A stretch of 64,000 bases of DNA from Bacillota bacterium (lineage in GTDB: Bacteria > Bacillota > Clostridia > Christensenellales > CAMQZB01), in assembly GCA_044426045.1 (NCBI GenBank), contig JAWXUX010000001.1:65816-129815 (forward strand). Direction: 5' to 3'. Positions 1 to 64,000 of the stretch are shown piece by piece (positions within the stretch are counted from its first letter, which is position 1; the number at the start of each line of letters is the position of its first letter). A model generated the notes under the pieces. It saw only the letters and a list, made by a program, of their open reading frames with translations. It was not told the origin of the DNA and searched no databases. Made by a program: the position numbers and the translations under genes.

Positions 1-2
1 AT

Positions 3-701
3 AAACCATTCCACTATTGCCCAGGTTGCACACATGGTGTGGTACATAAACTAGTTGCCGAATCACTCGAAGAACTCGGTGTTGGCGAAAAAACAATCGG
101 CGTTGCACCAGTTGGCTGTGCAGTTTTTGCATACGACTATTTCAACTGCGACATGCAAGAAGCGGCTCACGGAAGAGCTCCAGCCGTTGCAACAGGTATC
201 AAAAGAGTTTTGCCAGACAGAATCGTGTTCACATATCAAGGTGACGGCGATCTCGCAAGTATCGGTATGGCGGAAACAGTTCACGCGGCAGCAAGAGGTG
301 AAAATATCACAATCATTTTCATCAATAACTCAATATATGGCATGACAGGCGGTCAAATGGCGCCAACAACACTTGAAGGACAAGTTTCAACAACTTCACA
401 AAGCGGAAGAAATGTGGCACTTCAAGGCTATCCAATCCACGTTGCGGAAATGCTTTCTCAACTTGAAGGACCATGTTATATCGAACGCGTTTCAACACAC
501 GATTTCCCAAACGTTTTGAAAGCTAAAAAAGCAATCAAAAAGGCGTTCCAAAACCAAGTTGAAGGCAAAGGCTTCTCGCTTGTTGAAGTTTTGGTTTCAT
601 GCCCAACAAACTGGAGAAAAGACCCTGTTGAAGCACTAAATTTCATCAAATCAGACGTTATCCCAGTATATCCACTAGGTGTGTATAAGGAGGTAAAATA
701 A
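3..701 (+). CDS. 2-oxoacid:ferredoxin oxidoreductase, beta (TPP-binding) subunit; 5' end outside window
   Basis: The frame is open from nt 3 ([17 protein letters not shown]), so the conserved CPGCxHG motif lies upstream of the first ATG at 39. GDGD..NNxxYGMTGGQ thiamine-PP signature. The gamma subunit starts 1 nt after its stop. Confidence 0.85.
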
Positions 702-702
702 T

Positions 703-1233
703 ATGGCAACAAGCAAAATGATTTTTGCCGGTTTCGGCGGACAAGGCGTTCTTTCAATGGGAATTTCATTCGCATATGGCGCAATGGACGAAGGCAAAGA
801 AGCAACTTTCCTTCCATCATACGGCCCAGAAATGCGTGGAGGCACTGCCAACTGTCACGTTGTTGTGTCAGACAGTCAAGTGGCATCACCACTTATCGCA
901 ACAACAGATATCTTGGTTGTTATGAACAAGCCAAGCCTTGCAAAATTTGAAAATTCAGTGAAATCGGGCGGTTATATCTTCGTTAACAGCGACGTTTGTG
1001 ACGTGAAAGTGACAAGAGAAGATGTGAATGTTGTTTACGCAGCAGTTTTGTCAAAAGCCATTGAACTTGGCAACGCAAAAATGTCAAACACAATCATGCT
1101 AGGCGTTATCCAAAAACACTGCCAAGTTTTGTCTGACGAAAACATGCTTTCAGGTTTTGACCACCTTTTCGAAGCAAAACCAAAACTCATCCCAGCAAAC
1201 CACAAAGCATATCACGCGGGAAAAGAAATGTAA
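703..1233 (+). CDS. 2-oxoacid:ferredoxin oxidoreductase, gamma subunit
   Basis: FAGFGGQGVLSMG...PSYGPEMRGGTANCHVVVS is typical of POR/KOR gamma subunits. Immediately follows the beta subunit. Confidence 0.85.
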   Translation: MATSKMIFAGFGGQGVLSMGISFAYGAMDEGKEATFLPSYGPEMRGGTANCHVVVSDSQVASPLIATTDILVVMNKPSLAKFENSVKSGGYIFVNSDVCDVKVTREDVNVVYAAVLSKAIELGNAKMSNTIMLGVIQKHCQVLSDENMLSGFDHLFEAKPKLIPANHKAYHAGKEM

Positions 1234-1238
1234 TAAAA

Positions 1239-1467
1239 TTGCGTTGCAATTTTATTAAGTGAAAAGTGAAAAGTGAAAAGTGAAAAGTGAAAAGTGTGGT
1301 AATGCACGCGGCTTTGCCTTGTGCTTTTCGATATAATAGTAAACAATAAAAGGGACGCAACTATTCAAAATGGGAGCGTTCCTATTTTACTGCCCAAATC
1401 AAATGGGGTGCACGAGCTTGCGAGTGCCTACCACACTTTTCACTTTTCACTTTTCACTTTTCACTTT
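1239..1467 (+). repeat. Nested-hairpin intergenic element, copy 1 (GTGAAAA-arm variant)
   Basis: Left mini-hairpin ATAAAATTGC/GCAATTTTAT. GTGAAAA x5 (1259-1293) faces TTTTCAC x4 (1437-1464). Inner boxes are TGTGGTAATGCAC and CGAGTGCCTACCACA. Shares its core with the copies at 6868, 32482 and 51150. Confidence 0.9.
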
Positions 1468-1496
1468 AAAAAAAGACCCCATCGGGGTCTTTTTTT
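1468..1496. terminator. Bidirectional intrinsic terminator
   Basis: A-run, stem AGACCCC (1474-1480) / GGGGTCT (1484-1490), T-run. Sits between the convergent + operon and the minus-strand response regulator (stop at 1495). Confidence 0.8.
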
Positions 1497-3048
1497 AAAC
1501 TTGTTTTTTCCTGTATTGTGATGGCGTTGTGCCTTCTGCTTTAAGGAATTTTGCAATGAAATAGTTTGGATCGTTGAAGCCGATTTCGTCTGCTATTTCG
1601 TATATTTTTTTGTTTGTTTTAAGAAGCAAAACCTTTGATTTTTCAATTCTTATGTTTGTGAGATATTCATTGAAAAGGGTATTGGTGTTTTTCTTGAAAA
1701 GTCTGCCAAGATAGATTGGGTTGACATAAAACTTAGTTGCAAGTGATTTCAACGTCAAGTTTTCTTGGTAGTTATTTGTCACATAAGTGATGATATTGTG
1801 GAACACTTCGTTTTGTTGGTGGATTTTGTGGGTGTTCATTTCGTTATAAAGCCCCAAAACGAGCTCTTTAAGTTTTGAACTTTCTGATATCAATTCGCTT
1901 GAATAGCTGTTTTTCATATCAGTGAGTTGGTCGATGATTTTATCAACGTCGCGGTCAAGTTCTGCCACATATCTTGTGATATTGATGATAAACGCGTTAT
2001 AAATTGACCAGAAATAAGCAAGAGGCATGTCGATTTCTTTTGCCATTGCAAAGATAGTGTCCAGCTTTTCGTTGAGTTCATCTTCATATATCGTCTCGAA
2101 GTTTCCTGAAAGTTCGTCAAACAAATTATATATTGTTTTGAATTCTTCTGATGAAATAGTTTCGTCTGAAAGCATTGAAATTTGTGGTTTAGTGAGCCCG
2201 CCGATATTGAACATTGAATTTTTGCAATCTTGATAAATTTTTGCAATCTCGTCAGTTTTCTTGAATGAATCACTCACGATGAATGATGAAATAATTCCGT
2301 GTCCCGCAAAAGCGATTTCTTGTGCTCCAATAATCTTATTTTTGAGGGTTTCAGGCGAGATAACAGGCGCGTGAATAACGAACAAGATTTCCGAAGAATT
2401 CAATGAAAACGCCACAGTTTTGCCTTCTGAAGTCAGCATTTTTGATACGATTTCAATAAATTTTTCATTGCTGTGTTCAATTTCTTCTTCCGACAAATCA
2501 ACTTCCTTGCTGTTTTTGAAAGTGATTTTACAAGGGCAGATTGAAAGGCAATCGCCACTTTGAAGTTCAATGAAAGATTCCACGCAAGAATAAGCTTTTT
2601 GTGCATTTTCGCCGTTCAAAATCTTCAACATGTATGACTCGGCAAGGGCACTTTCCGCCTCTTCATTATCTTCGTCTGGCTCGGCGTAAAGCTTGGTTAA
2701 AATATCGTCAAGTTCGTCCTCGTCGCAAGGTTTCAAAAGGTAAGCTCTCACGCCAAGAGCGAGTGCTTCTTTTGCGTATTGGAAGGTTGAAAATCCAGAA
2801 AGCACGATAATTTTTGGTGAATATTTGGCAACTTTCTTTATTTCAGTTATCATTTGAAGTCCCGTCATCTGTGGCATAGAAATATCAGTTATGATGTATT
2901 CAGGTCTGTTTGCTTCAATAATGGCAAGCGCATCGAATGCGTTTTTTGCCGTGAAGATAGTGTCGATATCGTATTTTTCAAAATCGATAAGAACTTTCAG
3001 TCCATTAAGTGCATTCACTTCATCATCAACAAGTAGAATTTTGCTCAT
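1495..3048 (-). CDS. Two-component response regulator, receiver + AraC-type HTH (YesN-like)
   Basis: MSKILLVDDE...ITDISMPQMTGL receiver motifs and a C-terminal AraC HTH (YLGRLFKK..PSQYRK). I prefer the ATG at 3048 because AAGGAGAA lies 5 nt upstream; the longer ORF extends to 3108. Confidence 0.85.
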   Translation of the reverse strand: MSKILLVDDEVNALNGLKVLIDFEKYDIDTIFTAKNAFDALAIIEANRPEYIITDISMPQMTGLQMITEIKKVAKYSPKIIVLSGFSTFQYAKEALALGVRAYLLKPCDEDELDDILTKLYAEPDEDNEEAESALAESYMLKILNGENAQKAYSCVESFIELQSGDCLSICPCKITFKNSKEVDLSEEEIEHSNEKFIEIVSKMLTSEGKTVAFSLNSSEILFVIHAPVISPETLKNKIIGAQEIAFAGHGIISSFIVSDSFKKTDEIAKIYQDCKNSMFNIGGLTKPQISMLSDETISSEEFKTIYNLFDELSGNFETIYEDELNEKLDTIFAMAKEIDMPLAYFWSIYNAFIINITRYVAELDRDVDKIIDQLTDMKNSYSSELISESSKLKELVLGLYNEMNTHKIHQQNEVFHNIITYVTNNYQENLTLKSLATKFYVNPIYLGRLFKKNTNTLFNEYLTNIRIEKSKVLLLKTNKKIYEIADEIGFNDPNYFIAKFLKAEGTTPSQYRKKQV

Positions 3049-3111
3049 AGTGTTCTCCTTATTTGGTAGCGTCATCCGCACAGTTGCGCGGTTGCGATAT
3101 ATTTTCATTTT

Positions 3112-4908
3112 TTATTTTTCGTCATTTTTGACAGTTGCTATATTTTCAGAGGAAATTTCCCCACTCTCGTCAAGCTTTTTTTCAACAGTGTTGTCAACTT
3201 TTTTTGCAAGAATAAGAGTCATCGTCACATAATTTTCAACCGATGTGTCAATATCGAACTTGATATCGTTGTAATAAAATCTCAAACGTCCGAATGTGTT
3301 TTTCAGACCAACGCTCTTGGTGTCTATTTCAAAATTACCTTTTGAATAGCTCAATATTTGCGATTTGATTTCCGAACTGAATCCCGAAACCGGATTGCTC
3401 ACAGAAATTCTGAGCTCGTCACCAATAACTTGCGTTGTGATTTCAATCTTGCCAGTGTCAAGCACGTTTTGCACGCCGTGAACGCATGCGTTTTCAACGA
3501 ATGGTTGCAAGCACATCTTTGGAATGTCGCATTCAAGCGACGCTTCATCAGAAATGATTTCATATTCAATTTTATCTTCAAAGCGGTATTTCTCGATTGC
3601 GAGATACTCGCGAATAAAGTTGAGTTCTTCTTTAAGTGTGATGATATCTTGATTCCAAGTGATGCTTCCACGCATGATTTTTGAAACGTAAAGAATGATT
3701 TTTGCCGTTTCCTTTTCCCCTTTAATAAGTGATTTCAAGCGGATAGCATTCAAAACGTTGAAAAGATAATGCGGATTGATTTGCGATAAAAGCGAGTTAA
3801 GCTCTGATTGCTTTCTTCTGATTTCCGCCTGATTTTTTTCCATCTCAAGATCGTATGAAGTTTTCAAAAGGTCGCGAATTCTTCCCGACATATCCCCGAT
3901 GGTCTGCTCGACGAATGTGAGTTGACTGTCGACACTTTGTCTTTTGCCCGCAATCAGTTCTTCAACATCCAAGCTTTCAACAAGGCTTTCAATTCTGTCG
4001 ATATATTCACGCTGAACACTTTTCATGAAAAGGAAAGAAGCGAGCAGTGTGAGAACAAGTGTGAAAATAGTTGGCAAGAATGTTTCAATATTGAAGTACG
4101 GTGCAGATTCAATTGCAATAACCAACTTCAAACTGCCGTAGGAATCAATACTTTCGCGATAAACAAGCATAACTTCATCATCCGCGCCATCCGAACTGAT
4201 TGAAGAATAATAAAGTGCAGGTTGAATTGAAGTGTAACCCTCCACCCAAGTGTAAAGCAGGCTGTTGCTGTCGTCATAAAGCATGGCACTGCAAGGCGTT
4301 CCAACGCTTTCAAGAGTGTTAGAAATATAATCGAGGTCAACTCTCAGCATAACAAACTGCTCATAATCGCTAGTTCCAAAAGTCATGAGCGGACAAGTGA
4401 TATAAGCATACCTTGTTGTCGTGTCAAAATACAGTTGAGCATTAGAGTTAGTTATATCAAAAGTTTGATACCACTGGGCAGATTCAAGTTCGCTTGTTAT
4501 GATTTGTGTCACCTGCGTTTCATATATGCTGGTGTTTGTTGTGTATAAAATTGGGTCGGAAATCTTTTCGTTTTCCACCGTTGACATAGAAAAAAGCTTG
4601 CTGACGTTGTAACCTTCATAGTTAGTGTAGTATTCTTGATATGACGAATATTTTTTGTTCAGAAAAACATACATGTCATAATCTTGTGCAAGAGTAGTCG
4701 CGTATGAAAACGCAATCCCAAGCTCGTCGGCAATTTCTTGAGGCACATCGTAAAATTCATATTTTTGCTCGGTGATATAAGTTTGAGTGTTTTGTTCGTA
4801 TTGAATAACAAGCAAAAAGACATTAAGGATAATAAGTGGCACCAAAATAAGCAAAATAAAAAGTGCTACAAATTTGTGTCTTGACGAAATGGTTATTTTA
4901 CGTTGCAA
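3112..4908 (-). CDS. Sensor histidine kinase, YesM/LytS-YehU type (two TM segments, HAMP-like linker, His_kinase + HATPase)
   Basis: NPHYLFNVLNAIR H-box of the PF06580-type kinases and a C-terminal ATPase region. TTG start with GGGGGG 7 nt upstream. Directly upstream of the response regulator. Confidence 0.85.
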   Translation of the reverse strand: MQRKITISSRHKFVALFILLILVPLIILNVFLLVIQYEQNTQTYITEQKYEFYDVPQEIADELGIAFSYATTLAQDYDMYVFLNKKYSSYQEYYTNYEGYNVSKLFSMSTVENEKISDPILYTTNTSIYETQVTQIITSELESAQWYQTFDITNSNAQLYFDTTTRYAYITCPLMTFGTSDYEQFVMLRVDLDYISNTLESVGTPCSAMLYDDSNSLLYTWVEGYTSIQPALYYSSISSDGADDEVMLVYRESIDSYGSLKLVIAIESAPYFNIETFLPTIFTLVLTLLASFLFMKSVQREYIDRIESLVESLDVEELIAGKRQSVDSQLTFVEQTIGDMSGRIRDLLKTSYDLEMEKNQAEIRRKQSELNSLLSQINPHYLFNVLNAIRLKSLIKGEKETAKIILYVSKIMRGSITWNQDIITLKEELNFIREYLAIEKYRFEDKIEYEIISDEASLECDIPKMCLQPFVENACVHGVQNVLDTGKIEITTQVIGDELRISVSNPVSGFSSEIKSQILSYSKGNFEIDTKSVGLKNTFGRLRFYYNDIKFDIDTSVENYVTMTLILAKKVDNTVEKKLDESGEISSENIATVKNDEK

Positions 4909-5218
4909 TTTTTTGCCCCCCTTTTGCTTACTATATAATATGCTATATTATTGACTCTATTTTGAGTATTATATCATACCGCTTTAGTTTATCATACTTT
5001 TTTAAAAAAGTACATAGCATTTTGAAAATTAATGCAAAAATTCTGAATTTAGTAGGATAAACGTACAAAAACACATAAACAGGTGTCTAATTTTGCACAA
5101 TGTTATAAAAATATTGACAAAACAAATTATTTAATGTACCATAGCCACAACCTTGATGAAAAAAGGATAAAAAATAATGGGGGAGATTACCCCGAAAATA
5201 CTATAAAGAGGTAAGATT

Positions 5219-6862
5219 ATGACTGAATTAATGAACAAGACCGTCGGTCAGATGTTTGATGACACTGTATCGAAATTCCCACATAACCAGGCTGCTAAGT
5301 ATATCGAAATGGACTTTGATATGACTTATTCTGAACTGTCACACGAAGTTGACACATTTGCAAAATCTCTCCTCGCCCTCGGCTTCAAGAAGGGAGACCA
5401 CGTTGCAGTTTGGGCAACAAACTATCCACAATGGCTAGTTTTGATGCTTGCGACAGCAAAAGTTGGTATCGTTTTGGTAACGGTTAACACAAGCTATAAA
5501 ACAGCAGAATTCAAATATCTTATGAACCAATCAGAATCGAAAGGACTTTTTGTCTGCGACGGTTTGAAAGATATCGACTGCGAACAAACAATATATAACC
5601 TTTGTCCTGAAATGGAATCACAAGAAGAAGGCAGACTAGACCTTAAAGAACTTCCTTTCCTTACATGCGTTGTTTCGTTCGACAACAAATATCCAGGAAT
5701 GTATTCTTGGAACGAAATCAGAAAATATTCAAGAGAAATCTCTCATCAAGAATATCAAAAAGCAAAAGACGCTTGCCACCCAGATGACGTTATCAACATG
5801 CAATACACATCAGGCACAACAGGCTTTCCAAAAGGCGTTATGCTAACACACAACAACATCGTTAACAACGGTAAAACAATCGGCGACTGCATGGGTTTCA
5901 CTGAAAAAGATAGACTTTGCATTCAAGTTCCATTCTTCCACTGTTTTGGATTGGTTCTTGCAATCATGGCGAGTTTGACTCACGGAACAACAATGATTCC
6001 GCTTCTTTATTTCACACCAATGAAAGCAATGCACGTTATCCACTATGAAAAATGCACAGCAATCCACGGCGTTCCAACAATGTTTATCGCAATGCTTGAA
6101 CACCGCGACTTCAAAAAATATAACTTCAGCAGCCTAAGAACTGGTATCATGGCAGGTTCACCTTGTCCAGTTGATATCATGAAACGTGTGGTTGACGAAA
6201 TGAACATGAGTGAAATCACTATTACATACGGACAAACTGAAGCATCTCCTGGTTGCACGCAAACAACAATCCACGATTCTCTTGAAAAACGTGTTGAAAC
6301 TGTTGGACGCGCATTCCCATTCGTTGAAACAAAAATCGTCGACCCAGAAACTGGCGTTGAACTTGGAGCTGGCGAACCTGGTGAATTCTGTGCAAGAGGT
6401 TACAATATCATGAAAGGATACTATAACATGCCAGAAGCAACTGCCCAAGCAATTGATGCAGACGGCTGGCTTCACACTGGCGATATCGCAACAGTGGATG
6501 AAGAAGGCTACTACCGCATCACAGGCAGATTGAAAGACATGATCATCCGTGGTGGTGAAAATATCTATCCAAAAGAAATCGAAGAATTCATCTATTCAAT
6601 CCCTGGCGTTCAAGACGTTCAAGTTGTCGGCATGAAATCTGAAAAATACGGTGAAGAAGTTGCCGCTTTCGTCATTCCTAAAAAAGGCGAAAACATCACT
6701 TCAGCAGATATCAAACACTACGTCGGCGAAAATATGGCTCGTCACAAAATCCCAACCCTTGTTCACATGACAGATAAATTCCCAATGACAGCAAGCGGAA
6801 AAATCCAAAAATTCATCTTGCGCGAACTAGCAGATGAACTTTATTCAAAGGGAGTGAGATAA
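5219..6862 (+). CDS. AMP-dependent acyl-CoA synthetase/ligase
   Basis: MQYTSGTTGFPKGVMLTHNN AMP-binding motif, GYYNMPEAT, TGDIA..DEEGYYRITGRLKD, and SGKIQK at the C-terminus. RBS AGAGGT. Confidence 0.9.
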   Translation: MTELMNKTVGQMFDDTVSKFPHNQAAKYIEMDFDMTYSELSHEVDTFAKSLLALGFKKGDHVAVWATNYPQWLVLMLATAKVGIVLVTVNTSYKTAEFKYLMNQSESKGLFVCDGLKDIDCEQTIYNLCPEMESQEEGRLDLKELPFLTCVVSFDNKYPGMYSWNEIRKYSREISHQEYQKAKDACHPDDVINMQYTSGTTGFPKGVMLTHNNIVNNGKTIGDCMGFTEKDRLCIQVPFFHCFGLVLAIMASLTHGTTMIPLLYFTPMKAMHVIHYEKCTAIHGVPTMFIAMLEHRDFKKYNFSSLRTGIMAGSPCPVDIMKRVVDEMNMSEITITYGQTEASPGCTQTTIHDSLEKRVETVGRAFPFVETKIVDPETGVELGAGEPGEFCARGYNIMKGYYNMPEATAQAIDADGWLHTGDIATVDEEGYYRITGRLKDMIIRGGENIYPKEIEEFIYSIPGVQDVQVVGMKSEKYGEEVAAFVIPKKGENITSADIKHYVGENMARHKIPTLVHMTDKFPMTASGKIQKFILRELADELYSKGVR

Positions 6863-6867
6863 AAAAA

Positions 6868-7081
6868 TCGGGAACGCTTCGCGTTAAGTGAAAGGTGAAA
6901 GGTGAAAGGTGTGGTAATGCACTCGGTACCCTCGTGCTTTTCAATTATATTTGTAATCCATAATAGGGGCGTAACTATTCAAATAGGAGCGTCCCTATTT
7001 TACTGCCCAAATATAATGGGGTGCACGAGCAAAGCGAGTGCCTACCACACCTTTCACCTTTCACCTTTCACCTTTCACTTT
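6868..7081 (+). repeat. Nested-hairpin intergenic element, copy 2
   Basis: GGAACGCTTCGCGTT mini-hairpin. GTGAAAG x3 (6888-6908) faces CTTTCAC x4 (7051-7078). Box pair TGTGGTAATGCACTCG / CGAGTGCCTACCACA. ATTATATTTG/CAAATATAAT inner stem. Confidence 0.9.
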
Positions 7082-7161
7082 AAAAATATACCCCTCTCCC
7101 TCCGCACTCCTAACCCCCCCCATCATAAGCCCCCCCCTCCCTCTTATCACAAAAAAAGTTC

Positions 7162-7189
7162 TTGCAAAATCTCAAAAGTGTGGTATAAT
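7162..7189 (+). promoter_or_regulatory. Sigma-A-type promoter (TTGCAA-16-TGgTATAAT)
   Basis: -35 TTGCAA at 7162-7167 and extended -10 TGGTATAAT at 7181-7189, upstream of the membrane-protein/luxS pair. Confidence 0.55.
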
Positions 7190-7205
7190 AAATTCTGAGT
7201 AAAGA

Positions 7206-8714
7206 TTGGGGGAATGGAATTTGCCAAGAACGTATCAAAAACTTTATATCATGGCGCTTGCGTTTGGGGTGCTTTTAACTGTCACGGGGCTTTTTTGGGA
7301 TTTTGGGAACATTATTCAAGGGCTGAAAGTTATCGTAACAACGCAAGATATGTTGATAACCGACTATGTTGAAATCGCGGGCATTGGTTCAGCGCTTGTG
7401 AATGCGGGCATTGTGACGATGATTTCGGTGGGCATTTTGTTTTTTGCAAAAGAGCCGTTCAACGGCATGACGATTGTGACAACTATGCTGATGGCAGGTT
7501 TTGCACTTTTCGGAAAGAACTTTGTCAATATTTGGCCAATAATTTTCGGTTCATGGCTTTATGCAAAATTCAAGCATGAAAATTTCTCGAAATACGTATC
7601 TGTATCCCTTCTTGCAACGGCGCTAGCCCCACTTGTCAGCTATATGGCACTTGGAAGCAACATTGCAAGCATACCAGTTGGAATAATTTCTGGAATTATC
7701 GTGGGATTTCTCATCCCGCCAATTTCTGGCTACACATATAAAATACAAAACGGCATAAACCTTTATAACGTCGGTTTCGCGTGCGGACTTTTCGCGCTTA
7801 TGATAGTGCCAGTTCTCACGGCTTTTGGCGACAATCCGCCAACTGCGATGTATTGGAGCACCTCAACAACGGAAGTGTGGGGGGTTATGCTCACGGTTTT
7901 CTGCGTGGGACTTTTTGTCAGTGGCATGCTTTTTTGCGGGCAAAAACCAGGTGAAGTTTGGGGTAAATATCGCGAACTTTTGAAAAAATCAGGGCGTTCT
8001 CCATCCGACTTTTTGCGTATGTTTGGCATCGCACCAGTGCTTGTGAATATGGCATTCACGGGGATTATCGGCATGCTTTATATCATTATCATCGGCGGGG
8101 ATTTGAACGGTCCAACCGTTGGCGGTATTTTCACAATCATGGGCTTTGCTGCATTTGGAAAACACCCAAGAAACATGACTCCAATCCTTGTTGGTGTGTT
8201 GCTTGGCGCGTTTGGAATGCACCTTGAGCCAAACAGTCCAACGCTTCAACTTGCGGGGCTTTTTGGAACAACGCTCGCCCCAATAACGGGCAGATTTGGC
8301 ATAATCGCTGGCATAATTGTGGGTTTCATTCACGCATCGCTCGTTCAGCAAACAAGCAGTGCAGTTGCTGGCATGAACCTTTATAACAACGGCTTTTCAG
8401 GCGGTCTTATCGCCATTGTGGCATATCCAATTTTCACAGAGTTTTTCAAACGTCGCAAAATCAAAATCCGCGACAAGGACTATTTTGAAATGTTTGAAGA
8501 GGCAACCCCAATCGATCCGGATCAGCACATTTCACCGAATGAAGTGGCAGATGCCATGGATGAAGAGCTCAAAAGGCTTCTGAAAATCAAGCATGATAAA
8601 GAAAATCAAGACAAGAAGCACGATAAAAAAGAAGGTTTTATGCACTATGACGATCTTCACCCTGATGATTACACCTTCAATATCCACGAAAAAAAACAAG
8701 ACGGCGAGGAATAA
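7206..8714 (+). CDS. Polytopic membrane protein, internally duplicated (resembles DUF1576-type proteins), charged C-terminal tail
   Basis: About 12 hydrophobic segments. Each half ends in NLYNVGFACGL / NLYNNGFSGGL. Start is uncertain: TTG 7206, TTG 7221 (GGGGGAA RBS) or ATG 7251. The stop lies 2 nt before the luxS ATG. Confidence 0.6.
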   Translation: MGEWNLPRTYQKLYIMALAFGVLLTVTGLFWDFGNIIQGLKVIVTTQDMLITDYVEIAGIGSALVNAGIVTMISVGILFFAKEPFNGMTIVTTMLMAGFALFGKNFVNIWPIIFGSWLYAKFKHENFSKYVSVSLLATALAPLVSYMALGSNIASIPVGIISGIIVGFLIPPISGYTYKIQNGINLYNVGFACGLFALMIVPVLTAFGDNPPTAMYWSTSTTEVWGVMLTVFCVGLFVSGMLFCGQKPGEVWGKYRELLKKSGRSPSDFLRMFGIAPVLVNMAFTGIIGMLYIIIIGGDLNGPTVGGIFTIMGFAAFGKHPRNMTPILVGVLLGAFGMHLEPNSPTLQLAGLFGTTLAPITGRFGIIAGIIVGFIHASLVQQTSSAVAGMNLYNNGFSGGLIAIVAYPIFTEFFKRRKIKIRDKDYFEMFEEATPIDPDQHISPNEVADAMDEELKRLLKIKHDKENQDKKHDKKEGFMHYDDLHPDDYTFNIHEKKQDGEE

Positions 8715-8716
8715 TA

Positions 8717-9178
8717 ATGAATAAAATTGAAAGTTTCAAAGTTGACCACACAAAACTTGACGCAGGACTTTACGTGTCAAGAAAAGATACAAAAAATGGC
8801 GTGACTGTCACTACTTTTGATTTGAGGGTGACAAAACCAAACGTCTGTCCACCAATCGATGTTCCCGCAATTCACGCAATAGAGCACATCATCGCAACCT
8901 ACCTTCGAAACAGCGAATTTTCTGGCGACGTTGTGTATTTTGGACCAATGGGGTGCAGGACGGGATTTTATCTTTTGATGTTTGGCGACCTTGCAAGCGA
9001 GGACGTTTTTGAAATTGTCAAAAATGCCTTCAAATTTGTTTGCGATTTCCAAGGTGAAATTCCAGGAGCAAGTGAAGTCGAATGTGGAAATTATAAAGAA
9101 CTTAACCTAACAACCGCGAAATACTACGCAAAAAACTATCTTTGCGACCTTGAAAATAAAAATTTCGAGTATAAATAA
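8717..9178 (+). CDS. luxS: S-ribosylhomocysteine lyase
   Basis: HAIEHIIATYLRN metal-binding HxxEH, plus YFGPMGCRTGFYL and the correct length (153 aa). Confidence 0.95.
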   Translation: MNKIESFKVDHTKLDAGLYVSRKDTKNGVTVTTFDLRVTKPNVCPPIDVPAIHAIEHIIATYLRNSEFSGDVVYFGPMGCRTGFYLLMFGDLASEDVFEIVKNAFKFVCDFQGEIPGASEVECGNYKELNLTTAKYYAKNYLCDLENKNFEYK

Positions 9179-9300
9179 GCAAAAAACAATTAAAACCAAC
9201 CAAAAACAACTAAAACCAACCAAAAACAGCATAATAGGGCGTTTATAAAAAATCGAGATTTGCGTATTTGTGTTTAGATTTTTTATAAGCACCCTAAAAT

Positions 9301-9334
9301 AAAAAACAGCGGGGAGAGAAGCCCGCTGTTTTTT
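9301..9334. terminator. Intrinsic terminator, A-run/T-run flanked (bidirectional)
   Basis: Stem CAGCGGG (9307-9313) / CCCGCTG (9322-9328), T-run 9329-9334. Lies 125 nt after the luxS stop. Confidence 0.7.
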
Positions 9335-9583
9335 GAGGATAGGAAATATGAATAATTTTATATCTATATAAGGTTCGCTGTTTCCAGCTGTTACTGTCTT
9401 TGTATGTTATATTTATACCATGCTGTTCTTAATATTTTCTTAATTTTCTAAATTATTTTTAATTTTCTAAAATAATTTTTGTTTTTCTAAATTTTTTATC
9501 TTTTTTCGACTTTCCGTCTTTGCTATGATATATTTATACCACTCATTTCTTAAATTAAACTGAAAAATTTCATTTTTTAAAAA

Positions 9584-9752
9584 CTTTAGGGCACTTCTAA
9601 AAAGTATTGACCAAAGATTGATTTCAAAAAAAGTGCGTATTTTTTGCAGGATTTCGACGTAAAACTGGACGTTTTTCTAGAAATTTTGTGAAAAATCAAG
9701 CCTTTTTTGGGAATCGAGATTTGCGTTAAGACTTTTTAGAAGTGCCCTTTAG
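9584..9752. repeat. MITE-like unit bounded by 22-bp terminal inverted repeats
   Basis: CTTTAGGGCACTTCTAAAAAGT (9584-9605) versus the reverse complement of ACTTTTTAGAAGTGCCCTTTAG (9731-9752) matches at 20/22. A third solo copy of the motif is at 9278-9298. Confidence 0.5.
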
Positions 9753-9813
9753 TATATATTTTGTAAAATTCTCAAAAACAACAAAAAAATTCACCTAAAT
9801 AACTTGTTATGAC

Positions 9814-9842
9814 TTGTATTTATATTCATAATATTGTATAAT
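9814..9842 (+). promoter_or_regulatory. Candidate sigma-A promoter for nadK operon
   Basis: TTGTAT (9814-9819), 17-nt spacer, TATAAT (9837-9842) preceded by TG. Confidence 0.4.
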
Positions 9843-9903
9843 GATAAATATAATATCAAAAAAATATCAAAAATTATCAAAAAAACTTTTGGGGAAGTGA
9901 GAA

Positions 9904-10698
9904 ATGAAGATATTTGTTTATCAGTCAAAAAACATAGCCGATATTTCATCCGAGCTTACGCATCTTGAAAATGCGGGAATAGCATACACCGTTGTTCATT
10001 GTTGGGGTGATGTCGCAAGTTTTGAAGGCTACAATGCGATTTTGGTTCTAGGTGGCGACGGCACGGTGCTTCGGTGCGTGGGAATTTCGGTTGAAAATGA
10101 TTTGCCAATACTTGCAATCAACATGGGTAACCTTGGATTTTTGACGTCATTTGAAAAAGACAAAATGGAGGAAGCGGTTTCCGCCCTTAAAAGTGGAGTG
10201 CTTGCCATTGAAGAAAGAATGCTTGCTGTTGCGTGCGGAAAAGATTTTGAAACGATTGCGCTAAACGATGTGGTGTTTGAAAGAAGTGACGGCGGGGTGA
10301 ATCAAGTTATCAATCTTGAAATGTCCTATAAAAATCACAAAATCGACGATCTTTGCGGAAACGGACTGATTGTTTCAACGCCAACGGGTTCAACTGCATA
10401 TTCGCTATCGGCGGGAGGCTCGATTGTTGATCCGCTTGAGTCGTGCATTATGCTAACTCCGCTTTGTGCGCATTCCTTGCACGCAAGACCAATTGTTTTA
10501 AGTGGCAAAAGGGAAGTTGAAATAAAGAATATATCACAAGATGATTGCGTTGTTATGATAGACGGCTTGAAAAAACAAATAATCAAACCAGATGAAGTTG
10601 TAACAGTTAAAAAATATCATAAAAAAATCAAATTTTTGAAAGTTGGGGAAGACTTTTTTGAAAAGCTTTTTGACAAACTTTCAAGATGGGGGAGGTAA
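9904..10698 (+). CDS. nadK: NAD(+) kinase
   Basis: GGDGTVLR, NMGNLGFLT and STPTGSTAYSLSAGG motifs. Confidence 0.95.
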   Translation: MKIFVYQSKNIADISSELTHLENAGIAYTVVHCWGDVASFEGYNAILVLGGDGTVLRCVGISVENDLPILAINMGNLGFLTSFEKDKMEEAVSALKSGVLAIEERMLAVACGKDFETIALNDVVFERSDGGVNQVINLEMSYKNHKIDDLCGNGLIVSTPTGSTAYSLSAGGSIVDPLESCIMLTPLCAHSLHARPIVLSGKREVEIKNISQDDCVVMIDGLKKQIIKPDEVVTVKKYHKKIKFLKVGEDFFEKLFDKLSRWGR

Positions 10699-10700
10699 CT

Positions 10701-11153
10701 ATGTCAAGAAAAATCAGACAAGCAAAAATAATTGATATCATTTCGTCTTGCGACATTGAAACACAAGACGAACTCTGCGAAAAGTTGAAAGAGGGGGGTC
10801 TTGTTGTGACACAAGCGACAGTTTCTCGCGATATCAAAGAACTTGCGCTTTCAAAAACAATCTCAAAAAACGGCAAGTATGTCTATACTCAACACGACGA
10901 TCACGACAAACGCGTGAGCCAAAAAGTTTTGAACATGTTCAAGGAAGCTGTGATTTCAATCAAGCATTCAAACAACATCATCGTGATCAAAACTCTCCCA
11001 GCATCAGCCCAAGCAGCGGCAGTTGCTGTCGATAGGCTTGCCTATCACGAAGTGCTTGGTTGCGTTGCGGGTGACGACACATTGTTTTTGGTTGTTGACG
11101 GCAATGAAAAAGTTAAAACAGTGATTGAAAAATTGTCGCAAATCATCTATTAA
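10701..11153 (+). CDS. argR: Arginine repressor
   Basis: MSRKIRQAKIIDII...TQATVSRDIKEL winged-helix N-terminus and GDDT C-terminal arginine-binding region. GGGGGAGG RBS before the ATG at 10701. Confidence 0.9.
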   Translation: MSRKIRQAKIIDIISSCDIETQDELCEKLKEGGLVVTQATVSRDIKELALSKTISKNGKYVYTQHDDHDKRVSQKVLNMFKEAVISIKHSNNIIVIKTLPASAQAAAVAVDRLAYHEVLGCVAGDDTLFLVVDGNEKVKTVIEKLSQIIY

Positions 11154-11188
11154 AAACACAAAAGAAATTTGAATGTATCGGGTGAAGT

Positions 11189-12862
11189 ATGCTGAAAGTT
11201 ATTAACCTAAAAAACATAGCTCTTATAAAGGAAGGTGAAATCAACCTTACAAGTGGGCTAAATATATTTTCCGGTGAAACTGGTGCGGGGAAAAGTATCA
11301 TTGTTGATGCAATGAACTTTTTGCTTGGCGCAAAAGCGGATAAAAACCTTATTCGTCACGGCGAAACGGAAGCTTTTGCCAGCGGTGTTTTCGACATCTT
11401 TGATAGGGCAGATGTGCAAAGTTTGCTTGCGGAAATTGGAATTGAGGAAGATGAAACTTTGATAATTTCAAGAAAAATGCAAGTGGATGGCAGGAACGAA
11501 ATTCGTATTTGTGGTAAAATTTGCACCTTAAGTATGCTAAAATCAATAACGAGCAAGATTTTCGATGTTCACGGTCAAAGTGAGCACTTTGCCTTGTCAA
11601 AATCAAGCTATCAAGAAAGGCTTGTTGATAAGTTCGCAAAAAACGATGAAATCAGGGAAGAATTCGCTGAAAATTTTGCAAAATATAAAGAAATCCAAAC
11701 GGAAATGGATGAATTTTCGGGAAATGGTGACGAGCGAGAACGTCAAATCGACGTCTATCGCTATCAAATCGCGGAAATCGAGGAAGCTAACCTCCAAAAT
11801 GGCGAAGAAGAAGAGCTTGCGGAAAAATTTAAACTTTTCTCAAGTGCGGAAAAACTCAAAGAAGCGCTTTATGAATGTGCGGGCAATTTGTCGGATGAAA
11901 ACGCACTTGGATATATCGGTGCTGCGGCAACTGCTTTGTCAAGAATAGCGAAATTTGGCGGTGACTTTGAAGAAATTTCTGCGAGACTCAGCAGTGTGTC
12001 AGCGGAAGTTGAAGATATTTTCGAGACAGTGAAAGATAAGCTTGAAAGTGTGGATTTTGACGAAGAAGAAATCAACCGAGTTGGTGAAAGGCTTGACACA
12101 ATCAAAAGATTGAAAAGAAAATATGGTGACAGCATTTCGGAAATTGAAGTTTTCCACAAAAACACATGTGAGAAACTTGAAAAACTAGAAAATGCAGAAT
12201 TTCACCTTGCAAAACTTGAAAAACAGCTTGGTGAAATTTCGGCAAAACTTGAAAAAATTGGCGAAAAACTCACAAAAATCAGAGAGGAAAAAGCGAAACT
12301 TCTCGCGAGCCAAATCGAAAACGAACTTCACGAAGTGGGCATGGAAAACGCAGTGTTTTCTGTCGCGTTTGAAAAATTGCAACTTCAAAACGCAACATCT
12401 CGCGGACTTGATAAAATGGAATTCATGTTTTCGGCAAACCTTGGCGAAAGCCAAAAACCGCTTGCAAAAATCATCTCGGGCGGTGAAATGTCGCGTTTCA
12501 TGCTAGCGATGAAAAACATCACCGCATCAATCGAAAACATCGATTCAATGCTGTTTGACGAAATCGACACGGGAATTTCAGGAAACGTGGGGCACCTTGT
12601 TTCGGAAAAATTTATCTCCATTGCAAAAAAACACCAAGTCATTGCAATTTCACATCTGCCACAAATTTGTGCGTCGGGAAAAAGCAATTTCTATATCTAT
12701 AAAGAAAGCGAAAATGGACAAACATTCACCCATATAAAACAGCTTTCAAGGGCGGAAAAAATCGCGGAAGTTTCCCGCCTTTCTGGTGGCGACAACAGCG
12801 TGCAATCGCTCGAGTTTGCAGAAAGCCTAGTTGCAAAATACGAAGAAATTCACAAAAGCTAG
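11189..12862 (+). CDS. recN: DNA repair protein RecN
   Basis: N-terminal Walker A FSGETGAGKSIIVDA, long coiled-coil, C-terminal SGGEMSRFMLA signature and LFDEIDTGISG Walker B. Confidence 0.95.
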   Translation: MLKVINLKNIALIKEGEINLTSGLNIFSGETGAGKSIIVDAMNFLLGAKADKNLIRHGETEAFASGVFDIFDRADVQSLLAEIGIEEDETLIISRKMQVDGRNEIRICGKICTLSMLKSITSKIFDVHGQSEHFALSKSSYQERLVDKFAKNDEIREEFAENFAKYKEIQTEMDEFSGNGDERERQIDVYRYQIAEIEEANLQNGEEEELAEKFKLFSSAEKLKEALYECAGNLSDENALGYIGAAATALSRIAKFGGDFEEISARLSSVSAEVEDIFETVKDKLESVDFDEEEINRVGERLDTIKRLKRKYGDSISEIEVFHKNTCEKLEKLENAEFHLAKLEKQLGEISAKLEKIGEKLTKIREEKAKLLASQIENELHEVGMENAVFSVAFEKLQLQNATSRGLDKMEFMFSANLGESQKPLAKIISGGEMSRFMLAMKNITASIENIDSMLFDEIDTGISGNVGHLVSEKFISIAKKHQVIAISHLPQICASGKSNFYIYKESENGQTFTHIKQLSRAEKIAEVSRLSGGDNSVQSLEFAESLVAKYEEIHKS

Positions 12863-12980
12863 GGTGGTTTCAAATAAATGGCACTTCTAAAATAAAATGT
12901 CAAATATAATATCAAAAGATAAAGTCAAAGGGAATTTCCGTTTGGAAGTATCCTAAAAAATAAGGAAAAGGAAAAATAAA

Positions 12981-14042
12981 ATGGACACGATAAGAGTTAA
13001 TGCAAAAAGTGGTAGCTACAATGTTTTGATAGGAACAAACGTCGGTGATGCGCTTTTTGAAAAAGTTGGCGACAGAAGAGTTTGCGTTGTAACCGACAAC
13101 CAAGTTTACGGCATATATCAAGACCAAATCAAAGAATATTTGCCACAAGCTGAAATCTTCGTATTCAAAAAAGGTGAAAAATCCAAAAGTGAAAAAACGC
13201 TTTTTGATATTTTGGAATATCTTCTTGAAAACGACTTTGACAGAAGCGGTGTTGTGGTAGCCTTTGGCGGTGGCGTTGTTGGGGATATCGCGGGCTTTGC
13301 TTCAGCGATATATATGCGCGGAATTGATTGCATTCAAGTGCCAACAACACTTCTTTCACAAGTGGATTCAAGCGTGGGTGGCAAAACGGCTATCAACATG
13401 AACCAAATCAAAAACATTGTCGGCTCATTTTTCCAACCGATAAGCGTTATTTGCGACACGGCATATCTTTCAACTCTTGAAAAATCAGATATCACAAGCG
13501 GTGTTGGCGAAATCGTGAAAACGGCGTGCCTGGATAAGCCACTATACGACTTTGTGAAAGCAAATATCGAAAAAATCTTCGCACTTGACACAACTGTTAT
13601 GGAAGAAGTTATTGCGATGTGCATCCAAATCAAGGCAGATGTTGTTTCTGGCGACGAAAAGGAAAAAAACGGACTAAGAAAAAAACTCAACCTCGGTCAC
13701 ACAATCGGGCATGCTTTTGAAAGCAGTGGCATTTTTGGCAGTGTTTCGCACGGCGAATGCGTGCTTTGCGGAATATATATCGAAGCGCTGATGGCAAAAG
13801 AAATGGGCAGAATCGAAGAAGATTATCTCGCCGATTTGCTCGCACTTGTCGAAAAATGCCTTGGATATGTGCCAAAACTCAACGATATCGACAAAATGGT
13901 GCGAGTTGCACTGAAAGATAAGAAAAACCACGGACACCAAATTTCCCTTATCATACCAGTCGATTTCGGCGAAACTGACGAAGTTTATATAACAGCGCAA
14001 GAACTTGAAACTATGCTTGAAGTGATTGATAAAAAGCTGTGA
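12981..14042 (+). CDS. aroB: 3-dehydroquinate synthase
   Basis: GGGVVGDIAGFASAIYMRGI..QVPTTLLSQVDSSVGGKTAIN and HTIGHAFE metal ligands. Confidence 0.95.
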   Translation: MDTIRVNAKSGSYNVLIGTNVGDALFEKVGDRRVCVVTDNQVYGIYQDQIKEYLPQAEIFVFKKGEKSKSEKTLFDILEYLLENDFDRSGVVVAFGGGVVGDIAGFASAIYMRGIDCIQVPTTLLSQVDSSVGGKTAINMNQIKNIVGSFFQPISVICDTAYLSTLEKSDITSGVGEIVKTACLDKPLYDFVKANIEKIFALDTTVMEEVIAMCIQIKADVVSGDEKEKNGLRKKLNLGHTIGHAFESSGIFGSVSHGECVLCGIYIEALMAKEMGRIEEDYLADLLALVEKCLGYVPKLNDIDKMVRVALKDKKNHGHQISLIIPVDFGETDEVYITAQELETMLEVIDKKL

Positions 14043-14098
14043 AAATAAAAATATCGGGGGACTGAAAGTTCCTTGAAAAAAAGAAAAAAGGTGAAAAA

Positions 14099-14515
14099 AT
14101 GAAAATTGAAGTAGTTAATGGCGTAAACCTTAACATGCTTGGAAAAAGAAAGAAGTCAGCATATGGCACGATAACTTTGAGACAGCTTGAAGAAACAATC
14201 GAAAACCATTTTGCGGGCAAAGGACTTGAATTTGAGTTTTTCCAAAGCAATTTTGAAGGTGAAATCGTTGAATTTATTCAAAAGTCAACAGCGGATCTCA
14301 TGCTTATCAATGCGGGTGCTCACACCCATTATTCATATGCAATAAGGGATGCGGTGGAAGATTCGCAAGTGAAAATTTGTGAAGTGCATTTGTCGGATAT
14401 AACAAAGCGTGAAGAGTTCAGAAAATTTTCCGTGCTTGAAGAAGTGTGTTTCGACAGAGAATATGGAAAAGGAGTGGATGGATATATCCAACTGATAGAA
14501 AGGAATATAAAATGA
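14099..14515 (+). CDS. aroQ: Type II 3-dehydroquinate dehydratase
   Basis: VVNGVNLNMLGKR...FFQSNFEGEIVEFIQ...INAGAHTHYSYAIRDA. Confidence 0.95.
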   Translation: MKIEVVNGVNLNMLGKRKKSAYGTITLRQLEETIENHFAGKGLEFEFFQSNFEGEIVEFIQKSTADLMLINAGAHTHYSYAIRDAVEDSQVKICEVHLSDITKREEFRKFSVLEEVCFDREYGKGVDGYIQLIERNIK

Positions 14516-15021
14516 TAGAAAAAATAGTGTTGATTGGTGCTATCGCCTCGAACAAAACCGCGATAGGAAGAAGCCTTGCCGAAAAAATGGAAATGTTTTT
14601 TGCAACTACTGATGAGCTACTAGAATATGAAAACACTGACATGTCGGAAATCCAAAAACTTTTTGGGGACCAAGGAACTGAAAAATATACAAATAAGACT
14701 CTTTCGGGTCTTAAAGACCTGCAAAACGCAGTTATCGTCGCCTATGACAACTGCCTTGAAACGGAAGCACAGCGTGAAATGGTGGGGAAAAATTCACTCG
14801 TCATTCATCTTTACGCTTCAAGCGAAGTTGTGTTCACGAGGCTGAAAAAACAAGGTAAAAAAGGCAAATATTCAGTTTATGATATCGAAGAAATCCAAAG
14901 AAAACTCTTGCCAATTTATAACAAAATGGCGGATATCAAGATTTCAATAAACCGAAAAACACAAAGTGCGGTGGAAGAGCAAATCATATCATCTATCGCA
15001 AAATATATGGAAAATAAATAA
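14512..15021 (+). CDS. aroK: Shikimate kinase homologue (divergent P-loop)
   Basis: ATGA overlap with the aroQ stop. Collinear with AroK by eye (IVLIGAIASNKTAIGRSLAEKM), but GxxGxGKS is GAIASNKT and the GGG loop is YDN. Confidence 0.65.
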   Translation: MIEKIVLIGAIASNKTAIGRSLAEKMEMFFATTDELLEYENTDMSEIQKLFGDQGTEKYTNKTLSGLKDLQNAVIVAYDNCLETEAQREMVGKNSLVIHLYASSEVVFTRLKKQGKKGKYSVYDIEEIQRKLLPIYNKMADIKISINRKTQSAVEEQIISSIAKYMENK

Positions 15022-15253
15022 AAAATACAATCACGTAAATAAAAAATATTAGCAAAAAAAGAAAATATAGGCACGAAGAATAAGAAAGTAAAAAACAAAA
15101 CAAAAATGAAAATACAACATATCGGCTTTTTTGCACCTAGCGAAAAAGCCGAAAATGCGTTTTAATAACACACACTTAATATAAATAAAAAATAACAAAC
15201 AAAGCAAACAAAGCAAACAAAATCAAGAAATAACAACAGGAAAAGGACAATAT

Positions 15254-15700
15254 ATGAGATCAATAGTACAAAGAGTTAACTTTGCAACACTCAAAATCGA
15301 CGGCGAAATTCATTCACAAATTGGAAAAGGGCTGTTGGCGCTCGTTGGCGTTGCCCCAGATGACGAGAATAAGGATGCCGAATATATCGCAAAGAAAATC
15401 GCTAAAATGCGTATTTTTGAAGTGGACGATAAAATGAATGCGGATGTTTCGCAAGCGGGCGGGGAAATTATGATAGTTTCGCAATTCACGCTTTTTGGTG
15501 ACATGCGTGGGGGCAATCGCCCATCATTCATCGCTTCCGCTGGCGGAGATTTTGCAAATCAAATGTATGAAAAAGTAGTTGAACTTGTGAAAGGCACTGG
15601 CATCAACGTCACAACTGGCGTTTTTGGTGCGGATATGAAAATCAATCTTGAAAATGACGGCCCCGTCACAATCATGCTAGATTCAAAAAGAGGGTTCTGA
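15254..15700 (+). CDS. dtd: D-aminoacyl-tRNA deacylase
   Basis: MRSIVQRV...GLLALVGV...SQFTLFGD..GNRPSF motifs, 148 aa. Confidence 0.95.
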   Translation: MRSIVQRVNFATLKIDGEIHSQIGKGLLALVGVAPDDENKDAEYIAKKIAKMRIFEVDDKMNADVSQAGGEIMIVSQFTLFGDMRGGNRPSFIASAGGDFANQMYEKVVELVKGTGINVTTGVFGADMKINLENDGPVTIMLDSKRGF

Positions 15701-16464
15701 TGAAGATTATTCCACTGTTTTCAGGAAGCAACGGCAATTGCACATTAATAAAAAGCGAAAATGCAAGCGTGCTTATCGACGCGGGCGTTTCAGTTCCAAA
15801 AATTCTTTCGGCGCTGAAAATGCGAGGCGAAAGCTTTGAAAGTTTATCCGCGATTGTGCTCACCCATTCACATCAAGACCACGTGAAAGGGGTTCAAAGG
15901 CTAGTGTTTCAAAAACCGCAAATGAAAGTTTATGGCTGTGCTGATGTGGAAAAATTCGCACTTTGCACGGGCTTTGAAACGATAAAAGCGGGAGACAGCT
16001 TTGATGTTTTGGATATAAACATCAAAAGTTTTGCCGTGCCCCACGATGTGCCATGCCTTGGCTTCACCTTTGAAAACGAAAGTGGAAAGGTTGGATATGC
16101 AACGGATATCGGCGAGGTGACAAGCCAAACGATTTCACATCTTGTGGGAAGCGAAACGGTGATGATAGAATCAAACTATGACGATACACTCCTTGCAAAA
16201 GGCGATTATCCAATATATCTCAAACGAAGAATTTCAAGTGTGCACGGTCACCTTGCAAACGCCCAAGCAAAAGAAGCAGTTTTGACTCTTTTGAATCACG
16301 GCACGAAAAATTTTATTCTCGCCCATCTTTCGGCGCAAAACAACACGCCTGAAATGGCGTATAAAGAAACTCAAAACCACCTCAAAGCAAATGGTGCAAA
16401 TTTATTTTCGGATTACACCTTGCACGTTGCAAAACGCTTTGGGATTGAGGATGAAATCACGTAA
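15700..16464 (+). CDS. MBL-fold metallo-hydrolase (YycJ-like)
   Basis: HSHQDH metal motif and an N-terminal SGSNGNCTLI..LIDAG strand. TGATG overlap with dtd. Confidence 0.8.
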   Translation: MKIIPLFSGSNGNCTLIKSENASVLIDAGVSVPKILSALKMRGESFESLSAIVLTHSHQDHVKGVQRLVFQKPQMKVYGCADVEKFALCTGFETIKAGDSFDVLDINIKSFAVPHDVPCLGFTFENESGKVGYATDIGEVTSQTISHLVGSETVMIESNYDDTLLAKGDYPIYLKRRISSVHGHLANAQAKEAVLTLLNHGTKNFILAHLSAQNNTPEMAYKETQNHLKANGANLFSDYTLHVAKRFGIEDEIT

Positions 16465-16484
16465 GGCGATTTCAAGGAGAAACA

Positions 16485-17531
16485 ATGGAAAATAAAACAT
16501 ACGGATTTGTTGAAGTTGAAAAACATAAAGAATTCAAACAGCCAATAGCCACATATGAACTGTTTTCTCACCGCACAGGCGGGCTCACATATCTTCTCGC
16601 ACTATTGCTCCCACAAATCTTGGGCGTTTTTGCGCTTATGATAATTGCCATTTTTGCCGAGGAAAACAGCGACCCCTATCTTTTTTGGGCGTATTTTATC
16701 ACCCAAGCGATCATGGCAGCTGCAATCGTGGTTTCAACGGATTTCAAATTGAAAAAAGCGTGCACTCGCATGCATTTTGGCAAAGCGGTGAAAAAATCCG
16801 ATTATTTATTGATGATTCCAATGTCGATTGTGCTAGTTTTGGGGCTCAACTTTATCGCGAGCATATTTATTGCACTGCTTGAAGAATTCGGATATGTCAT
16901 GCAAGAAGTTCCATTTCCCGACACGACAACTTTTGGCGGATTTATTGCGGGTTTCTTTTGCATTTGCGTCATGCCAGCGATTGTGGAAGAAAGTATTTTC
17001 CGCGGAGTGATACTTCGCAGTTTCTCGCAAGAAAACATGTGGAAAGGTATCGTGGTTTCTTCGGCGCTATTTTCACTTATGCACGGCAGTGCCCAACAAA
17101 CGGCGTATCAATTTGTGGTGGGGGCAATCCTTGCACTCGTTGCAATAAAAACGAACTCGATAATTCCAAGTGTAATTTTGCACATGCTCAATAACGCAGT
17201 GTCCCTTGTGTTGATGTTTTTTTCATATGATATGCAAGTCACTATTCTGACATATTCAGCATTTCCAGCGTTTCTTGCGGTGTGCGGTTTCGTTTATTAT
17301 TTTTATAAAAGGGAAACGCCGTTTATTGCAGAAGAGGAAGAGCACATCGCGTCAAATGGCTCGATAACAATGAAAGATGAAAACGGCAATGTGATTGGCA
17401 TGTCGCGCGACATTTCAGCAAGCCGTGAAGTTATCAAAAAAGGGAAGAAATATCAAGCGATAATCTTTTATTCTTCAGCGATTGCGTTTGGCATTTTCAC
17501 TTGGGTGACAATGCTTTATTTGGGGTATTAA
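16485..17531 (+). CDS. CPBP-family intramembrane glutamic endopeptidase (CAAX protease-like)
   Basis: EESIFRG, FSLMHG and HMLNN motifs within a multi-TM protein. Confidence 0.85.
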   Translation: MENKTYGFVEVEKHKEFKQPIATYELFSHRTGGLTYLLALLLPQILGVFALMIIAIFAEENSDPYLFWAYFITQAIMAAAIVVSTDFKLKKACTRMHFGKAVKKSDYLLMIPMSIVLVLGLNFIASIFIALLEEFGYVMQEVPFPDTTTFGGFIAGFFCICVMPAIVEESIFRGVILRSFSQENMWKGIVVSSALFSLMHGSAQQTAYQFVVGAILALVAIKTNSIIPSVILHMLNNAVSLVLMFFSYDMQVTILTYSAFPAFLAVCGFVYYFYKRETPFIAEEEEHIASNGSITMKDENGNVIGMSRDISASREVIKKGKKYQAIIFYSSAIAFGIFTWVTMLYLGY

Positions 17532-17990
17532 ATGAACATAAAAATCCTTGCGGTTGGCAATCTTAAAGACAAGCACTACCTATCCGCTTTCAACGAATAT
17601 AAAAAAAGACTTTCCGCTTTTGGAAGCGTGGAAGTGAAAGAACTCAAAGAACAAACCCACCTTGGAAGTGTTCCGCTTATTATCGAAAAAGAATCGGAAG
17701 ATATCATTTCAAACCTCGACGGGCACGTTATTTTGATGGATATTTCAGGCAAAACAATGTCAAGCGAGAAGTTTGCGGCGGAAATTTCACGTCTTCAGGT
17801 TGGTGGCGTTTCTAAGTTCACCTTTGTTATCGGCGGAAGTTACGGCGTGTCACAAAAGGTGCGGGATAAGGCAAATTTGCGACTCTCGTTTTCCGAAATG
17901 ACATTCCCGCACGGACTTTTCCGCGTTATGCTAGCCGAACAAATATACAGGGCTTTTCAAATCAAAGTTGGCTCGCCCTATCACAAATAG
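17532..17990 (+). CDS. rlmH: 23S rRNA (pseudouridine1915-N3)-methyltransferase
   Basis: SPOUT-type RlmH pattern (ILAVGNLKDKHY..., FVIGGSYGVS, MTFPHGLFRVMLAEQIYRA). Confidence 0.9.
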   Translation: MNIKILAVGNLKDKHYLSAFNEYKKRLSAFGSVEVKELKEQTHLGSVPLIIEKESEDIISNLDGHVILMDISGKTMSSEKFAAEISRLQVGGVSKFTFVIGGSYGVSQKVRDKANLRLSFSEMTFPHGLFRVMLAEQIYRAFQIKVGSPYHK

Positions 17991-17998
17991 GGGGTTTT

Positions 17999-18574
17999 AT
18001 GCCAAATAAAGAAGAAAAAACGCAAAAAAGCCTCTCGAGTGAAGAAAATTCTGCGATTGAAGCGTTGAAAGAGGCTAAAAAAACACTTTCGCGTGAAGAA
18101 AAATTTATGCTTGAAGCGTTGAAAGAGGCAAATAAAGCGCTTGCAAAAGACGAAGTGCCAATCGGTGCCGTTGTGGTTTTTGAAAACAAAATCATCGCAA
18201 GAGGTCACAACCAAAAGGAAAAAACGCAAATTGCAACAAAGCATGCCGAAGTTATCGCGATTGAAAAAGCGTGCAAAAAAGTTGGCAGTTGGAGGCTTTG
18301 TGATTGTGAACTTTTCGTGACACTCGAACCATGCCCAATGTGTGCCTCGCTTATAACCCAATCGCGGATTGAAAACCTTTATTATGGAGCAACGGATGAA
18401 AAGGGCGGTGGTGTTTCGCTGTTCGATATTTTCAATTGTGAAAAGCTAAATCACAAAACATACGTAGAAAGTGGTGTTTTAAATAACCAATGTTCGCAGA
18501 TTTTAAAAGATTATTTCAAAATGAAACGAGAAAGGAACAGACAAAAAAAATTGCAAAAAAAAAGTATGGAATAA
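17999..18574 (+). CDS. tadA: tRNA adenosine(34) deaminase with duplicated N-terminal helix and basic tail
   Basis: HAEVIAIEKA and TLEPCPMCA zinc motifs. AGGGGG RBS before the ATG at 17999. An internal ATG at 18107 would give a canonical-length protein. Confidence 0.9.
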   Translation: MPNKEEKTQKSLSSEENSAIEALKEAKKTLSREEKFMLEALKEANKALAKDEVPIGAVVVFENKIIARGHNQKEKTQIATKHAEVIAIEKACKKVGSWRLCDCELFVTLEPCPMCASLITQSRIENLYYGATDEKGGGVSLFDIFNCEKLNHKTYVESGVLNNQCSQILKDYFKMKRERNRQKKLQKKSME

Positions 18575-18608
18575 ATGCGGAAAAACAAAAATTAATACAT
18601 AAAAACGT

Positions 18609-18637
18609 TTGACATATTCATGTGATAAGTCTAAAAT
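18609..18637 (+). promoter_or_regulatory. Sigma-A promoter (TTGACA-17-TAAAAT) ahead of prs leader
   Basis: Perfect -35 at 18609-18614, 17-nt spacer, -10 TAAAAT at 18632-18637. Confidence 0.6.
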
Positions 18638-18778
18638 AAAGTTGTACTTTTAAACAGTACGGAATATGCAAAAGATAGGCTCAACTATATCTATCTCAAT
18701 ACACAACAGCTCGCCCAATGCACGAAGGCAGGGGGAAAAATTGGTACACCGCCACAAGGCAGTGTGAAGGAAGTAGTA

Positions 18779-19747
18779 ATGAACGTACACGGTAGTAGCA
18801 TCAAATTGTTTGCAGGAAACGCATCAAGAAGTCTTTCAAACAAAATCGCAAAAAATCTTTTTATGGAAATGGGTAAAATGGAAGTCGGCAGATTTTCCGA
18901 CGGTGAAACTTATGTTTCAATCGGCGAAACTGTTCGTGGAAGAGATGTTTTCATGATTCAATCAACATCAGCTCCAACAAACGACAACCTCATGGAACTT
19001 TTGACAGCAATCGAAGCTTTGAAAAGAGCATCAGCTGGCAGAATAACAGCAGTTATCCCATATTTCGGATATGCAAGACAAGACAGAAAGGCAAAAGCTC
19101 GTGACCCAATCACAGCAAAACTTGTTGCTAACCTAATCGAAACTGCGGGCGCTGACAGAGTGCTCACAATGGATCTTCATGCCGCACAAATCCAAGGCTT
19201 CTTTGATATTCCAGTTGACCACCTTTTGGGGTCACCAACACTAATAAAATACTTCATTGGAAAATTCGCAAAAGAACTTCGCGACGAAAACCATGACCTT
19301 TGCATAGTATCACCAGACGTTGGTTCAGTTACAAGAGCAAGAAAAGTTGCTGAAAAATTGAACGCACCAATGGCTATTATCGATAAAAGACGTCCAAAAG
19401 CAAACGTGATGGAAGTCATGAACGTTATTGGCGACGTGACAGGCAAAACTTGCATCATGATGGACGATATGATCGACACTGCAGGCACAATCTGCCAAGG
19501 TGCTCAAGCACTTATCGACCACGGCGCAAAAGAAGTTTACGCATGTTGTACTCACCCGGTTCTTTCTGGCCCTGCAATCGAACGTCTTGCTGCAGCTCCA
19601 ATCAAAGAACTTGTTATGCTCGACACATACCCAATCCCAAAAGAAAAAATGCTTGACAAATTCAAAGTGTTGTCAGTTGCCCCAATCTTTGCAGATGCAA
19701 TCAAACGTATCTATGAGGACAAGCCACTTTCAAAACTTTACGAATAA
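18779..19747 (+). CDS. prs: Ribose-phosphate pyrophosphokinase
   Basis: [24 protein letters not shown] and [11 protein letters not shown] motifs, plus the [15 protein letters not shown] loop. The ATG at 18779 has GAAGGAAG upstream; the ORF is open from a GTG at 18764. Confidence 0.95.
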
Positions 19748-19770
19748 AATCATATTATGATAAAAACAAA

Positions 19771-19805
19771 CGCAGAAGAAGAAATTTTTCTGCGTTTTTA
19801 TTTTT
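19771..19805 (+). terminator. Intrinsic terminator after prs
   Basis: CGCAGAA (19771-19777) / TTCTGCG (19788-19794) followed by a T-run. Confidence 0.75.
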
Positions 19806-19811
19806 CACCAT

Positions 19812-19840
19812 TTGCCAATATCTAAATTTTGGTGTATAAT
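19812..19840 (+). promoter_or_regulatory. Sigma-A promoter (TTGCCA-17-TATAAT) reading into the inverted element and pth-mfd
   Basis: -35 at 19812-19817, -10 TATAAT at 19835-19840 preceded by TG. Confidence 0.55.
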
Positions 19841-19860
19841 AGATATAATGAGGAAATGGA

Positions 19861-20126
19861 AGGTAATAGGTAAAATAGGTAATAGGTAATAGGTAATAGG
19901 TAATAGGTAATAGGTAATAGGTAATAGGTAATAATTGTGGTAGGCACTCGGCTTTGCCTCGTGCATACTATATTTGAAACTTTTTACTAAAACAGTTTAT
20001 TGCCACGTGAAGTGTTTGCTCTGATAATAAATATATAAATAATGGAAAGCACGAGCAACGCGAGTGCATTACCACAATTATTACCTATTACCTATTACCT
20101 ATTACCTTAAATCTTACCTATTACCT
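19861..20126 (-). repeat. Nested-hairpin intergenic element, copy 3 (inverted orientation, GGTAATA-arm variant)
   Basis: AGGTAAT x10 (19861-19932) faces ATTACCT x4 plus 2 degenerate units (20079-20126). The box pair is present as TGTGGTAGGCACTCG (left) and CGAGTGCATTACCACA (right), the reverse complement of the other copies. The core is divergent. Confidence 0.85.
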
Positions 20127-20166
20127 TAAATCGAAATACAAACTAGAACGCAAAAAGTAGGTATAT

Positions 20167-20685
20167 ATGTTAATAACAGGACTTGGTAACATAGGAAAAG
20201 AATATGAAAACACTCGCCACAACGCGGGTTTTATTGTCGTTGATAAATTTGCAGATAAGCTCGGGCTAAAAATTGATAAAAAAGATTGCAAAAGCAAAAT
20301 CGCTAGAAGAATGAAAGACGAGCTGATAATTCAAAAGCCGGAAACTTTCATGAATTTGTCTGGAAAGGCAGTGAAAGAGGCTATGGGCAAATTCCATTTT
20401 GAAGCTGACGAAATCATCATCGTGTATGACGATATTGATTTGCCACTTGGCACAATCAGGTTTCGCGAAAAGGGGAGCGCGGGAACGCACAACGGCATGA
20501 AAAGCATAATTGCCGAAATCGGCACGCAAGAGTTTGCAAGGCTCAGGATTGGGATTGGAAAACCGCCAGTGCCACAAATGGATCTCGCGGATTATGTGCT
20601 TGGTAAGTTTTCAAAAGATGAACTTGCAATCTTGGAAAAATCAGCCGATGAAGCAATCGATGTGTTGATGGCAAAAATCAAATAA
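20167..20685 (+). CDS. pth: Peptidyl-tRNA hydrolase
   Basis: GLGNIGKEYENTRHNAGF, FMNLSG and GTHNG motifs. Confidence 0.95.
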   Translation: MLITGLGNIGKEYENTRHNAGFIVVDKFADKLGLKIDKKDCKSKIARRMKDELIIQKPETFMNLSGKAVKEAMGKFHFEADEIIIVYDDIDLPLGTIRFREKGSAGTHNGMKSIIAEIGTQEFARLRIGIGKPPVPQMDLADYVLGKFSKDELAILEKSADEAIDVLMAKIK

Positions 20686-20802
20686 ATCAAAACAAATCCA
20701 ATAAAACAAACCAAACAAACAAACCAAACAAAGCAAGTATAAAATCAAAAATCAATTTTGATTTATAATAAAAAACAAAACTCTTGAAAAAAGCGGAGAA
20801 CT

Positions 20803-23800
20803 ATGCTCAAAAAAATACTTTCAAGTGAATATCTTGGTGGAAACTATTTCCGCCTTCAAAAAGACGTTGACGCAAACCTTTGCACCAACGTTTTTGGCGT
20901 GCCTGCATGCGCAAAACCAATGCTAGCGAGAAACCTTTCGAAAAAGGTGCTTTATATTGTGAAAGATATCCAAGAAGCAAGGGAAGTCGAACTTCAAATG
21001 TCTTGCGTTTCAAACGTGATAAACCTTCCCGAAAAACCCGAAGTTCTCCTTGAAATGAAAGCGTTTTCTGCCGAAAGCTACAATAAAAGGCTAACCGCAA
21101 TCCACCGCTTGGCAACGGAAAGCGAATATTTTTGCATCGCAACGGTTGGAAGTATTTGCCAAATTTTCCCAAGCCTTAAGAATTTTCAAAATTCGACTTT
21201 CACTCTCAAAGTTGGCGAGGATTTTGAAAATCTTTCAAAAAGATTGACACTCGCTGGCTACGCTCGCGTTGAAAGGGTGACTGGCAGTGGCGAATTTTCC
21301 CTTCGTGGCGATATTTGCGACTTTGTACTTCCAAGTGGCGAGGCTTTTCGCGTGGACTTTTTTGGCGACGAGGTAGAAAAAATCAAGACACTTGATTTGG
21401 AAGCCTATCGCTCTTCAAAACCGCGTGGCGAAATCACAATCTATCCCGCGACCGACATTTTCTTTGAGGGCGTTTCTCGCGAGGTGATGCACGCAAACTT
21501 GAAAATTTCCATTCCAAAACCAACAAATAAAGAAGCCGAAAACAAATCGGCGGAACTTTTTGATAAATATCAACTGGCGATTGAAGCGGGCAACAACGCA
21601 AAAGAAAACTCGCAAATCTTGCCACTCACAAAAACATCGTCAATTTTTCCATATCTTGCGGAAGAAACATTGATAGCCTTTTCCGATTTGCACCACCTTG
21701 AAAATTATTCCGACATTTTGCAAAAGGAACACCAAACGCGATTTGCAATCTTGAAAGAGGAATGTGAAATTTTGCTTTCAAGCGTTTCGGGACTTGTCGA
21801 TTTCACCAAATTTGTTCAAAGTGCGAAAGGCAAAAAGGTTGCGAATTTTTCAAACTTTGCAATAGCGACAAAAAACAGAATTTTCGACAAAATATATAAC
21901 CTAAAAATCACCCCAACACCGCAGTATCTTTTTTCTGAAGAAAATCTTCACACAGACATCAAAAACTGGCTTCGCGGTGGATATAATATTGTTATTTGCG
22001 GAAAGGATATGGATAATTCCAAATTCTTGCAAAGAAGACTCGCCGATAACGATATTTTTTGCGGACTTTGCGAAAACACCGATCAAACAATCGAGGGCGT
22101 GACAATCGTTCCGATTTATTATCCAAACGGCTTTTGCCTTCACGAAACGAAAGTTGTCGTGATTGGCACAAATGATGTCATAAGAAAGGAAAGGACAAAG
22201 GACACAACTCGCAAAAAACGCAATCCATTCACATCATTTGACGTTGGCGATTATGTCGTTCACGAAAATCACGGTATCGGCAGACTTGAAAAAATCGATA
22301 AAGTAACAACGGGCGCCGTGACAAAGGATTACGCAATTCTTAATTATAAAGACGGCACTGTTTATCTTCCAGTTGACCAAATGGACTTGCTTTCAAGATA
22401 TTCCGGCACCGACAAAATCCCAAACCTTTCAAGAATGGGTGGCAGGGAATTTGAAAAAGTGAAAGCGAAAGTTGCTGCTTCACTGAAAGCGATGGCAATC
22501 GACCTTCGCAAGCTTTATGAAAAACGCGATCGTACCAACGGATTTGCCTTTGAAGAAGATTCAGCATTTTTAAGCGAGTTTGAGGAATCTTTCCCATTTG
22601 AAGAAACTCGCGACCAGTTAACAGCGATTGCCGAAGTGAAAGCGGACATGCAATCAAAAAAAATCATGGACAGATTGATTTGTGGCGACGTTGGTTATGG
22701 CAAAACGGAAGTTGCATTCAGGGCTGCGTTCAAAGCGGTGGAAAACGGCAAGCAAGTTTGCTTTCTCGCCCCAACAACCATTCTATCCGAGCAACATTAT
22801 GAATCGGCAAAAGAGCGGTTCAAAGGCTTTGGAATAAGGCTTGGCTGTATCAATCGTTTCCGAACAAAACAAAAACAAAAATTGATATTGGGCGAGCTAG
22901 CCGCTCACAAAATCGATATAATTTTCGGCACCCACCGCCTTTTGTCAAAAGATATCATCTTTGCGGATTTGGGACTTTTGGTGCTTGATGAAGAACAGCG
23001 TTTTGGCGTTGAACACAAGGAAAAAATCAAAGTGATGAAATCCGATGTCGACGTTTTGTCGATGAGTGCAACCCCAATTCCAAGAACGCTTAATATGTCG
23101 CTTTCTGGCATAAGGGCGATTTCCACAATCGAAACACCGCCCAAAAAACGTTTGCCAATCCAAACTGTGGTGGCGGAAGAAACGTCGGGGCTAATAAAAG
23201 ATGCATGCACCCGCGAGCTCGCACGTGGCGGTCAAGTTTTCATTCTTTACAACAGGGTGGAAAGCATAGATACATTCGCGGTGAAAATCATGGAAATGAT
23301 GCCAGATGCAAGGGTGGTTGTGACCCACGGTCAAATGAGGCCATCATCTCTTGAAAAAGCAATAGAAACCTTTGCAAGTGGCAACGCTGAAATTTTGGTT
23401 ACAACAACAATAATAGAAAACGGTATCAACATCCCGCGTGCAAACACAATGGTGGTGATAGATGCCGATAAACTCGGTCTTTCGCAAGCCTACCAACTGA
23501 AAGGCAGGGTGGGCAGGTCTGATAAACTCGCTTATGTCTATTTCACTTATAAGGAAAACAAAGTTCTTTCGGAAAATGCCTATAAACGCCTTTCCGCGAT
23601 AACGGAATTTTCTGAATTTGGCAGTGGTTTCAAAATTGCCATGCGCGATTTGGAAATTCGCGGTGCGGGCAGTCTTCTTGGGCGCGAGCAAAGTGGGCAC
23701 ATGGAAAAAATCGGTTATGAAACGTACACTAAACTTTTGAAAGAAGCAATCGGCGAAATTGACGGCGAAACTAAGGAAGAAAAATTCAACGTGGAAGTGG

Positions 23801-24204
23801 AAACGGACATCAATTCATATATCGACAGCAACTATATCAAAAACCAAGCGGAAAGAATGGAAATTTATTACGAATTTGCCCTTATCGCAAACGCCACTGA
23901 ACTTCAAAATTCTCTTTCTAAAATCGAGGATGCCTATGGATGCGTTCCAAAGGAAACTGTGAATTTGGCAAAAATCGGATATGCAAAACAGCTTGCTTCA
24001 AAATTTGCAATCAAGAAAATCATCGGCAAAGGTGGCGTTTTGTCACTCGTGCTAACAAAAGAGTCGATGTCAAAAAAAGAGGTCGCTGATTTCATGGCTA
24101 AATATAAAGGCAGGTGCAATCTTGAAGTGGGAAGCGAGATGAAAATCGTATTCCAGAAATTCAAAGGCGATTTTTGGGACGGAGTGATAAGGATTTTGCA
24201 ATAA
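20803..24204 (+). CDS. mfd: Transcription-repair coupling factor
   Basis: 1133 aa. Central RNAP-interacting region (DYVVHENHGIG), superfamily-2 helicase motifs (GDVGYGKTEVA, DEEQRFGV) and a TRG-like C-terminal part. Confidence 0.95.
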   Translation: MLKKILSSEYLGGNYFRLQKDVDANLCTNVFGVPACAKPMLARNLSKKVLYIVKDIQEAREVELQMSCVSNVINLPEKPEVLLEMKAFSAESYNKRLTAIHRLATESEYFCIATVGSICQIFPSLKNFQNSTFTLKVGEDFENLSKRLTLAGYARVERVTGSGEFSLRGDICDFVLPSGEAFRVDFFGDEVEKIKTLDLEAYRSSKPRGEITIYPATDIFFEGVSREVMHANLKISIPKPTNKEAENKSAELFDKYQLAIEAGNNAKENSQILPLTKTSSIFPYLAEETLIAFSDLHHLENYSDILQKEHQTRFAILKEECEILLSSVSGLVDFTKFVQSAKGKKVANFSNFAIATKNRIFDKIYNLKITPTPQYLFSEENLHTDIKNWLRGGYNIVICGKDMDNSKFLQRRLADNDIFCGLCENTDQTIEGVTIVPIYYPNGFCLHETKVVVIGTNDVIRKERTKDTTRKKRNPFTSFDVGDYVVHENHGIGRLEKIDKVTTGAVTKDYAILNYKDGTVYLPVDQMDLLSRYSGTDKIPNLSRMGGREFEKVKAKVAASLKAMAIDLRKLYEKRDRTNGFAFEEDSAFLSEFEESFPFEETRDQLTAIAEVKADMQSKKIMDRLICGDVGYGKTEVAFRAAFKAVENGKQVCFLAPTTILSEQHYESAKERFKGFGIRLGCINRFRTKQKQKLILGELAAHKIDIIFGTHRLLSKDIIFADLGLLVLDEEQRFGVEHKEKIKVMKSDVDVLSMSATPIPRTLNMSLSGIRAISTIETPPKKRLPIQTVVAEETSGLIKDACTRELARGGQVFILYNRVESIDTFAVKIMEMMPDARVVVTHGQMRPSSLEKAIETFASGNAEILVTTTIIENGINIPRANTMVVIDADKLGLSQAYQLKGRVGRSDKLAYVYFTYKENKVLSENAYKRLSAITEFSEFGSGFKIAMRDLEIRGAGSLLGREQSGHMEKIGYETYTKLLKEAIGEIDGETKEEKFNVEVETDINSYIDSNYIKNQAERMEIYYEFALIANATELQNSLSKIEDAYGCVPKETVNLAKIGYAKQLASKFAIKKIIGKGGVLSLVLTKESMSKKEVADFMAKYKGRCNLEVGSEMKIVFQKFKGDFWDGVIRILQ

Positions 24205-24237
24205 AATAAAAAATTCTGTCAATAATCATAAAAAAAC

Positions 24238-24266
24238 TTGCTAAAAAATTTGTTTTCTAGTATAAT
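24238..24266 (+). promoter_or_regulatory. Sigma-A promoter (TTGCTA-17-TATAAT)
   Basis: -35 at 24238-24243, -10 at 24261-24266. Confidence 0.55.
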
Positions 24267-24380
24267 ATGAAAATACGGTATTAATTACTCGAACTCACCC
24301 TGCTGTCACAAGCCACGAATTATTTGCAAAGTCAAAATCTTTCAAATATCGCGGAATATGGCACAAATAAGGAGAAAAAA

Positions 24381-26012
24381 ATGAAGAAAAGAATAATTGC
24401 GATAATCTTGGTGCTTGTTTTGACACTTTCAGTGTTCTCAGGTTGCACTCTTATAGAGCAAGATGAAAACAAAGTGCTTGCTCAAGCTGTTGTGACAATC
24501 GGCTCTGGCGATAACGCTCAAGAAATCTCTATGACTGATATCATCTCAAGCTACAACAGCGTTGCTTATATGTATATGTACTATTTCGGCATGACTTATG
24601 ACGAAGTGCTCACAATGGTTATCGAAAACTTGATAACTCAAAGCGTGTTCACATATGCAGCACTTGAATATCTCCCAGTTTTGAACGATTCAGACGTTTT
24701 ATACGAAAGATACCTCACTGATGCCGAACTTGCCGACGTGAAAGCAGATGTTGATAAAGCGATTTCAGCAGAAATCGATGCAATGGAAGTTGAAACACTT
24801 CAAACAGCATTCACAGCCGACGGCACTGCTTTGACAACAGTTGAAGATAGGGAAGTTCCAGATTGGGCGGACGTTACAACAGCTGTCCCAGCTGATTTCG
24901 AAGGCACAGATTCAAGAGAAGCAGCAATCGTTGCACTCACAAAAGAAATGTCATCATATGGCTATTCATATGACGAATTCTATGGCATGGTTTATGATTC
25001 ATATCTTGAATCAGCAATCACAACAAAATATCAAGAAATCATCATGGAAGAATACACAGTTTCAACTGCCGATGTATTGACTAAATACTACGCTCAAATT
25101 GAAGACGAAAAAGAATACTTCGCAGCATACGGTCTTGAAACTTACATGGAAAAATACGACACTGACTACGAAAGTGTTATCTATAACCCAACGGGCGAAA
25201 CTTATGGTTATGTGAAACAAGTTCTCGTGAGCTTCACTGACGAGCAAATGGCTCAGCTTGAAGGTCTTGAAGGGGACGAGCTAACAGCAAAACGTATTGA
25301 ACTTGCAAACGAAGCTGTTGCCTATGACCTAAGAGATGCATATCTTTACACTTATGGCTACAACACGGGGGCAGACGGATTGTTCTCTATCTATGATTTT
25401 GACGGAACAGTTACTCCAGAAACAGTTGACGGCGTTCAAATAAGAGATGAAGAAGGCAACTTTGCTTATTCAAATATCTCTGCTACTGAATACACTGGCT
25501 ATGAATCTTTCCTTTCAAGCGTGGTTAACCCATATCTTGGCGGAAGCTATGCCGGAAGCGAAAACGGATTTGCTGTCTACACTTCATCATACGACGCATC
25601 AAAAATCGACGATTTGATTTATGCTTATAACTCAGACCCAGGCGTGTTTGGCGTTGACTTTGGTTATTTCGTTCCAGACGATAGTTTCTATGAAGAATTC
25701 AACACTGCAGCAAGCAGTCTTATTGGCTACGGTGTCGGTGCCTACACAATCTGCGTGACAGACTATGGCTACCACATTGTGTACCTCACAAAAGTTGTTT
25801 CATCTGACGAAGTGACAACGTTTGTTGAAAGCGAAATGGAAACTGAAGGCACTTTCTCGTATAACTTCACTGCACTTTTCACTGAACTTGCAAAAACAGG
25901 TTATTTCGATGAAAGAACAACAGAAATCGTTGACGAATACGACACTGAAGAAAATGTTGTTATCGACGAAAAAGTGTATGCAGAATTGATTGAAATGTTC
26001 AATGCATCATAA
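24381..26012 (+). CDS. Lipoprotein, PrsA/SurA-like foldase with long acidic middle region and degenerate parvulin-like C-terminus
   Basis: Signal peptide plus lipobox VFSGC after MKKR (AAGGAG RBS). The C-terminal NSDPG..FGYFVPDDSFYEEF..TDYGYHIVYL resembles a parvulin fold pattern. The position after mfd is typical for prsA-like genes. Confidence 0.5.
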   Translation: MKKRIIAIILVLVLTLSVFSGCTLIEQDENKVLAQAVVTIGSGDNAQEISMTDIISSYNSVAYMYMYYFGMTYDEVLTMVIENLITQSVFTYAALEYLPVLNDSDVLYERYLTDAELADVKADVDKAISAEIDAMEVETLQTAFTADGTALTTVEDREVPDWADVTTAVPADFEGTDSREAAIVALTKEMSSYGYSYDEFYGMVYDSYLESAITTKYQEIIMEEYTVSTADVLTKYYAQIEDEKEYFAAYGLETYMEKYDTDYESVIYNPTGETYGYVKQVLVSFTDEQMAQLEGLEGDELTAKRIELANEAVAYDLRDAYLYTYGYNTGADGLFSIYDFDGTVTPETVDGVQIRDEEGNFAYSNISATEYTGYESFLSSVVNPYLGGSYAGSENGFAVYTSSYDASKIDDLIYAYNSDPGVFGVDFGYFVPDDSFYEEFNTAASSLIGYGVGAYTICVTDYGYHIVYLTKVVSSDEVTTFVESEMETEGTFSYNFTALFTELAKTGYFDERTTEIVDEYDTEENVVIDEKVYAELIEMFNAS

Positions 26013-26046
26013 TCGCTTAAACTGAATAAATAAAAAAACTACTATG

Positions 26047-26072
26047 CAGACGGCTGAAAGGTCGTCTGTTTT
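26047..26072 (+). terminator. Intrinsic terminator
   Basis: CAGACGGC (26047-26054) / GTCGTCTG (26061-26068) plus TTTT. Confidence 0.7.
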
Positions 26073-26126
26073 AGACTTTTGGGGAAACCCCTATAAATAA
26101 TAAAAATAAATAAAATTGGAGATAAT

Positions 26127-26417
26127 ATGATCACAACAAAAGAAAGAAGCGTGCTAAAAAAAATTGCACACCCATTGAAACCAGAATGTCAAATCGGAAA
26201 GGGCGGAATAACTGACGCATTTCTCACTCAAGTTTCAGAATGTCTTTACCACAAAGAACTAATCAAAATCAAAGTTTTGCAAAATGCCCCAGTGGTTGCA
26301 AAAGAAGTTATAAACGAAATGGCGGAAACTTTGGGCGCTCAGCCAGTGTCTGCAATCGGCGGAATTATCACTTTATATAAAGTCAGCGATAAGGACGGAA
26401 TCGTGCACGTTATGTAA
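26127..26417 (+). CDS. yhbY: YhbY/CRM-domain RNA-binding protein
   Basis: LKKIAHPLKPECQIGKGGIT...ELIKIKVL pattern, 96 aa. Confidence 0.85.
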   Translation: MITTKERSVLKKIAHPLKPECQIGKGGITDAFLTQVSECLYHKELIKIKVLQNAPVVAKEVINEMAETLGAQPVSAIGGIITLYKVSDKDGIVHVM

Positions 26418-26528
26418 CTTATAAAGGTACGTTTATGGCTGTAAATTTTGGCTATTTGATTATGCAAAAAAAAATATGCACAAAATACGCAAAATGCACA
26501 TATTTTATTAAAAAAGTGTAAAAATAAA

Positions 26529-26557
26529 TTTACAATATTACGTTTTTATGTTAAAAT
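26529..26557 (+). promoter_or_regulatory. Sigma-A-like promoter (TTTACA-17-TAAAAT) for the XRE gene
   Basis: -35 at 26529-26534, -10 at 26552-26557. Confidence 0.45.
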
Positions 26558-26638
26558 CATAATACTCGATTGAGAAAAATTTCACAAAGCGGAATTTTTT
26601 GTCAGTGGGAATACATTTTATCAAACCTGGAGGTTGGA

Positions 26639-26845
26639 ATGAAAATCGGAGAAAGTTTGAGAAAACTTAGAGTAGAAAAAGGCATCACGCAGTTAAAACT
26701 AGCAGAAATAATGAGCATTTCAAGAGTAAACTACAACAGATATGAAAACAACGTGAATTGTCCAAGCGTAGAATTGCTATGCCAACTAGCGGATTTCTAT
26801 GACGTCACACTAGACGAAATGGTAGGAAGAAAATACGGAGCGTAA
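26639..26845 (+). CDS. XRE-family helix-turn-helix transcriptional regulator (68 aa)
   Basis: LRKLRVEKGITQLKLAEIMSISRVNYNRYENN is a Cro/C1-type HTH. GGAGG RBS 5 nt before the ATG at 26639. Confidence 0.85.
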   Translation: MKIGESLRKLRVEKGITQLKLAEIMSISRVNYNRYENNVNCPSVELLCQLADFYDVTLDEMVGRKYGA

Positions 26846-26872
26846 GCTTTGCAAGATTTCCGACAAACAAAA

Positions 26873-26899
26873 AGAGTAACAAATTTTGTTGCTCTTTTT
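26873..26899 (+). terminator. Intrinsic terminator after XRE gene
   Basis: AGAGTAACAA / TTGTTGCTCT stem (one G-U pair), 3-nt loop, T-run 26895-26899. Confidence 0.75.
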
Positions 26900-27220
26900 A
26901 CATATCTAAACTCGCGGTTATAAAATATGTTTTCGAGATATAATATATCGAAGTGCAGTGCGAAAAATGTGCAAAATGCATAAAAATTCTAAAAAATTGG
27001 AATTTTTATGCATTTATAAATTTTATGCAACTTTCTTGCATACTCATTTTGCATATATGCAGAATTTTAATGTATATACGTTGATTTTTGCATAAAGTTG
27101 CAAATATGGCAAATTTTTATAAATTTTTATAAATTTTTTTGAATTTTTCTACTTATTTGTTTGCCTTTATATTTGTGTGGGTGTATTATTAAGAAAAAAA
27201 GAAAACAGAGGTTTTAAAAA

Positions 27221-28006
27221 ATGAAAAAAGTTTTAGTTATGATTTTGATTATGGCACTAACACTAACAATGTTTGCCGGTTGCGGAGAAACTGAAGAAGT
27301 TGATTTCGCTGACCAATACGATACTTTGTATCTATACACAGAAGTTGGTTTCCCACCATTCGAATATTACGATGGTTCAACAGCCGCTGGTGTTGATATT
27401 GATATCGCTCAAGCAATCGCAGATGAGCTCGGTTGGGAACTTGTTATCTATGACGTACCATTCGACGGTATCGTTGCAGGATTGACAGCAGGAAATGCAA
27501 TCGCAGCTGCTGGTATGACAATCACTGAAGATCGTGAACTTATGGTTGACTTCTCTGACCCATACTATATCTCAGGTCTTGCAGTTATTGCAAAAACTGG
27601 CACAATTGAACTAGACTCAGATGGCAACGTTCCTGCATCTTCACTTGACGGTCTTGTTATCGGAACACAAACTGGTACAACAGGTGACACATATGTTTAT
27701 AACAATGTTGACGCAGCATTGACAAAAGGCTACCAAAACGTTCTTCTTGGAATGCAAGATATCGGCGATGTTCTTGACGTGTTTGTTATCGATACACTTC
27801 CAGCAGACGTTGCAGTTTTGGCATATGAAGGCTACACAGCATATCCATTAGCAGACGTTGAAGCTGATCCATACGGCGTTGCTGTTGCTGAAGGAAACTC
27901 TGAACTTCTTGCAGTAGTTCAATCAGTTCTTGATGAAATGGAAGCAAGTGGCGAAATTGAAGCACTAATTGCATACCACAAAGAATCAGTTGACCTTTCA
28001 GAATAA
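27221..28006 (+). CDS. Amino-acid ABC transporter substrate-binding lipoprotein
   Basis: Lipobox MFAGC. Periplasmic-binding family 3 pattern (FPPFEY..GVDIDIAQAIADELG, GMTITEDR). Confidence 0.85.
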   Translation: MKKVLVMILIMALTLTMFAGCGETEEVDFADQYDTLYLYTEVGFPPFEYYDGSTAAGVDIDIAQAIADELGWELVIYDVPFDGIVAGLTAGNAIAAAGMTITEDRELMVDFSDPYYISGLAVIAKTGTIELDSDGNVPASSLDGLVIGTQTGTTGDTYVYNNVDAALTKGYQNVLLGMQDIGDVLDVFVIDTLPADVAVLAYEGYTAYPLADVEADPYGVAVAEGNSELLAVVQSVLDEMEASGEIEALIAYHKESVDLSE

Positions 28007-28101
28007 TAAGGCAAAGAAATAAATTTCACTGATATAAATATGTTTTGTGATTTAAGGGAGAATTTTTTTCTCCCTTATCTTGCAGTAAGGATAAGGTAAT
28101 A

Positions 28102-28818
28102 ATGAATAATTTAACACTGGCTATAACAGTATGGCAAAGAATTTATAACGCGACAATAAACAAAAACTTCTACACGCTGTATATCAGCGGAATAGGCGTT
28201 GTATTTTCCGTTGCGATTGGTGCTTGTATGCTTGGTATTATTCTTGGTTCGCTCGTGGCATACGCAAGAATTGCACCTCAAGACAAGTTGATAAACAGAA
28301 TACTCGCAAGAGTTTGTAAAGTTTATGTGACGTTCATTCGTGGCATGCCTCTTGCAATACTTCTTTTGATCATGTATTATATCGTGCTTTCAAGCATGAA
28401 AACTGTTTGGAACGGGATATTAATCGGTATCATCACATTTGGACTGAATTCAGGTGCGTATGTTTCTGAAATCTTGCGTGGCGGTATAAGTGCGGTTGAT
28501 AAAGGTCAGCTTGAAGCAGGGCGAAGCCTTGGTTTCACTTGGGGACAATCTATGACAAGAATAGTCTTGCCACAAGGTATCAAAAGCACTGTTCCATCGC
28601 TTTTCAACGAGTTTATTATGCTAGTAAAAGAAACGTCAATTTTGGGCTTTGTGGGAATAGTAGACTTGACAAAAGGTGCTCAAATGGTTATTTCGCAAAC
28701 ATACGATGTATATGTTCCATATCTCTTGATTGCGACAATATATCTCATTATTATATTATTGCTTGAACAAGTTCAAAAAAGAATAGAAAGGAGGCTCGGC
28801 AAAGGTGATAGAAACTAA
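28102..28818 (+). CDS. Amino-acid ABC transporter permease (His/Glu/Gln/Arg/opine type)
   Basis: Multi-TM protein with an EAA-like loop ([32 protein letters not shown]). Confidence 0.9.
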
Positions 28819-29527
28819 AGATTTATGTATGAATTTTGGTGAACTCAAAGTTCTCAAAAATATCAATGAAACAATCGCGCAAGGTGAAAAAGTTGTTATC
28901 ATCGGGCCATCAGGAAGTGGTAAATCAACATTTCTGAGATGCCTTAACATGCTTGAAACTCCAACAAGCGGTGACATCGTGTTTGAAGGCACTGTGCTCA
29001 CTGATAAAGCGACAAATATCAATAAAATCCGTCAAAAAATGGGTATGGTGTTCCAACAATTCAACCTTTTCCCACACATGACAGTTCTCAAAAACCTTAC
29101 AATGGCTCCAATGACGCTTCTCAAAAAAACGCAAGCCGAGGCAGAAGAAAAGGCGTTTGCACTTCTTGATAAAATTGGGCTAAGGGATAAGGCGGAAGAA
29201 TATCCAAACATGCTTTCAGGCGGACAAAAGCAACGTATTGCAATCGCACGTGCACTTTGCATGGAACCAGACGTGATGCTTTTTGACGAGCCAACTTCGG
29301 CGCTTGACCCTGAAATGGTTGGTGAAGTTTTGCAACTTATGAAAGACCTTGCCAACGACGGAATGACAATGGTTGTGGTAACTCACGAAATGGGCTTTGC
29401 CCGCGAAGTTGCAACAAGAATTCTATTCATGGCAGATGGCGACATAGTCGAACAAAACCCACCAGCAGAATTCTTCGAAAACCCAAAATCAGAAAGATTG
29501 AAAGATTTCCTTTCAAATATATTGTAA
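28805..29527 (+). CDS. Amino-acid ABC transporter ATP-binding protein (GlnQ-like)
   Basis: GPSGSGKST Walker [16 protein letters not shown] signature, [11 protein letters not shown] Walker B. GTG start overlaps the permease end. Confidence 0.9.
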
Positions 29528-29554
29528 AAAAAGGCACGTGAGTGCCTTTTTTTT
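29528..29554 (+). terminator. Intrinsic terminator
   Basis: GGCAC (29533-29537) / GTGCC (29542-29546) and T8. Confidence 0.75.
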
Positions 29555-29623
29555 CTCCCATTGACAAACTGCCAAAAAAGTAGTATCATAATAAAGATAG
29601 CTATAAAATTGGAGGAGTGCGGT

Positions 29624-31585
29624 ATGGAAACGAATCAAAACATGGTTTTGAAACTGCTTGCAGAAAAATATAAGAACAGGGCGGAAGTTGCCTCAGAGAT
29701 TATCAATTTGAAAACTATTTGTTCACTTCCAAAGGGAACAGAGCATTTCATGAGCGACCTTCACGGTGAATATGAAGCGTTCAACCACATTGTGAACAAC
29801 TGTTCGGGCGTGGTGCGCGAAAAAGTTGATATGGTTCTTGGTGACACTGCAAGTGAAAAAGAAAAGCAAACAATTTCCACGATTATCTACTATCCAAAAG
29901 AAAAGCTAGCAGAACTTGAGCAAAGCAATGATCTTTCTCGCGATTGGTACAAAAAAACAATCGACACCCTCGTTAAAATCTGCGAAACAGTTTCATATAA
30001 ATATTCTCGTTCAAAAGTCCGCAAACTTTTGCCAAATGCCAATCAATGGCTACTTGAAGAATTCCTTCACGGCGAAAGGGTGGGATATGATACGGCGAGA
30101 TACCACAGCAAGATTGTCGACACAATTCTTGATTGCGACATGCAAGCTGATTTTATTGCAACGCTAGCAACAGTAATCAAAAAACTAACCGTTGCAAGGC
30201 TTCACATCGTTGGCGACATTTATGACCGCGGTGAAAAACCCGACGACATTTTTGACCTTTTGATTGACCACAACGCGTGCGACATTCAATGGGGCAACCA
30301 CGATATCGTGTGGATGGGCGCATGTGCGGGAAGCACGGCGTGCATGGCAAACGTTATCAATCTTTCCCTCACGTATAACAACACGGAAGTTTTGGAAGTT
30401 GGCTACGGCATTTCTTTGCGTCCGCTGATGGTGTTTTCGAAAGCGACATATAAAAACGCAAAATGCTTTTTCCCAAAGGATAAATCATCATCAGAAGATG
30501 AACTTGAAATGGCACTCATGAGAAAAGCAATCGCCGTTATCATGTTCAAACTTGAAGGACAGGCAATCAAGCGAAATTCAAACTTCAACATGAAGCACCG
30601 AAATCTTCTTGAAAAGCTTGACCTTGAAAACCAAACGGTGGAAATCGACGGCAAAACATATCAAATCAACGACACCGATTTTCCAACCCTTGATATGGCA
30701 AATCCATATAAACTCTCAAAAGAAGAAAAACAAGTTTTGGACAAGCTAGCCTACGCATTCACATCAAGCGAAAGGCTTCGTGCCCACATCACTTTCCTTT
30801 ATGAAAAGGGCAGTTTGTTCCTTGTTTATAACAAAAATCTACTTTTCCACGGTGCAATCCCAATGAATGAAAACGGTTCTTTCATGACATTTGAAACTCA
30901 TGATGAAGAGATTGTCTCAGGAAAGGAATACATGATGTATTGCGAAAAAATGGCACGCCAAGCGTTCTATGCAAGACCAGGCTCAAAAAAATGGCAAGCG
31001 GGCTGTGATTTTTGTTGGTATTTGTGGTGCGGTGGCAAATCTCCGCTGTTTGGGCGTGACAAAATGGCAACGTTTGAACGTCTTTTGATAAATGACGAAA
31101 GCGTGCACACCGAAAATAAAAACTCCTATTATAAACTTTATAACAAGCCAGAAACTTTCAAGGCTATTGCAAAAGAATTTGGGCTAGATTTTGTCAATTC
31201 CCATATCGTCAACGGGCATGTGCCGGTGAAAAGTATTGATGGCGAAAGCCCATTGAAAGCGGAAGGCAAAATCATAGTCATCGACGGTGGTTTTTGCAAG
31301 AAATATCACAAAACAACGGGCATTTCGGGCTACACGTTGATATATAACTCGTGGGGAATGCGACTTTGCGCCCACAACGAGTTCACAACAACCGAGGACG
31401 CAATCCGTGGCAATATCGACATCCATTCAACAACTAACGTCTTTGAAAGAAGCGACCGAAGAATAACAGTCGGCGAAACGGATAATGGCAAGGAACTTTC
31501 GGAAACAATCGCATGGCTAGAAAAACTTATGAAAGCATATGACAAGGGCACAATCAAAGAAAGCACTGTCGCTGTGAAAAAATAA
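29624..31585 (+). CDS. fbp: Fructose-1,6-bisphosphatase, class 3
   Basis: FMSDLHGEYEAF and HIVGDIYDRGEKPDDI metallophosphatase motifs, about 650 aa, as in the Firmicute YydE-type FBPase. GGAGGAG RBS before the ATG at 29624. Confidence 0.9.
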   Translation: METNQNMVLKLLAEKYKNRAEVASEIINLKTICSLPKGTEHFMSDLHGEYEAFNHIVNNCSGVVREKVDMVLGDTASEKEKQTISTIIYYPKEKLAELEQSNDLSRDWYKKTIDTLVKICETVSYKYSRSKVRKLLPNANQWLLEEFLHGERVGYDTARYHSKIVDTILDCDMQADFIATLATVIKKLTVARLHIVGDIYDRGEKPDDIFDLLIDHNACDIQWGNHDIVWMGACAGSTACMANVINLSLTYNNTEVLEVGYGISLRPLMVFSKATYKNAKCFFPKDKSSSEDELEMALMRKAIAVIMFKLEGQAIKRNSNFNMKHRNLLEKLDLENQTVEIDGKTYQINDTDFPTLDMANPYKLSKEEKQVLDKLAYAFTSSERLRAHITFLYEKGSLFLVYNKNLLFHGAIPMNENGSFMTFETHDEEIVSGKEYMMYCEKMARQAFYARPGSKKWQAGCDFCWYLWCGGKSPLFGRDKMATFERLLINDESVHTENKNSYYKLYNKPETFKAIAKEFGLDFVNSHIVNGHVPVKSIDGESPLKAEGKIIVIDGGFCKKYHKTTGISGYTLIYNSWGMRLCAHNEFTTTEDAIRGNIDIHSTTNVFERSDRRITVGETDNGKELSETIAWLEKLMKAYDKGTIKESTVAVKK

Positions 31586-31620
31586 AAAGTGTACGAGAAA
31601 CATTAAAATAACCTTAAAAA

Positions 31621-31651
31621 ACGCCAAGTATCAGAAAAAAATACTTGGCGT
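31621..31651. terminator. 11-bp perfect hairpin after fbp (terminator-like, weak T-run)
   Basis: ACGCCAAGTAT (31621-31631) / ATACTTGGCGT (31641-31651). Confidence 0.55.
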
Positions 31652-31752
31652 TTAAAAATATTTTTCGGCGTTTAAACTTAAAATGTATTGTTTTATATAT
31701 CATTATATGCTATAATATTCACATTGCAAAAGGATAAATACAGGAGAAATAT

Positions 31753-32478
31753 ATGAGAAAAATTATATCAATAATATTGTGCTTGGTTCTAGTTTTGAGC
31801 ATTTCAGCTTGTTCTACAGTAAACGTTTATACAGCACCAGCTGAAACAACAGCCCCAGCACCAACAGTCGCAGCAACTGAAACGCCAACAGCAACAGTGG
31901 CACCATCTACGACAGAAACAACTTATTCATTGCCATTTGGCGACGAAGTTGAATGGGAAGTTCAATATCCAGAAAGTGCGGAAGAATCTTTCCAAGTTGC
32001 AATGGACAGCGTGATTGCAGGTTCAACAGACCAAATCGACATTTCATTCAACTATGACGAATGTTCATATCTAAGAAACTATATGGATAAATATGGTTTC
32101 AACAAAGTACTCTTTTCTCAACTTGAATATGAAGTAGTTTCAGTTTCTGAAACATCAAATGAATTCTGTTATTTGACAGTAGCATTCACAAATATCGACG
32201 TTTATAATGTTTTCCGTGAAGGCGTTGATGATTGGATAGATTTATTTGAAAATTGTGAAGATTATGGTCTTACATATGAAGAGGCATATACGCCAAAATA
32301 TATGTATGAATGTTTCATCGCACAAATTGGCAACTACACAAACGATAAAATCACATCAACTGCTCAAGTGTTGATGAAATATAACGACGACCTAGGCACA
32401 TGGCAAGTTATGATGTCAGATACAACTCTTATCGCTATCGTAGGAAGCGAAGACGCATTGCTTGAATACATTGTGTAA
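31753..32478 (+). CDS. Lipoprotein of unknown function with Thr/Ala/Pro-rich linker
   Basis: Signal peptide plus lipobox SISAC, then a TAPAPTVAATETPTATVAPSTTE linker. No recognisable catalytic motif. Confidence 0.6.
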   Translation: MRKIISIILCLVLVLSISACSTVNVYTAPAETTAPAPTVAATETPTATVAPSTTETTYSLPFGDEVEWEVQYPESAEESFQVAMDSVIAGSTDQIDISFNYDECSYLRNYMDKYGFNKVLFSQLEYEVVSVSETSNEFCYLTVAFTNIDVYNVFREGVDDWIDLFENCEDYGLTYEEAYTPKYMYECFIAQIGNYTNDKITSTAQVLMKYNDDLGTWQVMMSDTTLIAIVGSEDALLEYIV

Positions 32479-32481
32479 AAA

Positions 32482-32694
32482 TCGCGTAGCGATTTTTATA
32501 AGTGAAAGGTGAAAGGTGAAAGGTGTGGTAATGCACTCGGTGCCCTCGTGCTTTTCAATTATATTTGTAAACAATAATAGGAACGTAGCTATTCAATAGG
32601 AACGTTCCTATTTTACTAGCCAAATATAATAGGATGCACGAGCAAAGCGAGTGCCTACCACACCTTTCACCTTTCACCTTTCACCTTTCACTTT
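32482..32694 (+). repeat. Nested-hairpin intergenic element, copy 4
   Basis: Mini-hairpin AAAAATCGC/GCGATTTTT. GTGAAAG x3 (32502-32522) faces CTTTCAC x4 (32664-32691). Boxes at 32524-32539 and 32648-32662. Perfect core palindrome ATAGGAACGTTCCTAT. Confidence 0.9.
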
Positions 32695-32705
32695 TAAAAA
32701 AGCGT

Positions 32706-32803
32706 CCCACACCCAAACTTCCACCCCAACCGCCCAAACGTGCCCACCCAAACTCCCACCCCAACCGCCCAAGCGTGCCCACCCAAACTTCCCCCCTCAC
32801 CCC
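32706..32803 (+). repeat. C-rich tandem repeat (about 35-bp unit x 2.7)
   Basis: CCCAC(AC)CCAAACTTCCACCCCAACCGCCCAAACGTG / CCCACCCAAACTCCCACCCCAACCGCCCAAGCGTG / CCCACCCAAACTTCCCCCCTCACCCC. Confidence 0.8.
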
Positions 32804-32806
32804 TTT

Positions 32807-32823
32807 GGTCAAAGAAAGTCTAA
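32807..32823 (+). promoter_or_regulatory. CtsR operator (distal)
   Basis: GGTCAAAGAAAGTCTAA matches the heptad direct-repeat consensus RGTCAAANANRGTCAAA at 15/16 defined positions. Confidence 0.6.
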
Positions 32824-32880
32824 TTTTTATCAAAAACCCTAAAACCCCCCAAAAAACCTCCAAAAAACCGCAAAAAAGCC

Positions 32881-32908
32881 TTGACAATCACGAAAAAGGT
32901 GCTATAAT
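32881..32908 (+). promoter_or_regulatory. Sigma-A promoter of ctsR-clpC (TTGACA-16-TGcTATAAT)
   Basis: Perfect -35 at 32881-32886, extended -10 at 32900-32908. Confidence 0.7.
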
Positions 32909-32917
32909 ATTATCAAA

Positions 32918-32934
32918 AGTCAAAGAAAGTCTAA
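32918..32934 (+). promoter_or_regulatory. CtsR operator (proximal, overlapping transcription start region)
   Basis: AGTCAAAGAAAGTCTAA lies 10 nt after the -10, the classic autoregulatory position. Confidence 0.7.
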
Positions 32935-32993
32935 CAATTTGACCCACAAAAGAAAAATAAAGGAAACTTTAAAAGTGACCTAAAGGAGAGAAT

Positions 32994-33455
32994 ATGGCGG
33001 GCATAACTGATACGATTGAAGAATTTTTGAAAGCCAGCATGCAATCGGATCGCGAGCTTCAAATTTCACGAAACCAACTTGCCGAGCATTTTTCATGTGC
33101 ACCAAGTCAAATCAACTATGTGCTCACGACAAGATTCTCTCAATCGCGTGGCTATATCGTTCAATCGCGTCGCGGTGGAAGCGGGTATATAACAATAGTG
33201 AAACTGTCGGAAAACAGCAACAGCTATCTTGAAAACCTTCTGAAAAATGAAGTTGGAATTGCAATATCCCAAAACAAAACACGCGACATCTTGGAAAACA
33301 TGGCAAGTGAAAATCTTATCTCACCGCGCGAGGCAAGGCTTATATATTCATCGCTTTGTGACAAAACCCTTCCGCCATCGCAAATGGGAAAAGATGCCAC
33401 AAGAGCAATGATTTTCAAGGGGATAATAAAACAAATAATGCTAGAAAACCAATAA
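32994..33455 (+). CDS. ctsR: Class III stress-gene repressor CtsR
   Basis: ISRNQLAEHFSCAPSQINYVLTTRF..GYIVQSRRGGSGYI (the glycine-rich loop is conserved). Confidence 0.95.
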   Translation: MAGITDTIEEFLKASMQSDRELQISRNQLAEHFSCAPSQINYVLTTRFSQSRGYIVQSRRGGSGYITIVKLSENSNSYLENLLKNEVGIAISQNKTRDILENMASENLISPREARLIYSSLCDKTLPPSQMGKDATRAMIFKGIIKQIMLENQ

Positions 33456-33465
33456 GAGGTGAAAA

Positions 33466-35946
33466 ATGTTCAAATACACACAAAGTGCAAACGCCGTTAT
33501 TTTATCGGCAGAAAACATGTCAAGCAGAATGGGCTTATCATATGTTGGAACGGAGCACATCCTTGCGGGGCTCATTTCAACACCATGCAATGCGGGGAAC
33601 ATTCTGATTCGCGTTGGCGTTTCAAAATATAATCTATTCAAGCAAGTGCAAAACGTTGTCGACCACGCGCAAGTGGCAAACGGCTATACAAACGGAGTGA
33701 AGACCTTGATTGAAAAGGCAAATCTTTATGCAAGTGAACTCAATCAAGGCTATATTTCAACCGAGCACATTTTGCTTTCCCTTGTTTCGGAAGAAACTTC
33801 CCTTGCTGTTCAGCTTTTGAAAGAGCAAGGTGTCAATATTCAAAATATATTCATACTCCTCGGGAAGGAACTAAACGTGCGCTTTGATTATGACAGCACC
33901 AAGCCAAGTGAGGAAAAGCCAAACGAAAGGGAACTTGAATATCAAGGTGGCGCGCCGTCAAAAAAAGAGGAAACCGACATTTCCAAATTCGGCGTAGACC
34001 TAAATCAAAAAGCAAAAGACGGCAAGATTGACCCCGTGATTGGCAGAGATACCGAAATAGAGCGTATCACGCAAATTCTTTCGCGCAGAACAAAAAATAA
34101 CCCCGTCATCATCGGCGAACCTGGCGTTGGTAAATCGGCAGTTATCGAAGGACTAGCGGAAAAAATCGTGAGCGGAAGAATTCCCGACGTTTTGAAAGAT
34201 AAGAAGATTTTCTCGCTTGACATCAGCGGAATGCTCGCGGGCGCGAAATATCGTGGCGAATTTGAAGAGCGATTCAAAGAATTTATCACCGAAGTGCAAA
34301 ACGACGGTAACACAATCGTGTTTATCGACGAAATCCACAACATCGTGGGTGCGGGCGCAACGGGGGACAGTTCAATGGACGCTGCGGAAATTTTGAAACC
34401 GCTTCTTTCTCGTGGCGAGCTTCAAACAATCGGCGCGACAACCCTTGATGAATACAGAAAATATATCGAAAAAGACCCCGCACTTGAACGAAGGTTCCAG
34501 CCTGTCACAGTGGACGAGCCAAGCGTTAGCGACACAATAAAAATCCTTATGGGTATCAAAGATAAATATGAAGCCCACCATAAAATCAAAATCACGCAAG
34601 AAGCAATCGAGGCAGCAGCGAAACTTTCTGAAAGGTACATAACAGATAGATTTTTGCCCGACAAAGCGATTGATCTTATCGACGAAGCATCGTCAAGGGC
34701 AAGGCTGAATTTCATGTCCCACCCAACCGAAGTGAAAAATCTTCAAGAGCAAATCGCGGGGCTAGAAAAGGAAAAAGCAAACGCACTTGAAAACTCCAAC
34801 CTTGAACGCGCGGCATCAATGCGTGACAGCATTGTGCTTTTTTCGGCAAAAATGGAGGAAATCAAGCAAGAAGAAGCGCAAAACCGCGAGGGCAAAATCA
34901 TTTCGATTGGCGAGGCGGAAGTTGCCGAAGTTGTCGGTATGTGGACAAAAATTCCCGTCAGCAAAATCACTCAATCGGAAGCAGATAAAATCTTGAACCT
35001 TGAAAGCGAGCTTGCAAAACGCGTGGTTGGTCAAAAATCCGCTGTCGAGGCAGTTTCAAGGGCGATAAGGCGTGCAAGAGCGGGACTGAAAGACCCAAAA
35101 CGCCCAATCGGCAGTTTCATTTTCGTGGGACCAACGGGCGTTGGTAAAACCGAGCTCACAAAAGCACTTTCATATTCAGTTTTTGGCAGCGAAGAAGCTA
35201 TGATAAGAATGGATATGAGCGAATTTATGGAAAAGCACACAATTTCTAAACTGATTGGTGCCCCTCCAGGGTATGTCGGTCACGATGAATCGGGCGGACT
35301 AACTGAAAAAATTCGCCGAAATCCATATTCAGTGGTGCTGTTTGACGAAATCGAAAAAGCCCACCCCGATGTTTTCAATCTCATGCTTCAAATCCTTGAC
35401 GATGGCAGACTCACCGACAGCAAAGGCAGAGTTGTCGACTTCAAAAACACGGTGATAATCATGACATCAAACGCGGGTGCAAGCGAAATTGGCAGTTTTG
35501 GAACGCTAGGTTTTGCAAGTGAAAACGGCGAGATTGGAAAAAACACCCAAGATAATATGGAAGACAGAGTGACAGATGCGTTGAAGCAAACATTCCGCCC
35601 TGAATTTTTGAACAGAGTTGATGAAATCATCGTCTTTAAGCACCTCACAAAAGAAGATACAAGGCAAATTGCTAACATTTTGATAGAGTCGCTTTCAAAA
35701 AGAGTGGCGGAAAGAAATATAACCCTTCTCGTTTCCGACAGTGCAAAAGATTTCCTTGCGGGCAAGGGATACGACACAATATATGGTGCAAGACCGCTGA
35801 AACGAGTTTTGCAACGCGAGCTAGAAGACAAGCTGTCTGAAGAAATTCTTATGGGCAATGTGAAAAATGGCGACACAATGCGGGTGGAATCAAACGGCGA
35901 AAAATTAATTTTCACGAAATATAACAGCGATACGGCGGGATATTGA
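33466..35946 (+). CDS. clpC: ATP-dependent Clp protease ATP-binding subunit ClpC
   Basis: Clp-N repeats, two AAA+ modules ([18 protein letters not shown]), a UVR-like linker and the GARPLKR sensor. Confidence 0.95.
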   Translation: MFKYTQSANAVILSAENMSSRMGLSYVGTEHILAGLISTPCNAGNILIRVGVSKYNLFKQVQNVVDHAQVANGYTNGVKTLIEKANLYASELNQGYISTEHILLSLVSEETSLAVQLLKEQGVNIQNIFILLGKELNVRFDYDSTKPSEEKPNERELEYQGGAPSKKEETDISKFGVDLNQKAKDGKIDPVIGRDTEIERITQILSRRTKNNPVIIGEPGVGKSAVIEGLAEKIVSGRIPDVLKDKKIFSLDISGMLAGAKYRGEFEERFKEFITEVQNDGNTIVFIDEIHNIVGAGATGDSSMDAAEILKPLLSRGELQTIGATTLDEYRKYIEKDPALERRFQPVTVDEPSVSDTIKILMGIKDKYEAHHKIKITQEAIEAAAKLSERYITDRFLPDKAIDLIDEASSRARLNFMSHPTEVKNLQEQIAGLEKEKANALENSNLERAASMRDSIVLFSAKMEEIKQEEAQNREGKIISIGEAEVAEVVGMWTKIPVSKITQSEADKILNLESELAKRVVGQKSAVEAVSRAIRRARAGLKDPKRPIGSFIFVGPTGVGKTELTKALSYSVFGSEEAMIRMDMSEFMEKHTISKLIGAPPGYVGHDESGGLTEKIRRNPYSVVLFDEIEKAHPDVFNLMLQILDDGRLTDSKGRVVDFKNTVIIMTSNAGASEIGSFGTLGFASENGEIGKNTQDNMEDRVTDALKQTFRPEFLNRVDEIIVFKHLTKEDTRQIANILIESLSKRVAERNITLLVSDSAKDFLAGKGYDTIYGARPLKRVLQRELEDKLSEEILMGNVKNGDTMRVESNGEKLIFTKYNSDTAGY

Positions 35947-36230
35947 TAGATAGATTTTGCAGTTTTAGTGCATATTAATACATTTCTCATCATTTTTATG
36001 CACTATAAACCGCAAAAACGATAAAAAATCACAAAAAATCCACTTTGTCAATAGCATTATTCAAAAAAAACTACAATTTTTCATATAAAAATTTTTCGAA
36101 AGCTATGGAAATTTTAAAAAAAGAATGGTATAATATAAATATATAGGAAACTTCTAAAATCTAGATAAAATCTGAATTTTGGAAATCTCTATAAACAATT
36201 TAAAACTTTATATATTAAGGAGGAACTACT

Positions 36231-36752
36231 ATGAAAGTTGAAATCATGGGAAGAAAGAACTACAGTATTAACTCTAATATCGAGGAAGTTGTCGAAAGCA
36301 AAATTGCTAAACTTGAAAAATATTTTGGCGACGACGCAAACTTGAAAGTAATCCTTAAAAAAGAAGGCGCAAAGTCGTGCATTGAAATTTCAATCAATGT
36401 GTCAGGTTGCGATATGCGTGCGCAAGCACTCGCTGAAAACATGTATGATGCAATCGATGAAGTTATTCCAAAGATTGAACGTCAAATAAGAAAGCACAAA
36501 ACTCGCCTTGAAAAACGCTTGAAACAAACTGCGTTTGAGGAAGTTTATGAAGAACCAGTTATTCCGTTTTCTACAAGCGTTGTAAAGGAAAAGGAATTCA
36601 ATCTAAAACCAATGTCACAAGACGAAGCGATTTATATGCTAGACATTCTCGACCACGATTTTTATGTTTATCTCTCGGAAGAAAACAACGCAATCCAAGT
36701 GGTTTATAGAAGATACGACGGCGATTATGGCATGATTAAACCAAAAATTTAA
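36231..36752 (+). CDS. hpf: Ribosome hibernation-promoting factor (long form)
   Basis: The N-terminal S30AE-type domain and the C-terminal dimerisation domain (KPMSQDEAIYMLDILDHDFYVY) match long HPF. Strong AAGGAGG RBS. Confidence 0.9.
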   Translation: MKVEIMGRKNYSINSNIEEVVESKIAKLEKYFGDDANLKVILKKEGAKSCIEISINVSGCDMRAQALAENMYDAIDEVIPKIERQIRKHKTRLEKRLKQTAFEEVYEEPVIPFSTSVVKEKEFNLKPMSQDEAIYMLDILDHDFYVYLSEENNAIQVVYRRYDGDYGMIKPKI

Positions 36753-36847
36753 CAGACGGCAAAAAATATAATTTTTCATAATACAAAAAGCATTGGGCAA
36801 GGGGAACCTTGCCCAGATTGCTATAAATTCAAAAGGAAGTGGCATCA

Positions 36848-37579
36848 ATGCAAAACTCTGAAAACACAAAAAACGCAAGACGATTTCTCGAAAGCTACAA
36901 CAAGCTTGATTCTGATATAAGGGGGATTTTTGGGCTTTATCACCGCTCAACTTTTTCCGATGCAATAAGAAAATCCGCCGAACTTTCGCCACTTGTCAGA
37001 AAATATGAAGATGACCTTTTGTCTTATGCCAAGCTCAGAAATGCAATCGTGCACGACAGCGAGGAAGATAAAATCATCGCCGAGCCACTTTTGGAAGTGA
37101 CGGTGCATTTTGAAAACATCGTGAAAGCTATCCTCACCCCAAAAATGGTTAAAGATTGCAATTTTGGCAAAAAAGTTATCATGCTTTCGGGAGAGGAGAG
37201 CGTTGGTAAATCATGCGAAACAATCAATGAAAGCGGATTTTCAAATCTGCCAGTTTTTGCGGGTGGCAAAATCATTGGAATGATGTCGAATAAGCGTATT
37301 GTTGAAATTGTTGCAATGTCAATAAAGAAAAACAAATCGGTTGATGAAATCTTGCAAAACGCTAAAGTATCGCAAAGCGTCTTCAAATCAGACAAAGGCA
37401 AATACTACGAAATAAAATCAAGCACTTCAAGAATAGACGAAATTCTGAAACTTTATGAAAAAAATCCAAACCTAACACTTGTTATAATAACGCCAAATGG
37501 CAGTGAAAACGAGAAACCGTGCCAAGTTGTTGGAAGAAACGACGTCACAACGCTTTCTGAAATGCTTGAATTGTATTAA
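36848..37579 (+). CDS. HEPN-like (Rx4H) N-terminal domain fused to a CBS pair
   Basis: KLRNAIVH (R64-H69; nt 37037-37054) sits in an alpha-helical ~100-aa N-domain. Two CBS-like units follow (NLPVFAGGKIIGMMSNKRIV; LTLVIITPNGSENEKPCQVVGRNDV). The ATG at 36848 has AAAGGAAG upstream. Confidence 0.55.
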   Translation: MQNSENTKNARRFLESYNKLDSDIRGIFGLYHRSTFSDAIRKSAELSPLVRKYEDDLLSYAKLRNAIVHDSEEDKIIAEPLLEVTVHFENIVKAILTPKMVKDCNFGKKVIMLSGEESVGKSCETINESGFSNLPVFAGGKIIGMMSNKRIVEIVAMSIKKNKSVDEILQNAKVSQSVFKSDKGKYYEIKSSTSRIDEILKLYEKNPNLTLVIITPNGSENEKPCQVVGRNDVTTLSEMLELY

Positions 37580-37676
37580 AGTTTTTTATAAAAATAGTAA
37601 TAATTATATAAAAATAGTAAAAATAAAACTAAATCATGCTTTTGTATGGTTTTTGTAAAAAATATCATAAAAAGGC

Positions 37677-37705
37677 TTGTCAAAATATGTAAAAACAGTT
37701 AAAAT
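37677..37705 (+). promoter_or_regulatory. Sigma-A promoter (TTGTCA-17-TAAAAT)
   Basis: -35 at 37677-37682, -10 at 37700-37705. Confidence 0.5.
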
Positions 37706-37733
37706 ATATTAAGCATCGTTGGAGGCTTATGAT

Positions 37734-39680
37734 TTGAAAGGCAAGAAACAAGAACGTTACGACAACGTTAAAAATGAAATAAACAAAAGAAAAAGCGGAA
37801 AAATGATTAAAAAAGATTGGATAATCATCTCCGTTATTTTGGCGTTGGTAACAATCATTTCCTTTATCAATTTTGCAACAACACAAACTCCTCAAACGGG
37901 AATAACAATCCCAGAAGAAGATAAATATGTTATCGTTGAAATCCCCGACGGCTCGCTTGTTGGCGAGGTTTATATGTATGCTTCAGTATCGGAAGCTGAA
38001 TATAATGAGATTTCAATTTATTCATCAAATTCACTAACGCTTGGATCATGGACGTCAAAAAACACCTATTCATTTGAAAATTCTGATATGTATTCATGGC
38101 AACTTATGTATGATTTTGATGGTAAAACAACACAAAAATATATAATTTTCATGCTGAAAACAGAAGGCATGGCGCTCAACGAAATTGTGCTTGCAAGCAG
38201 TCAAACTGGTGAAGCACTTGATGTGACAATTGTCGAATCAACAATTGTTAATGTTGAAAATCTCTTTGACGAAAGCAAGTATTTCACAGGAAGCACAACA
38301 AACGTAAACAGCATGTATTTCGACGAAATCTATTTTGCAAGAACGGCATATGAGATTTTAAACGATTTGGAAATATACGAAACATCCCATCCGCACCTTG
38401 GAAAACTTTTGATGTCGGTTGGTATTATCATCTTTGGCATGAATCCGTTTGGATACAGAATCATGGGACTTCTTTTCTCAATTCTCAGCGTGCTTGTGAT
38501 GTATCTTTTTGGAAAAAAAGTGTTCAAATCAACAATGCTAGCCAGTGCCATGGCGGGATTTTTTGCGTGCGACGGACTTCGGTTTGTGCAAGGGCGAATT
38601 GCAACGGTGGATAGCTTCCTTGTGATGTTTATTATCCTCGCATTCTTCTTTATGTACACGTTTTTTGAAAAGGGCATGGATGTCAACTCAATCAAACGCT
38701 CACTTGTGCCTTTCGGGCTTTCGGGTGTGTTCTTTGGGCTCGCGGCTTCGGTGAAATGGAACGGCTTATATGCAGGTCTTGGGCTTTGCATTTTGTTCGT
38801 TTTGATTTTGATAAGAACAATAAAAGAAAGAAACAAATTCTTCTCGCAAGAAAAGTCGGAAGAAGATAAAAAAGTGTATCAAAAACGCTTTATGAATGCA
38901 CTTATCATGATGTTTTTAACAGGCGTGGTGTTCTTTGTTTTGATACCACTTGGAATATATTTTGCAACATTTGCACTCGCGTATCAAGGCACCGACGCAC
39001 TTGTGCCCGCGTTTATTCAAACGCAAGCCGAAATGTTTGGCTACCACACATGGGTTTCTGCCGAGCACGTAGCCTCATCTCCTTGGTGGAGCTGGCCACT
39101 GAATGGCAAAAGTGTTTATATGTATCTTGGTGATTCCAATTTTGGCAGTGATATGTATTCACGAATTCACTCTATGACAACAACCGCAATCGCAGTTTAT
39201 GGCGTTCTTGCATGCGTTTATTTTGCAAGAAAAGCGGTGTATTATTTCAAAAAGAAAAAAGCGGGCACCTTAACTTACGGCGAAAAAATCTATTTTGACC
39301 ACATCAAAACTCCTGCAATTTTCTTCACTGTGGGACTTTGTTCAAACTGGCTTCCATGGGCGGTTATCTCAAGATCGACATTCATATATCACTTCTATCC
39401 TGCAATGCCGTTTTATATCGGACTTATCGTGACGTATCTGCACAGCAAGATGTTGCTTCAAACAAACATTCATTATTCAGGTGAAATGGTATTATTGAAT
39501 GGCAAAAAAGGTACAATCACCGTGGGACAAAATGCATTTCGTTATGCATGTATAATCATTTTGATAAACTTCATATTGTTCTATCCAGCCTTTTCTGGTA
39601 TGGCGATTGCGAAACTCCCTGCCGTGTTCGCATTTGGTTGGGCAAATGGCTTCTGGGGATTCGGACTTTTCCCATATTAA
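37734..39680 (+). CDS. PMT-family (GT39-like) phospholipid-carrier-dependent glycosyltransferase with extra extracytoplasmic domain
   Basis: YFDEIYFARTAYE (DE-loop) and SHPHLGKLL, a multi-TM body, and a C-terminal FIYHFYPAMPF motif. Start is uncertain: TTG 37734 is 8 nt after GGAGG, with alternatives TTG 37719 and ATG 37803. Confidence 0.75.
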   Translation: MKGKKQERYDNVKNEINKRKSGKMIKKDWIIISVILALVTIISFINFATTQTPQTGITIPEEDKYVIVEIPDGSLVGEVYMYASVSEAEYNEISIYSSNSLTLGSWTSKNTYSFENSDMYSWQLMYDFDGKTTQKYIIFMLKTEGMALNEIVLASSQTGEALDVTIVESTIVNVENLFDESKYFTGSTTNVNSMYFDEIYFARTAYEILNDLEIYETSHPHLGKLLMSVGIIIFGMNPFGYRIMGLLFSILSVLVMYLFGKKVFKSTMLASAMAGFFACDGLRFVQGRIATVDSFLVMFIILAFFFMYTFFEKGMDVNSIKRSLVPFGLSGVFFGLAASVKWNGLYAGLGLCILFVLILIRTIKERNKFFSQEKSEEDKKVYQKRFMNALIMMFLTGVVFFVLIPLGIYFATFALAYQGTDALVPAFIQTQAEMFGYHTWVSAEHVASSPWWSWPLNGKSVYMYLGDSNFGSDMYSRIHSMTTTAIAVYGVLACVYFARKAVYYFKKKKAGTLTYGEKIYFDHIKTPAIFFTVGLCSNWLPWAVISRSTFIYHFYPAMPFYIGLIVTYLHSKMLLQTNIHYSGEMVLLNGKKGTITVGQNAFRYACIIILINFILFYPAFSGMAIAKLPAVFAFGWANGFWGFGLFPY

Positions 39681-39724
39681 CAAAAAAATCACGCGAGAAC
39701 AAAACTTGCGAAATAAAAAACTCA

Positions 39725-39759
39725 GCTTGCAAGAAAATAACTTGCAAGCCTTTGTTTTA
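39725..39759 (+). terminator. Intrinsic terminator
   Basis: Perfect 9-bp stem GCTTGCAAG (39725-39733) / CTTGCAAGC (39741-49) followed by a T-rich run. Confidence 0.7.
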
Positions 39760-39848
39760 TGTGATATAATTGTGACATTATATAGTAATGCACAATATTT
39801 AGATAAATCTTAAAAAAAATCGCAAATTTCATGCAAAAGGGGGTTTTC

Positions 39849-41387
39849 ATGCTTTCAAGAATAAAAACGTTTGGTCTTTTTGGAATAGAAGGCTATGAAA
39901 TCACAGTTGAAGTTAACGTTGGACTTGGCATGCCAGCTTTCAATCTTGTTGGACTTCCCGATTCTTCCGTGAAAGAATCAAAAGAACGTGTGAAAACCGC
40001 GATTGAAAACAGTGGTTTCAGATCAAAATATCAAAAAGTCACCGTGAACCTTTCCCCCGCCGATAAGAAAAAGGAGGGCACATTTTTCGACCTTCCTATC
40101 GCAGTTGGCATTTTGAGTTCAACTGGATATGTCAAAGCGGACGCAGAAACAATCTTTGTTGGCGAACTCTCCCTTGATGGCAGTATCAACGGAGTGAGGG
40201 GAATTTTGCCAATCATCATTTCGGCAAAACAACACGGCTATAAAAAATTCATCATCCCCGACGACAATGTGAACGAAGCGAGCTATATCGAAGGCATAGA
40301 TGTTTATGCCGTGAAAACGCTTAAAGGTCTTGTCGCACATCTCAATGGCGATGCCGTCATTGAAAAAGCTGTGCAAAGGGAGTTTTTGCAAGTAGTTTCC
40401 GAAAACGAATTTTCCCATGATATGTCGCAAGTGAAGGGACAAGCCGTTGCAAAAAGAGCAATGGAAATCGCAGTCAGCGGTGGTCACAACCTTCTTTTTG
40501 TCGGCGCACCAGGCATGGGCAAAACTATGCTTGCCAAATGCCTTCCATCAATCATGCCAACCATGAGGGCAGATGAAGCCCTTGAAATCACAAAAATCCA
40601 TTCGATATCAGGCACGCTAGATTCAAAAGTGGGAATCGTGACAACGCGTCCTTTCAGAACCCCTCACCACACGGCAACAACGCCCGCCCTTTGCGGTGGC
40701 GGAACAAACGCCTTGCCGGGGGAAATCAGCCTTGCAACCCACGGAGTTCTTTTTCTTGACGAACTTCCCGAATATAACCGCCAAACAATCGAATCACTGC
40801 GTCAGCCACTAGAGGACAGAGTGATATCCGTTGCAAGGGCGAACCAAAAAGCGATGTATCCCGCGAATTTTATGCTTGTTGCAAGCATGAACCCATGCCC
40901 ATGTGGCAACTTTGGCTCAAGCAAGCCGTGCAGATGCACGCAAAGCCAAATCGCGAAATATCTCGCCAAACTCTCAGGTCCACTTCTTGACAGAATTGAT
41001 ATCCAAGTTGAAGTTGACTCAATCGAATATGACGAAATCTTAAAAAGCGAAACAAGCGAATCAAGCAGTGACGTGAAAGCCCGCGTTGAAAAAGCAAGGG
41101 AAATTCAGCTTGAAAGATACGCTGGCACAAAAGAAAAAACCAACTCGGAAATTTCCGATAAAGAAATGTCAAAATTTTGCAAACTTTCGGGTGATTGCGA
41201 AGCAATACTAAAAATGGCGTTTGAAAGTTTGAACCTTTCAATGCGTGGAAGAACAAGAATAATCCGCGTTGCAAGAACCATTGCAGACCTCGACGGCTCT
41301 ACCGAAATTCAAGCACACCACATCGCCGAAGCAATCCAATATCGCACGCTCGATCGCAAATATTTTGTGAAAGGAGTGGGAAATTGA
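39849..41387 (+). CDS. comM: Mg-chelatase-like AAA+ protein YifB/ComM
   Basis: Lon-like N-domain (FGLFGIEGYEITVEV), Walker A GAPGMGKTM, Walker B VLFLDELPE, C-terminal ChlI-like region. AAGGGGG RBS before the ATG at 39849. Confidence 0.9.
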   Translation: MLSRIKTFGLFGIEGYEITVEVNVGLGMPAFNLVGLPDSSVKESKERVKTAIENSGFRSKYQKVTVNLSPADKKKEGTFFDLPIAVGILSSTGYVKADAETIFVGELSLDGSINGVRGILPIIISAKQHGYKKFIIPDDNVNEASYIEGIDVYAVKTLKGLVAHLNGDAVIEKAVQREFLQVVSENEFSHDMSQVKGQAVAKRAMEIAVSGGHNLLFVGAPGMGKTMLAKCLPSIMPTMRADEALEITKIHSISGTLDSKVGIVTTRPFRTPHHTATTPALCGGGTNALPGEISLATHGVLFLDELPEYNRQTIESLRQPLEDRVISVARANQKAMYPANFMLVASMNPCPCGNFGSSKPCRCTQSQIAKYLAKLSGPLLDRIDIQVEVDSIEYDEILKSETSESSSDVKARVEKAREIQLERYAGTKEKTNSEISDKEMSKFCKLSGDCEAILKMAFESLNLSMRGRTRIIRVARTIADLDGSTEIQAHHIAEAIQYRTLDRKYFVKGVGN

Positions 41388-42472
41388 AATATTCAAAAGA
41401 CGAACTCGCGGTTCTAACGCTTGACATGGTAAGTGGCATAACCCTTGGGAAAAAGCACAAAATCTTGAAAATGTTTGGCTCGCCCGAGGAAATGTATGAC
41501 GGCTTTTCTGTTGACCAAATTGATTTTTTGAAAAGCGATATTGTGAGAAAATTGCAACTTGCATTCTCGCCACTCTCGCAAAAAATTCTGCTTGAGGAAC
41601 TTGAAAACTTGCCGTGCGACATAACAACAATCGCAAGCTTTGACTATCCCGAAAGTTTAAACCAAATTTATGAACCTCCGCTATGCTTATATTATCGCGG
41701 AAACGTGAAACTTCTTTCGGGTGAAATAATAACATTCACAGGCACTCGCCATTCAACGATATATGGCACCGACGTCACAAACAAATTCCTTTCAAAACTC
41801 ATTGAAAAGCAAGTTGTTATCGCATCGGGCGTGTCGGATGGAATTGATAGAAACGTGATGGATAAAATTTCAGAAGACCAAGGCACTCTTGTACTTGTGA
41901 CCGCCGGCGGGATTGATAAAATCGTGCCAAGCATAAATAAAGGTATCGCGGAAAAAGTATCGAAAAACGGCTTGATATTTTCCGAGCACCGTCCCGACAT
42001 CACTCCGCAAAAGTATCATTACGCAATGCGGAATCGAATTTTTGCGGGCATTTCAAACGCCGTTGTCATTGCCGAGGCGGAAAGTTCAAGCTCCAGTCTT
42101 GAAATCGCATCATCGGCTCTTGAATATGGCAAAGAGGTGTTTGCAATTCCAGGCAGTGTTCTTTCGGGCGCCTCAAAAGGCACAAACACAATGATTGCAA
42201 AAAGCTATGCCGAAGCACTTATCGACGAAAAGCAACTTTTCGATATTTTAAGACTTGAATATAATTTCAAAAGCCAAACGCGAACAATCGCAGTTGACGA
42301 GGCAGAGCAGTTAATTCTTGACACAATCGAAAAAGGCAAAACCCACATATCGGAAATCGCCGAGGCAACTAACACCCAAACAAACATCTTGCTTGTGAAG
42401 CTGTTGATGCTTGAAGGCAAAGGAATAATAAGAAATATCGGCTCAAACAGATATCAAAAATGCAATTTCTGA
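41384..42472 (+). CDS. dprA: DNA-processing protein DprA (Smf)
   Basis: Rossmann-like core (FTGTRHSTIYG...GVSDGIDR...TAGGIDKIVP..MRNRIFAGIS). TTG start overlaps the comM stop, with AAGGAG 7 nt upstream. Confidence 0.9.
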   Translation: MKYSKDELAVLTLDMVSGITLGKKHKILKMFGSPEEMYDGFSVDQIDFLKSDIVRKLQLAFSPLSQKILLEELENLPCDITTIASFDYPESLNQIYEPPLCLYYRGNVKLLSGEIITFTGTRHSTIYGTDVTNKFLSKLIEKQVVIASGVSDGIDRNVMDKISEDQGTLVLVTAGGIDKIVPSINKGIAEKVSKNGLIFSEHRPDITPQKYHYAMRNRIFAGISNAVVIAEAESSSSSLEIASSALEYGKEVFAIPGSVLSGASKGTNTMIAKSYAEALIDEKQLFDILRLEYNFKSQTRTIAVDEAEQLILDTIEKGKTHISEIAEATNTQTNILLVKLLMLEGKGIIRNIGSNRYQKCNF

Positions 42473-42547
42473 TTGCAAATCTGCCAAAGTCATAAAAAAA
42501 CAAACAAGACCCGCAAGGGCAAATAAAATATAGAATAGGTGAAAATT

Positions 42548-44869
42548 ATGAAACTAGTTATCGTGGAATCACCAACGAAAGCAAAAACAATTGAAAAATA
42601 TCTAGGCAAAAAGTATAAGGTTATCGCATCGCAAGGTCACATTCGTGATTTGCCAGAAAGCACACTTGGAATAGACGTCAAGGGTGATTTTTCGCCAAAA
42701 TATGTGATTAGCCAATCGAAAAAAGACATCGTGAAAACATTGAAGGCACAAACAGCAAAAGCTGAAGAAGTCCTTCTCGCGACCGATCCCGACCGTGAAG
42801 GTGAAGCGATCAGCTGGCATTTGGCGCAAGCCCTCAAATTGCCAACCGACATCAAAAACAGAATAGTTTTCAACGAAATAACTGAAAAAGCAGTGAAGCA
42901 AGCATTGACAGAGCCAAGGGAAATCGACCAAAACCTAGTTGATGCCCAACAAGCAAGACGTGCACTCGACAGGCTCGTTGGCTACAAACTCTCGCCACTT
43001 CTTTGCAAGAAAATTTCAGGCAAACTTTCAGCGGGCAGGGTGCAATCTGTTGCCCTCAAATTCGTTGTCGATCGTGAAAAAGAAATCAACGCTTTTAATA
43101 AAGAAGAATATCACGTTATAACAGCTATGCTAAAAGAAAAAGCTGATGCGAAAAAAGATTTCAAAGCGGTTCTTGCCAAAAAGGACGGCAAAAAAATCAC
43201 CGTGAAAACAACGGAAGAAGCAAACGAAATCAAAAAAGTAGTTGAAAAAGCAGATTTTATTTGCGGAAACATCAAGCGTGCACAATCGAAATCATATGCA
43301 CCACCACCGTTCACAACTTCATCAATGCAACAAGAAGCGTCAAACAAACTTGGCATGTCGTCAGATATAACAATGCGTGTTGCGCAACAGCTTTATGAAG
43401 GTATCAACGTTGAAGGTGAAGGTCATATCGCCCTCGTAACATATATCAGATCCGACTCTGTGAGAATCGCCGAGGATGCACTTTTCGAAGTGAGAAACGC
43501 AATCACGAAAATGTTTGGCGAAAGTTTCTTGCCGGAAAAACCAAACTATTTCAAAAACAAGAAAAACGCCCAAGACGCCCACGAAGCAATTCGTCCAGTT
43601 TCAGTTTCAAGAACGCCAAAATCACTTGAAGGCAAGCTCGACCGAAACCAAATGCGTCTTTATAGGCTCATATATGAAAGATTTATTTCAAGCCAAATGA
43701 CGCCCGCAGTTTATGACACGCTAACGGGTGAAATCAACGCGGAAAACTACGGTTTCAAATTCAGCGGAAAAATCTTGGTGTTTGAAGGGTATTTGAAAGC
43801 ACAAGGCAAACAAAAGGTTGAAGAAAAAGAAGATGAAGACGGCGAAAACGCATATCTTCCAAACCTAGAAAGCGGACAAAAAACATATCTTTCAACCCTA
43901 TCAAGCGAGCAAAAATTCACAAAACCGCCCGCAAGATACACCGATGCAACGCTAATTCGTCTGCTTGAAGATAAAGGTATCGGACGTCCAAGTACCTACG
44001 CATCAATTTTGACAGTGCTTTTGAAACGTCAATATACTTATAAAGAAAAAAAATACATCGTGCCAACAGAAGTCGCAGTTTTGGTGACAGAATTTTTGGA
44101 AAAACACTTTGTGGATATCATGGATCCAAAATTCACCGCAGAAGTTGAAGAAAAACTTGACGAAGTGGAACAAGACGGCAAAGATTGGAAAGAAATCGTC
44201 AAAGATTTTTATAACCCAATGATGGAAATCATTCAAGCGGTGCAAACCGAACGTATCGAAACGGGCGAAACTTGCCCAAAATGCGGAATGATGCTACTTG
44301 AAAAAACTTCAAAATACGGCAAATATATCCAATGCGAAAACAAAGAATGTGGATATAAAAAACAACCAAAAGAAAACATCTCCGACGTTATTTGCGAAAA
44401 ATGCGGTGCAAACCTTATCATAAGAACGGGCAGATACGGCAAATTCCTTGCGTGTCCAAACTATCCCGAATGCAAAAACATCAAATCACTTGACCACGAA
44501 GAAACAAAAACCGACGAAAAATGCGAAAAATGTGGCAGTGACATGATGGTGAAAAAAGGCAGATACGGCAACTTCCTCGCGTGCACAAACGAAGAATGCA
44601 AGGCGATAAAATCAATGGCTAAACCCGTTGCAAAATGCCCATTCTGCGGAAAAGATGTCACTCAAAGAAGAAGCAAAACGGGCAAAATTTTCTACGGTTG
44701 CTCTGGCTATCCAGATTGCAATTTCATCAGCTGGGACATCCCAACGGGGGATAAATGCCCAACTTGTGGAACTTTCACAGTGATAAAAGAAACAAAAGCG
44801 GGCAAATTCATTCGTTGCACAAACAAAGGTTGCGACTTTGAAAAAGAAATAACGCAAACAGAAGAATAA
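42548..44869 (+). CDS. topA: DNA topoisomerase I with four C-terminal C4 zinc ribbons
   Basis: Toprim MKLVIVESPTKAKTIEKYLG, DPDREGEAISWH, active-site region YIRSDS, and repeated CxxC..CxxC modules at the C-terminus. Confidence 0.95.
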   Translation: MKLVIVESPTKAKTIEKYLGKKYKVIASQGHIRDLPESTLGIDVKGDFSPKYVISQSKKDIVKTLKAQTAKAEEVLLATDPDREGEAISWHLAQALKLPTDIKNRIVFNEITEKAVKQALTEPREIDQNLVDAQQARRALDRLVGYKLSPLLCKKISGKLSAGRVQSVALKFVVDREKEINAFNKEEYHVITAMLKEKADAKKDFKAVLAKKDGKKITVKTTEEANEIKKVVEKADFICGNIKRAQSKSYAPPPFTTSSMQQEASNKLGMSSDITMRVAQQLYEGINVEGEGHIALVTYIRSDSVRIAEDALFEVRNAITKMFGESFLPEKPNYFKNKKNAQDAHEAIRPVSVSRTPKSLEGKLDRNQMRLYRLIYERFISSQMTPAVYDTLTGEINAENYGFKFSGKILVFEGYLKAQGKQKVEEKEDEDGENAYLPNLESGQKTYLSTLSSEQKFTKPPARYTDATLIRLLEDKGIGRPSTYASILTVLLKRQYTYKEKKYIVPTEVAVLVTEFLEKHFVDIMDPKFTAEVEEKLDEVEQDGKDWKEIVKDFYNPMMEIIQAVQTERIETGETCPKCGMMLLEKTSKYGKYIQCENKECGYKKQPKENISDVICEKCGANLIIRTGRYGKFLACPNYPECKNIKSLDHEETKTDEKCEKCGSDMMVKKGRYGNFLACTNEECKAIKSMAKPVAKCPFCGKDVTQRRSKTGKIFYGCSGYPDCNFISWDIPTGDKCPTCGTFTVIKETKAGKFIRCTNKGCDFEKEITQTEE

Positions 44870-44875
44870 TATTTC

Positions 44876-44908
44876 AATTAAAAATTAAAAATTAAAAATT
44901 AAAAATTA
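44876..44908 (+). repeat. Tandem heptamer (AATTAAA) x about 4.7
   Basis: aattaaaaattaaaaattaaaaattaaaaatta lies between topA and trmFO. Confidence 0.8.
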
Positions 44909-44942
44909 TAGGGGCTTTGCCCTTGCAATATAAAGGAAATAA

Positions 44943-46250
44943 ATGTCAATAATAAATATAATCGGCGGGGGGCTGGCGGGCTGTGAGGCTTGTTGGCAAC
45001 TTGCAAAACGTGGCTACAATGTGCGACTTTTCGAACAAAAGCCTGTGAAATTTTCCGAGGCACATTCCCTTGCTGGACTTTGCGAGCTTGTTTGTTCAAA
45101 CTCGCTGAAATCAAATGCAATAACGGGTGCTTGCGGACTTTTGAAAGAAGAAATGCGACGTCTTGACAGCTTGACAATCAAATGTGCCGACGAAACAAAA
45201 GTCGGTGCGGGCGGTGCACTTGCAGTTGACCGCGAGAAATATTCTCAGCTAGTAACAGATAAAATCAACGCTCTTGAAAATGTGGAAATAATCTATGGCG
45301 AGGTGACGGAAATCCCAGACGGAATAACAATCATCGCAACAGGCCCACTAACAAGTGGCACGCTTTATGAAAACATAATGAAACTCACGGGTGGCGATCT
45401 TCACTTTTTTGATGCCGCAAGCCCGATTGTCAAATTTGATTCAGTGGATATGAACTCCGCGTTCTTTCAAGACAGATATGACAAAGGTGATGGCGACGGT
45501 GACTATCTGAACCTTCCAATGGATAAAGAGGAATATCAAAATTTCTATCAAAATCTTATAAATGCCGAAAGGGCGGAACTTCACGAGTTCGAAAAAAAGG
45601 AAATTTTTGAAAGTTGCATGCCAATCGAAATCATGGCTTCCCGCGGTGAAGACACAATCCGTTTCGGGCCATTAAAACCCGTTGGACTTCGCGACAGAAA
45701 CGGCAATCGCCCATATGCAGTGGTGCAAATGCGAAAGGAAAATTCAAAAGGCGACCTTTATAATATGGTCGGTTTTCAAACAAATCTCAAGTTTGGCGAG
45801 CAAAAGCGAGTGTTTTCAATGATACCCGCACTCAAAAATGCCGAGTTCGTGAAATATGGCGTTATGCACAGAAACTCATATATCAACGCACCAAATTTGC
45901 TTGATAACGGCGTGAAATTCAAAAATGCCGAAAACTTATATTTCGCAGGTCAAATCACGGGAGTTGAAGGTTATGTTGAATCAGCAATGAGCGGACTTCT
46001 CGCGGGGCTAGCAATTCATCAAATGCTGTCTGGTAGTTCCCAAATCAGCTTTAACAATCAAACCATGATTGGGGCACTTGTTGGCTATATCTCAACGAAT
46101 AATCAAAATTTCCAACCAATGAACGCGAATTTTGGTATACTTGACATGATTGAGTACAAAATGATAAGAAACAAGAAAGAAAGATACGAGCAAGCGGCAA
46201 ATAGGTCACTTGCAATAATAGAAAAGATAAAAGTGGAATATAACCTATAA
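44943..46250 (+). CDS. trmFO: Methylenetetrahydrofolate-tRNA-(uracil54-C5)-methyltransferase
   Basis: N-terminal FAD fold [17 protein letters not shown], and the canonical position after topA. Confidence 0.95.
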
Positions 46251-46269
46251 AACTGAAAAAGGAGAAAAA

Positions 46270-46818
46270 ATGGCTATTGAACTTAAAGGAACGACAATTT
46301 GTGGTGTGAAACGTGACGGCGTGATTGCTATTGCGGGTGACGGACAAGTGACAATGGGTCAAAGCGTAGTTTTTAAAAACAACGCAATAAAAGTTCGCAG
46401 AATATATAACGGCGAAGTGATAACAGGGTTTGCGGGATCAGTTGCAGATGCGTTCTCGCTTTCTGAAAAATTTGAAGGCATGTTGAAAAAATATTCGGGA
46501 AACCTCATGCGTGCTGCTGTTGAAGTTGCAATGCTTTGGAGAAGCGATAAAGTCATGAGAAATCTTGAAGCAATGATGATTGTCGCAGATAAAAGCGAAA
46601 TGATGATTCTTTCAGGCAACGGCGAAGTTATCCAGCCCGACGAAATTTGTGCAATAGGCAGTGGCGGAAACTATGCCCTCGCAGCAGCGAAAGCACTTTA
46701 TAACGAAACAAACCTTTCAGCAAAGGAAATCGCAGGCAAAGCACTTGGCGTTGCAAGCGAAATTTGCGTTTTCACAAACGGCAATATAATAATTGAAACA
46801 GTGGGGGAAAAAGCATGA
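46270..46818 (+). CDS. hslV: ATP-dependent protease subunit HslV
   Basis: [22 protein letters not shown] has the N-terminal Thr nucleophile context. [14 protein letters not shown]. Confidence 0.95.
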
Positions 46819-48119
46819 CTCCAAAACAAATAACAGAAAAACTCGATGCCTATATCATCGGTCAAGATAAAGCAAAAAAAGTAGTGGCAATCGCCCTTCG
46901 CAACAGATACAGAAGAGCTCAGCTTTCAGAAACATTGCAAGAGGAAATCACGCCAAAAAACATCATCATGAAAGGTCCAACGGGTGTTGGTAAAACGGAA
47001 ATCGCAAGAAGACTTGCAAAAATCGTTGGCGCGCCATTTGTGAAAGTGGAAGCAACAAAATTCACCGAAGTTGGGTATGTTGGTCGCGACGTTGAATCAA
47101 TGATAAAAGAACTTGTTGAAGCTGCCGTTCGAATGGTGAAAAAGGAAAGAACATCAGAAGTTTTTGAAAAAGCAAAAGAAACAAGCTATCGCAAAATTTC
47201 AACAGCTATCGCCAAATCAAAAGGCAAAAACATGCAAGACGTTGATATGGAATCTCTCACAAAAGACGTTCTCCAAGATATCAAGGACGGCAAGTATGAC
47301 GATATGCAAATCGAAGTTGAAGTGAATGACAATCCGAAAAATATGGAAATCCAAAACGGCATGGGCGGGGAGATTAACCTTGGCGACATGTTTGGCGGAA
47401 TTCTCCCAAAAAAGAAAAAACGCAGAAAAGTTAAAGTGAAAGACGCCCTTAAAATCGTCGCACAGGAAGAAGCTGAAAAACTTATCGACGAGGACAGCAT
47501 AAACGCAGAAGCTATCGAAAGAGCGCAATCTTCAGGCATAATCTTTATCGACGAGCTCGACAAAATTTGCGGTGGCGGGGGAAATCAAGGTCCAAACGTT
47601 TCCAGAGAAGGCGTTCAACGCGACATCTTGCCAATCGTTGAAGGTTGCACGGTAGTCACAAAATACGGCGCAATCAAAACTGACTATATCTTGTTTATCG
47701 CAGCGGGTGCTTTCCACATCTCGAAATATTCCGATTTGATACCCGAACTTCAAGGCAGATTTCCAGTCACAGTTGATCTTGCAAGTCTTTCAAAAGAAGA
47801 TTTCTATAAAATCATGACAGTGCCAGAAAATTCTATCATCAAGCAATATGTGGCACTTCTCGAAACGGAAAAAGTGCACCTCCAATTTGAAGAAAGCGGA
47901 CTTCGCGAAATTGCGAGCATTGCATTCAACCAAAACATCAGCCATGAAGATATCGGTGCAAGAAGACTTCACACAATCGTTGAAAACCTTCTTGAAGAAG
48001 AATCTTTCAATGCGGGTGAAAACAGCGAAGAAAAAACAGTTGTTATCGACGAAAAATACGTGAGCGAAAGAATAAAAGAAGAAGCGAAAAAAGTCGATTT
48101 GAAAAAATATATTCTATAA
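46815..48119 (+). CDS. hslU: ATP-dependent protease ATPase subunit HslU
   Basis: [29 protein letters not shown] and [14 protein letters not shown] overlap with hslV. Confidence 0.95.
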
Positions 48120-48128
48120 GGAGAAGGT

Positions 48129-49385
48129 ATGATAAACATTCCAAAAGGCACCAAAGATGTTTTGCCACAAGAATCCTACAAATGGCACTATATCGAAAAA
48201 ATTGCACGAGAAACAGCAAGCGAGTTTTGCGCAAAAGAAATTCGCACGCCAGTGTTTGAACACACCGAGCTTTTCCTTCGTGGGGTTGGTGACACCACAG
48301 ATATAGTAAATAAAGAAATGTACACTTTCAAAGATAAAGGTGACAGAAGCATAACTCTGAAACCAGAAGGCACAGCGGGCGTTGCGAGATCGTTTATCGA
48401 AAACTCGCTACACTCTGATGCAATGCCACTAAAAATGTACTATTTCACGCCGGTTTTCAGATATGAAAAACCGCAACAAGGCAGACTCCGCGAGCATCAC
48501 CAATTCGGAGCAGAATTTTATGGCTCGCCATCACCAAGCATGGATGCAGAAGCAATTTTGCTTGCCTCAACGTTTTTCAAAAAACTTGGCGTTTCAAACT
48601 TAACGCTGAAAATCAACAGTATCGGTTGCAAACACTGCCGTGAAAATTATAATAAAGCACTCAAGGAATATTTCAACGCAAACCTTGAAAACATGTGCGG
48701 AACATGCGGTGACAGATTTGATAAAAATCCACTTCGTATCTTGGATTGCAAAAATCCCGCATGCATAGAAATCAATAAAGATGCACCGTCAATTCTCGAC
48801 TACATATGCGATGATTGCAAAAATCACTTTGAAAGTTTGAAAAGCTATCTTGATGGCAATATTGAATATGAAATCGACCCAAGAATTGTGCGTGGACTTG
48901 ACTACTACAGCAAAACAGTTTTTGAGTTTGTGTCGGAAAACATAGGTGCAAAAGGCACTGTTTGTGGTGGCGGAAGATACGACGGCTTAATTGAAATCGT
49001 CGGCGGAAAACCAAACCACGCGGTGGGATTTGGTCTTGGACTAGAAAGGTTGCTGCTGCTTTTGGAAAGCTGTGGTATCGAAATTGAAAAGCCAGCTGAT
49101 GCAGATGTTTATATCGTTGCAATGGGCGCGGAAAAACCGCTCGCTGTGAAAACGGCAAGCGTGTTGAGGGCAAAAGGCGTGCGTGCGGAATATGACCACA
49201 TGGAAAGAAGTTTCAAAGCACAATTCAAGTATGCAAACAAGCTTTCTTGCAGTTTTGTTTTGATAATCGGTGGCGACGAAGCGGAAAATGGCGGAGCAAA
49301 AGTGAAAAACATGCAAACGGGTGAAGAAAAATTTGCCACATTTGAAGAAATTCAAAACGCAAACACCCTTGCCGATATTTTTTGA
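48129..49385 (+). CDS. hisS: Histidine-tRNA ligase
   Basis: Class II motifs (YYFTPVFRYEKPQQGRLREHHQFG; GGGRYDGL) and an anticodon-binding C-terminus. Confidence 0.95.
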   Translation: MINIPKGTKDVLPQESYKWHYIEKIARETASEFCAKEIRTPVFEHTELFLRGVGDTTDIVNKEMYTFKDKGDRSITLKPEGTAGVARSFIENSLHSDAMPLKMYYFTPVFRYEKPQQGRLREHHQFGAEFYGSPSPSMDAEAILLASTFFKKLGVSNLTLKINSIGCKHCRENYNKALKEYFNANLENMCGTCGDRFDKNPLRILDCKNPACIEINKDAPSILDYICDDCKNHFESLKSYLDGNIEYEIDPRIVRGLDYYSKTVFEFVSENIGAKGTVCGGGRYDGLIEIVGGKPNHAVGFGLGLERLLLLLESCGIEIEKPADADVYIVAMGAEKPLAVKTASVLRAKGVRAEYDHMERSFKAQFKYANKLSCSFVLIIGGDEAENGGAKVKNMQTGEEKFATFEEIQNANTLADIF

Positions 49386-49401
49386 TTTCAAAGGGTGAAA
49401 C

Positions 49402-49815
49402 ATGAAAGAAATTGGAACAGTTGTAAAGGCTGATAAAAAAAATATAAAAATTCGCATGGAGCGAAAATCCGCTTGCGGTAACTGCAATATGTGCGGTTTC
49501 AAACAAGGTGACATGCACGTTGACCTCAATTGTGAAAACAAGCTTGGCGCAAAACTTGGCGACAAAGTTGAAATGGAAATGGAAGCTTCAACAGTCCTTA
49601 TTTCCGCATCGATTGTCTATCTTGTGCCACTTATTTGTGCACTTGTGGGCTTTTTGATTGCGTATCTTTTGGGCGTTTCCGAGCTCGCACAATTCGGCGG
49701 ATTGATGGCAGGCGTAGCATTTGGTTTTCTTGTTATTTTCATAATAGATAAACTCGTGAAAAAAACAAAATTCACCCCAACATGCACTCGCATTGTAAAA
49801 GAGGATATAATATAA
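49402..49815 (+). CDS. RseC/MucC-family (SoxR-reducing system) membrane protein
   Basis: N-terminal CGNCNMCG cysteine cluster followed by two TM helices, the typical RseC layout. Confidence 0.7.
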   Translation: MKEIGTVVKADKKNIKIRMERKSACGNCNMCGFKQGDMHVDLNCENKLGAKLGDKVEMEMEASTVLISASIVYLVPLICALVGFLIAYLLGVSELAQFGGLMAGVAFGFLVIFIIDKLVKKTKFTPTCTRIVKEDII

Positions 49816-49869
49816 ATTTATTATAGATTATAAATTAAAATAAAATTATTTAGCATAAGGAGAAAAACA

Positions 49870-51108
49870 ATGGTTGAAATGACAAAAATCAAAAACTATG
49901 ACGCGGAAGTTTTTGAAGCAATGAACGACGAACTTAATCGTCAAAGAAACAACATCGAGCTTATCGCAAGTGAAAACTTTGTTTCTGAAGCAGTTTTGGA
50001 GGCAATGGGAACACACCTCACAAACAAATATGCCGAAGGCTATCCTGGAAAAAGATACTACGGCGGTTGCGTTCACGTTGACGTGACAGAACAAATCGCA
50101 ATCGATCGTGCAAAAGCACTTTTTTCAGCAGAACACGCAAACGTTCAACCACACTGTGGTGCGAATGCAAACATCGCAGTTTATTTTGCAATGCTTGAAC
50201 ACGGCGACACAATCCTTGGCATGAACCTCGCCCACGGCGGACATTTGACTCACGGTTCACCAGTTAATATGTCAGGAAAATATTTCAATTTCGTATCATA
50301 TGGCGTGTCAAAAGAAGACGGCAAAATTGATTATGACGAAGTTGAAAGAATTGCAATCGAAGCTAAACCAAAAATGATTGTTGCGGGTGCAAGTGCCTAT
50401 TCAAGAACGATTGATTTCCCAAGATTCAAGGAAATCGCCGATAAAGTTGGCGCGTATCTCATGGTTGATATCGCCCACATCGCAGGTCTTATCGTTTCAG
50501 GACAACATCCAAACCCATTCCCATATGCCGATATCGTGACAACAACAACTCACAAAACTTTGAGAGGCCCTCGAGGCGGAATGATTATGTGCAAAGCTGA
50601 ATACGCACAAAAAATCGATAAAGGCGTTTTCCCAGGACTTCAAGGCGGACCACTTGAACACATCATCGCGGCAAAAGCAGTGTGTTTCAAAGAAGCAGCA
50701 TCAGAAGAATTCAAAGCATACGGCGCGCAAGTTGTTAAAAACGCAAAAGCTATGGAAATTCAATTCAAGGAAAACGGCGTGAAAATGGTTTCAGGCGGAA
50801 CTGATAACCACCTTATTTTGCTTGATTTGTCAGAAACTGGCTTGTCTGGCAAAAAACTTGAAAGACTTCTTGACGAAGCAAATATCACAGTCAATAAAAA
50901 CGGTATCCCATTCGACACAAAATCACCATTTATCACAAGCGGTGTAAGAATCGGAACACCAGCTGCCACAACTCGCGGAATGAAAGAAGATGACATGAAA
51001 GAAATCGCAAACATCATCACGCTTATCATCCAAAAAGCAGAAGAAGGCATCGAAGAAGCAAAAGAAAGAGTAGCAGTGATAACTGCGAAATATCCTTTGT
51101 ACGCGTAA
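49870..51108 (+). CDS. glyA: Serine hydroxymethyltransferase
   Basis: [20 protein letters not shown] and [14 protein letters not shown] (PLP lysine). Confidence 0.97.
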
Positions 51109-51149
51109 GAGAATGTGGTGAGCACGCAGTTAGTTTATTGGAAGCGAAG

Positions 51150-51366
51150 TGCGTGGAACGCTTTTTTAAAGTGAAAGGTGAAAGGTGAAAGGTGAAAGGT
51201 GTGGTAATGCACTCGCGTACCGCTCGTGCTTTTCAATTATATTTGTAACCACTTGTAGGAACGTAACTATTCAATAGGGGCGTTCCTTTTTTACTGTCCA
51301 AATATAATAGGGTGCACGAACGAAGCGAGTGCCTACCACACCTTTCACCTTTCACCTTTCACTTTT
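51150..51366 (+). repeat. Nested-hairpin intergenic element, copy 5
   Basis: TGCGTGGAACGCTTTTTT left extension. GTGAAAG x4 (51171-51198) faces CTTTCAC x3 (51342-51362). Box pair and ATTATATTTG/CAAATATAAT are present. Bracketed by AAGCGAAG direct repeats. Confidence 0.9.
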
Positions 51367-51404
51367 AAGCGAAGCTTTTCACTTAAAATTTGCTTTAAAT
51401 TCTC

Positions 51405-51433
51405 GAATACTTTCTACATTTTTGGTAATACTA
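51405..51433 (+). promoter_or_regulatory. Candidate forespore sigma-F/G-type promoter for spoVA genes
   Basis: GAATA (51405-51409), 17-nt spacer, AATACTA (51427-51433), compared with the sigma-G consensus GnATA-17/18-CATAcTA. Confidence 0.35.
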
Positions 51434-51458
51434 AAATAAAAAAGCAAGGTGGAAAGTT

Positions 51459-51554
51459 ATGGGCAAAATCAAGTTTATTTTATCAAGCGAAGTTAAAGAT
51501 TGTATTGAAAGTGAAATCCGCACGCCTAAATTTTTGAGGGCGGAAGAAAGATGA
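51459..51554 (+). CDS. Candidate 31-aa micro-ORF translationally coupled to spoVAC
   Basis: AAGGTGG RBS 6 nt before the ATG at 51459. Product MGKIKFILSSEVKDCIESEIRTPKFLRAEER. Its TGA overlaps the spoVAC ATG (ATGA). Confidence 0.3.
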   Translation: MGKIKFILSSEVKDCIESEIRTPKFLRAEER

Positions 51555-51997
51555 AAATATCTCAAAACAACTATCTCGAATATGTATCGGCAAAAACTCC
51601 ACGCACAAACGAATGGAAAACCCTCGTTTGGGCGTTTTTAATCGGTGGGGCGATTTGCACGGTAGGTCAGTGCGTGCGGGAGTTTGTGGAATATGAATTT
51701 TGGCAACTTTCCGAAGATGAAGTTTCCGCCGTGGTTTCGGGTGTGATGATTTTTCTTGGCGCACTTTTCACTGGCGTTGGGCTTTATGACCGCCTCGGTG
51801 CGTTTGCGGGTGCGGGGAGCATGGTGCCAATCACGGGCTTTGCAAACTCCATCGTTTCGCCAGCACTTGAATTCAAATCAGAAGGCATGATATATGGGCT
51901 AGCTGCCAAAATGTTCATCATTTCGGGTCCAATCATCGTTTATGGCGTGGTGGCAAGCTCGCTTGTTGGCATAATTTATATGATTTTTGGTCTTTGA
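51551..51997 (+). CDS. spoVAC: Stage V sporulation protein AC
   Basis: YVSAKTPRTN...LIGGAICTVGQ...GAGSMVPITGFANSIV. Confidence 0.92.
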   Translation: MKISQNNYLEYVSAKTPRTNEWKTLVWAFLIGGAICTVGQCVREFVEYEFWQLSEDEVSAVVSGVMIFLGALFTGVGLYDRLGAFAGAGSMVPITGFANSIVSPALEFKSEGMIYGLAAKMFIISGPIIVYGVVASSLVGIIYMIFGL

Positions 51998-52004
51998 GGT
52001 GAAA

Positions 52005-53024
52005 ATGAAAAGAATAGGCGAAAGAACGATAATTTTTCCAACTAAACCCAAAATAATTTCTGCGTGCTCTCTTGTGGGACCAGAAGAATATAATGGCCCA
52101 TTGCAAAAATATTTTGTCAACAAAGTTCAAGACGACACAATGAATCAAAAGACATACGAAAAAGCCGAACGAAAAATGCTCACAAAGGTGATTGACGGTG
52201 CAATTTCAGCAAGCCAAGTGAAGGAAAAGGATGTTCAGCTTCTCATTGGTGGCGATCTTCTGAATCAAATCATATCAACAAGTTTTTCCGCTCGCGAAAC
52301 GCAAATCCCACTTCTTGGGGTGTATTCGGCATGCTCGACCATGAGTGAAAGCCTTGCCGTTGGCGCAATGACAGTGGACGGCGGTTTCGCTTCCACCGTG
52401 GCATGCGGAACGGTGAGCCACTTTTCTTCAGCCGAGCGACAATACAGAACCCCGCTCGAACAAGGCTCGCAACGCCCCGCGGTTTCCCAATGGACAGTGA
52501 CGGGTGCGGGGTGCAGTGTTCTTTCAAACTCGGGCAAGGGTCCAAGCATCACAAGGGCGACTTTTGGCAAAGTGATTGATTTTGGCGTGACCGACACAAA
52601 CAACATGGGCGCCGCAATGGCACCCGCCGCCGCCGATACTTTGCAAGCATTTTTCCAAGATACGGGCAAATCCCCAAAAGAATACGATATGATACTAACG
52701 GGCGATCTTGGCTATCTTGGCAGTGAACTTTTGTGCGATTTGCTTTCCGACAGAAAAATCGACATCACAAAAAACCACCGCGACTGCGGTGCGATGATAT
52801 ATCCAAAAGACACCGCAAAATTCCAAGGCGGAAGCGGAGCGGGGTGCTCGGCTTCTGTTTTCAATTCCTATGTCTATAAAAGGCTAGCGGGGCGAAAAAT
52901 CAAAAAAATGCTGTTTGTTGCAACGGGAGCACTTCTATCAACAACTTCATCAATGCAAGGTGAAACAATCCCTGGCATTGCACATCTTGTGGAAATCGAA
53001 TGTGAAAAAAAGGAGGAAACATGA
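52005..53024 (+). CDS. spoVAD: Stage V sporulation protein AD
   Basis: Thiolase-like SpoVAD pattern (VGPEEYNGPL, YSACSTMSESL, SHFSSAERQYR). GAGGTG RBS before the ATG at 52005. Confidence 0.92.
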   Translation: MKRIGERTIIFPTKPKIISACSLVGPEEYNGPLQKYFVNKVQDDTMNQKTYEKAERKMLTKVIDGAISASQVKEKDVQLLIGGDLLNQIISTSFSARETQIPLLGVYSACSTMSESLAVGAMTVDGGFASTVACGTVSHFSSAERQYRTPLEQGSQRPAVSQWTVTGAGCSVLSNSGKGPSITRATFGKVIDFGVTDTNNMGAAMAPAAADTLQAFFQDTGKSPKEYDMILTGDLGYLGSELLCDLLSDRKIDITKNHRDCGAMIYPKDTAKFQGGSGAGCSASVFNSYVYKRLAGRKIKKMLFVATGALLSTTSSMQGETIPGIAHLVEIECEKKEET

Positions 53025-53446
53025 TTTTTATAAAAGCGTTTGTCGTTGGCGGACTTATCTGCACGCTCGGTCAAATCCTTATCAACCTCACCAAAATGAC
53101 GTCAGCAAGAATTCTTGTCACATTCCTTCTTGCAGGGATAATCCTTGAAGCAATCGGGGCGTATCAACCCCTTGTTGAATTTGCGGGTGCGGGCGCCACA
53201 GTCCCAATTTCCGGCTTTGGCTCGCTTCTTGCAAGTGGTGCGATTGAAGGAAGCAAGGAAGGGATTGTGGGTGCAATTTCAGGTGGTGTGAAAGCCGCGG
53301 CATTCGGGCTTTCGTCGGCGATTTTCTTTGGATATCTGAATGCAATAATTTTTAAACCCCACACAAAAAAACAAGATATAAAAAGAACGAATCACGCACG
53401 AAAAATCACGCCGACCAAAGGCGACTTGAAAGAAACCAAAAAATAA
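53021..53446 (+). CDS. spoVAE: Stage V sporulation protein AE (AEb-type) with basic C-terminal extension
   Basis: FVVGGLICTLGQ...GAGATVPISGFG is paralogous to SpoVAC. ATGA overlap with spoVAD. Confidence 0.88.
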   Translation: MIFIKAFVVGGLICTLGQILINLTKMTSARILVTFLLAGIILEAIGAYQPLVEFAGAGATVPISGFGSLLASGAIEGSKEGIVGAISGGVKAAAFGLSSAIFFGYLNAIIFKPHTKKQDIKRTNHARKITPTKGDLKETKK

Positions 53447-53477
53447 CACCAATTTTCAAAAAAATTTCGTAAAATAC

Positions 53478-53505
53478 TTGACAATTTTTCTGAAAAGAGT
53501 ATACT
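53478..53505 (+). promoter_or_regulatory. Sigma-A promoter (TTGACA-16-TATACT) for Rrf2-nifS-nifU
   Basis: -35 at 53478-53483, -10 at 53500-53505. Confidence 0.5.
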
Positions 53506-53555
53506 TATATAAGAAAAGACGACTAAAATACTCGCCTTTTAAAGGGGCATAAAAT

Positions 53556-53945
53556 ATGAAAATTTCAACAAAGTCAAGATACGGTCTGAAAGCCGTTCAC
53601 TATCTTGCAAAAAACGCCGATGAAGTCTTGCCAATAACAAAGATTTCAGCGGATCTTGGAATTTCTCAAGACTATTTGGAGCAACTTCTAAGGCTACTCA
53701 AAAAAGCGGAAATCATCCAAACAACAAGGGGAGTTCAAGGTGGATATTCACTTTCAAAAAAACCTTGTGACATCACCGTTGGCGAAGTTTTGCGAGTGCT
53801 TGAAGATAACTTGCAAATCGTGGATTGCGTTGGAAAAAGTTGCAATCCTTGTGGTGAAAATTGTCCAACAAAAGATATTTGGCAAAAGGTTTATGTCGCG
53901 ATAAATGAAACGCTCGACCAAATCACACTCGACCAAATGCTGTAA
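53556..53945 (+). CDS. Rrf2-family transcriptional regulator (IscR/CymR-like)
   Basis: MKISTKSRYGLKAVHYLA...ISQDYLEQLLRLLKKAEII..RGVQGGY, plus a three-Cys cluster (C..C..C) near the C-terminus. Confidence 0.9.
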   Translation: MKISTKSRYGLKAVHYLAKNADEVLPITKISADLGISQDYLEQLLRLLKKAEIIQTTRGVQGGYSLSKKPCDITVGEVLRVLEDNLQIVDCVGKSCNPCGENCPTKDIWQKVYVAINETLDQITLDQML

Positions 53946-54037
53946 AATGGGATAAAACCTTCTTGAATTTAAACTTTTTAAAAGTCCCACTAAATAAATA
54001 AACAAATTTTTCAAAAGAAAAATAAAGGATAATATAT

Positions 54038-55216
54038 ATGAACAAAATCTATCTCGATCACGCTGCTACAACCTATGTGAAACCTGCTGTCATGGAAGAA
54101 ATGGCGAAATATTTCACTGAAGTTTTTGGCAACGCATCAAGCATGCACGCGTTTGGGCGCGAAGGTGCAAGCGGTCTTTCAAAAGCGAGGAACACAATCG
54201 CAAGCGAAATTGGCGCGCTCCCAACAGAAATTTATTTCACAGCTGGCGGAAGCGAATCTGACAACTGGGCACTTCGCGGAATTGCAAAACGCAAAGGCAA
54301 AGGTCACATCATCACAAGCTGTATCGAACATCCCGCAATCAAGGAAACTGCCGAAGACCTTCAAAAACAAGGCTTTGAAGTCACTTATGTTGGCGTTTCG
54401 GAAGATGGATATGTGAATCCACAAGAAATCGAAAACGCAATCCAAGATAACACAATTTTGATTTCAGTTATGGTGGCAAATAACGAAGTTGGAACAATCC
54501 AACCTTTCGAAGAAATCGCAAAAATCGCAAAATCACGCAAAATCCCGTTCCATACCGACGCCGTTCAAGCAATGGGTGCTGTGAAATTCAACGTGAAAGA
54601 AATGGGCATTGATATGCTTTCAATGTCGGGTCACAAATTCTATGGTCCAAAAGGCATTGGCGTTTTATATATCAGAAACGGGCTTGGCATTGGCAAATAT
54701 CTCACAGGCGGTCATCAAGAACGCGGAATGAGGGCAGGCACAAGTGCAACGCCACTAGCAGTTGGCATGGCGGCAGCTTTGAAACTTGCAAATTCTCATA
54801 TTGAAGAGGAAAACGCAAGACTTTCTGAGCTTCGAAACTACTTGGTAAAAAGAATTTCAGCTGAAATTCCATATGTGAAAATCAACGGCGGTCTTGAAAA
54901 AAGACTTCCAAACAACGTTAATATATCATTTAAATATGTTGAAGGCGAATCAATCTTGATGCTTCTCGACCTTGCGGGAATTGCAGTTTCAACGGGCTCT
55001 GCTTGCTCTTCAGGAACGCTTGAATCTTCATATGTTCTCACAAGCATGAAAGTGCCGATTGAACTTGCTCACGGAAGCGTGCGTTTCACACTAGGCGAAA
55101 AAACAACAAAAGAAGACCTCGACACAACAGTGGACAAACTTAAAGAAATAATTGAAAAACTAAGAGAAATGTCACCATTGTTTTCAGTAAAAGAAGGAGA
55201 AACTCAATATGTATAA
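54038..55216 (+). CDS. nifS: Cysteine desulfurase (NifS/IscS type)
   Basis: YLDHAATT, the SGHKFYGPKG PLP lysine, and the active-site loop SACSSG. Confidence 0.93.
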   Translation: MNKIYLDHAATTYVKPAVMEEMAKYFTEVFGNASSMHAFGREGASGLSKARNTIASEIGALPTEIYFTAGGSESDNWALRGIAKRKGKGHIITSCIEHPAIKETAEDLQKQGFEVTYVGVSEDGYVNPQEIENAIQDNTILISVMVANNEVGTIQPFEEIAKIAKSRKIPFHTDAVQAMGAVKFNVKEMGIDMLSMSGHKFYGPKGIGVLYIRNGLGIGKYLTGGHQERGMRAGTSATPLAVGMAAALKLANSHIEEENARLSELRNYLVKRISAEIPYVKINGGLEKRLPNNVNISFKYVEGESILMLLDLAGIAVSTGSACSSGTLESSYVLTSMKVPIELAHGSVRFTLGEKTTKEDLDTTVDKLKEIIEKLREMSPLFSVKEGETQYV

Positions 55217-55577
55217 TGAAAAAGTGATGCAAGCATTCTCAAATCCACAAAACGTGGGAGAAATTGAAAACGCCGACGGCGTTGGACAAGTTGGCAACGT
55301 TACTTGTGGCGATATCATGCGTATCAGCTTGAAAATTGAAGATAACATCATCAAAGAAGCAAAGTTCAAAACTTTCGGATGTGCAGCAGCCGTTGCAACA
55401 AGTTCAACAGCAACCGAAATGATTATCGGTATGACAGTTGACGAAGCGGAAAAACTCACAAACGCAAAAGTCGTTGAAGCCCTCGAAGGTTTGCCACCAC
55501 AAAAAATCCATTGCTCTGTGCTTGCCGAAGAAGCAATCAAAGAAGCAATCGCGGATTACAGAAAAAATCACGCTTAA
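55209..55577 (+). CDS. nifU: Fe-S cluster assembly scaffold (NifU N-terminal/IscU type)
   Basis: NPQNVGEI..GNVTCGDIM..FKTFGCAAA..KIHCSVLA, with three conserved Cys. Confidence 0.93.
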   Translation: MYNEKVMQAFSNPQNVGEIENADGVGQVGNVTCGDIMRISLKIEDNIIKEAKFKTFGCAAAVATSSTATEMIIGMTVDEAEKLTNAKVVEALEGLPPQKIHCSVLAEEAIKEAIADYRKNHA

Positions 55578-55588
55578 TAAAAACAAAA

Positions 55589-55617
55589 GCAACCAAATAA
55601 AAATGGTTGTTTTTTTT
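55589..55617 (+). terminator. Intrinsic terminator
   Basis: CAACCA (55590-55595) / TGGTTG (55604-55609) plus T8. Confidence 0.7.
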
Positions 55618-55723
55618 ATTTTGCTTTTGACAAATACTAACACTCATTGGCAAATACTGACACCCCATAACCGCAAATAAATTCCCCACCTTTGCACATC
55701 ATATAACCAAGGGAGGTGCGGAT

Positions 55724-56017
55724 ATGCAAAAATTTATAACGGGTCTTGCTGTTGGTATTGTGGCGGGAACATTGCTTGTGACTTGCAGTAAGCAAGCGAG
55801 AGAACTCGCGTGCGCAAGCAAGGAATTTGCCGATAAGAAACTGCAAAATGCAAAAGACGGAGTAGAAGATAAAACGGAAGAAATCAAAGAAAAAACTGCC
55901 GAAGTTGCGAAAGAATCGCAAGAAAAAACTCCAGCGAAAAAAAGTGTAGCCAAAAAGTCGCAAACAAAAAAACAAGACTCAAAACAAAAATCAGAAGTAG
56001 CTGAAACTGACAAATAG
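55724..56017 (+). CDS. YtxH-like small membrane-anchored protein, Lys/Glu-rich
   Basis: N-terminal FITGLAVGIVAGTLL helix followed by a charged low-complexity tail. AGGGAGG RBS. Confidence 0.6.
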   Translation: MQKFITGLAVGIVAGTLLVTCSKQARELACASKEFADKKLQNAKDGVEDKTEEIKEKTAEVAKESQEKTPAKKSVAKKSQTKKQDSKQKSEVAETDK

Positions 56018-56052
56018 GATTAAAACAGCTTTAACTTCAATCCCTAAAAAAA

Positions 56053-56078
56053 ATCATCTCCAGCGAGGTGATTTTTTT
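56053..56078 (+). terminator. Intrinsic terminator
   Basis: ATCATCTC / GAGGTGAT stem (one G-U pair), loop CAGC, T7. Confidence 0.7.
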
Positions 56079-56217
56079 ATTTTTTAAAAAAAGAGCAAAA
56101 TTCACAAAATTTGGAAACTGCAATCTAAATTATCACGCGAGTGGTAATATTCTTGCACATTGTGCGTGTATTGTGTTATACTTGAAAGAATAAAAATAAA
56201 ATCGCTAGAGGTGGGTT

Positions 56218-56694
56218 ATGGCAATCGAAAGGGTGAAAGAATATTTCAAGGGCACGGAATTTGAAAACAAGATAATGGAGTTTGAAATTTCATCAGCAAC
56301 GGTACAGCTTGCCGCAATCGCGGTTGGGTGCGAAGGCGCGAGAATTGCAAAAACATTAAGTTTCATGGTTGGCGAAAATCCAATCTTGATAGTTGTCGCA
56401 GGGGACGGAAAAATCGCGAACCCAAAATATAAAGCCCAATTTGGAACAAAAGCAAAAATGCTGTCGCCCGAGCAAGTGACCCAGCTTATCGGTCACAGCG
56501 TTGGCGGTGTTTGTCCCTTTGGAATAAACGAGGGCGTGACGGTGTATCTCGACAGCTCGCTCAAAAGATTTGAAACAGTGTTTCCCGCATGTGGAAGCAG
56601 TAATTCCGCAATCGAACTCACAATCCCGCAGCTTGAAAAACTTTCAAACTTCAAAAGTTGGATAGACGTTTGCAAATTGCCAGAAATCGAATAA
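56218..56694 (+). CDS. YbaK/EbsC-family aminoacyl-tRNA editing domain protein
   Basis: AKTLSFMV..ILIVVAGDGKI..GHSVGGVCPFG is the typical YbaK/ProX pattern. Confidence 0.8.
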   Translation: MAIERVKEYFKGTEFENKIMEFEISSATVQLAAIAVGCEGARIAKTLSFMVGENPILIVVAGDGKIANPKYKAQFGTKAKMLSPEQVTQLIGHSVGGVCPFGINEGVTVYLDSSLKRFETVFPACGSSNSAIELTIPQLEKLSNFKSWIDVCKLPEIE

Positions 56695-56697
56695 AAA

Positions 56698-56749
56698 CTA
56701 ATATAAAAAACTGATATAAAGAAACTGATATAAACAAAATTGATATAAA
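56698..56749 (+). repeat. Four direct repeats (C/T)T(A/G)ATATAAA at 13-15 nt spacing
   Basis: CTAATATAAA at 56698, CTGATATAAA at 56711, CTGATATAAA at 56725, TTGATATAAA at 56740. They fill the ybaK-iorA gap. Confidence 0.75.
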
Positions 56750-56762
56750 AGGGGAAAAACGA

Positions 56763-58538
56763 ATGAAAAAAATGCTTATGGGTAATGAAGCAATAGCACT
56801 AGGTGCGATATCGGCGGGGGTTGATATTGTCACTGGCTATCCTGGAACTCCGTCAACGGAAGTTTTGGAAGCATTTGCCGTGAACAAAAAAGATTGGCAG
56901 TATGTCGAATGGTCAACCAACGAAAAAACTGCGCTAGAAGTTGCCGCGGGCGGTGCCTACACAGGTGCCTACACAATGGTGACAATGAAACAAGTTGGCT
57001 TGAACGTCGCATCCGACCCGCTCATGAGCCTAGCTTATGTCGGTATCAAAGGTGCAATGGTTGTTATGGTTGCCGATGATCCAGGTCCAATTTCCTCTCA
57101 AACAGAACAAGACACACGCCATTTTGGCGAATTTTCAAAACTTCCAGTTTTCGACCCATCGTCGGCAGCTGAAGCGTATGAAATGATTGGCGACGCGTTT
57201 GAATATTCGCATGCGTATCAAACGCCAGTTATTTTCCGCCCAACAACAAGGGTTTGCCATGGATATGGCACTGTGGAAATTTCCGAAACTCAAAAAAGAA
57301 GTGAAATCACAGGCTTTGAAAAATCAAGCAAGTGGGTAATTTTTCCCCGCCTTGCTTATGCCAACCACATCAAAATGGAAGAAAGAAATGTTCAGCTTCA
57401 AAGCGTGTTTTCCGAGTATCCAAAAAACACAATCGAAGGCGACGGCGTGAAAGGAATTGCGACAGGTGGCGTGAGTTATGCCTATGTCAAGGAAAATTTT
57501 GAAAGTGACTGCAAACTTTTGAAAGTTGCAACGCCTCACCCATTCCCAAAACAAAAAGCGCTAGAATTCATGAAAGGTCTTTCGGAAGTTTTGGTTATTG
57601 AAGAACTTGATCCAGTGATAGAAAAAGCACTGCTCCAAATAAAAGCAGAAAACAACCTTGACGTTGTGATAAAAGGAAAACTCACGGGCGACAACATCAA
57701 CGCGGGTGAAAATTCATCAGCAAGCGTGAAAAACGCAATGAATAATTTCCTTGGCAAAAAGTGCGAAAACGGCGAGAGTATAGCTTTGCCACCACTTCCA
57801 ATCCGCCCACCGGTTCTTTGTGCGGGCTGTCCTCACCGCGCGTCATTTTATGCGGTGAAACTTGCAATGAAAAACCAAAAAGCGGTTTTCTGTGGCGATA
57901 TCGGCTGCTACACCCTTGGCAACGCAATGCCACTTGACATGACGGACACTTGCCTTTGCATGGGCGCGGGTATCACAATCGCCCAAGGCATAAAAAGGGC
58001 GGAACCCGACATGAAAAACTTCGCATTTGTTGGCGACAGCACATTTTTCCACACGGGAATTCCAGGTGTCGTGAACGCACTTTATAACCAAACAGACCTA
58101 TTTTTGATAGTGCTAGACAACAAAACAACCGCAATGACAGGCAATCAACCTCACCCGGGAATGGGAAACACCATGATGGGGTGCATATCAGAAAAAATTT
58201 CAATCAAAAAGGTGCTTGAAGCACTCGGCGTTTCTCAAATCAAAGTTTGCGACCCATTCCAGCTTGAAAGTTCAATTTCCGCAGTGAAAGAACTCTCGGA
58301 AAAATCAGGCGTGAAAGTTATCATCTTTGAATCACCTTGCATAAGCGTGGCAAAAAAAGGCAAACCGCTTGAAATCAAATCAAATTGCGTAGGTTGTGGC
58401 AGATGTGTTTCTGAAATTGGCTGTCCTGCAATTTTCGCGGGCAAAATTCCAACAATTCAACCGTCACTTTGCACGGGTTGCGGTCTTTGTCAGTCAGTTT
58501 GCAAAGTGGGCGCAATAGGAGGTGTCAGCAATGTATAA
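56763..58538 (+). CDS. iorA: Indolepyruvate:ferredoxin oxidoreductase, alpha subunit
   Basis: MGNEAIALGAISAGV..GYPGTPSTE, a TPP motif GDIGCYTLG..GDSTFFHTG, and two C-terminal 4Fe-4S CxxCxxCxxxC motifs. Confidence 0.9.
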   Translation: MKKMLMGNEAIALGAISAGVDIVTGYPGTPSTEVLEAFAVNKKDWQYVEWSTNEKTALEVAAGGAYTGAYTMVTMKQVGLNVASDPLMSLAYVGIKGAMVVMVADDPGPISSQTEQDTRHFGEFSKLPVFDPSSAAEAYEMIGDAFEYSHAYQTPVIFRPTTRVCHGYGTVEISETQKRSEITGFEKSSKWVIFPRLAYANHIKMEERNVQLQSVFSEYPKNTIEGDGVKGIATGGVSYAYVKENFESDCKLLKVATPHPFPKQKALEFMKGLSEVLVIEELDPVIEKALLQIKAENNLDVVIKGKLTGDNINAGENSSASVKNAMNNFLGKKCENGESIALPPLPIRPPVLCAGCPHRASFYAVKLAMKNQKAVFCGDIGCYTLGNAMPLDMTDTCLCMGAGITIAQGIKRAEPDMKNFAFVGDSTFFHTGIPGVVNALYNQTDLFLIVLDNKTTAMTGNQPHPGMGNTMMGCISEKISIKKVLEALGVSQIKVCDPFQLESSISAVKELSEKSGVKVIIFESPCISVAKKGKPLEIKSNCVGCGRCVSEIGCPAIFAGKIPTIQPSLCTGCGLCQSVCKVGAIGGVSNV

Positions 58539-59088
58539 TATCATACTCGCGGGCGTTGGCGGTCAAGGCACCGTTCTCGCATCAAAAATCATCTCGGCAT
58601 CAGCCCTTGCAAGCGGAAAATGCGTTATCGCAAGCGAAACAATCGGCATGGCGCAACGTGGTGGGTCGGTGACAAGCCACATCAGAATTTCCGAAACTCA
58701 AACGGTGGCATCACCACTCGTTGGCGCAGGTCAAGCGGATATCATCATCGCGTTTGAACTTTCCGAAGGGGTGAGATGTTTTCCATATCTCAAAAAAGGC
58801 GGAAAAATGGTTGTTTCAAAAGGAATAATGCAACCGACAACCAAATATGACTACAACACAGAATTGCTTGAAAACTTCTTGAAAGAAAACGTTGAAAACT
58901 TGAAACTTGTCGATGCAATGGAAGTTTGCCAAAGCCTTGGAAGCTATCAAGTTTTGAACACGGTGCTACTTGGCAGTGCGCTTGAATATCTTGAAATTTC
59001 CAATATTGAAGAGGGTATGAAGCAAAAAATAAAACCTCAATTTCTCGAATTAAACAACAAAGCACTTGCGGGAGGAAAAAAATTATGA
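58522..59088 (+). CDS. iorB: Indolepyruvate:ferredoxin oxidoreductase, beta subunit
   Basis: NIILAGVGGQGTVLASK..ETIGMAQRGGSV. Overlaps the iorA end. Confidence 0.88.
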   Translation: MSAMYNIILAGVGGQGTVLASKIISASALASGKCVIASETIGMAQRGGSVTSHIRISETQTVASPLVGAGQADIIIAFELSEGVRCFPYLKKGGKMVVSKGIMQPTTKYDYNTELLENFLKENVENLKLVDAMEVCQSLGSYQVLNTVLLGSALEYLEISNIEEGMKQKIKPQFLELNNKALAGGKKL

Positions 59089-60314
59089 ACATGACGAGCG
59101 AAACTTTTGAGCTAGTTCTCAAAAACATCAAATACGCAAAAGAAAACAGTGAATACTATCAAAACAAGTTTGCAGATGTCGATGTTGAAAGTATAAAAAC
59201 CGAAGAAGATTTCAAAAATTTGCCATTTTCAGATAAAGAAGACCTTCGAAATGCCTATCCATTGAAACTTTCTGCCGTGCCAAACAAAGATATCGTGAGA
59301 ATTCACTCTTCATCGGGCACAACAGGCACGCCGGTTATCATTCCCTACACAAAAAAAGACGTAGAAGATTGGGCGACAATGTTTGCGCGTTGCTACGAAA
59401 TCGCGGGTGTCACAAATGAAGACAGAGTGCAAATCACTCCCGGCTATGGACTTTGGACAGCGGGTATCGGCTTTCAAGCGGGGATTGAAAAACTCGGCGG
59501 AATGGCAATTCCAATGGGACCTGGCAACACAGATAAACAGCTTCAAATGATGCAAGATCTCGAGTCAACAGTTATTTGCGCAACTTCATCATACGCACTT
59601 CTTCTCGCCGAAGAAATTGAAAAACGTGGCATCAAAGAATCAATCCACCTCAAAAAAGGCGTGATTGGGTCAGAACGTTGGGGCGAAAAAATGAGAAAAC
59701 GTATCGCAAGCGAACTTGGTGTTTCACTTTATGATATATATGGCTTAACAGAAATTTATGGCCCAGGCGTTGCAATTTCATGCGACAGCGAGTGTGGAAT
59801 GCACTATTTCGACGATTTTTTCTATTGCGAAGTAATCAACCCAGAAACTGGCGAAAATCTTCCCGACGGCGAAATTGGCGAGCTTGTTATCACTACACTA
59901 CAAAAAGAAGGCGCACCACTTATAAGATATCGCACGCATGACCTCACAAGAATCATGGTCGGCGAGTGCGCATGTGGTTGCAAATATCCAAGAATTGACA
60001 CCCTCGTTGGCAGAAGCGACGATATGGTGAAAGTGAAAGGTGTTATCATCTTCCCGCAAAAAGTTGACGAACTTCTCTCAAAAATCGACGGCGTGAGCAG
60101 TGAATATCAAGTTATGCTTGACCACTTGAACGGACGCGATATCGTCACAGTGTATTTCGAAACATCGGATGAAGATAAAAAAGCAATCGAAACAAAAGTC
60201 GCAAAAAAATTCAAGGAATACATCGGCGTGAACATTGTTCCAAAAGCAGTTTCAATCGGCGAACTTCCAAGAAGCGAGAAAAAATCCGTGAGAATTTTTG
60301 ATAACAGATACTAA
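59085..60314 (+). CDS. paaK: Phenylacetate-CoA ligase family (PaaK-like)
   Basis: IHSSSGTTGTPVIIPYTKKDVEDWA, YGLTEIYGPGVA, and a C-terminal ACT-like tail. ATGA overlap with iorB. Confidence 0.88.
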   Translation: MNMTSETFELVLKNIKYAKENSEYYQNKFADVDVESIKTEEDFKNLPFSDKEDLRNAYPLKLSAVPNKDIVRIHSSSGTTGTPVIIPYTKKDVEDWATMFARCYEIAGVTNEDRVQITPGYGLWTAGIGFQAGIEKLGGMAIPMGPGNTDKQLQMMQDLESTVICATSSYALLLAEEIEKRGIKESIHLKKGVIGSERWGEKMRKRIASELGVSLYDIYGLTEIYGPGVAISCDSECGMHYFDDFFYCEVINPETGENLPDGEIGELVITTLQKEGAPLIRYRTHDLTRIMVGECACGCKYPRIDTLVGRSDDMVKVKGVIIFPQKVDELLSKIDGVSSEYQVMLDHLNGRDIVTVYFETSDEDKKAIETKVAKKFKEYIGVNIVPKAVSIGELPRSEKKSVRIFDNRY

Positions 60315-60548
60315 AATTAATAGCGACTGACAAAACGCAAAAATCATCAAAAATCATCAAAAAACGAATAAAAAAACAGTAAACAATGGGGTTTATTTTT
60401 CAAGTATCTATATATTTGGGAGATAAAGCCCTTTTTTTATTAAAATTCAGCCATAAACGCATTCCTTAAAAAATCGCCACTCATTTCTTAAGGTTTCCTT
60501 AAGGTTGAAAAACTATCATTAAAACATAAACTTGAAGGAAGTATTAAA

Positions 60549-62126
60549 ATGAAATCTAAAAAGAAATTAAAAGTTATCATTGCCATCATTGTGGCAGTTG
60601 CAATCGTTGTGACAACAGTTGCACTTTTTGTTCTGCAAAATACGAATGAAGACGTAACTTCATATACTGTTGCATCAAGCTATATGAACGAAGCAATCAG
60701 CACAACAGGCTCACTTGCGTATTACGACGTGGAAGATGTCACAATCTACAGCGCCGTTTCAATCTCAAGTCAGCTAGTTTCAACAGGAACTGAAGTTTCG
60801 GTTGGTGACGGACTTGTGACAGTGAGCGCAACAGGGCTTGCTTCAGCAATCACTTCAGCTGAAAGTGCAATTGATAAATATGATGCTCTTATTGCAGCAA
60901 GTGAATCAACAACATCAAGTGGCACCGTGACAGCACCGCTTTCAGGTCGCGTGAAAGAAATTTACGCAACCGTGAATGAAGATGTTCAAATCACAATCGC
61001 TGAATATGGCAAACTCATGACTCTTTCAATCGACGGATATATGGCGTTTGATATCACCCTCACAGATAGCACTCTCAAAATCGGCGACACAGTCTATGTT
61101 GAACTTTCAAACGGCAACACAGTTTCAGGAACAGTGAAAAACGTCACTGGCACATCATATAAAATCCTTATTTCCGATGAATACGGCTCAACTGGTGAAA
61201 TCGTTTCAATTTCAGGAAGCGACGCCACTGCCGAGCTTTACATAAACAGTCCAATCGATATCCTCACATCAAGCGGAACTGTTGAAGAAATCAATGTTTC
61301 AGTGAATTCACTCGTGACTTCAGGAAGAACGCTGATTGTTCTTAACGAAGTGACAGAAGCAAGCGACTATTCAGAATATGTCGAAGCAAGAACAGAAGTT
61401 GCCGAACAACTTGCAATCATGATTGCTGCACTTCAAAACAACACAATCCTTTCACCATATGAAGGTGTCATCTCTTCAATCGCGTCATCATCAACAGCAA
61501 GTATCGCAAGTATCGCAAACGCTGATTATATGCAAATCGACGTTGAAGTTAACGAACTTGACATTTTGAATGTTTATTATGGAATGGAAGCGGAAGTGAC
61601 AATCGATGCACTTTCAACAACTGTGACAGGATATGTCACTGCAGTTGCAACAGCATCAACATCATCAACAACAACAACATCATATACAGTCGAACTCTTG
61701 GTTGAAAGAACATCAAGCATGTATTCAGGCATGAGCGCAAGTGTAGACCTTATCATCGCACAAACCGACGATGTTATCATGATTCCAATCGAAGCACTTT
61801 CAGAAGATGAAGAGGGTGTTTATGTCTACACTAATTCAAGACTCACTAAAAAGCAATATGTGACTCTTGGTGACACAAGCTCAATTTATGTTGCAATAAC
61901 TGAAGGACTTGAAGTTGGCGACGAAATCTATTATGAAGTGACAGAAGCTGACGAAAGCAGTATCTCTTCAATCCCAAGCATTCCAACAACAACCGACACA
62001 TCAGGCATGACAGGCATGACAGGCATGATGGATATGTCAAGCATGGCAGGCATGGATATGAGCAGTATGCCAAGTATGGACAGTGGAATGTCAAGCGGAA
62101 TGACTGGCGGAATGGGCGGCAGATAA
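60549..62126 (+). CDS. HlyD/MacA-type periplasmic adaptor with Ser/Thr-rich inserts and Met-rich C-terminal tail
   Basis: N-terminal TM anchor, barrel-sandwich/lipoyl-like segments (VTAPLSGRVKEI), and genomic pairing with the MacB-type ATPase and permease. Tail has 13 Met in the last 46 aa. Confidence 0.7.
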   Translation: MKSKKKLKVIIAIIVAVAIVVTTVALFVLQNTNEDVTSYTVASSYMNEAISTTGSLAYYDVEDVTIYSAVSISSQLVSTGTEVSVGDGLVTVSATGLASAITSAESAIDKYDALIAASESTTSSGTVTAPLSGRVKEIYATVNEDVQITIAEYGKLMTLSIDGYMAFDITLTDSTLKIGDTVYVELSNGNTVSGTVKNVTGTSYKILISDEYGSTGEIVSISGSDATAELYINSPIDILTSSGTVEEINVSVNSLVTSGRTLIVLNEVTEASDYSEYVEARTEVAEQLAIMIAALQNNTILSPYEGVISSIASSSTASIASIANADYMQIDVEVNELDILNVYYGMEAEVTIDALSTTVTGYVTAVATASTSSTTTTSYTVELLVERTSSMYSGMSASVDLIIAQTDDVIMIPIEALSEDEEGVYVYTNSRLTKKQYVTLGDTSSIYVAITEGLEVGDEIYYEVTEADESSISSIPSIPTTTDTSGMTGMTGMMDMSSMAGMDMSSMPSMDSGMSSGMTGGMGGR

Positions 62127-62140
62127 GAAGGAGCGAAAAT

Positions 62141-62812
62141 ATGTTAACACTAGAAAACGTATGCAGAACATATGATGTGGGCGGAGAAGTTGTTAAAGCG
62201 CTCGACAATGTGAACATACATATCGGAAAAGGTGAGTTTGTCGCAATCATTGGCCCATCTGGGTCAGGCAAATCAACCCTCATGAATATTATCGGCTGTC
62301 TTGATATCGCAAGCTCGGGCAGATATAGTCTTGACGGGATAGAGATTGAAAAATACACCGACGATCAACTTGCGGAAATTCGCAATAAAAAAATTGGGTT
62401 CATTTTTCAAAACTTCAACCTTTTGAATAAACTAACAGCGGAAGAAAATGTTGAACTTCCATTGATATATCAAGGAATGAAAGAAGCTGAAAGAAAAGTT
62501 CGCGTGAAAGATGCCCTTGAAAAAGTTGGTATCTACTATCGAAGAAACCACACGCCACTTGAACTTTCCGGCGGACAACAACAACGTGTGGCGGTTGCAA
62601 GAGCACTCGCGTCAAAACCGTCGCTACTTCTTGCCGACGAACCAACGGGTAACCTTGATTCTAAAACAACAAAAGATATCATGGATTTGTTCCATGAACT
62701 TCATAAGGAAGGCAACACAATCGTGCTTATCACCCACGACAACGAGATTGCAAAACAAGGCTCTCGTCAAGTGCGTATCCTCGATGGCAAATGTCAGGAG
62801 GTCAGCTTATGA
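62141..62812 (+). CDS. MacB-type ABC transporter ATP-binding protein
   Basis: [24 protein letters not shown] and [12 protein letters not shown]. Confidence 0.92.
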
Positions 62813-63984
62813 TAATGATGTTGCAACAGTCATGGAAAATGGCTATCAAAGCGGTTTTTTCAAACAAAGTGAGAACACTTCTCACAATGCTTGGGATCAT
62901 CATCGGTGTCATGTCGCTTGTTGTGCTTGTGTCACTTGTTGATGGTGCAACAGCATCAGTTTCGGAAAACCTCGATTCAATCGGTAATAACGTCCTCACC
63001 GTTACTATAACAGATGACTATTCAAGCCCACTCACTCAAACCGACCTTGACACAATCGTGGAAGAATGCAGTGAAGTGACGGCGGTTTCGCAATATGTTT
63101 CAACGTCTGCATCTTTCAGAAGCGGATATGAAGAAGCTGAAAGAGTGACAGTCACAGGCGTTGTGTCGAATTATTTCGATGTGAAAGGCGTGACAGTGGT
63201 TTCTGGACGTGAATTCCTTTCAATTGATAACGATAATTCAAGTTATGTTGTTATCATCAACGAAAACCTTGCAGAAACACTTTATAATTCATATAACGTT
63301 GCTGGGGAAGAGCTTTATATCAACGGCTACAAATTCACAGTTGTCGGCGTTATTGAAAGTTTGGACAGTGCAACAACAGAAGCGTTGATTCCATATTCAA
63401 CGGTATATAGAATTGGGCTTGCAGATACAACAATAACAACTTTTTATGCCGAACCAAAAGACAGCACAGATTCAACTGATGCAAATTCTGAGCTTGCAAC
63501 ATGGCTAACAATGCGTTTCCAATATGATGATGAAGCCTATTCAATCGTGGATATGTCTTCAGTTCAAGACATGGTGAACTCAATCAACAACACAATGTTG
63601 TTGCTTCTTGGTGGTATCGCATCAATCTCACTTATCGTCGGCGGTATTGGTATCATGAATATCATGCTTGTGTCGGTGACAGAAAGAACAAAAGAAATCG
63701 GTATCAGAAAAGCTATCGGTGCGAAATCAAACGGTATCATGATTCAGTTCCTTTTGGAAGCTCTGGTGATAAGTTTGATGGGTGGTGTTATTGGGCTTGT
63801 GCTTTCATATTTCACAATCCTCATAGTCTCACTGTTCGTTGATTCAATCACGCTTTATATCTCTGGCACAGTTTCATTAATAGCAATCGGCTTCTCAGTT
63901 TTCGTGGGCGTAGTGTTTGGTAGCTATCCAGCACACAAAGCAGCGAAAAAAACACCAATCGAAGCGTTGCGATACAGTTCGTAA
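62809..63984 (+). CDS. ABC transporter permease, FtsX/MacB type
   Basis: MacB_PCD-like periplasmic domain and C-terminal FtsX TMs (GGIGIMNIMLVSVTERTKEIGIRKAIGA). The ATG at 62809 overlaps the ATPase stop, with AGGAGG upstream. Confidence 0.9.
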   Translation: MIMMLQQSWKMAIKAVFSNKVRTLLTMLGIIIGVMSLVVLVSLVDGATASVSENLDSIGNNVLTVTITDDYSSPLTQTDLDTIVEECSEVTAVSQYVSTSASFRSGYEEAERVTVTGVVSNYFDVKGVTVVSGREFLSIDNDNSSYVVIINENLAETLYNSYNVAGEELYINGYKFTVVGVIESLDSATTEALIPYSTVYRIGLADTTITTFYAEPKDSTDSTDANSELATWLTMRFQYDDEAYSIVDMSSVQDMVNSINNTMLLLLGGIASISLIVGGIGIMNIMLVSVTERTKEIGIRKAIGAKSNGIMIQFLLEALVISLMGGVIGLVLSYFTILIVSLFVDSITLYISGTVSLIAIGFSVFVGVVFGSYPAHKAAKKTPIEALRYSS

Positions 63985-64000
63985 TAGGAGTGTTTATGAC

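Follow-up and report, generated by a model that had tools for sequence, protein, structure and literature searches.

The window, a 64,000-nt stretch of a contig from an uncultured, Clostridia-like member of the Bacillota, carries five imperfect palindromes of 190-270 bp, each consisting of a conserved core of ~138 bp set between inverted arrays of a heptamer (Table 1). These elements lie among ordinary genes, with oxidoreductase, AMP-ligase, prs/pth, ctsR-clpC, glyA and spoVA as their neighbours. A single nhmmer profile of the core recovered 25 copies in total from three related genomes, five of them in the window, and all 25 were intergenic, with transporters and metabolic genes flanking the copies in a related metagenome-assembled genome (MAG). 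Copy density was ~1 per 12 kb in the window, and the unbiased locus L026 gave the same figure. Two core motifs, TGTGGTAATGCACNCG and CGAGTGCCTACCACA, each occurred exactly five times in the window with zero mismatches, a number reached by none of the window shuffles; the pair, also written TGTGGTAATGCAC(T/G)CG and CGAGTGCCTACCACA, was invariant in the window copies. Dimers of GTGAAAR were confined to the element arms (22 matches in the window against 0.5 expected). A probable remnant carries a solo heptamer array and a mini-hairpin like that of the family B left ends described below, and has neither a GTGG tag nor a right arm. Scans for tRNA and tmRNA genes returned none.

Table 1. Palindromic elements of the window and their parts. 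Heptamer units are read towards the core; left/right counts are in-register counts, that is, whole units in phase with the core.
Feature	Position	Strand	Content	Heptamer unit	Left/right count
Copy 1	1257-1467	+	family A core	GAAAAGT	5/4
Copy 1 left arm	1257-1295	+	AA + GTGAAAA x5 + GT		
Copy 1 core	1296-1434	+	family A		
Copy 1 left REP-like end	1296-1324	+	GTGG-TAAT-GCAC..GGCTTTGCC..GTGC		
Copy 1 right REP-like end	1410-1434	+	GCACGAGCTTGCGAGTGC-CTACCAC		
Copy 1 right arm	1435-1467	+	AC + TTTTCAC x4 + TTT		
Copy 2	6886-7080	+	family A core	GAAAGGT	3/4
Copy 2 left arm	6886-6910	+	GTGAAAG x3		
Copy 2 core	6911-7048	+	family A		
Copy 2 right arm	7049-7080	+	CTTTCAC x4		
Copy 3	19861-20132	-	core inverted relative to the other copies, family C interior	AATAGGT	~10/4, plus 2 degenerate units
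Copy 3 arm adjoining R-type end	19861-19936	-	AGGTAAT x10 (one unit with indel) + AATT		
Copy 3 core	19937-20075	-	family C interior, between pth promoter and pth start codon		
Copy 3 arm adjoining L-type end	20076-20132	-	AATT + ATTACCT x4, then degenerate TAAATCTTACCTATTACCTT		
Copy 4	32500-32697	+	family A core	GAAAGGT	3/4
Copy 4 left arm	32500-32524	+	GTGAAAG x3		
Copy 4 core	32525-32661	+	family A; perfect palindrome ATAGGAACGTTCCTAT near apex		
Copy 4 right arm	32662-32697	+	CTTTCAC x4 + TTTT		
Probable element remnant	44876-44925	+	solo AATTAAA x4.7, then GGGCTTTGCCC mini-hairpin and TGCAAT		
Copy 5	51169-51366	+	family A core	GAAAGGT	4/3
Copy 5 left arm	51169-51200	+	GTGAAAG x4		
Copy 5 core	51201-51339	+	family A		
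Copy 5 right arm	51340-51366	+	CTTTCAC x3 + TTTT		

Anatomy of the cores

Both ends of every core are built to one plan, which was found in all 50 of the 50 ends and reads, from the outside inward, GTGG, TA with one to three further bases, GCA(C/T), TC, a mini-hairpin, TC and (G/A)TGC, so that 3-5 variable bases separate the GTGG tag from the stem. The mini-hairpin has a stem of 2-6 bp and a 3-nt loop of TTC, TTT, GTT or TAC (GAA, AAA, AAC or GTA on the opposite strand). Its stems vary widely (GC, GCG, GCC, GGC, AGC, AC, GG, GGGC, GGAGC and others), and each is complementary to its own partner half. Across the 26 distinct end sequences, native halves outperformed chimeric ones in folding in every one of 2,000 permutations, and the left ends of family B have T-A in place of C-G as the closing pair of the stem, with both sides changed. 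Within one element the left mini-hairpin does not match the right one. The fold is accordingly not a simple perfect hairpin but a long stem with a four-way junction in it. Taken whole, the element folds as a single long hairpin on either strand and as RNA or DNA alike (z-scores -11 to -18).

The two ends are inverted with their tags outermost and enclose a spacer of ~75 bp, of which at least three sequence families could be told apart: family A, the window type; family B, with the left end GTGGTAAGGCATGGGCTTCGCCCTATGCA; and the looser family C, comprising copy 3, L005:2209, L007:7255 and L023. The family A spacer includes a 16-bp perfect palindrome, ATAGGAACGTTCCTAT, seen near the apex in copy 4, for which the first-pass annotation had also noted a perfect palindrome. 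Outside the tags lie the A-rich heptamer arrays, which lengthen the single-stranded hairpin by 20-70 bp. Throughout the window and related loci the ends were paired, ~135 bp apart, and neither solo or widely spaced ends nor a longer element with equal ends was found there. Each core end is a REP-like unit, and the complete element has the build of a head-to-head REP dimer (REPIN-like) to which microsatellite arms are added: all 50 ends are short, tagged, imperfect palindromic stem-loops, as REPs are (20-40 nt, with a conserved GTAG-type tetranucleotide at one end), and the spacer places each head-to-head pair within the 20-100 bp over which REPIN partners are separated and can fold into one hairpin. 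The REP-like stems are, however, short, and standard nearest-neighbour parameters rate them as weak (-1 to -9 kcal/mol), a property that weighs against the REPIN reading.

Heptamer arms

Tandem Repeats Finder reported GTGAAAA-type arrays of 5.7 and 4.9 copies in copy 1, GTGAAAG arrays of 3.4 and 4.4 copies in copy 2 and of 3.4 and 5.0 copies in copy 4, and arrays of 4.4 and 4.0 copies in copy 5, with 10.1 copies of AGGTAAT in one arm of copy 3 and ~7 degenerate copies in the other. In-register counting (Table 1) reproduced the unequal left and right unit numbers of the first-pass annotation in all five copies, and the right unit was, as that annotation had it, the exact reverse complement of the left in five out of five. 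With three unit types in five copies, the co-variation seen in the window alone corresponds to a chance p of 0.05. Beyond the window, the assertion that the arms always co-vary has to be softened to usually: the dominant left and right units were complementary in 22 of 24 elements, a figure reached in 0 of 200,000 shuffles (mean 8.75, maximum 18), in a set from which the strain ortholog of copy 2 was excluded and in which copy 1 and L023 represent the same locus. Two arm chimeras (L004:3538 and L026:22507) join a left AAAAATT to a right GAAAAGT array.

The arm units form a series of one- to two-substitution steps (AAAAATT, GAAAATT, GAAAAGT, GAAAGGT, GAATAGT and AATAGGT), with arrays transitional between types also present, indicating that both arms have switched together at least four times. 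Core identity within the MAG was 83.3% for pairs of elements with the same arm type and 83.2% for pairs with different arm types; arm type is thus uncorrelated with core similarity, and the arms change in concert but independently of the core. Deviant single units within one arm were mostly unmirrored in its partner, which speaks against fine-scale compensatory evolution; complementarity is thus restored as whole arrays and not through gradual, base-by-base compensation. The instability of arm copy number noted in the first-pass annotation was confirmed between strains: the left arm of copy 2 is three units long in the window but five in MAG JAWXUW, whereas the right arm has four in both, showing that arm lengths change independently of each other. 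Selection on pairing, which had been read from the co-variation, is one possible account of arms that co-vary far beyond chance; it could act at the level of single-stranded DNA, or templating of one arm by the other could take its place.

Several narrower readings of the arms were rejected. A 26-nt module mirrored in both arms of L007:7255 was considered as a sign of templating, but 7 of the 50 arms contain it, and finding it twice in a single element is close to what chance would give. Shine-Dalgarno or anti-Shine-Dalgarno mimicry by GTGAAAG/CTTTCAC does not generalize over arm types, and HutP-type UAG-N4 repeats fit the AGGTAAT and GTGAATA arms only.

Distribution, turnover and orientation

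When one genome per species was scanned with a two-end pattern, the family was found only in MAG JAWXUU, labelled "Bacillota bacterium", and the same pattern gave no match in viral contigs. A BLAST search of phages gave no match, and plasmid matches were limited to solo CACCTTT arrays without an inverted partner (for example in a Pseudomonas silvicola megaplasmid); the five matches to the left-end pattern in JGI metagenomes were all unrelated chance occurrences, four of them being one unrelated sequence. In a third species, JAMHJH, one contig stops within a TAGGTAA x5 array. Relatives of the Mfd protein of the window were 97, 86 and 78% identical and the next 47%, a drop that marks the lineage as isolated. 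Core identity was 82-91%, both within species and between species that share only 78% identity in Mfd, and the core of copy 5 has its nearest relative (91% identity) at L001:3583 in the other species. Copies that are alike to this degree and not near-identical give no sign of a recent burst, which counts against the REPIN reading.

Comparison of strains revealed turnover at two sites. The prs-pth spacer measures 419 nt in the window, where copy 3 sits between the promoter and the ribosome-binding site of pth, and 123 nt in JAWXUW, JAWXUV and two Logan assemblies, with an identical Pth protein in the strains with and without the copy. The same spacer in JAWXUU holds a family A copy that is oppositely oriented and lies between terminator and promoter, and in JAMHJI it holds no element. 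The allele without copy 3 differs by a 30-nt replacement and not by a clean gap, a further point against the REPIN reading; neither an excision junction nor a clean empty site was obtained among the compared strains, and a search of the MAG loci for empty sites found none syntenic with the window. The copy 1 site is identical to the window in JAWXUV, whilst in JAWXUW it is occupied by a family C element with GTGAATA x4 and TATTCAC x4 arms between otherwise unchanged flanks. The family therefore behaves as mobile or replaceable DNA: it is intergenic, present or absent between strains, found at shifted points and replaced at the same site. The element is probably a mobile dispersed repeat.

In 10 of 11 unambiguous cases family A copies pointed the same way as their flanking genes and the leading strand, and copy 3 together with several family B and C copies was antisense to flanking genes. 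Such a bias would be produced by single-strand transposition. As the genes here follow the leading strand, the orientation bias is confounded with replication direction and fits single-strand DNA transposition equally well. Neither the window nor ~190 kb of related loci yielded a RAYT or any other transposase, which also counts against the REPIN reading, and element-dense loci were adjoined by housekeeping genes only. An open reading frame bracketed by two inverted copies (L003:1836-2405) was rejected as a transposase candidate, having neither a Pfam hit nor HUH-like features on inspection.

Explanations and known systems

With moderate confidence, we interpret the family as lineage-specific, dispersed, non-coding palindromic repeats that are built as a head-to-head REP dimer (REPIN), spread via a single-stranded DNA hairpin and bear microsatellite arms. 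The hairpin intermediate would be handled by an enzyme acting in trans, most likely a tyrosine transposase of RAYT/HUH type. The arms would be microsatellites that slip independently in length, with their unit type kept complementary by the need for a hairpin in the single-stranded intermediate; alternatively, one arm could be copied afresh from the other through fold-back or a template switch. An RNA function would not have to be assumed. A more far-reaching version, which we consider speculative and rather doubtful, makes the arms an active part of an undescribed mobilization cycle, in which one arm would travel with the single-stranded REP dimer and the other would be made anew, either through fold-back (snap-back) synthesis or in repeated rounds of HUH cleavage and joining. 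If so, each transposition would regenerate a perfectly complementary arm and could switch the unit type in both arms simultaneously, and the family would represent a REPIN-like Bacillota system with self-templated, fast-diversifying microsatellite ends and possibly a new enzyme.

The first-pass annotation had hinted instead at a strand-specific RNA structure, and copies 1, 2, 4 and 5 might accordingly encode on their + strand a long 3'-UTR hairpin, serving as mRNA stabilizer, terminator or processing site, with RNA pairing under selection. In favour of this are the location of family A just downstream of co-oriented genes, a slightly better fold of the + strand (by -6.4, -4.4 and -2.6 kcal/mol in copies 1, 2 and 5), a U·G run (TTTT opposite GGGG, AGGG or AGGA) that is tolerated only on that strand, and the capacity of known REPs to act at the RNA level (PMC3733652). 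Over 23 copies, however, the + strand minus - strand folding energy averaged +0.7 kcal/mol (p = 0.8), with -2.4 kcal/mol in family A (p = 0.11) and +4.7 in the other families, so that neither strand has a significant folding advantage, and this holds for RNA and DNA alike. The G-opposite-T positions cited from copy 1 are real but were selected examples, as copy 1 also contains a G/A mismatch (GCACGCG vs CGAGTGC). When pairs were defined by self-alignment and isolated helix mismatches counted in a strand-neutral manner, family A yielded five G·T, four A/C and nine other, non-wobble mismatches; the corresponding counts for families B and C were five, one and 12. The RNAalifold structure of family A showed two-sided change in only 1 of 42 pairs, and its excess of G·U over A/C cells (34 vs 8; by column 9 vs 5, p = 0.42) stems from the use of a + strand prediction and from the weight of two inherited columns in the count. 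No internal or conserved promoter was found in the element and no proper terminator or U-tract after its hairpin, whilst small hairpin-plus-T-run signals precede copies 1 and 4 and would end transcription first. The window gave no Rfam hits at the gathering threshold, and at E <= 1 only generic long-hairpin miRNA models far below threshold. The antisense placement of copy 3 and of several family B and C copies, and the confounding of orientation with replication direction, also stand against an RNA role. The mini-hairpins, moreover, are GAA, GTA or AAC triloops on two base pairs, and hairpins of the d(GCGAAGC) type stand out for their stability as DNA but not as RNA. Given equal folding, neutral mismatches and the lack of a promoter and of an Rfam family, the strand-specific RNA reading was not accepted, and we regard a selected 3'-UTR hairpin as rather unlikely. 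The elements are probably co-transcribed with upstream genes, and in that state may have effects at the RNA level.

It is similarly unlikely that the family is a cut-and-paste MITE of a DDE transposase, with the 27-29 bp ends (GTGGTAATGCACTCG) as its binding inverted repeats and the heptamer arrays as secondary microsatellite growth. Conserved subterminal inverted repeats, variable interiors, small size, intergenic location and polymorphism between strains would all suit a MITE, and a Porphyromonas gingivalis MITE with a minisatellite is on record (PMC4596501). Against it, no consistent target-site duplication (TTAA, TTA or others) was found at the flanks of the 25 copies, the conserved part is internal and the outermost part variable, the reverse of normal DDE ends, and no longer element with matching ends was found in the window and related loci, where the ends are always paired. 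The ends are also hairpins with covarying apices, which fits recognition of structure better than recognition of duplex sequence. A host-maintained DNA site between transcription units, such as a cruciform or a site for a nucleoid, topoisomerase or regulatory protein, with arms matched by templated palindrome repair, appears decidedly unlikely, even though a host function and not selfish spread could apply to a family A spacer that, ATAGGAACGTTCCTAT included, is 82-91% conserved across species with Mfd only 78% identical; this conservation counts against the REPIN reading. The perfect palindrome in that spacer is typical of dimeric-protein operators, and copies are regularly spaced in both species. 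E. coli BIMEs, for their part, bind IHF, gyrase and Pol I. A maintained site is contradicted by a lack of positional conservation (sister strains have no element at the copy 3 site, and two species carry one at different points of the prs-pth spacer), by core families that combine unrelated spacers with common ends, and by the existence of decayed and chimeric copies. The CIRCE/HrcA operator was also considered and rejected, sharing only GCACTC and having the wrong spacing. Finally, that metagenome assembly created the palindromes or repeat counts is extremely improbable. Logan short-read contigs do break within the arms, and repeat counts in MAGs can be mis-assembled, but the same architecture with identical flanks recurs across three species and several strains that were assembled independently, the arrays of 21-70 nt are shorter than a sequencing read, and contig breaks are the expected effect of real dispersed repeats.

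The REPIN-type reading is the one we favour. Paired inverted microsatellites that switch unit type together while their lengths drift independently would amount to a natural experiment in concerted evolution, and could help to test whether hairpin complementarity is kept up because a single-stranded intermediate is under selection or because DNA synthesis is templated. In practical terms, the elements break short-read assemblies of this lineage, and their repeat number, presence or absence and replacement offer markers for strain typing.

Integron attC sites, retron msd and CRISPR were rejected as matches on grounds of context and anatomy. E. coli BIMEs resemble the window family in being mosaics of inverted palindromic units with defined linker motifs and nested small modules, variable in module number and located between transcription units; they are unrelated in sequence, and what varies in number in them is the whole REP-linker unit, not a 7-bp microsatellite. 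Eukaryotic foldback (FB) transposons (Drosophila FB, plant and nematode elements) are of kilobase scale, with repeat units of 10-31 bp and target duplications. They share with the window family long inverted arms of short tandem repeats of unequal and unstable length, a variable middle and a snap-back hairpin, but host, size and target duplication differ, and this resemblance of architecture only implies no evolutionary link. The STRR sequences of cyanobacteria are heptanucleotide tandem repeats. They and the TAACTGA repeats of Beggiatoaceae (PMC4679880) are, like the arms, intergenic 7-nt tandem arrays of variable copy number, but form direct arrays that are not described as inverted pairs bracketing a conserved palindromic core. 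The P. gingivalis MITE (PMC4596501) is likewise a small, non-autonomous bacterial repeat with a variable tandem array, which is internal and of longer units, whereas the arrays of the window are outermost inverted arms.

The closest parallels are the REP dimers and REPINs of Pseudomonas and Enterobacteria, which RAYT tyrosine (HUH) transposases mobilize (PMC3116915, PMC3733652). REPs are stem-loops tagged GTAG, mutated to GTGG in one family; they mostly occur as head-to-head dimers with spacers of 20-100 bp that can fold as one stem-loop, and such dimers may be embedded in longer palindromes (PMC3733652). Compensatory changes are common in REPINs, for which a single-stranded DNA hairpin intermediate that must be re-symmetrized has been proposed (PMC3116915). 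The window family has in common with them imperfect stem-loop ends with a GT(A/G)G-type tag, inversion of the ends with the tags outside, a spacer in the same range and folding of the whole as one hairpin, as well as extragenic location, high numbers, lack of target duplication, orientation bias, frequent hairpin-preserving changes and persistence across related species. It differs in its uncultured Clostridia-like host, in a GTGG tag with a stem of only 4 bp plus a mini-hairpin, in the flanking inverted heptamer microsatellite arrays that vary between copies, and in that no cognate RAYT was found in the window and ~190 kb of related loci. Heptamer-array arms are not described for REP or REPIN elements, a point that again weighs against the REPIN reading. 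The 2013 survey of tagged REPs listed phyla without Firmicutes (PMC3733652), and Group 1 RAYTs have been reported in Clostridia (PMC5581495). The repeat family is real and unusual, and on our best reading should be filed as a Bacillota variant of REP-dimer/REPIN-type palindromes with microsatellite arms. Few repeat populations persist inside bacterial genomes; REPs and REPINs belong to them, and nearly all work on these has concerned Proteobacteria. With the window family, a deep, uncultured Clostridia-like lineage would join the known hosts.

Sequences adjoining the elements

Most elements are directly adjoined at one end or both by small hairpins with 3-nt loops (GTT, GTA, GGA or GAA), frequently GCGAAGC-like, which are also numerous at loci from outside the window (L001-L007 and L026). 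The hairpin beside copy 1 is the same in the close strain JAWXUW despite the swapped element, and is therefore part of the site rather than of the element. These abutting hairpins may be short terminators, form a tiny family of repeats in their own right, or be a feature of the target. Tracts rich in C and poor in G separate an element from the next promoter at two places in the window, and on the downstream side of copy 4 a 35-nt unit, CACCCAAACTTCCACCCCAACCGCCCAAACGTGCC, is present in 2.5 repeats. Comparable C-rich stretches were found downstream of several copies in the MAG (JAWXUU), including L005:3161 and L003:6982 (elements named by locus and position). Such tracts might serve to load Rho, or they might constitute a further class of repeat.

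Copy 4 is positioned immediately upstream of the ctsR-clpC regulatory region. There, a perfect promoter (TTGACA-16-TATAAT) upstream of the two genes is flanked on both sides by direct repeats of heptads that resemble CtsR operators, GGTCAAAGAAAGTCTAA and AGTCAAAGAAAGTCTAA. The pth 5' UTR, compared between the window and outside loci L008 (9900-10000) and L027 (9290-9395), was wholly different between close strains, with an identical Pth protein. The empty pth allele, GGTGGTGAAAAATTAAAAAGGTGAAATATA, is composed of arm-like heptamers and, in the related species, AGGTAAT, the unit of the copy 3 arms, occurs at the pth ribosome-binding site; these heptamers may represent coincidence or a footprint.

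Solo arrays, other tandem repeats and the host

The solo heptamer array near topA, with its mini-hairpin, is probably an element that has decayed; its unit, AATTAAA, is the dominant arm type in the other species. On an unrelated megaplasmid of Pseudomonas silvicola, solo CACCTTT arrays were also located downstream of a hairpin resembling a terminator, indicating that microsatellites of the same heptamer arise in other DNA with no palindromic partner. Within the window, tandem repeats additionally occurred inside a dCMP/cytidine deaminase domain protein and in an AT-rich intergenic region of unusual length (~725 nt) after luxS.

The source organism falls within a Clostridia-like lineage that is deep and has been sampled sparsely; the closest relatives of its Mfd share 97, 86 and 78% identity, and the following one 47%. 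Judging by its spoVA genes, it is apparently spore-forming.

Locations of repeats and associated features (window positions unless stated)
Feature	Location	Remark
Abutting hairpins	1235-1253, 32477-32497, 51152-51162, 51367-51377	
C-rich tracts	7085-7150, 32700-32880	
ctsR-clpC promoter	32881-32908	
CtsR-operator-like repeats	32807-32823, 32918-32934	
pth 5' UTR	19770-19860	
AATTAAA x4.7 array + GGGCTTTGCCC mini-hairpin	44876-44925	between topA and gidA-like (GIDA-domain) gene
CACCTTT x9 arrays	CP093281.1 (L029) 40607-40641 and three other places	plasmid
54-nt tandem repeat	18022-18136	2.2 copies, 81% match; ORF 17999-18574
Post-luxS region	9180-9900	
Post-luxS tandem repeats, 10-20 nt	9182-9228, 9431-9505, 9852-9885	several
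mfd	20803-24204	
26-nt module	L003:2513, L003:6982, L004:3538, L004:7475, L007:7255, L026:9163	
27-nt module	L005:3161, L026:22507	

Modules nested in the heptamer arms

The 26-nt and 27-nt modules, AACAGGCTTCGCTCTGCGAGCTCGAT and GGTGTCGCTAGCGTAGCGTACGCCTGAA, are small and rich in palindromes. They sit within the heptamer arms at fixed registers, separated from the core by 7 or 14 nt, and were found across elements with differing core families. Only L007:7255 and L005:3161 carry them in both arms, as mirrored copies. These nested modules give the elements a mosaic structure, in which they resemble BIMEs.

Follow-up and report, generated by a model that had tools for sequence, protein, structure and literature searches.

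REPINs, extragenic DNA repeats built as head-to-head REP dimers, are the closest described systems to the element reported here. RAYT-mobilised dimers of this kind are known from Pseudomonas, from the BIMEs of E. coli and from Nostoc; conserved structured spacers belong to their published definition, some published dimers lie inside longer palindromes (GTAG-15 of Anabaena variabilis), and a survey of 2013 found no Firmicutes among the hosts of GTAG repeats (PMC3116915, PMC3733652). The Correia/NEMIS, ERIC, RUP and BOX MITEs are likewise small, non-coding, dispersed between genes and often present in 3' UTRs, and co-transcribed bacterial MITEs fold in the mRNA, where they can affect termination or mRNA stability (PMC10969869). 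Their ends are fixed terminal repeats that match a parent insertion sequence (IS), and they have short, defined target duplications. Tandem heptamer arrays are represented by the STRR repeats of heterocystous cyanobacteria, and long repeat-built arms by the foldback (FB) transposons of Drosophila and other eukaryotes, which are kilobase-sized with arm repeats of 10-31 bp. In the ITRs of parvoviruses and AAV, the interior occurs in flip and flop orientation, and hairpin transfer after the cut of an HUH nickase keeps the arms perfectly complementary.

The window studied here (the whole 64-kb stretch of DNA analysed) holds five copies of an element of ~215 bp (Table 1) that is probably a DNA repeat of REPIN architecture, mobile or recombining but non-autonomous. 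As in the REPINs, two inverted invariant ends (~16 nt) each overlap an imperfect palindrome; doublet and conserved spacer together are predicted to fold, as single-stranded DNA or mRNA, into one long hairpin with compensatory changes; and the copies are extragenic, mostly downstream of genes, multicopy, and variable in number and position between relatives. The element departs from the REPINs in its uncultured Bacillota host, in a longer spacer of ~95 nt with a terminator-like apex, in flanking heptamer arrays that differ between copies, in carrying GTAG in one head only, and in the absence of a RAYT from the ~0.25 Mb examined. An earlier note on this DNA had offered a MITE, a REP/BIME-like module and an RNA derived from 3' UTRs as options. 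Of these, the REP-like and MITE-like readings suit the element best, its halves being REP-like palindromes in an inverted doublet, whereas a stand-alone structured RNA gene fits poorly with the missing promoter, the flipped interior at the glyA site and copies that come and go.

Table 1. Features of the element family in the window; coordinates count from the first nucleotide of the window.
Feature	Position	Strand	Remarks
Copy 1	1239-1473	+	A-type, arms AGTGAAA; lies behind korC and in front of a bidirectional terminator (1474-1499)
Copy 2 (reference)	6868-7085 as folded	+	behind the acyl-CoA ligase gene, stop codon 6860-6862
Small flanking hairpin AACGC-TTC-GCGTT	6873-6885	.	between the acyl-CoA ligase stop codon and copy 2
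Left arm, copy 2	6886-6909	+	terminal unit AAGTGAAAG, then GTGAAAG units
Left head and left REP-like imperfect palindrome	6910-6937	+	TGTGGTAA-T-GCACTCGG-TAC-CCTCGTGC
U-rich/AT helix, left strand	6938-6953	+	TTTTCAATTATATTTG; partner 7008-7022; several G-U pairs on this strand
Apex	6963-7002	+	extended hairpin ATAGGGGCG ... CGTCCCTAT, inner mini-stem CTAT/ATAG, then TTTT
AT helix, right strand	7008-7022	+	CAAATATAAT plus GGGGT
Right REP-like palindrome and head	7023-7049	-	minus-strand reading TGTGGTAG-GCACTCGC-TTT-GCTCGTGC
Right arm	7050-7086	+	(CCTTTCA)n, ending in CACTTTAAAAA
C-rich, G-poor tract	7090-7150	+	directly 3' of copy 2
Copy 3	19861-20132	-	divergent interior, arms AGGTAAT, 10 units vs ~4; in the pth 5' UTR
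Copy 4	32482-32700	+	A-type, arms GGTGAAA; after a 241-aa gene, upstream of ctsR-clpC
C-rich, G-poor tract	32700-32810	+	directly 3' of copy 4; 35-nt unit x2.5
Solo heptamer array (AATTAAA)4.7 and mini-hairpin GGGGCTTTGCCC	44876-44925	+	coreless
Copy 5	51150-51372	+	A-type, arms GGTGAAA; between glyA and spoVAC

All five hairpin copies listed in the earlier note were recovered at their positions, and all are intergenic, with korC (the 2-oxoacid:ferredoxin oxidoreductase gamma subunit gene, next to copy 1), the acyl-CoA ligase gene, glyA, prs and pth as neighbours. The right box GAGTGCCTACCACA starts at 1422, 7036, 19936 (minus strand), 32649 and 51327, that is, five times in the window against none in 100 dinucleotide-preserving shuffles of it. 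The left box TGTGGTAATGCAC is invariant in the same five copies, 112-114 nt from the right box, and both boxes are also unchanged in 12 exact-match copies of the FM_57 metagenome-assembled genome (MAG). Between the boxes, copies 2, 4 and 5 are 89-91% identical. A covariance-model search of the window revealed no sixth copy; 7 copies lie in 74 kb of the window's genome, and the spacing is roughly even at about one per 10-13 kb. Two of the accompanying features are absent from relatives: the solo array is missing at the matched site of a sister species, and the tract behind copy 2 at that of a 95% relative.

Each half of the element follows one pattern, a head (GTAG or GTAA) and then GCAC..GC-NNN-GC..GTGC, and the two halves face each other, heads outward, across the structured spacer. 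In REP doublets a GTAG or CGTC tetranucleotide stands directly beside the palindrome. In the A-type copies the right head, on the minus strand, reads GTAG-GCAC... and the left GTAA-T-GCAC...; both heads are GTAA in the B-type, and GTCT and GTAT in type D. Tandem Repeats Finder bore out the heptamer arms, which read (AAGTGAA)5.7 / (CACTTTT)4.9 in copy 1, (GTGAAAG)3.4-4.4 / (CACCTTT)4-5 in copies 2, 4 and 5, and (AGGTAAT)10.1 / (TATTACC)7.1 in copy 3; five heptamer types (AGTGAAA, GGTGAAA, AGGTAAT, AATTAAA and AGTGAAT) occur across the copies. Other parts of the proposed anatomy needed revision. The small flanking hairpin had been placed on the left side only, but copy 5 bears AAGCGAAGCTTTT on its right and copy 1 has a strong bidirectional terminator there; at copy 2, the hairpin is terminator-like on the minus strand only (AACGCGAAGCGTT, then a T-run). 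The nested helices, TGTGGTA/TACCACA with GCACTCG/CGAGTGC, CTCGTGC/GCACGAG and the AT helix inside them, hold for copies 2, 4 and 5, whereas copy 1 has a poor AT helix and copy 3 a different one. Copy 3 is not behind a stop codon; it lies in the pth 5' UTR, with the promoter on one side and the Shine-Dalgarno sequence on the other. The asymmetric core is as described in copies 2, 4 and 5, except that its 'two small hairpins' are more convincingly a single extended hairpin with a T-run behind it.

This apex, with the A-type form UAGGAACG...CGUUCCU and then 4-9 U (U-runs of copies 2, 4 and 5 at about 7000, 32612 and 51290), resembles, on the plus strand, an intrinsic terminator. Judged by its sequence it fits the pattern, a G+C-containing hairpin directly before a U-run, although a simple terminator scan with loops of 3-8 nt did not flag it. 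In the B-type, type D and the L020 variant, the apex stems are unrelated in sequence, and the T-run is again present.

Since the unit is embedded between inverted heptamer arrays, one strand folds into a rod of ~90 bp, as had been proposed. The reference copy (6868-7085) gives an RNA fold of -114.6 kcal/mol against -50.6 +/- 4.1 kcal/mol for shuffles (z = -15.7); the minus strand gives -106.9 kcal/mol and the plus strand as DNA -68 kcal/mol (z = -13.9), and folding z-scores range overall from -14 to -17.5. In an alignment of 15 copies, 89.1% of cells pair, compared with 35-48% in slid controls, and 11 pairs are changed on both sides. On the modelled strand G-U pairs outnumber A-C pairs by 49 to 23, and by 25 to 5 in the helix with the U-run; strand-biased mutation could be a partial source of this G-U excess. 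The arms of the L006 copy differ by one G-T wobble in each of 6 units. Each half can also form a hairpin of its own. For the A-type, however, the duplex between the halves is the better fold, at -22 to -35 kcal/mol against -8 to -13 kcal/mol for two local hairpins. Local folding is preferred in 3/6 copies of the B-type, whose left hairpin shows compensatory changes within itself (GCATGGGC-TTC-GCCCTATGC), and this subfamily is predicted to fold as a four-way junction rather than a rod.

It is evident from matched sites in relatives that copies are gained, lost, flipped and swapped while the consensus of the family persists across species. Comparison of filled with empty sites, which the earlier note had named as a check, turned up empty ones at prs-pth, glyA-spoVAC and the ligase gene. 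The prs-pth site, filled in the window, has no copy in L025 (Mfd identity 97%) or in L022 and L023 (86%); FM_57 (L024) has an independent insertion there that differs in position and orientation. At glyA-spoVAC, the interior of the window's copy is flipped in a close relative (L017), and FM_57 and L018 are empty, with ordinary terminators instead. At the ligase gene, the window's copy is complete, L020 has a half-decayed variant and L021 has none. An A-type copy occupies the korC site in the window and in L027, and a different subfamily with AGTGAAT arms is found there in L026, where the flanks are 97.8% identical and the heptamer change is concerted on both arms. Chimeric arms occur, and short-read contigs terminate within arms. 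Only copy 3 provides a clean filled/empty pair; its flanks show an imperfect direct duplication of ~30 nt (20/30 identical) or one of ~13 nt, AAAA(G)TAGGTAATA, blurred by the heptamer array, and no clean target-site duplication or excision footprint was definable.

A mobilising enzyme was sought around these copies; the RAYT that goes with a REP doublet is typically flanked by the repeats. No transposase of any kind was seen in the ~0.25 Mb examined (the window and the relatives' loci): neither a transposase nor a RAYT (Y1/HUH, PF01797) is encoded in the window, among the 51 ORFs around 22 FM_57 copies (L001-L010) or in the Pfam lists of the remaining loci. ORFs bracketed by two inverted copies were dismissed as mobilisers, being housekeeping genes (upp, phoU, a metallo-beta-lactamase and an HD-type hydrolase). 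The sole recombinase seen, a phage-type tyrosine integrase at L002:5553-6656, lies 1 kb from one copy and was judged coincidental. A strain-specific ORF of 875 aa at L027:2668-5295, which looks secreted, has no match in Pfam, PADLOC or PDB.

For a non-autonomous REPIN-like repeat, the moving unit would include the arms and would land beside small terminator hairpins at gene 3' ends. Movement would proceed via a single strand in folded form, and the enzyme that recognises it would be encoded elsewhere; the leading candidate, though unproven, is a RAYT-type Y1/HUH transposase. Copying from arm to arm in the folded or replicating hairpin, by template switching or hairpin transfer, together with slippage, may keep the arms complementary; the same process would spread a mutated heptamer to both arms and occasionally flip the interior. 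Sense copies at gene ends would be transcribed into 3' UTRs and may stop transcription, and they might be tolerated or mildly useful there because the apex has a terminator-like hairpin with a T-run.

A different idea is that the element is mainly a functional RNA module of mRNA 3' ends. Transcripts of the upstream gene would run into it and be terminated by apex and U-run, its long stem would shield the 3' end or be processed by a double-strand RNase, and copies would spread or persist as portable terminators or stabilisers. As the earlier note had it, four of the five window copies begin 5-45 nt past a stop codon in sense orientation. Between co-directional genes, A-type copies are sense in 10 cases and antisense in 1, a bias in which the directions of transcription and replication are inseparable, almost every gene being on the leading strand. 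Consistent with a role at 3' ends, the apex hairpin and T-run are retained across subfamilies despite unrelated stems, G-U pairs are in excess on the sense strand (49 vs 23 A-C), and the window's glyA and ligase sites have no obvious terminator besides the element, whereas the element-free glyA-spoVAC and korC sites of relatives have ordinary ones. Moreover, A-type interiors are 83-92% identical between species, as similar as within one genome, which could mean a cellular function under purifying selection. However, the interior is flipped at the glyA site of a close relative, copy 3 is antisense, as are most B-type copies (B-type and divergent copies between co-directional genes are 2 sense and 5 antisense), and one copy sits in a divergent promoter region. 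Efficient termination at the apex would leave the right half untranscribed and the rod unable to form; a small terminator-like hairpin often already precedes the element; presence or absence varies at matched sites, so that no gene depends on it; and no Rfam family matches. A module acting chiefly at mRNA ends is possible but unlikely. A consensus scan found no promoter inside the element, and a TATAAT in the AT helix was discarded as a promoter for lack of a -35 partner.

Should the double-stranded form be what matters, the boxes, palindromes and heptamer arrays would be putative binding sites recruiting a nucleoid, topology or regulatory protein, by analogy with BIMEs, the REP clusters of E. 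coli, which bind gyrase and IHF. The invariance of the boxes amid variable sequence, the roughly even spread of copies, and in copy 4 a perfect 16-bp palindrome ATAGGAACGTTCCTAT with a direct repeat of AATAGGAACGT at 21-nt spacing are what such sites might look like. Against this, the heptamers differ among copies, so that one sequence-specific binder of arrays would not suit them all; compensatory changes and the bias towards G-U favour folding of a single strand over recognition of a duplex; unrelated stems replace the apex palindrome in other subfamilies; and the CtsR-operator heptad GGTCAAA, though like GGTGAAA, has the wrong period. A protein-binding role is very improbable. Somewhat less improbable, yet still distinctly doubtful, is that the family represents a new kind of bacterial foldback transposon, with functional heptamer arms that would be regenerated from each other by hairpin-templated copying and would guide insertion by pairing with a matching target. 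Such regeneration would explain why every unit has changed in concert on both arms between strains with flanks of 97.8% identity, and would account for the flipped interiors, and the AGGTAAT arms of copy 3 equal TAGGTAATA at that copy's empty site; if insertion were guided by the arms, a changed 7-nt repeat would retarget the element. Chance similarity, or an artefact of metagenome binning and assembly, scarcely deserves credence: all source genomes are metagenome-assembled and repeats often misassemble, but the family recurs with matching flanks in independent assemblies from different projects, the boxes number 5 against 0 in shuffles, and the folds reach z = -14 to -17.5.

Several narrower classes were considered and rejected. 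An origin of the arms from the target was dropped, as a second AGGTAAT-armed copy lies elsewhere in the genome (L026:6417-6574). An IS-derived MITE defined by fixed terminal inverted repeats does not suit outer arms that vary and conserved boxes that are internal, and no insertion sequence was found in any locus examined. Integron attC sites have the core sites R''/R' = RYYYAAC ... GTTRRRY, extrahelical bases, a gene-cassette context and IntI; here GTTAAGT is confined to the left end of copy 2, the copies are surrounded by housekeeping genes whose synteny is conserved, and there is no integron integrase. Retron msr-msd, 6S RNA and IS605/IscB guide RNAs were set aside for want of a family match and for the wrong context. 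Shine-Dalgarno or anti-Shine-Dalgarno mimicry would suit (AAAGGTG)n and (CACCTTT)n but not the AATTAAA and AGTGAAA arms. The CtsR operator, which Derre and colleagues are said to have described in 1999, reportedly has the heptad GGTCAAA at 10-nt spacing; arrays of it were rejected because the heptamers here vary and recur every 7 nt, not every 10. From its sequence, 32807-32823 is plausibly a true CtsR box.

The family is found only in one isolated clade of uncultured, spore-forming Bacillota, outside which the next Mfd homologue is 47% identical. Further copies do exist in the window's genome and in relatives, which removes one way in which the novelty claimed in the earlier note could have failed. 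The family is present in the independent assemblies GCA_044426065.1, GCA_044426025.1, GCA_044426085.1, GCA_028748345.1 and GCA_028748465.1 and in Logan runs, and the flanks of the elements match between assemblies. Loci of FM_57 (~107 kb) gave 24 covariance-model matches (22 in L001-L010, 2 in L024 and 0 in L015), L001-L010 having been chosen for holding copies; these ten loci share no synteny with the window's genes. Nothing in the whole window reached the gathering score of an Rfam 15 model, and with the limit set at E <= 10 the element drew chance-level matches only (E > 2). Searches of phage and plasmid collections with blastn returned no match or heptamer-repeat noise only, and a two-box pattern scan of viral contigs returned 0. 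Two-box scans gave two matches in the metagenome and, beyond the FM_57 MAG, two in genomes (L007, L008, L013 and L014), all judged to be chance. With no description of the family found in the literature either, the view that it is undescribed stands across Rfam, the phage, plasmid and viral collections and published work.

Beyond the REPINs, resemblances are partial. With the Correia/NEMIS, ERIC, RUP and BOX MITEs the element shares small size, lack of coding capacity, inverted ends and a dispersed intergenic location, but its termini vary, its boxes are internal, and it has no known parent IS and no clean duplication. Long inverted arms of short tandem repeats, variable in number per copy and per arm, and snap-back of the whole element recall the FB transposons (compare PMC3169594), an analogy of form only that implies no homology. 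Heptamer repeats of the TAACTGA kind are found in Beggiatoaceae and cyanobacteria, and only 1 of 170 sets is inverted (PMC4679880). Like these and the STRR arrays, the arms comprise 2-10 direct heptamers in intergenic DNA and vary by locus and species; those arrays, however, are direct repeats upstream of start codons, whereas here paired inverted arrays surround a conserved core. The parvovirus/AAV ITRs offer a long stem with small internal palindromes and an interior in two orientations; being the ends of linear viral genomes and not chromosomal repeats, they serve only as a mechanistic analogy to how the interior is flipped and the arms change in concert.

Overall, this is an undescribed, fast-turnover family of small, probably mobile DNA repeats with a REP-doublet build and unusual heptamer arms. 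REP and REPIN elements and their domesticated transposases have been studied almost entirely in Proteobacteria and cyanobacteria, and a REPIN-like family from a deep, uncultured, spore-forming lineage of Bacillota would widen that picture. Insertion polymorphism, flipped interiors, subfamily swaps at a single site and concerted evolution of the arms, which are usually inferred, are visible here in plain sequence, so that the family lends itself, as a natural system, to studies of how such hairpins are copied while remaining palindromic. In practice, these elements break short-read assemblies of the genomes that carry them. Housekeeping operons that end in a copy gain a terminator-like hairpin and, on read-through, a double-stranded RNA of 90 bp.

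The repeat family is real: inspection of the sequence at each position found the reference copy and the four others where the earlier note had placed them, and the window contains the right box GAGTGCCTACCACA five times, against none in 100 dinucleotide-preserving shuffles. Among these copies the left box TGTGGTAATGCAC is as invariant as the right, the spacing between the two being 112-114 nt. The arms are indeed inverted heptamer arrays, perfect or near-perfect in Tandem Repeats Finder, whose unit varies by copy (AGTGAAA in copy 1; GGTGAAA in copies 2, 4 and 5; AGGTAAT in copy 3). A covariance model from a 15-copy alignment detected no additional copy in the window; further copies do exist elsewhere, with two in the 10 kb upstream and 22 matches in 62 kb of loci L001-L010, picked because they bear copies, from the sister MAG 'Bacillota bacterium FM_57_G124_V' (GCA_044426085.1; FM_57 below). 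Since the family is seen in independent assemblies, an artefact of assembly is excluded.

Housekeeping genes of a spore-forming Bacillota genome occupy the window (kor genes, acyl-CoA ligase, recN, aro genes, prs-pth-mfd, ctsR-clpC, topA, hisS, glyA, spoVA and isc genes), with nearly all genes on the plus strand, along which cumulative GC skew rises. Logan contigs of SRR26557936 and SRR26557943 are identical to it, and the MAGs GCA_044426065.1 and GCA_044426025.1 match at 97.8-99.6% identity. Scanning one genome per species for the two-box pattern gave 12 true matches, all in FM_57; the other hits of that scan, and those in metagenomes, arose by chance, and viral contigs had no hits. Identities of Mfd homologues run from 97% through 86% and 78% and then fall to 47%, so the host clade is isolated, and the family is restricted to one clade. 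The family was rightly called undescribed, as it has no match in Rfam or in phage and plasmid collections and no description in the literature searched.

As the earlier note expected, copy 2 folds into an almost continuous rod, at -114.6 kcal/mol as RNA against -50.6 +/- 4.1 for shuffles (z -15.7); its minus strand folds at -106.9 kcal/mol and its plus strand as DNA at -68 kcal/mol (z -13.9). With the structure drawn by hand on the 15-copy alignment, standard pairs fill 89.1% of cells, as against 35-48% when partners are slid by 1-3 columns, and 11 pairs show changes on both sides. Some parts of the earlier description needed correction: the inner helix labelled (e) stands, though only weakly in copy 1; what had been read in the core as "two small hairpins" is one extended hairpin with a T-run after it; and the small flanking hairpin, said to lie on the left side only, also occurs on the right. 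The modelled helices hold 49 G-U against 23 A-C pairs on the modelled strand (an A-C pair being a G-U on the opposite strand), and the figures are 25 to 5 in the U-run helix, where a variable purine-rich side lies opposite a constant UUUUC. Comparison of the two arms in one FM_57 copy shows a G-T wobble at every one of six units. Both signals favour one strand as the one that folds, either as RNA or as single-stranded DNA, and part of the effect could come from mutation biased by strand.

Re-reading the anatomy from an alignment of 22 copies revealed that each half is a short imperfect palindrome with a head, the left reading TGTGGTAA-T-GCACTCGC-GTT-GCTCGTGC on the plus strand and the right TGTGGTAG-GCACTCGC-TTT-GCTCGTGC on the minus strand. 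Folded singly, the halves of A-type (main subfamily) and divergent copies reach -2.5 to -9.7 kcal/mol, and half-to-half pairing in the A subfamily is far stronger, at -22 to -35 kcal/mol. In subfamily B, both sides of the left half's own stem are changed (GCATGGGC-TTC-GCCCTATGC), and three of six copies form a four-way junction where local folding wins. Each half being palindromic with a head and foldable alone, and able to pair with the other, the element amounts to a pair of outward-headed REP-like palindromes on either side of a conserved, partly self-complementary spacer of ~95 nt. REPINs are head-to-head REP dimers of the same layout, at times embedded in longer palindromes (PMC3116915; PMC3733652). 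Unlike published REPINs, this family adds flanking inverted heptamer arrays and an intrinsic-terminator-like apex, and its FM_57 copies carry extra short palindromic modules inside the arms, e.g. CAGGCTTCGCTCTGCGAGCTCGAT. The A-type apex, UAGGAACG...CGUUCCU, is followed by 4-9 U with no A-run ahead; the B-type has other stems, an A-run ahead and a U-run behind, and type D (a different subfamily) and the variant in relative L020 have unrelated stems, again with T-runs after. Judged by sequence pattern, the apex is a hairpin resembling an intrinsic terminator.

Matched sites were fetched via close homologues of glyA, the acyl-CoA ligase, mfd and korC. Another correction to the earlier description concerns copy 3: it occupies the 5' UTR of pth, downstream of the promoter and ahead of the Shine-Dalgarno sequence. 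Relatives with Mfd 97% (L025) and 86% identical (L022, L023) have a 157-nt prs-pth intergenic region without the element, and FM_57 (L024) carries an A-type copy, oppositely oriented and at another position, after the prs terminator and before the pth promoter. At glyA-spoVAC, where the window has copy 5, a relative with glyA 96% identical (L017) shares the left flank and arm and then shows the right box in reverse complement, which means that the interior is flipped; FM_57 and L018 have ordinary terminators only. At the ligase site a 95% identical relative (L020) has the left box, left hairpin and a different apex hairpin without the right half or the C-rich tract described below, and an 80% relative (L021) has nothing of the element. 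Copy 1 stands at korC in both the window and GCA_044426025.1, and GCA_044426065.1 (flanks 97.8% identical) has a different subfamily there, with a single same-base change in every heptamer (AGTGAAA to AGTGAAT left, TTTCACT to ATTCACT right) and unchanged outermost termini; the 80% relative has only an ordinary terminator. Arms are also end points of short-read contigs, and one FM_57 copy is a chimera, as its arms are non-complementary. Taken together, these sites and arms show a repeat that is dispersed and dynamic rather than tied permanently to given genes. A-type interiors are up to 92% identical between species, against 89-91% within one genome, despite large coding divergence between those species, so either the element sequence is under strong constraint or exchange has been recent.

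Element copies and other features (window positions unless a locus is named)
Feature	Coordinates	Observation
Copy 1	1239-1473 (+)	A-type
Copy 2	6886-7086 (+)	A-type, reference
Copy 3	19861-20132 (-)	Divergent interior
Copy 4	32482-32700 (+)	A-type
Copy 5	51150-51372 (+)	A-type
C-rich, G-poor tracts	7090-7150; 32700-32810; L005:3387-3436 (FM_57)	Directly 3' of copy 2, copy 4 and an FM_57 copy; second tract has a 35-nt unit, 2.5 repeats
Extra palindromic modules	L001-L010, L024 (FM_57), e.g. flanks of L010:7246-7394, L005:3152-3304	Within or outside heptamer arms, at times on both arms in complementary form; e.g. CAGGCTTCGCTCTGCGAGCTCGAT, GTCGCTAGCGTAGCGTACGCCTGAA, GTCGACTAGATACAAA
Solitary module	L015:11262-11292 (FM_57)	Stands alone at empty glyA-spoVAC site
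Element fragment	L015:15500-15580 (FM_57)	TTTGGTAATGCAC, then hairpin AAGGCGAAGCTTTGTGC; 14-nt direct repeat ahead; looks like a decayed half-element or solo REP
Counterpart of fragment	55577-55720	Normal terminator only
Solo array	44876-44925	(AATTAAA)4.7, then mini-hairpin GGGGCTTTGCCC, between topA and next gene; without core or inverted partner
Tyrosine integrase gene	L002:5553-6656 (FM_57)	Phage-type
CtsR-operator-like site	32807-32823	GGTCAAA-GAA-AGTCTAA, upstream of ctsR-clpC operon
Tandem duplication	18022-18136	54 nt, 2.2 copies, 81% matches; 5' part of deaminase gene
Deaminase gene	17999-18574	dCMP_cyt_deam_1 and MafB19-deam domains; 191 aa vs 172-175 aa in L022, L024
875-aa ORF	L027:2668-5295 (GCA_044426025.1)	Between thioredoxin and OGG genes; own promoter, signal-peptide-like start; absent from GCA_044426065.1 (L026); no match in Pfam, PADLOC or PDB
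A/C-rich low-complexity repeats	15181-15225; 20675-20750	AAACAAAGC, AAATCAAAC types; intergenic, just upstream of dtd and mfd genes

Most arms of the sister species are built of the solo array's heptamer; the array itself is missing from the matched site there. The CtsR operator is a direct repeat of the heptad GGTCAAA; the site before ctsR-clpC is probably an ordinary autoregulatory one, and its likeness to the arm unit GGTGAAA probably arose by chance.

Where the neighbouring genes are co-directional, ten A-type copies are sense and one is antisense, as against two sense and five antisense among B-type and divergent copies. This bias fits a one-directional A-type and a two-directional B-type apex; single-strand transposition tied to the direction of replication would explain it just as well, given that genes and leading strand coincide here. 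The one antisense A-type copy has a truncated right arm and lies ~1 kb from the integrase gene; an integrative element may have landed beside or in this repeat. Most copies adjoin a small GC hairpin (triloop GAA, GTA, AAA or TTC), often with a T-run, which we infer to be the native terminator of the upstream gene; no other terminator is obvious at the glyA and ligase sites of the window. The C-rich tracts, found in no other intergenic region of the loci scanned, could be a further repeat module or Rho entry sites, the latter being speculative. The strongest rival is a mainly RNA-level role, as portable terminator or 3'-UTR stabiliser. Such a role may well exist alongside mobility; as the main explanation it is opposed by the flipped and antisense copies and by the absence of any gene dependent on the element. 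Variation among the heptamers, together with the wobble and compensatory signals, weakens the case for a protein-binding role on duplex DNA.

Beyond the REPIN-like architecture, single-strand folding signature, matched-site turnover and one-clade restriction established here, the mobile unit would be the whole ~215 bp, arms included, since copies 2, 4 and 5 share arms and interior, and AGGTAAT arms recur in copy 3 and a second copy 4 kb upstream of the window. It would land beside terminator hairpins at gene ends, its folded single strand being handled by an enzyme encoded elsewhere in the genome. Arm complementarity would be kept by slippage and by copying one arm from the other, either by template switching at the hairpin or by hairpin transfer following a nick, and this process would also spread a mutated unit to both arms and at times invert the interior. 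By analogy, the obvious candidate for the enzyme would be a RAYT-type Y1/HUH transposase, and group 1 RAYTs are present in Clostridia (PMC5581495). None was found in the ~0.25 Mb inspected, and the claim is therefore held to an element that would work like a REPIN. A foldback transposon with self-copying, target-guiding arms seems improbable. The arm heptamer of copy 3 equals sequence at its empty site (TAGGTAATA, the pth Shine-Dalgarno region), and its insertion is flanked by an imperfect ~30-nt direct duplication; as a single case, this makes arm-guided targeting only a lead.

Overall, the element is best classed as a previously undescribed repeat family of the REP-doublet/MITE kind, unusual in its concerted tandem-heptamer arms, its terminator-like apex and its flip and swap dynamics at fixed sites.
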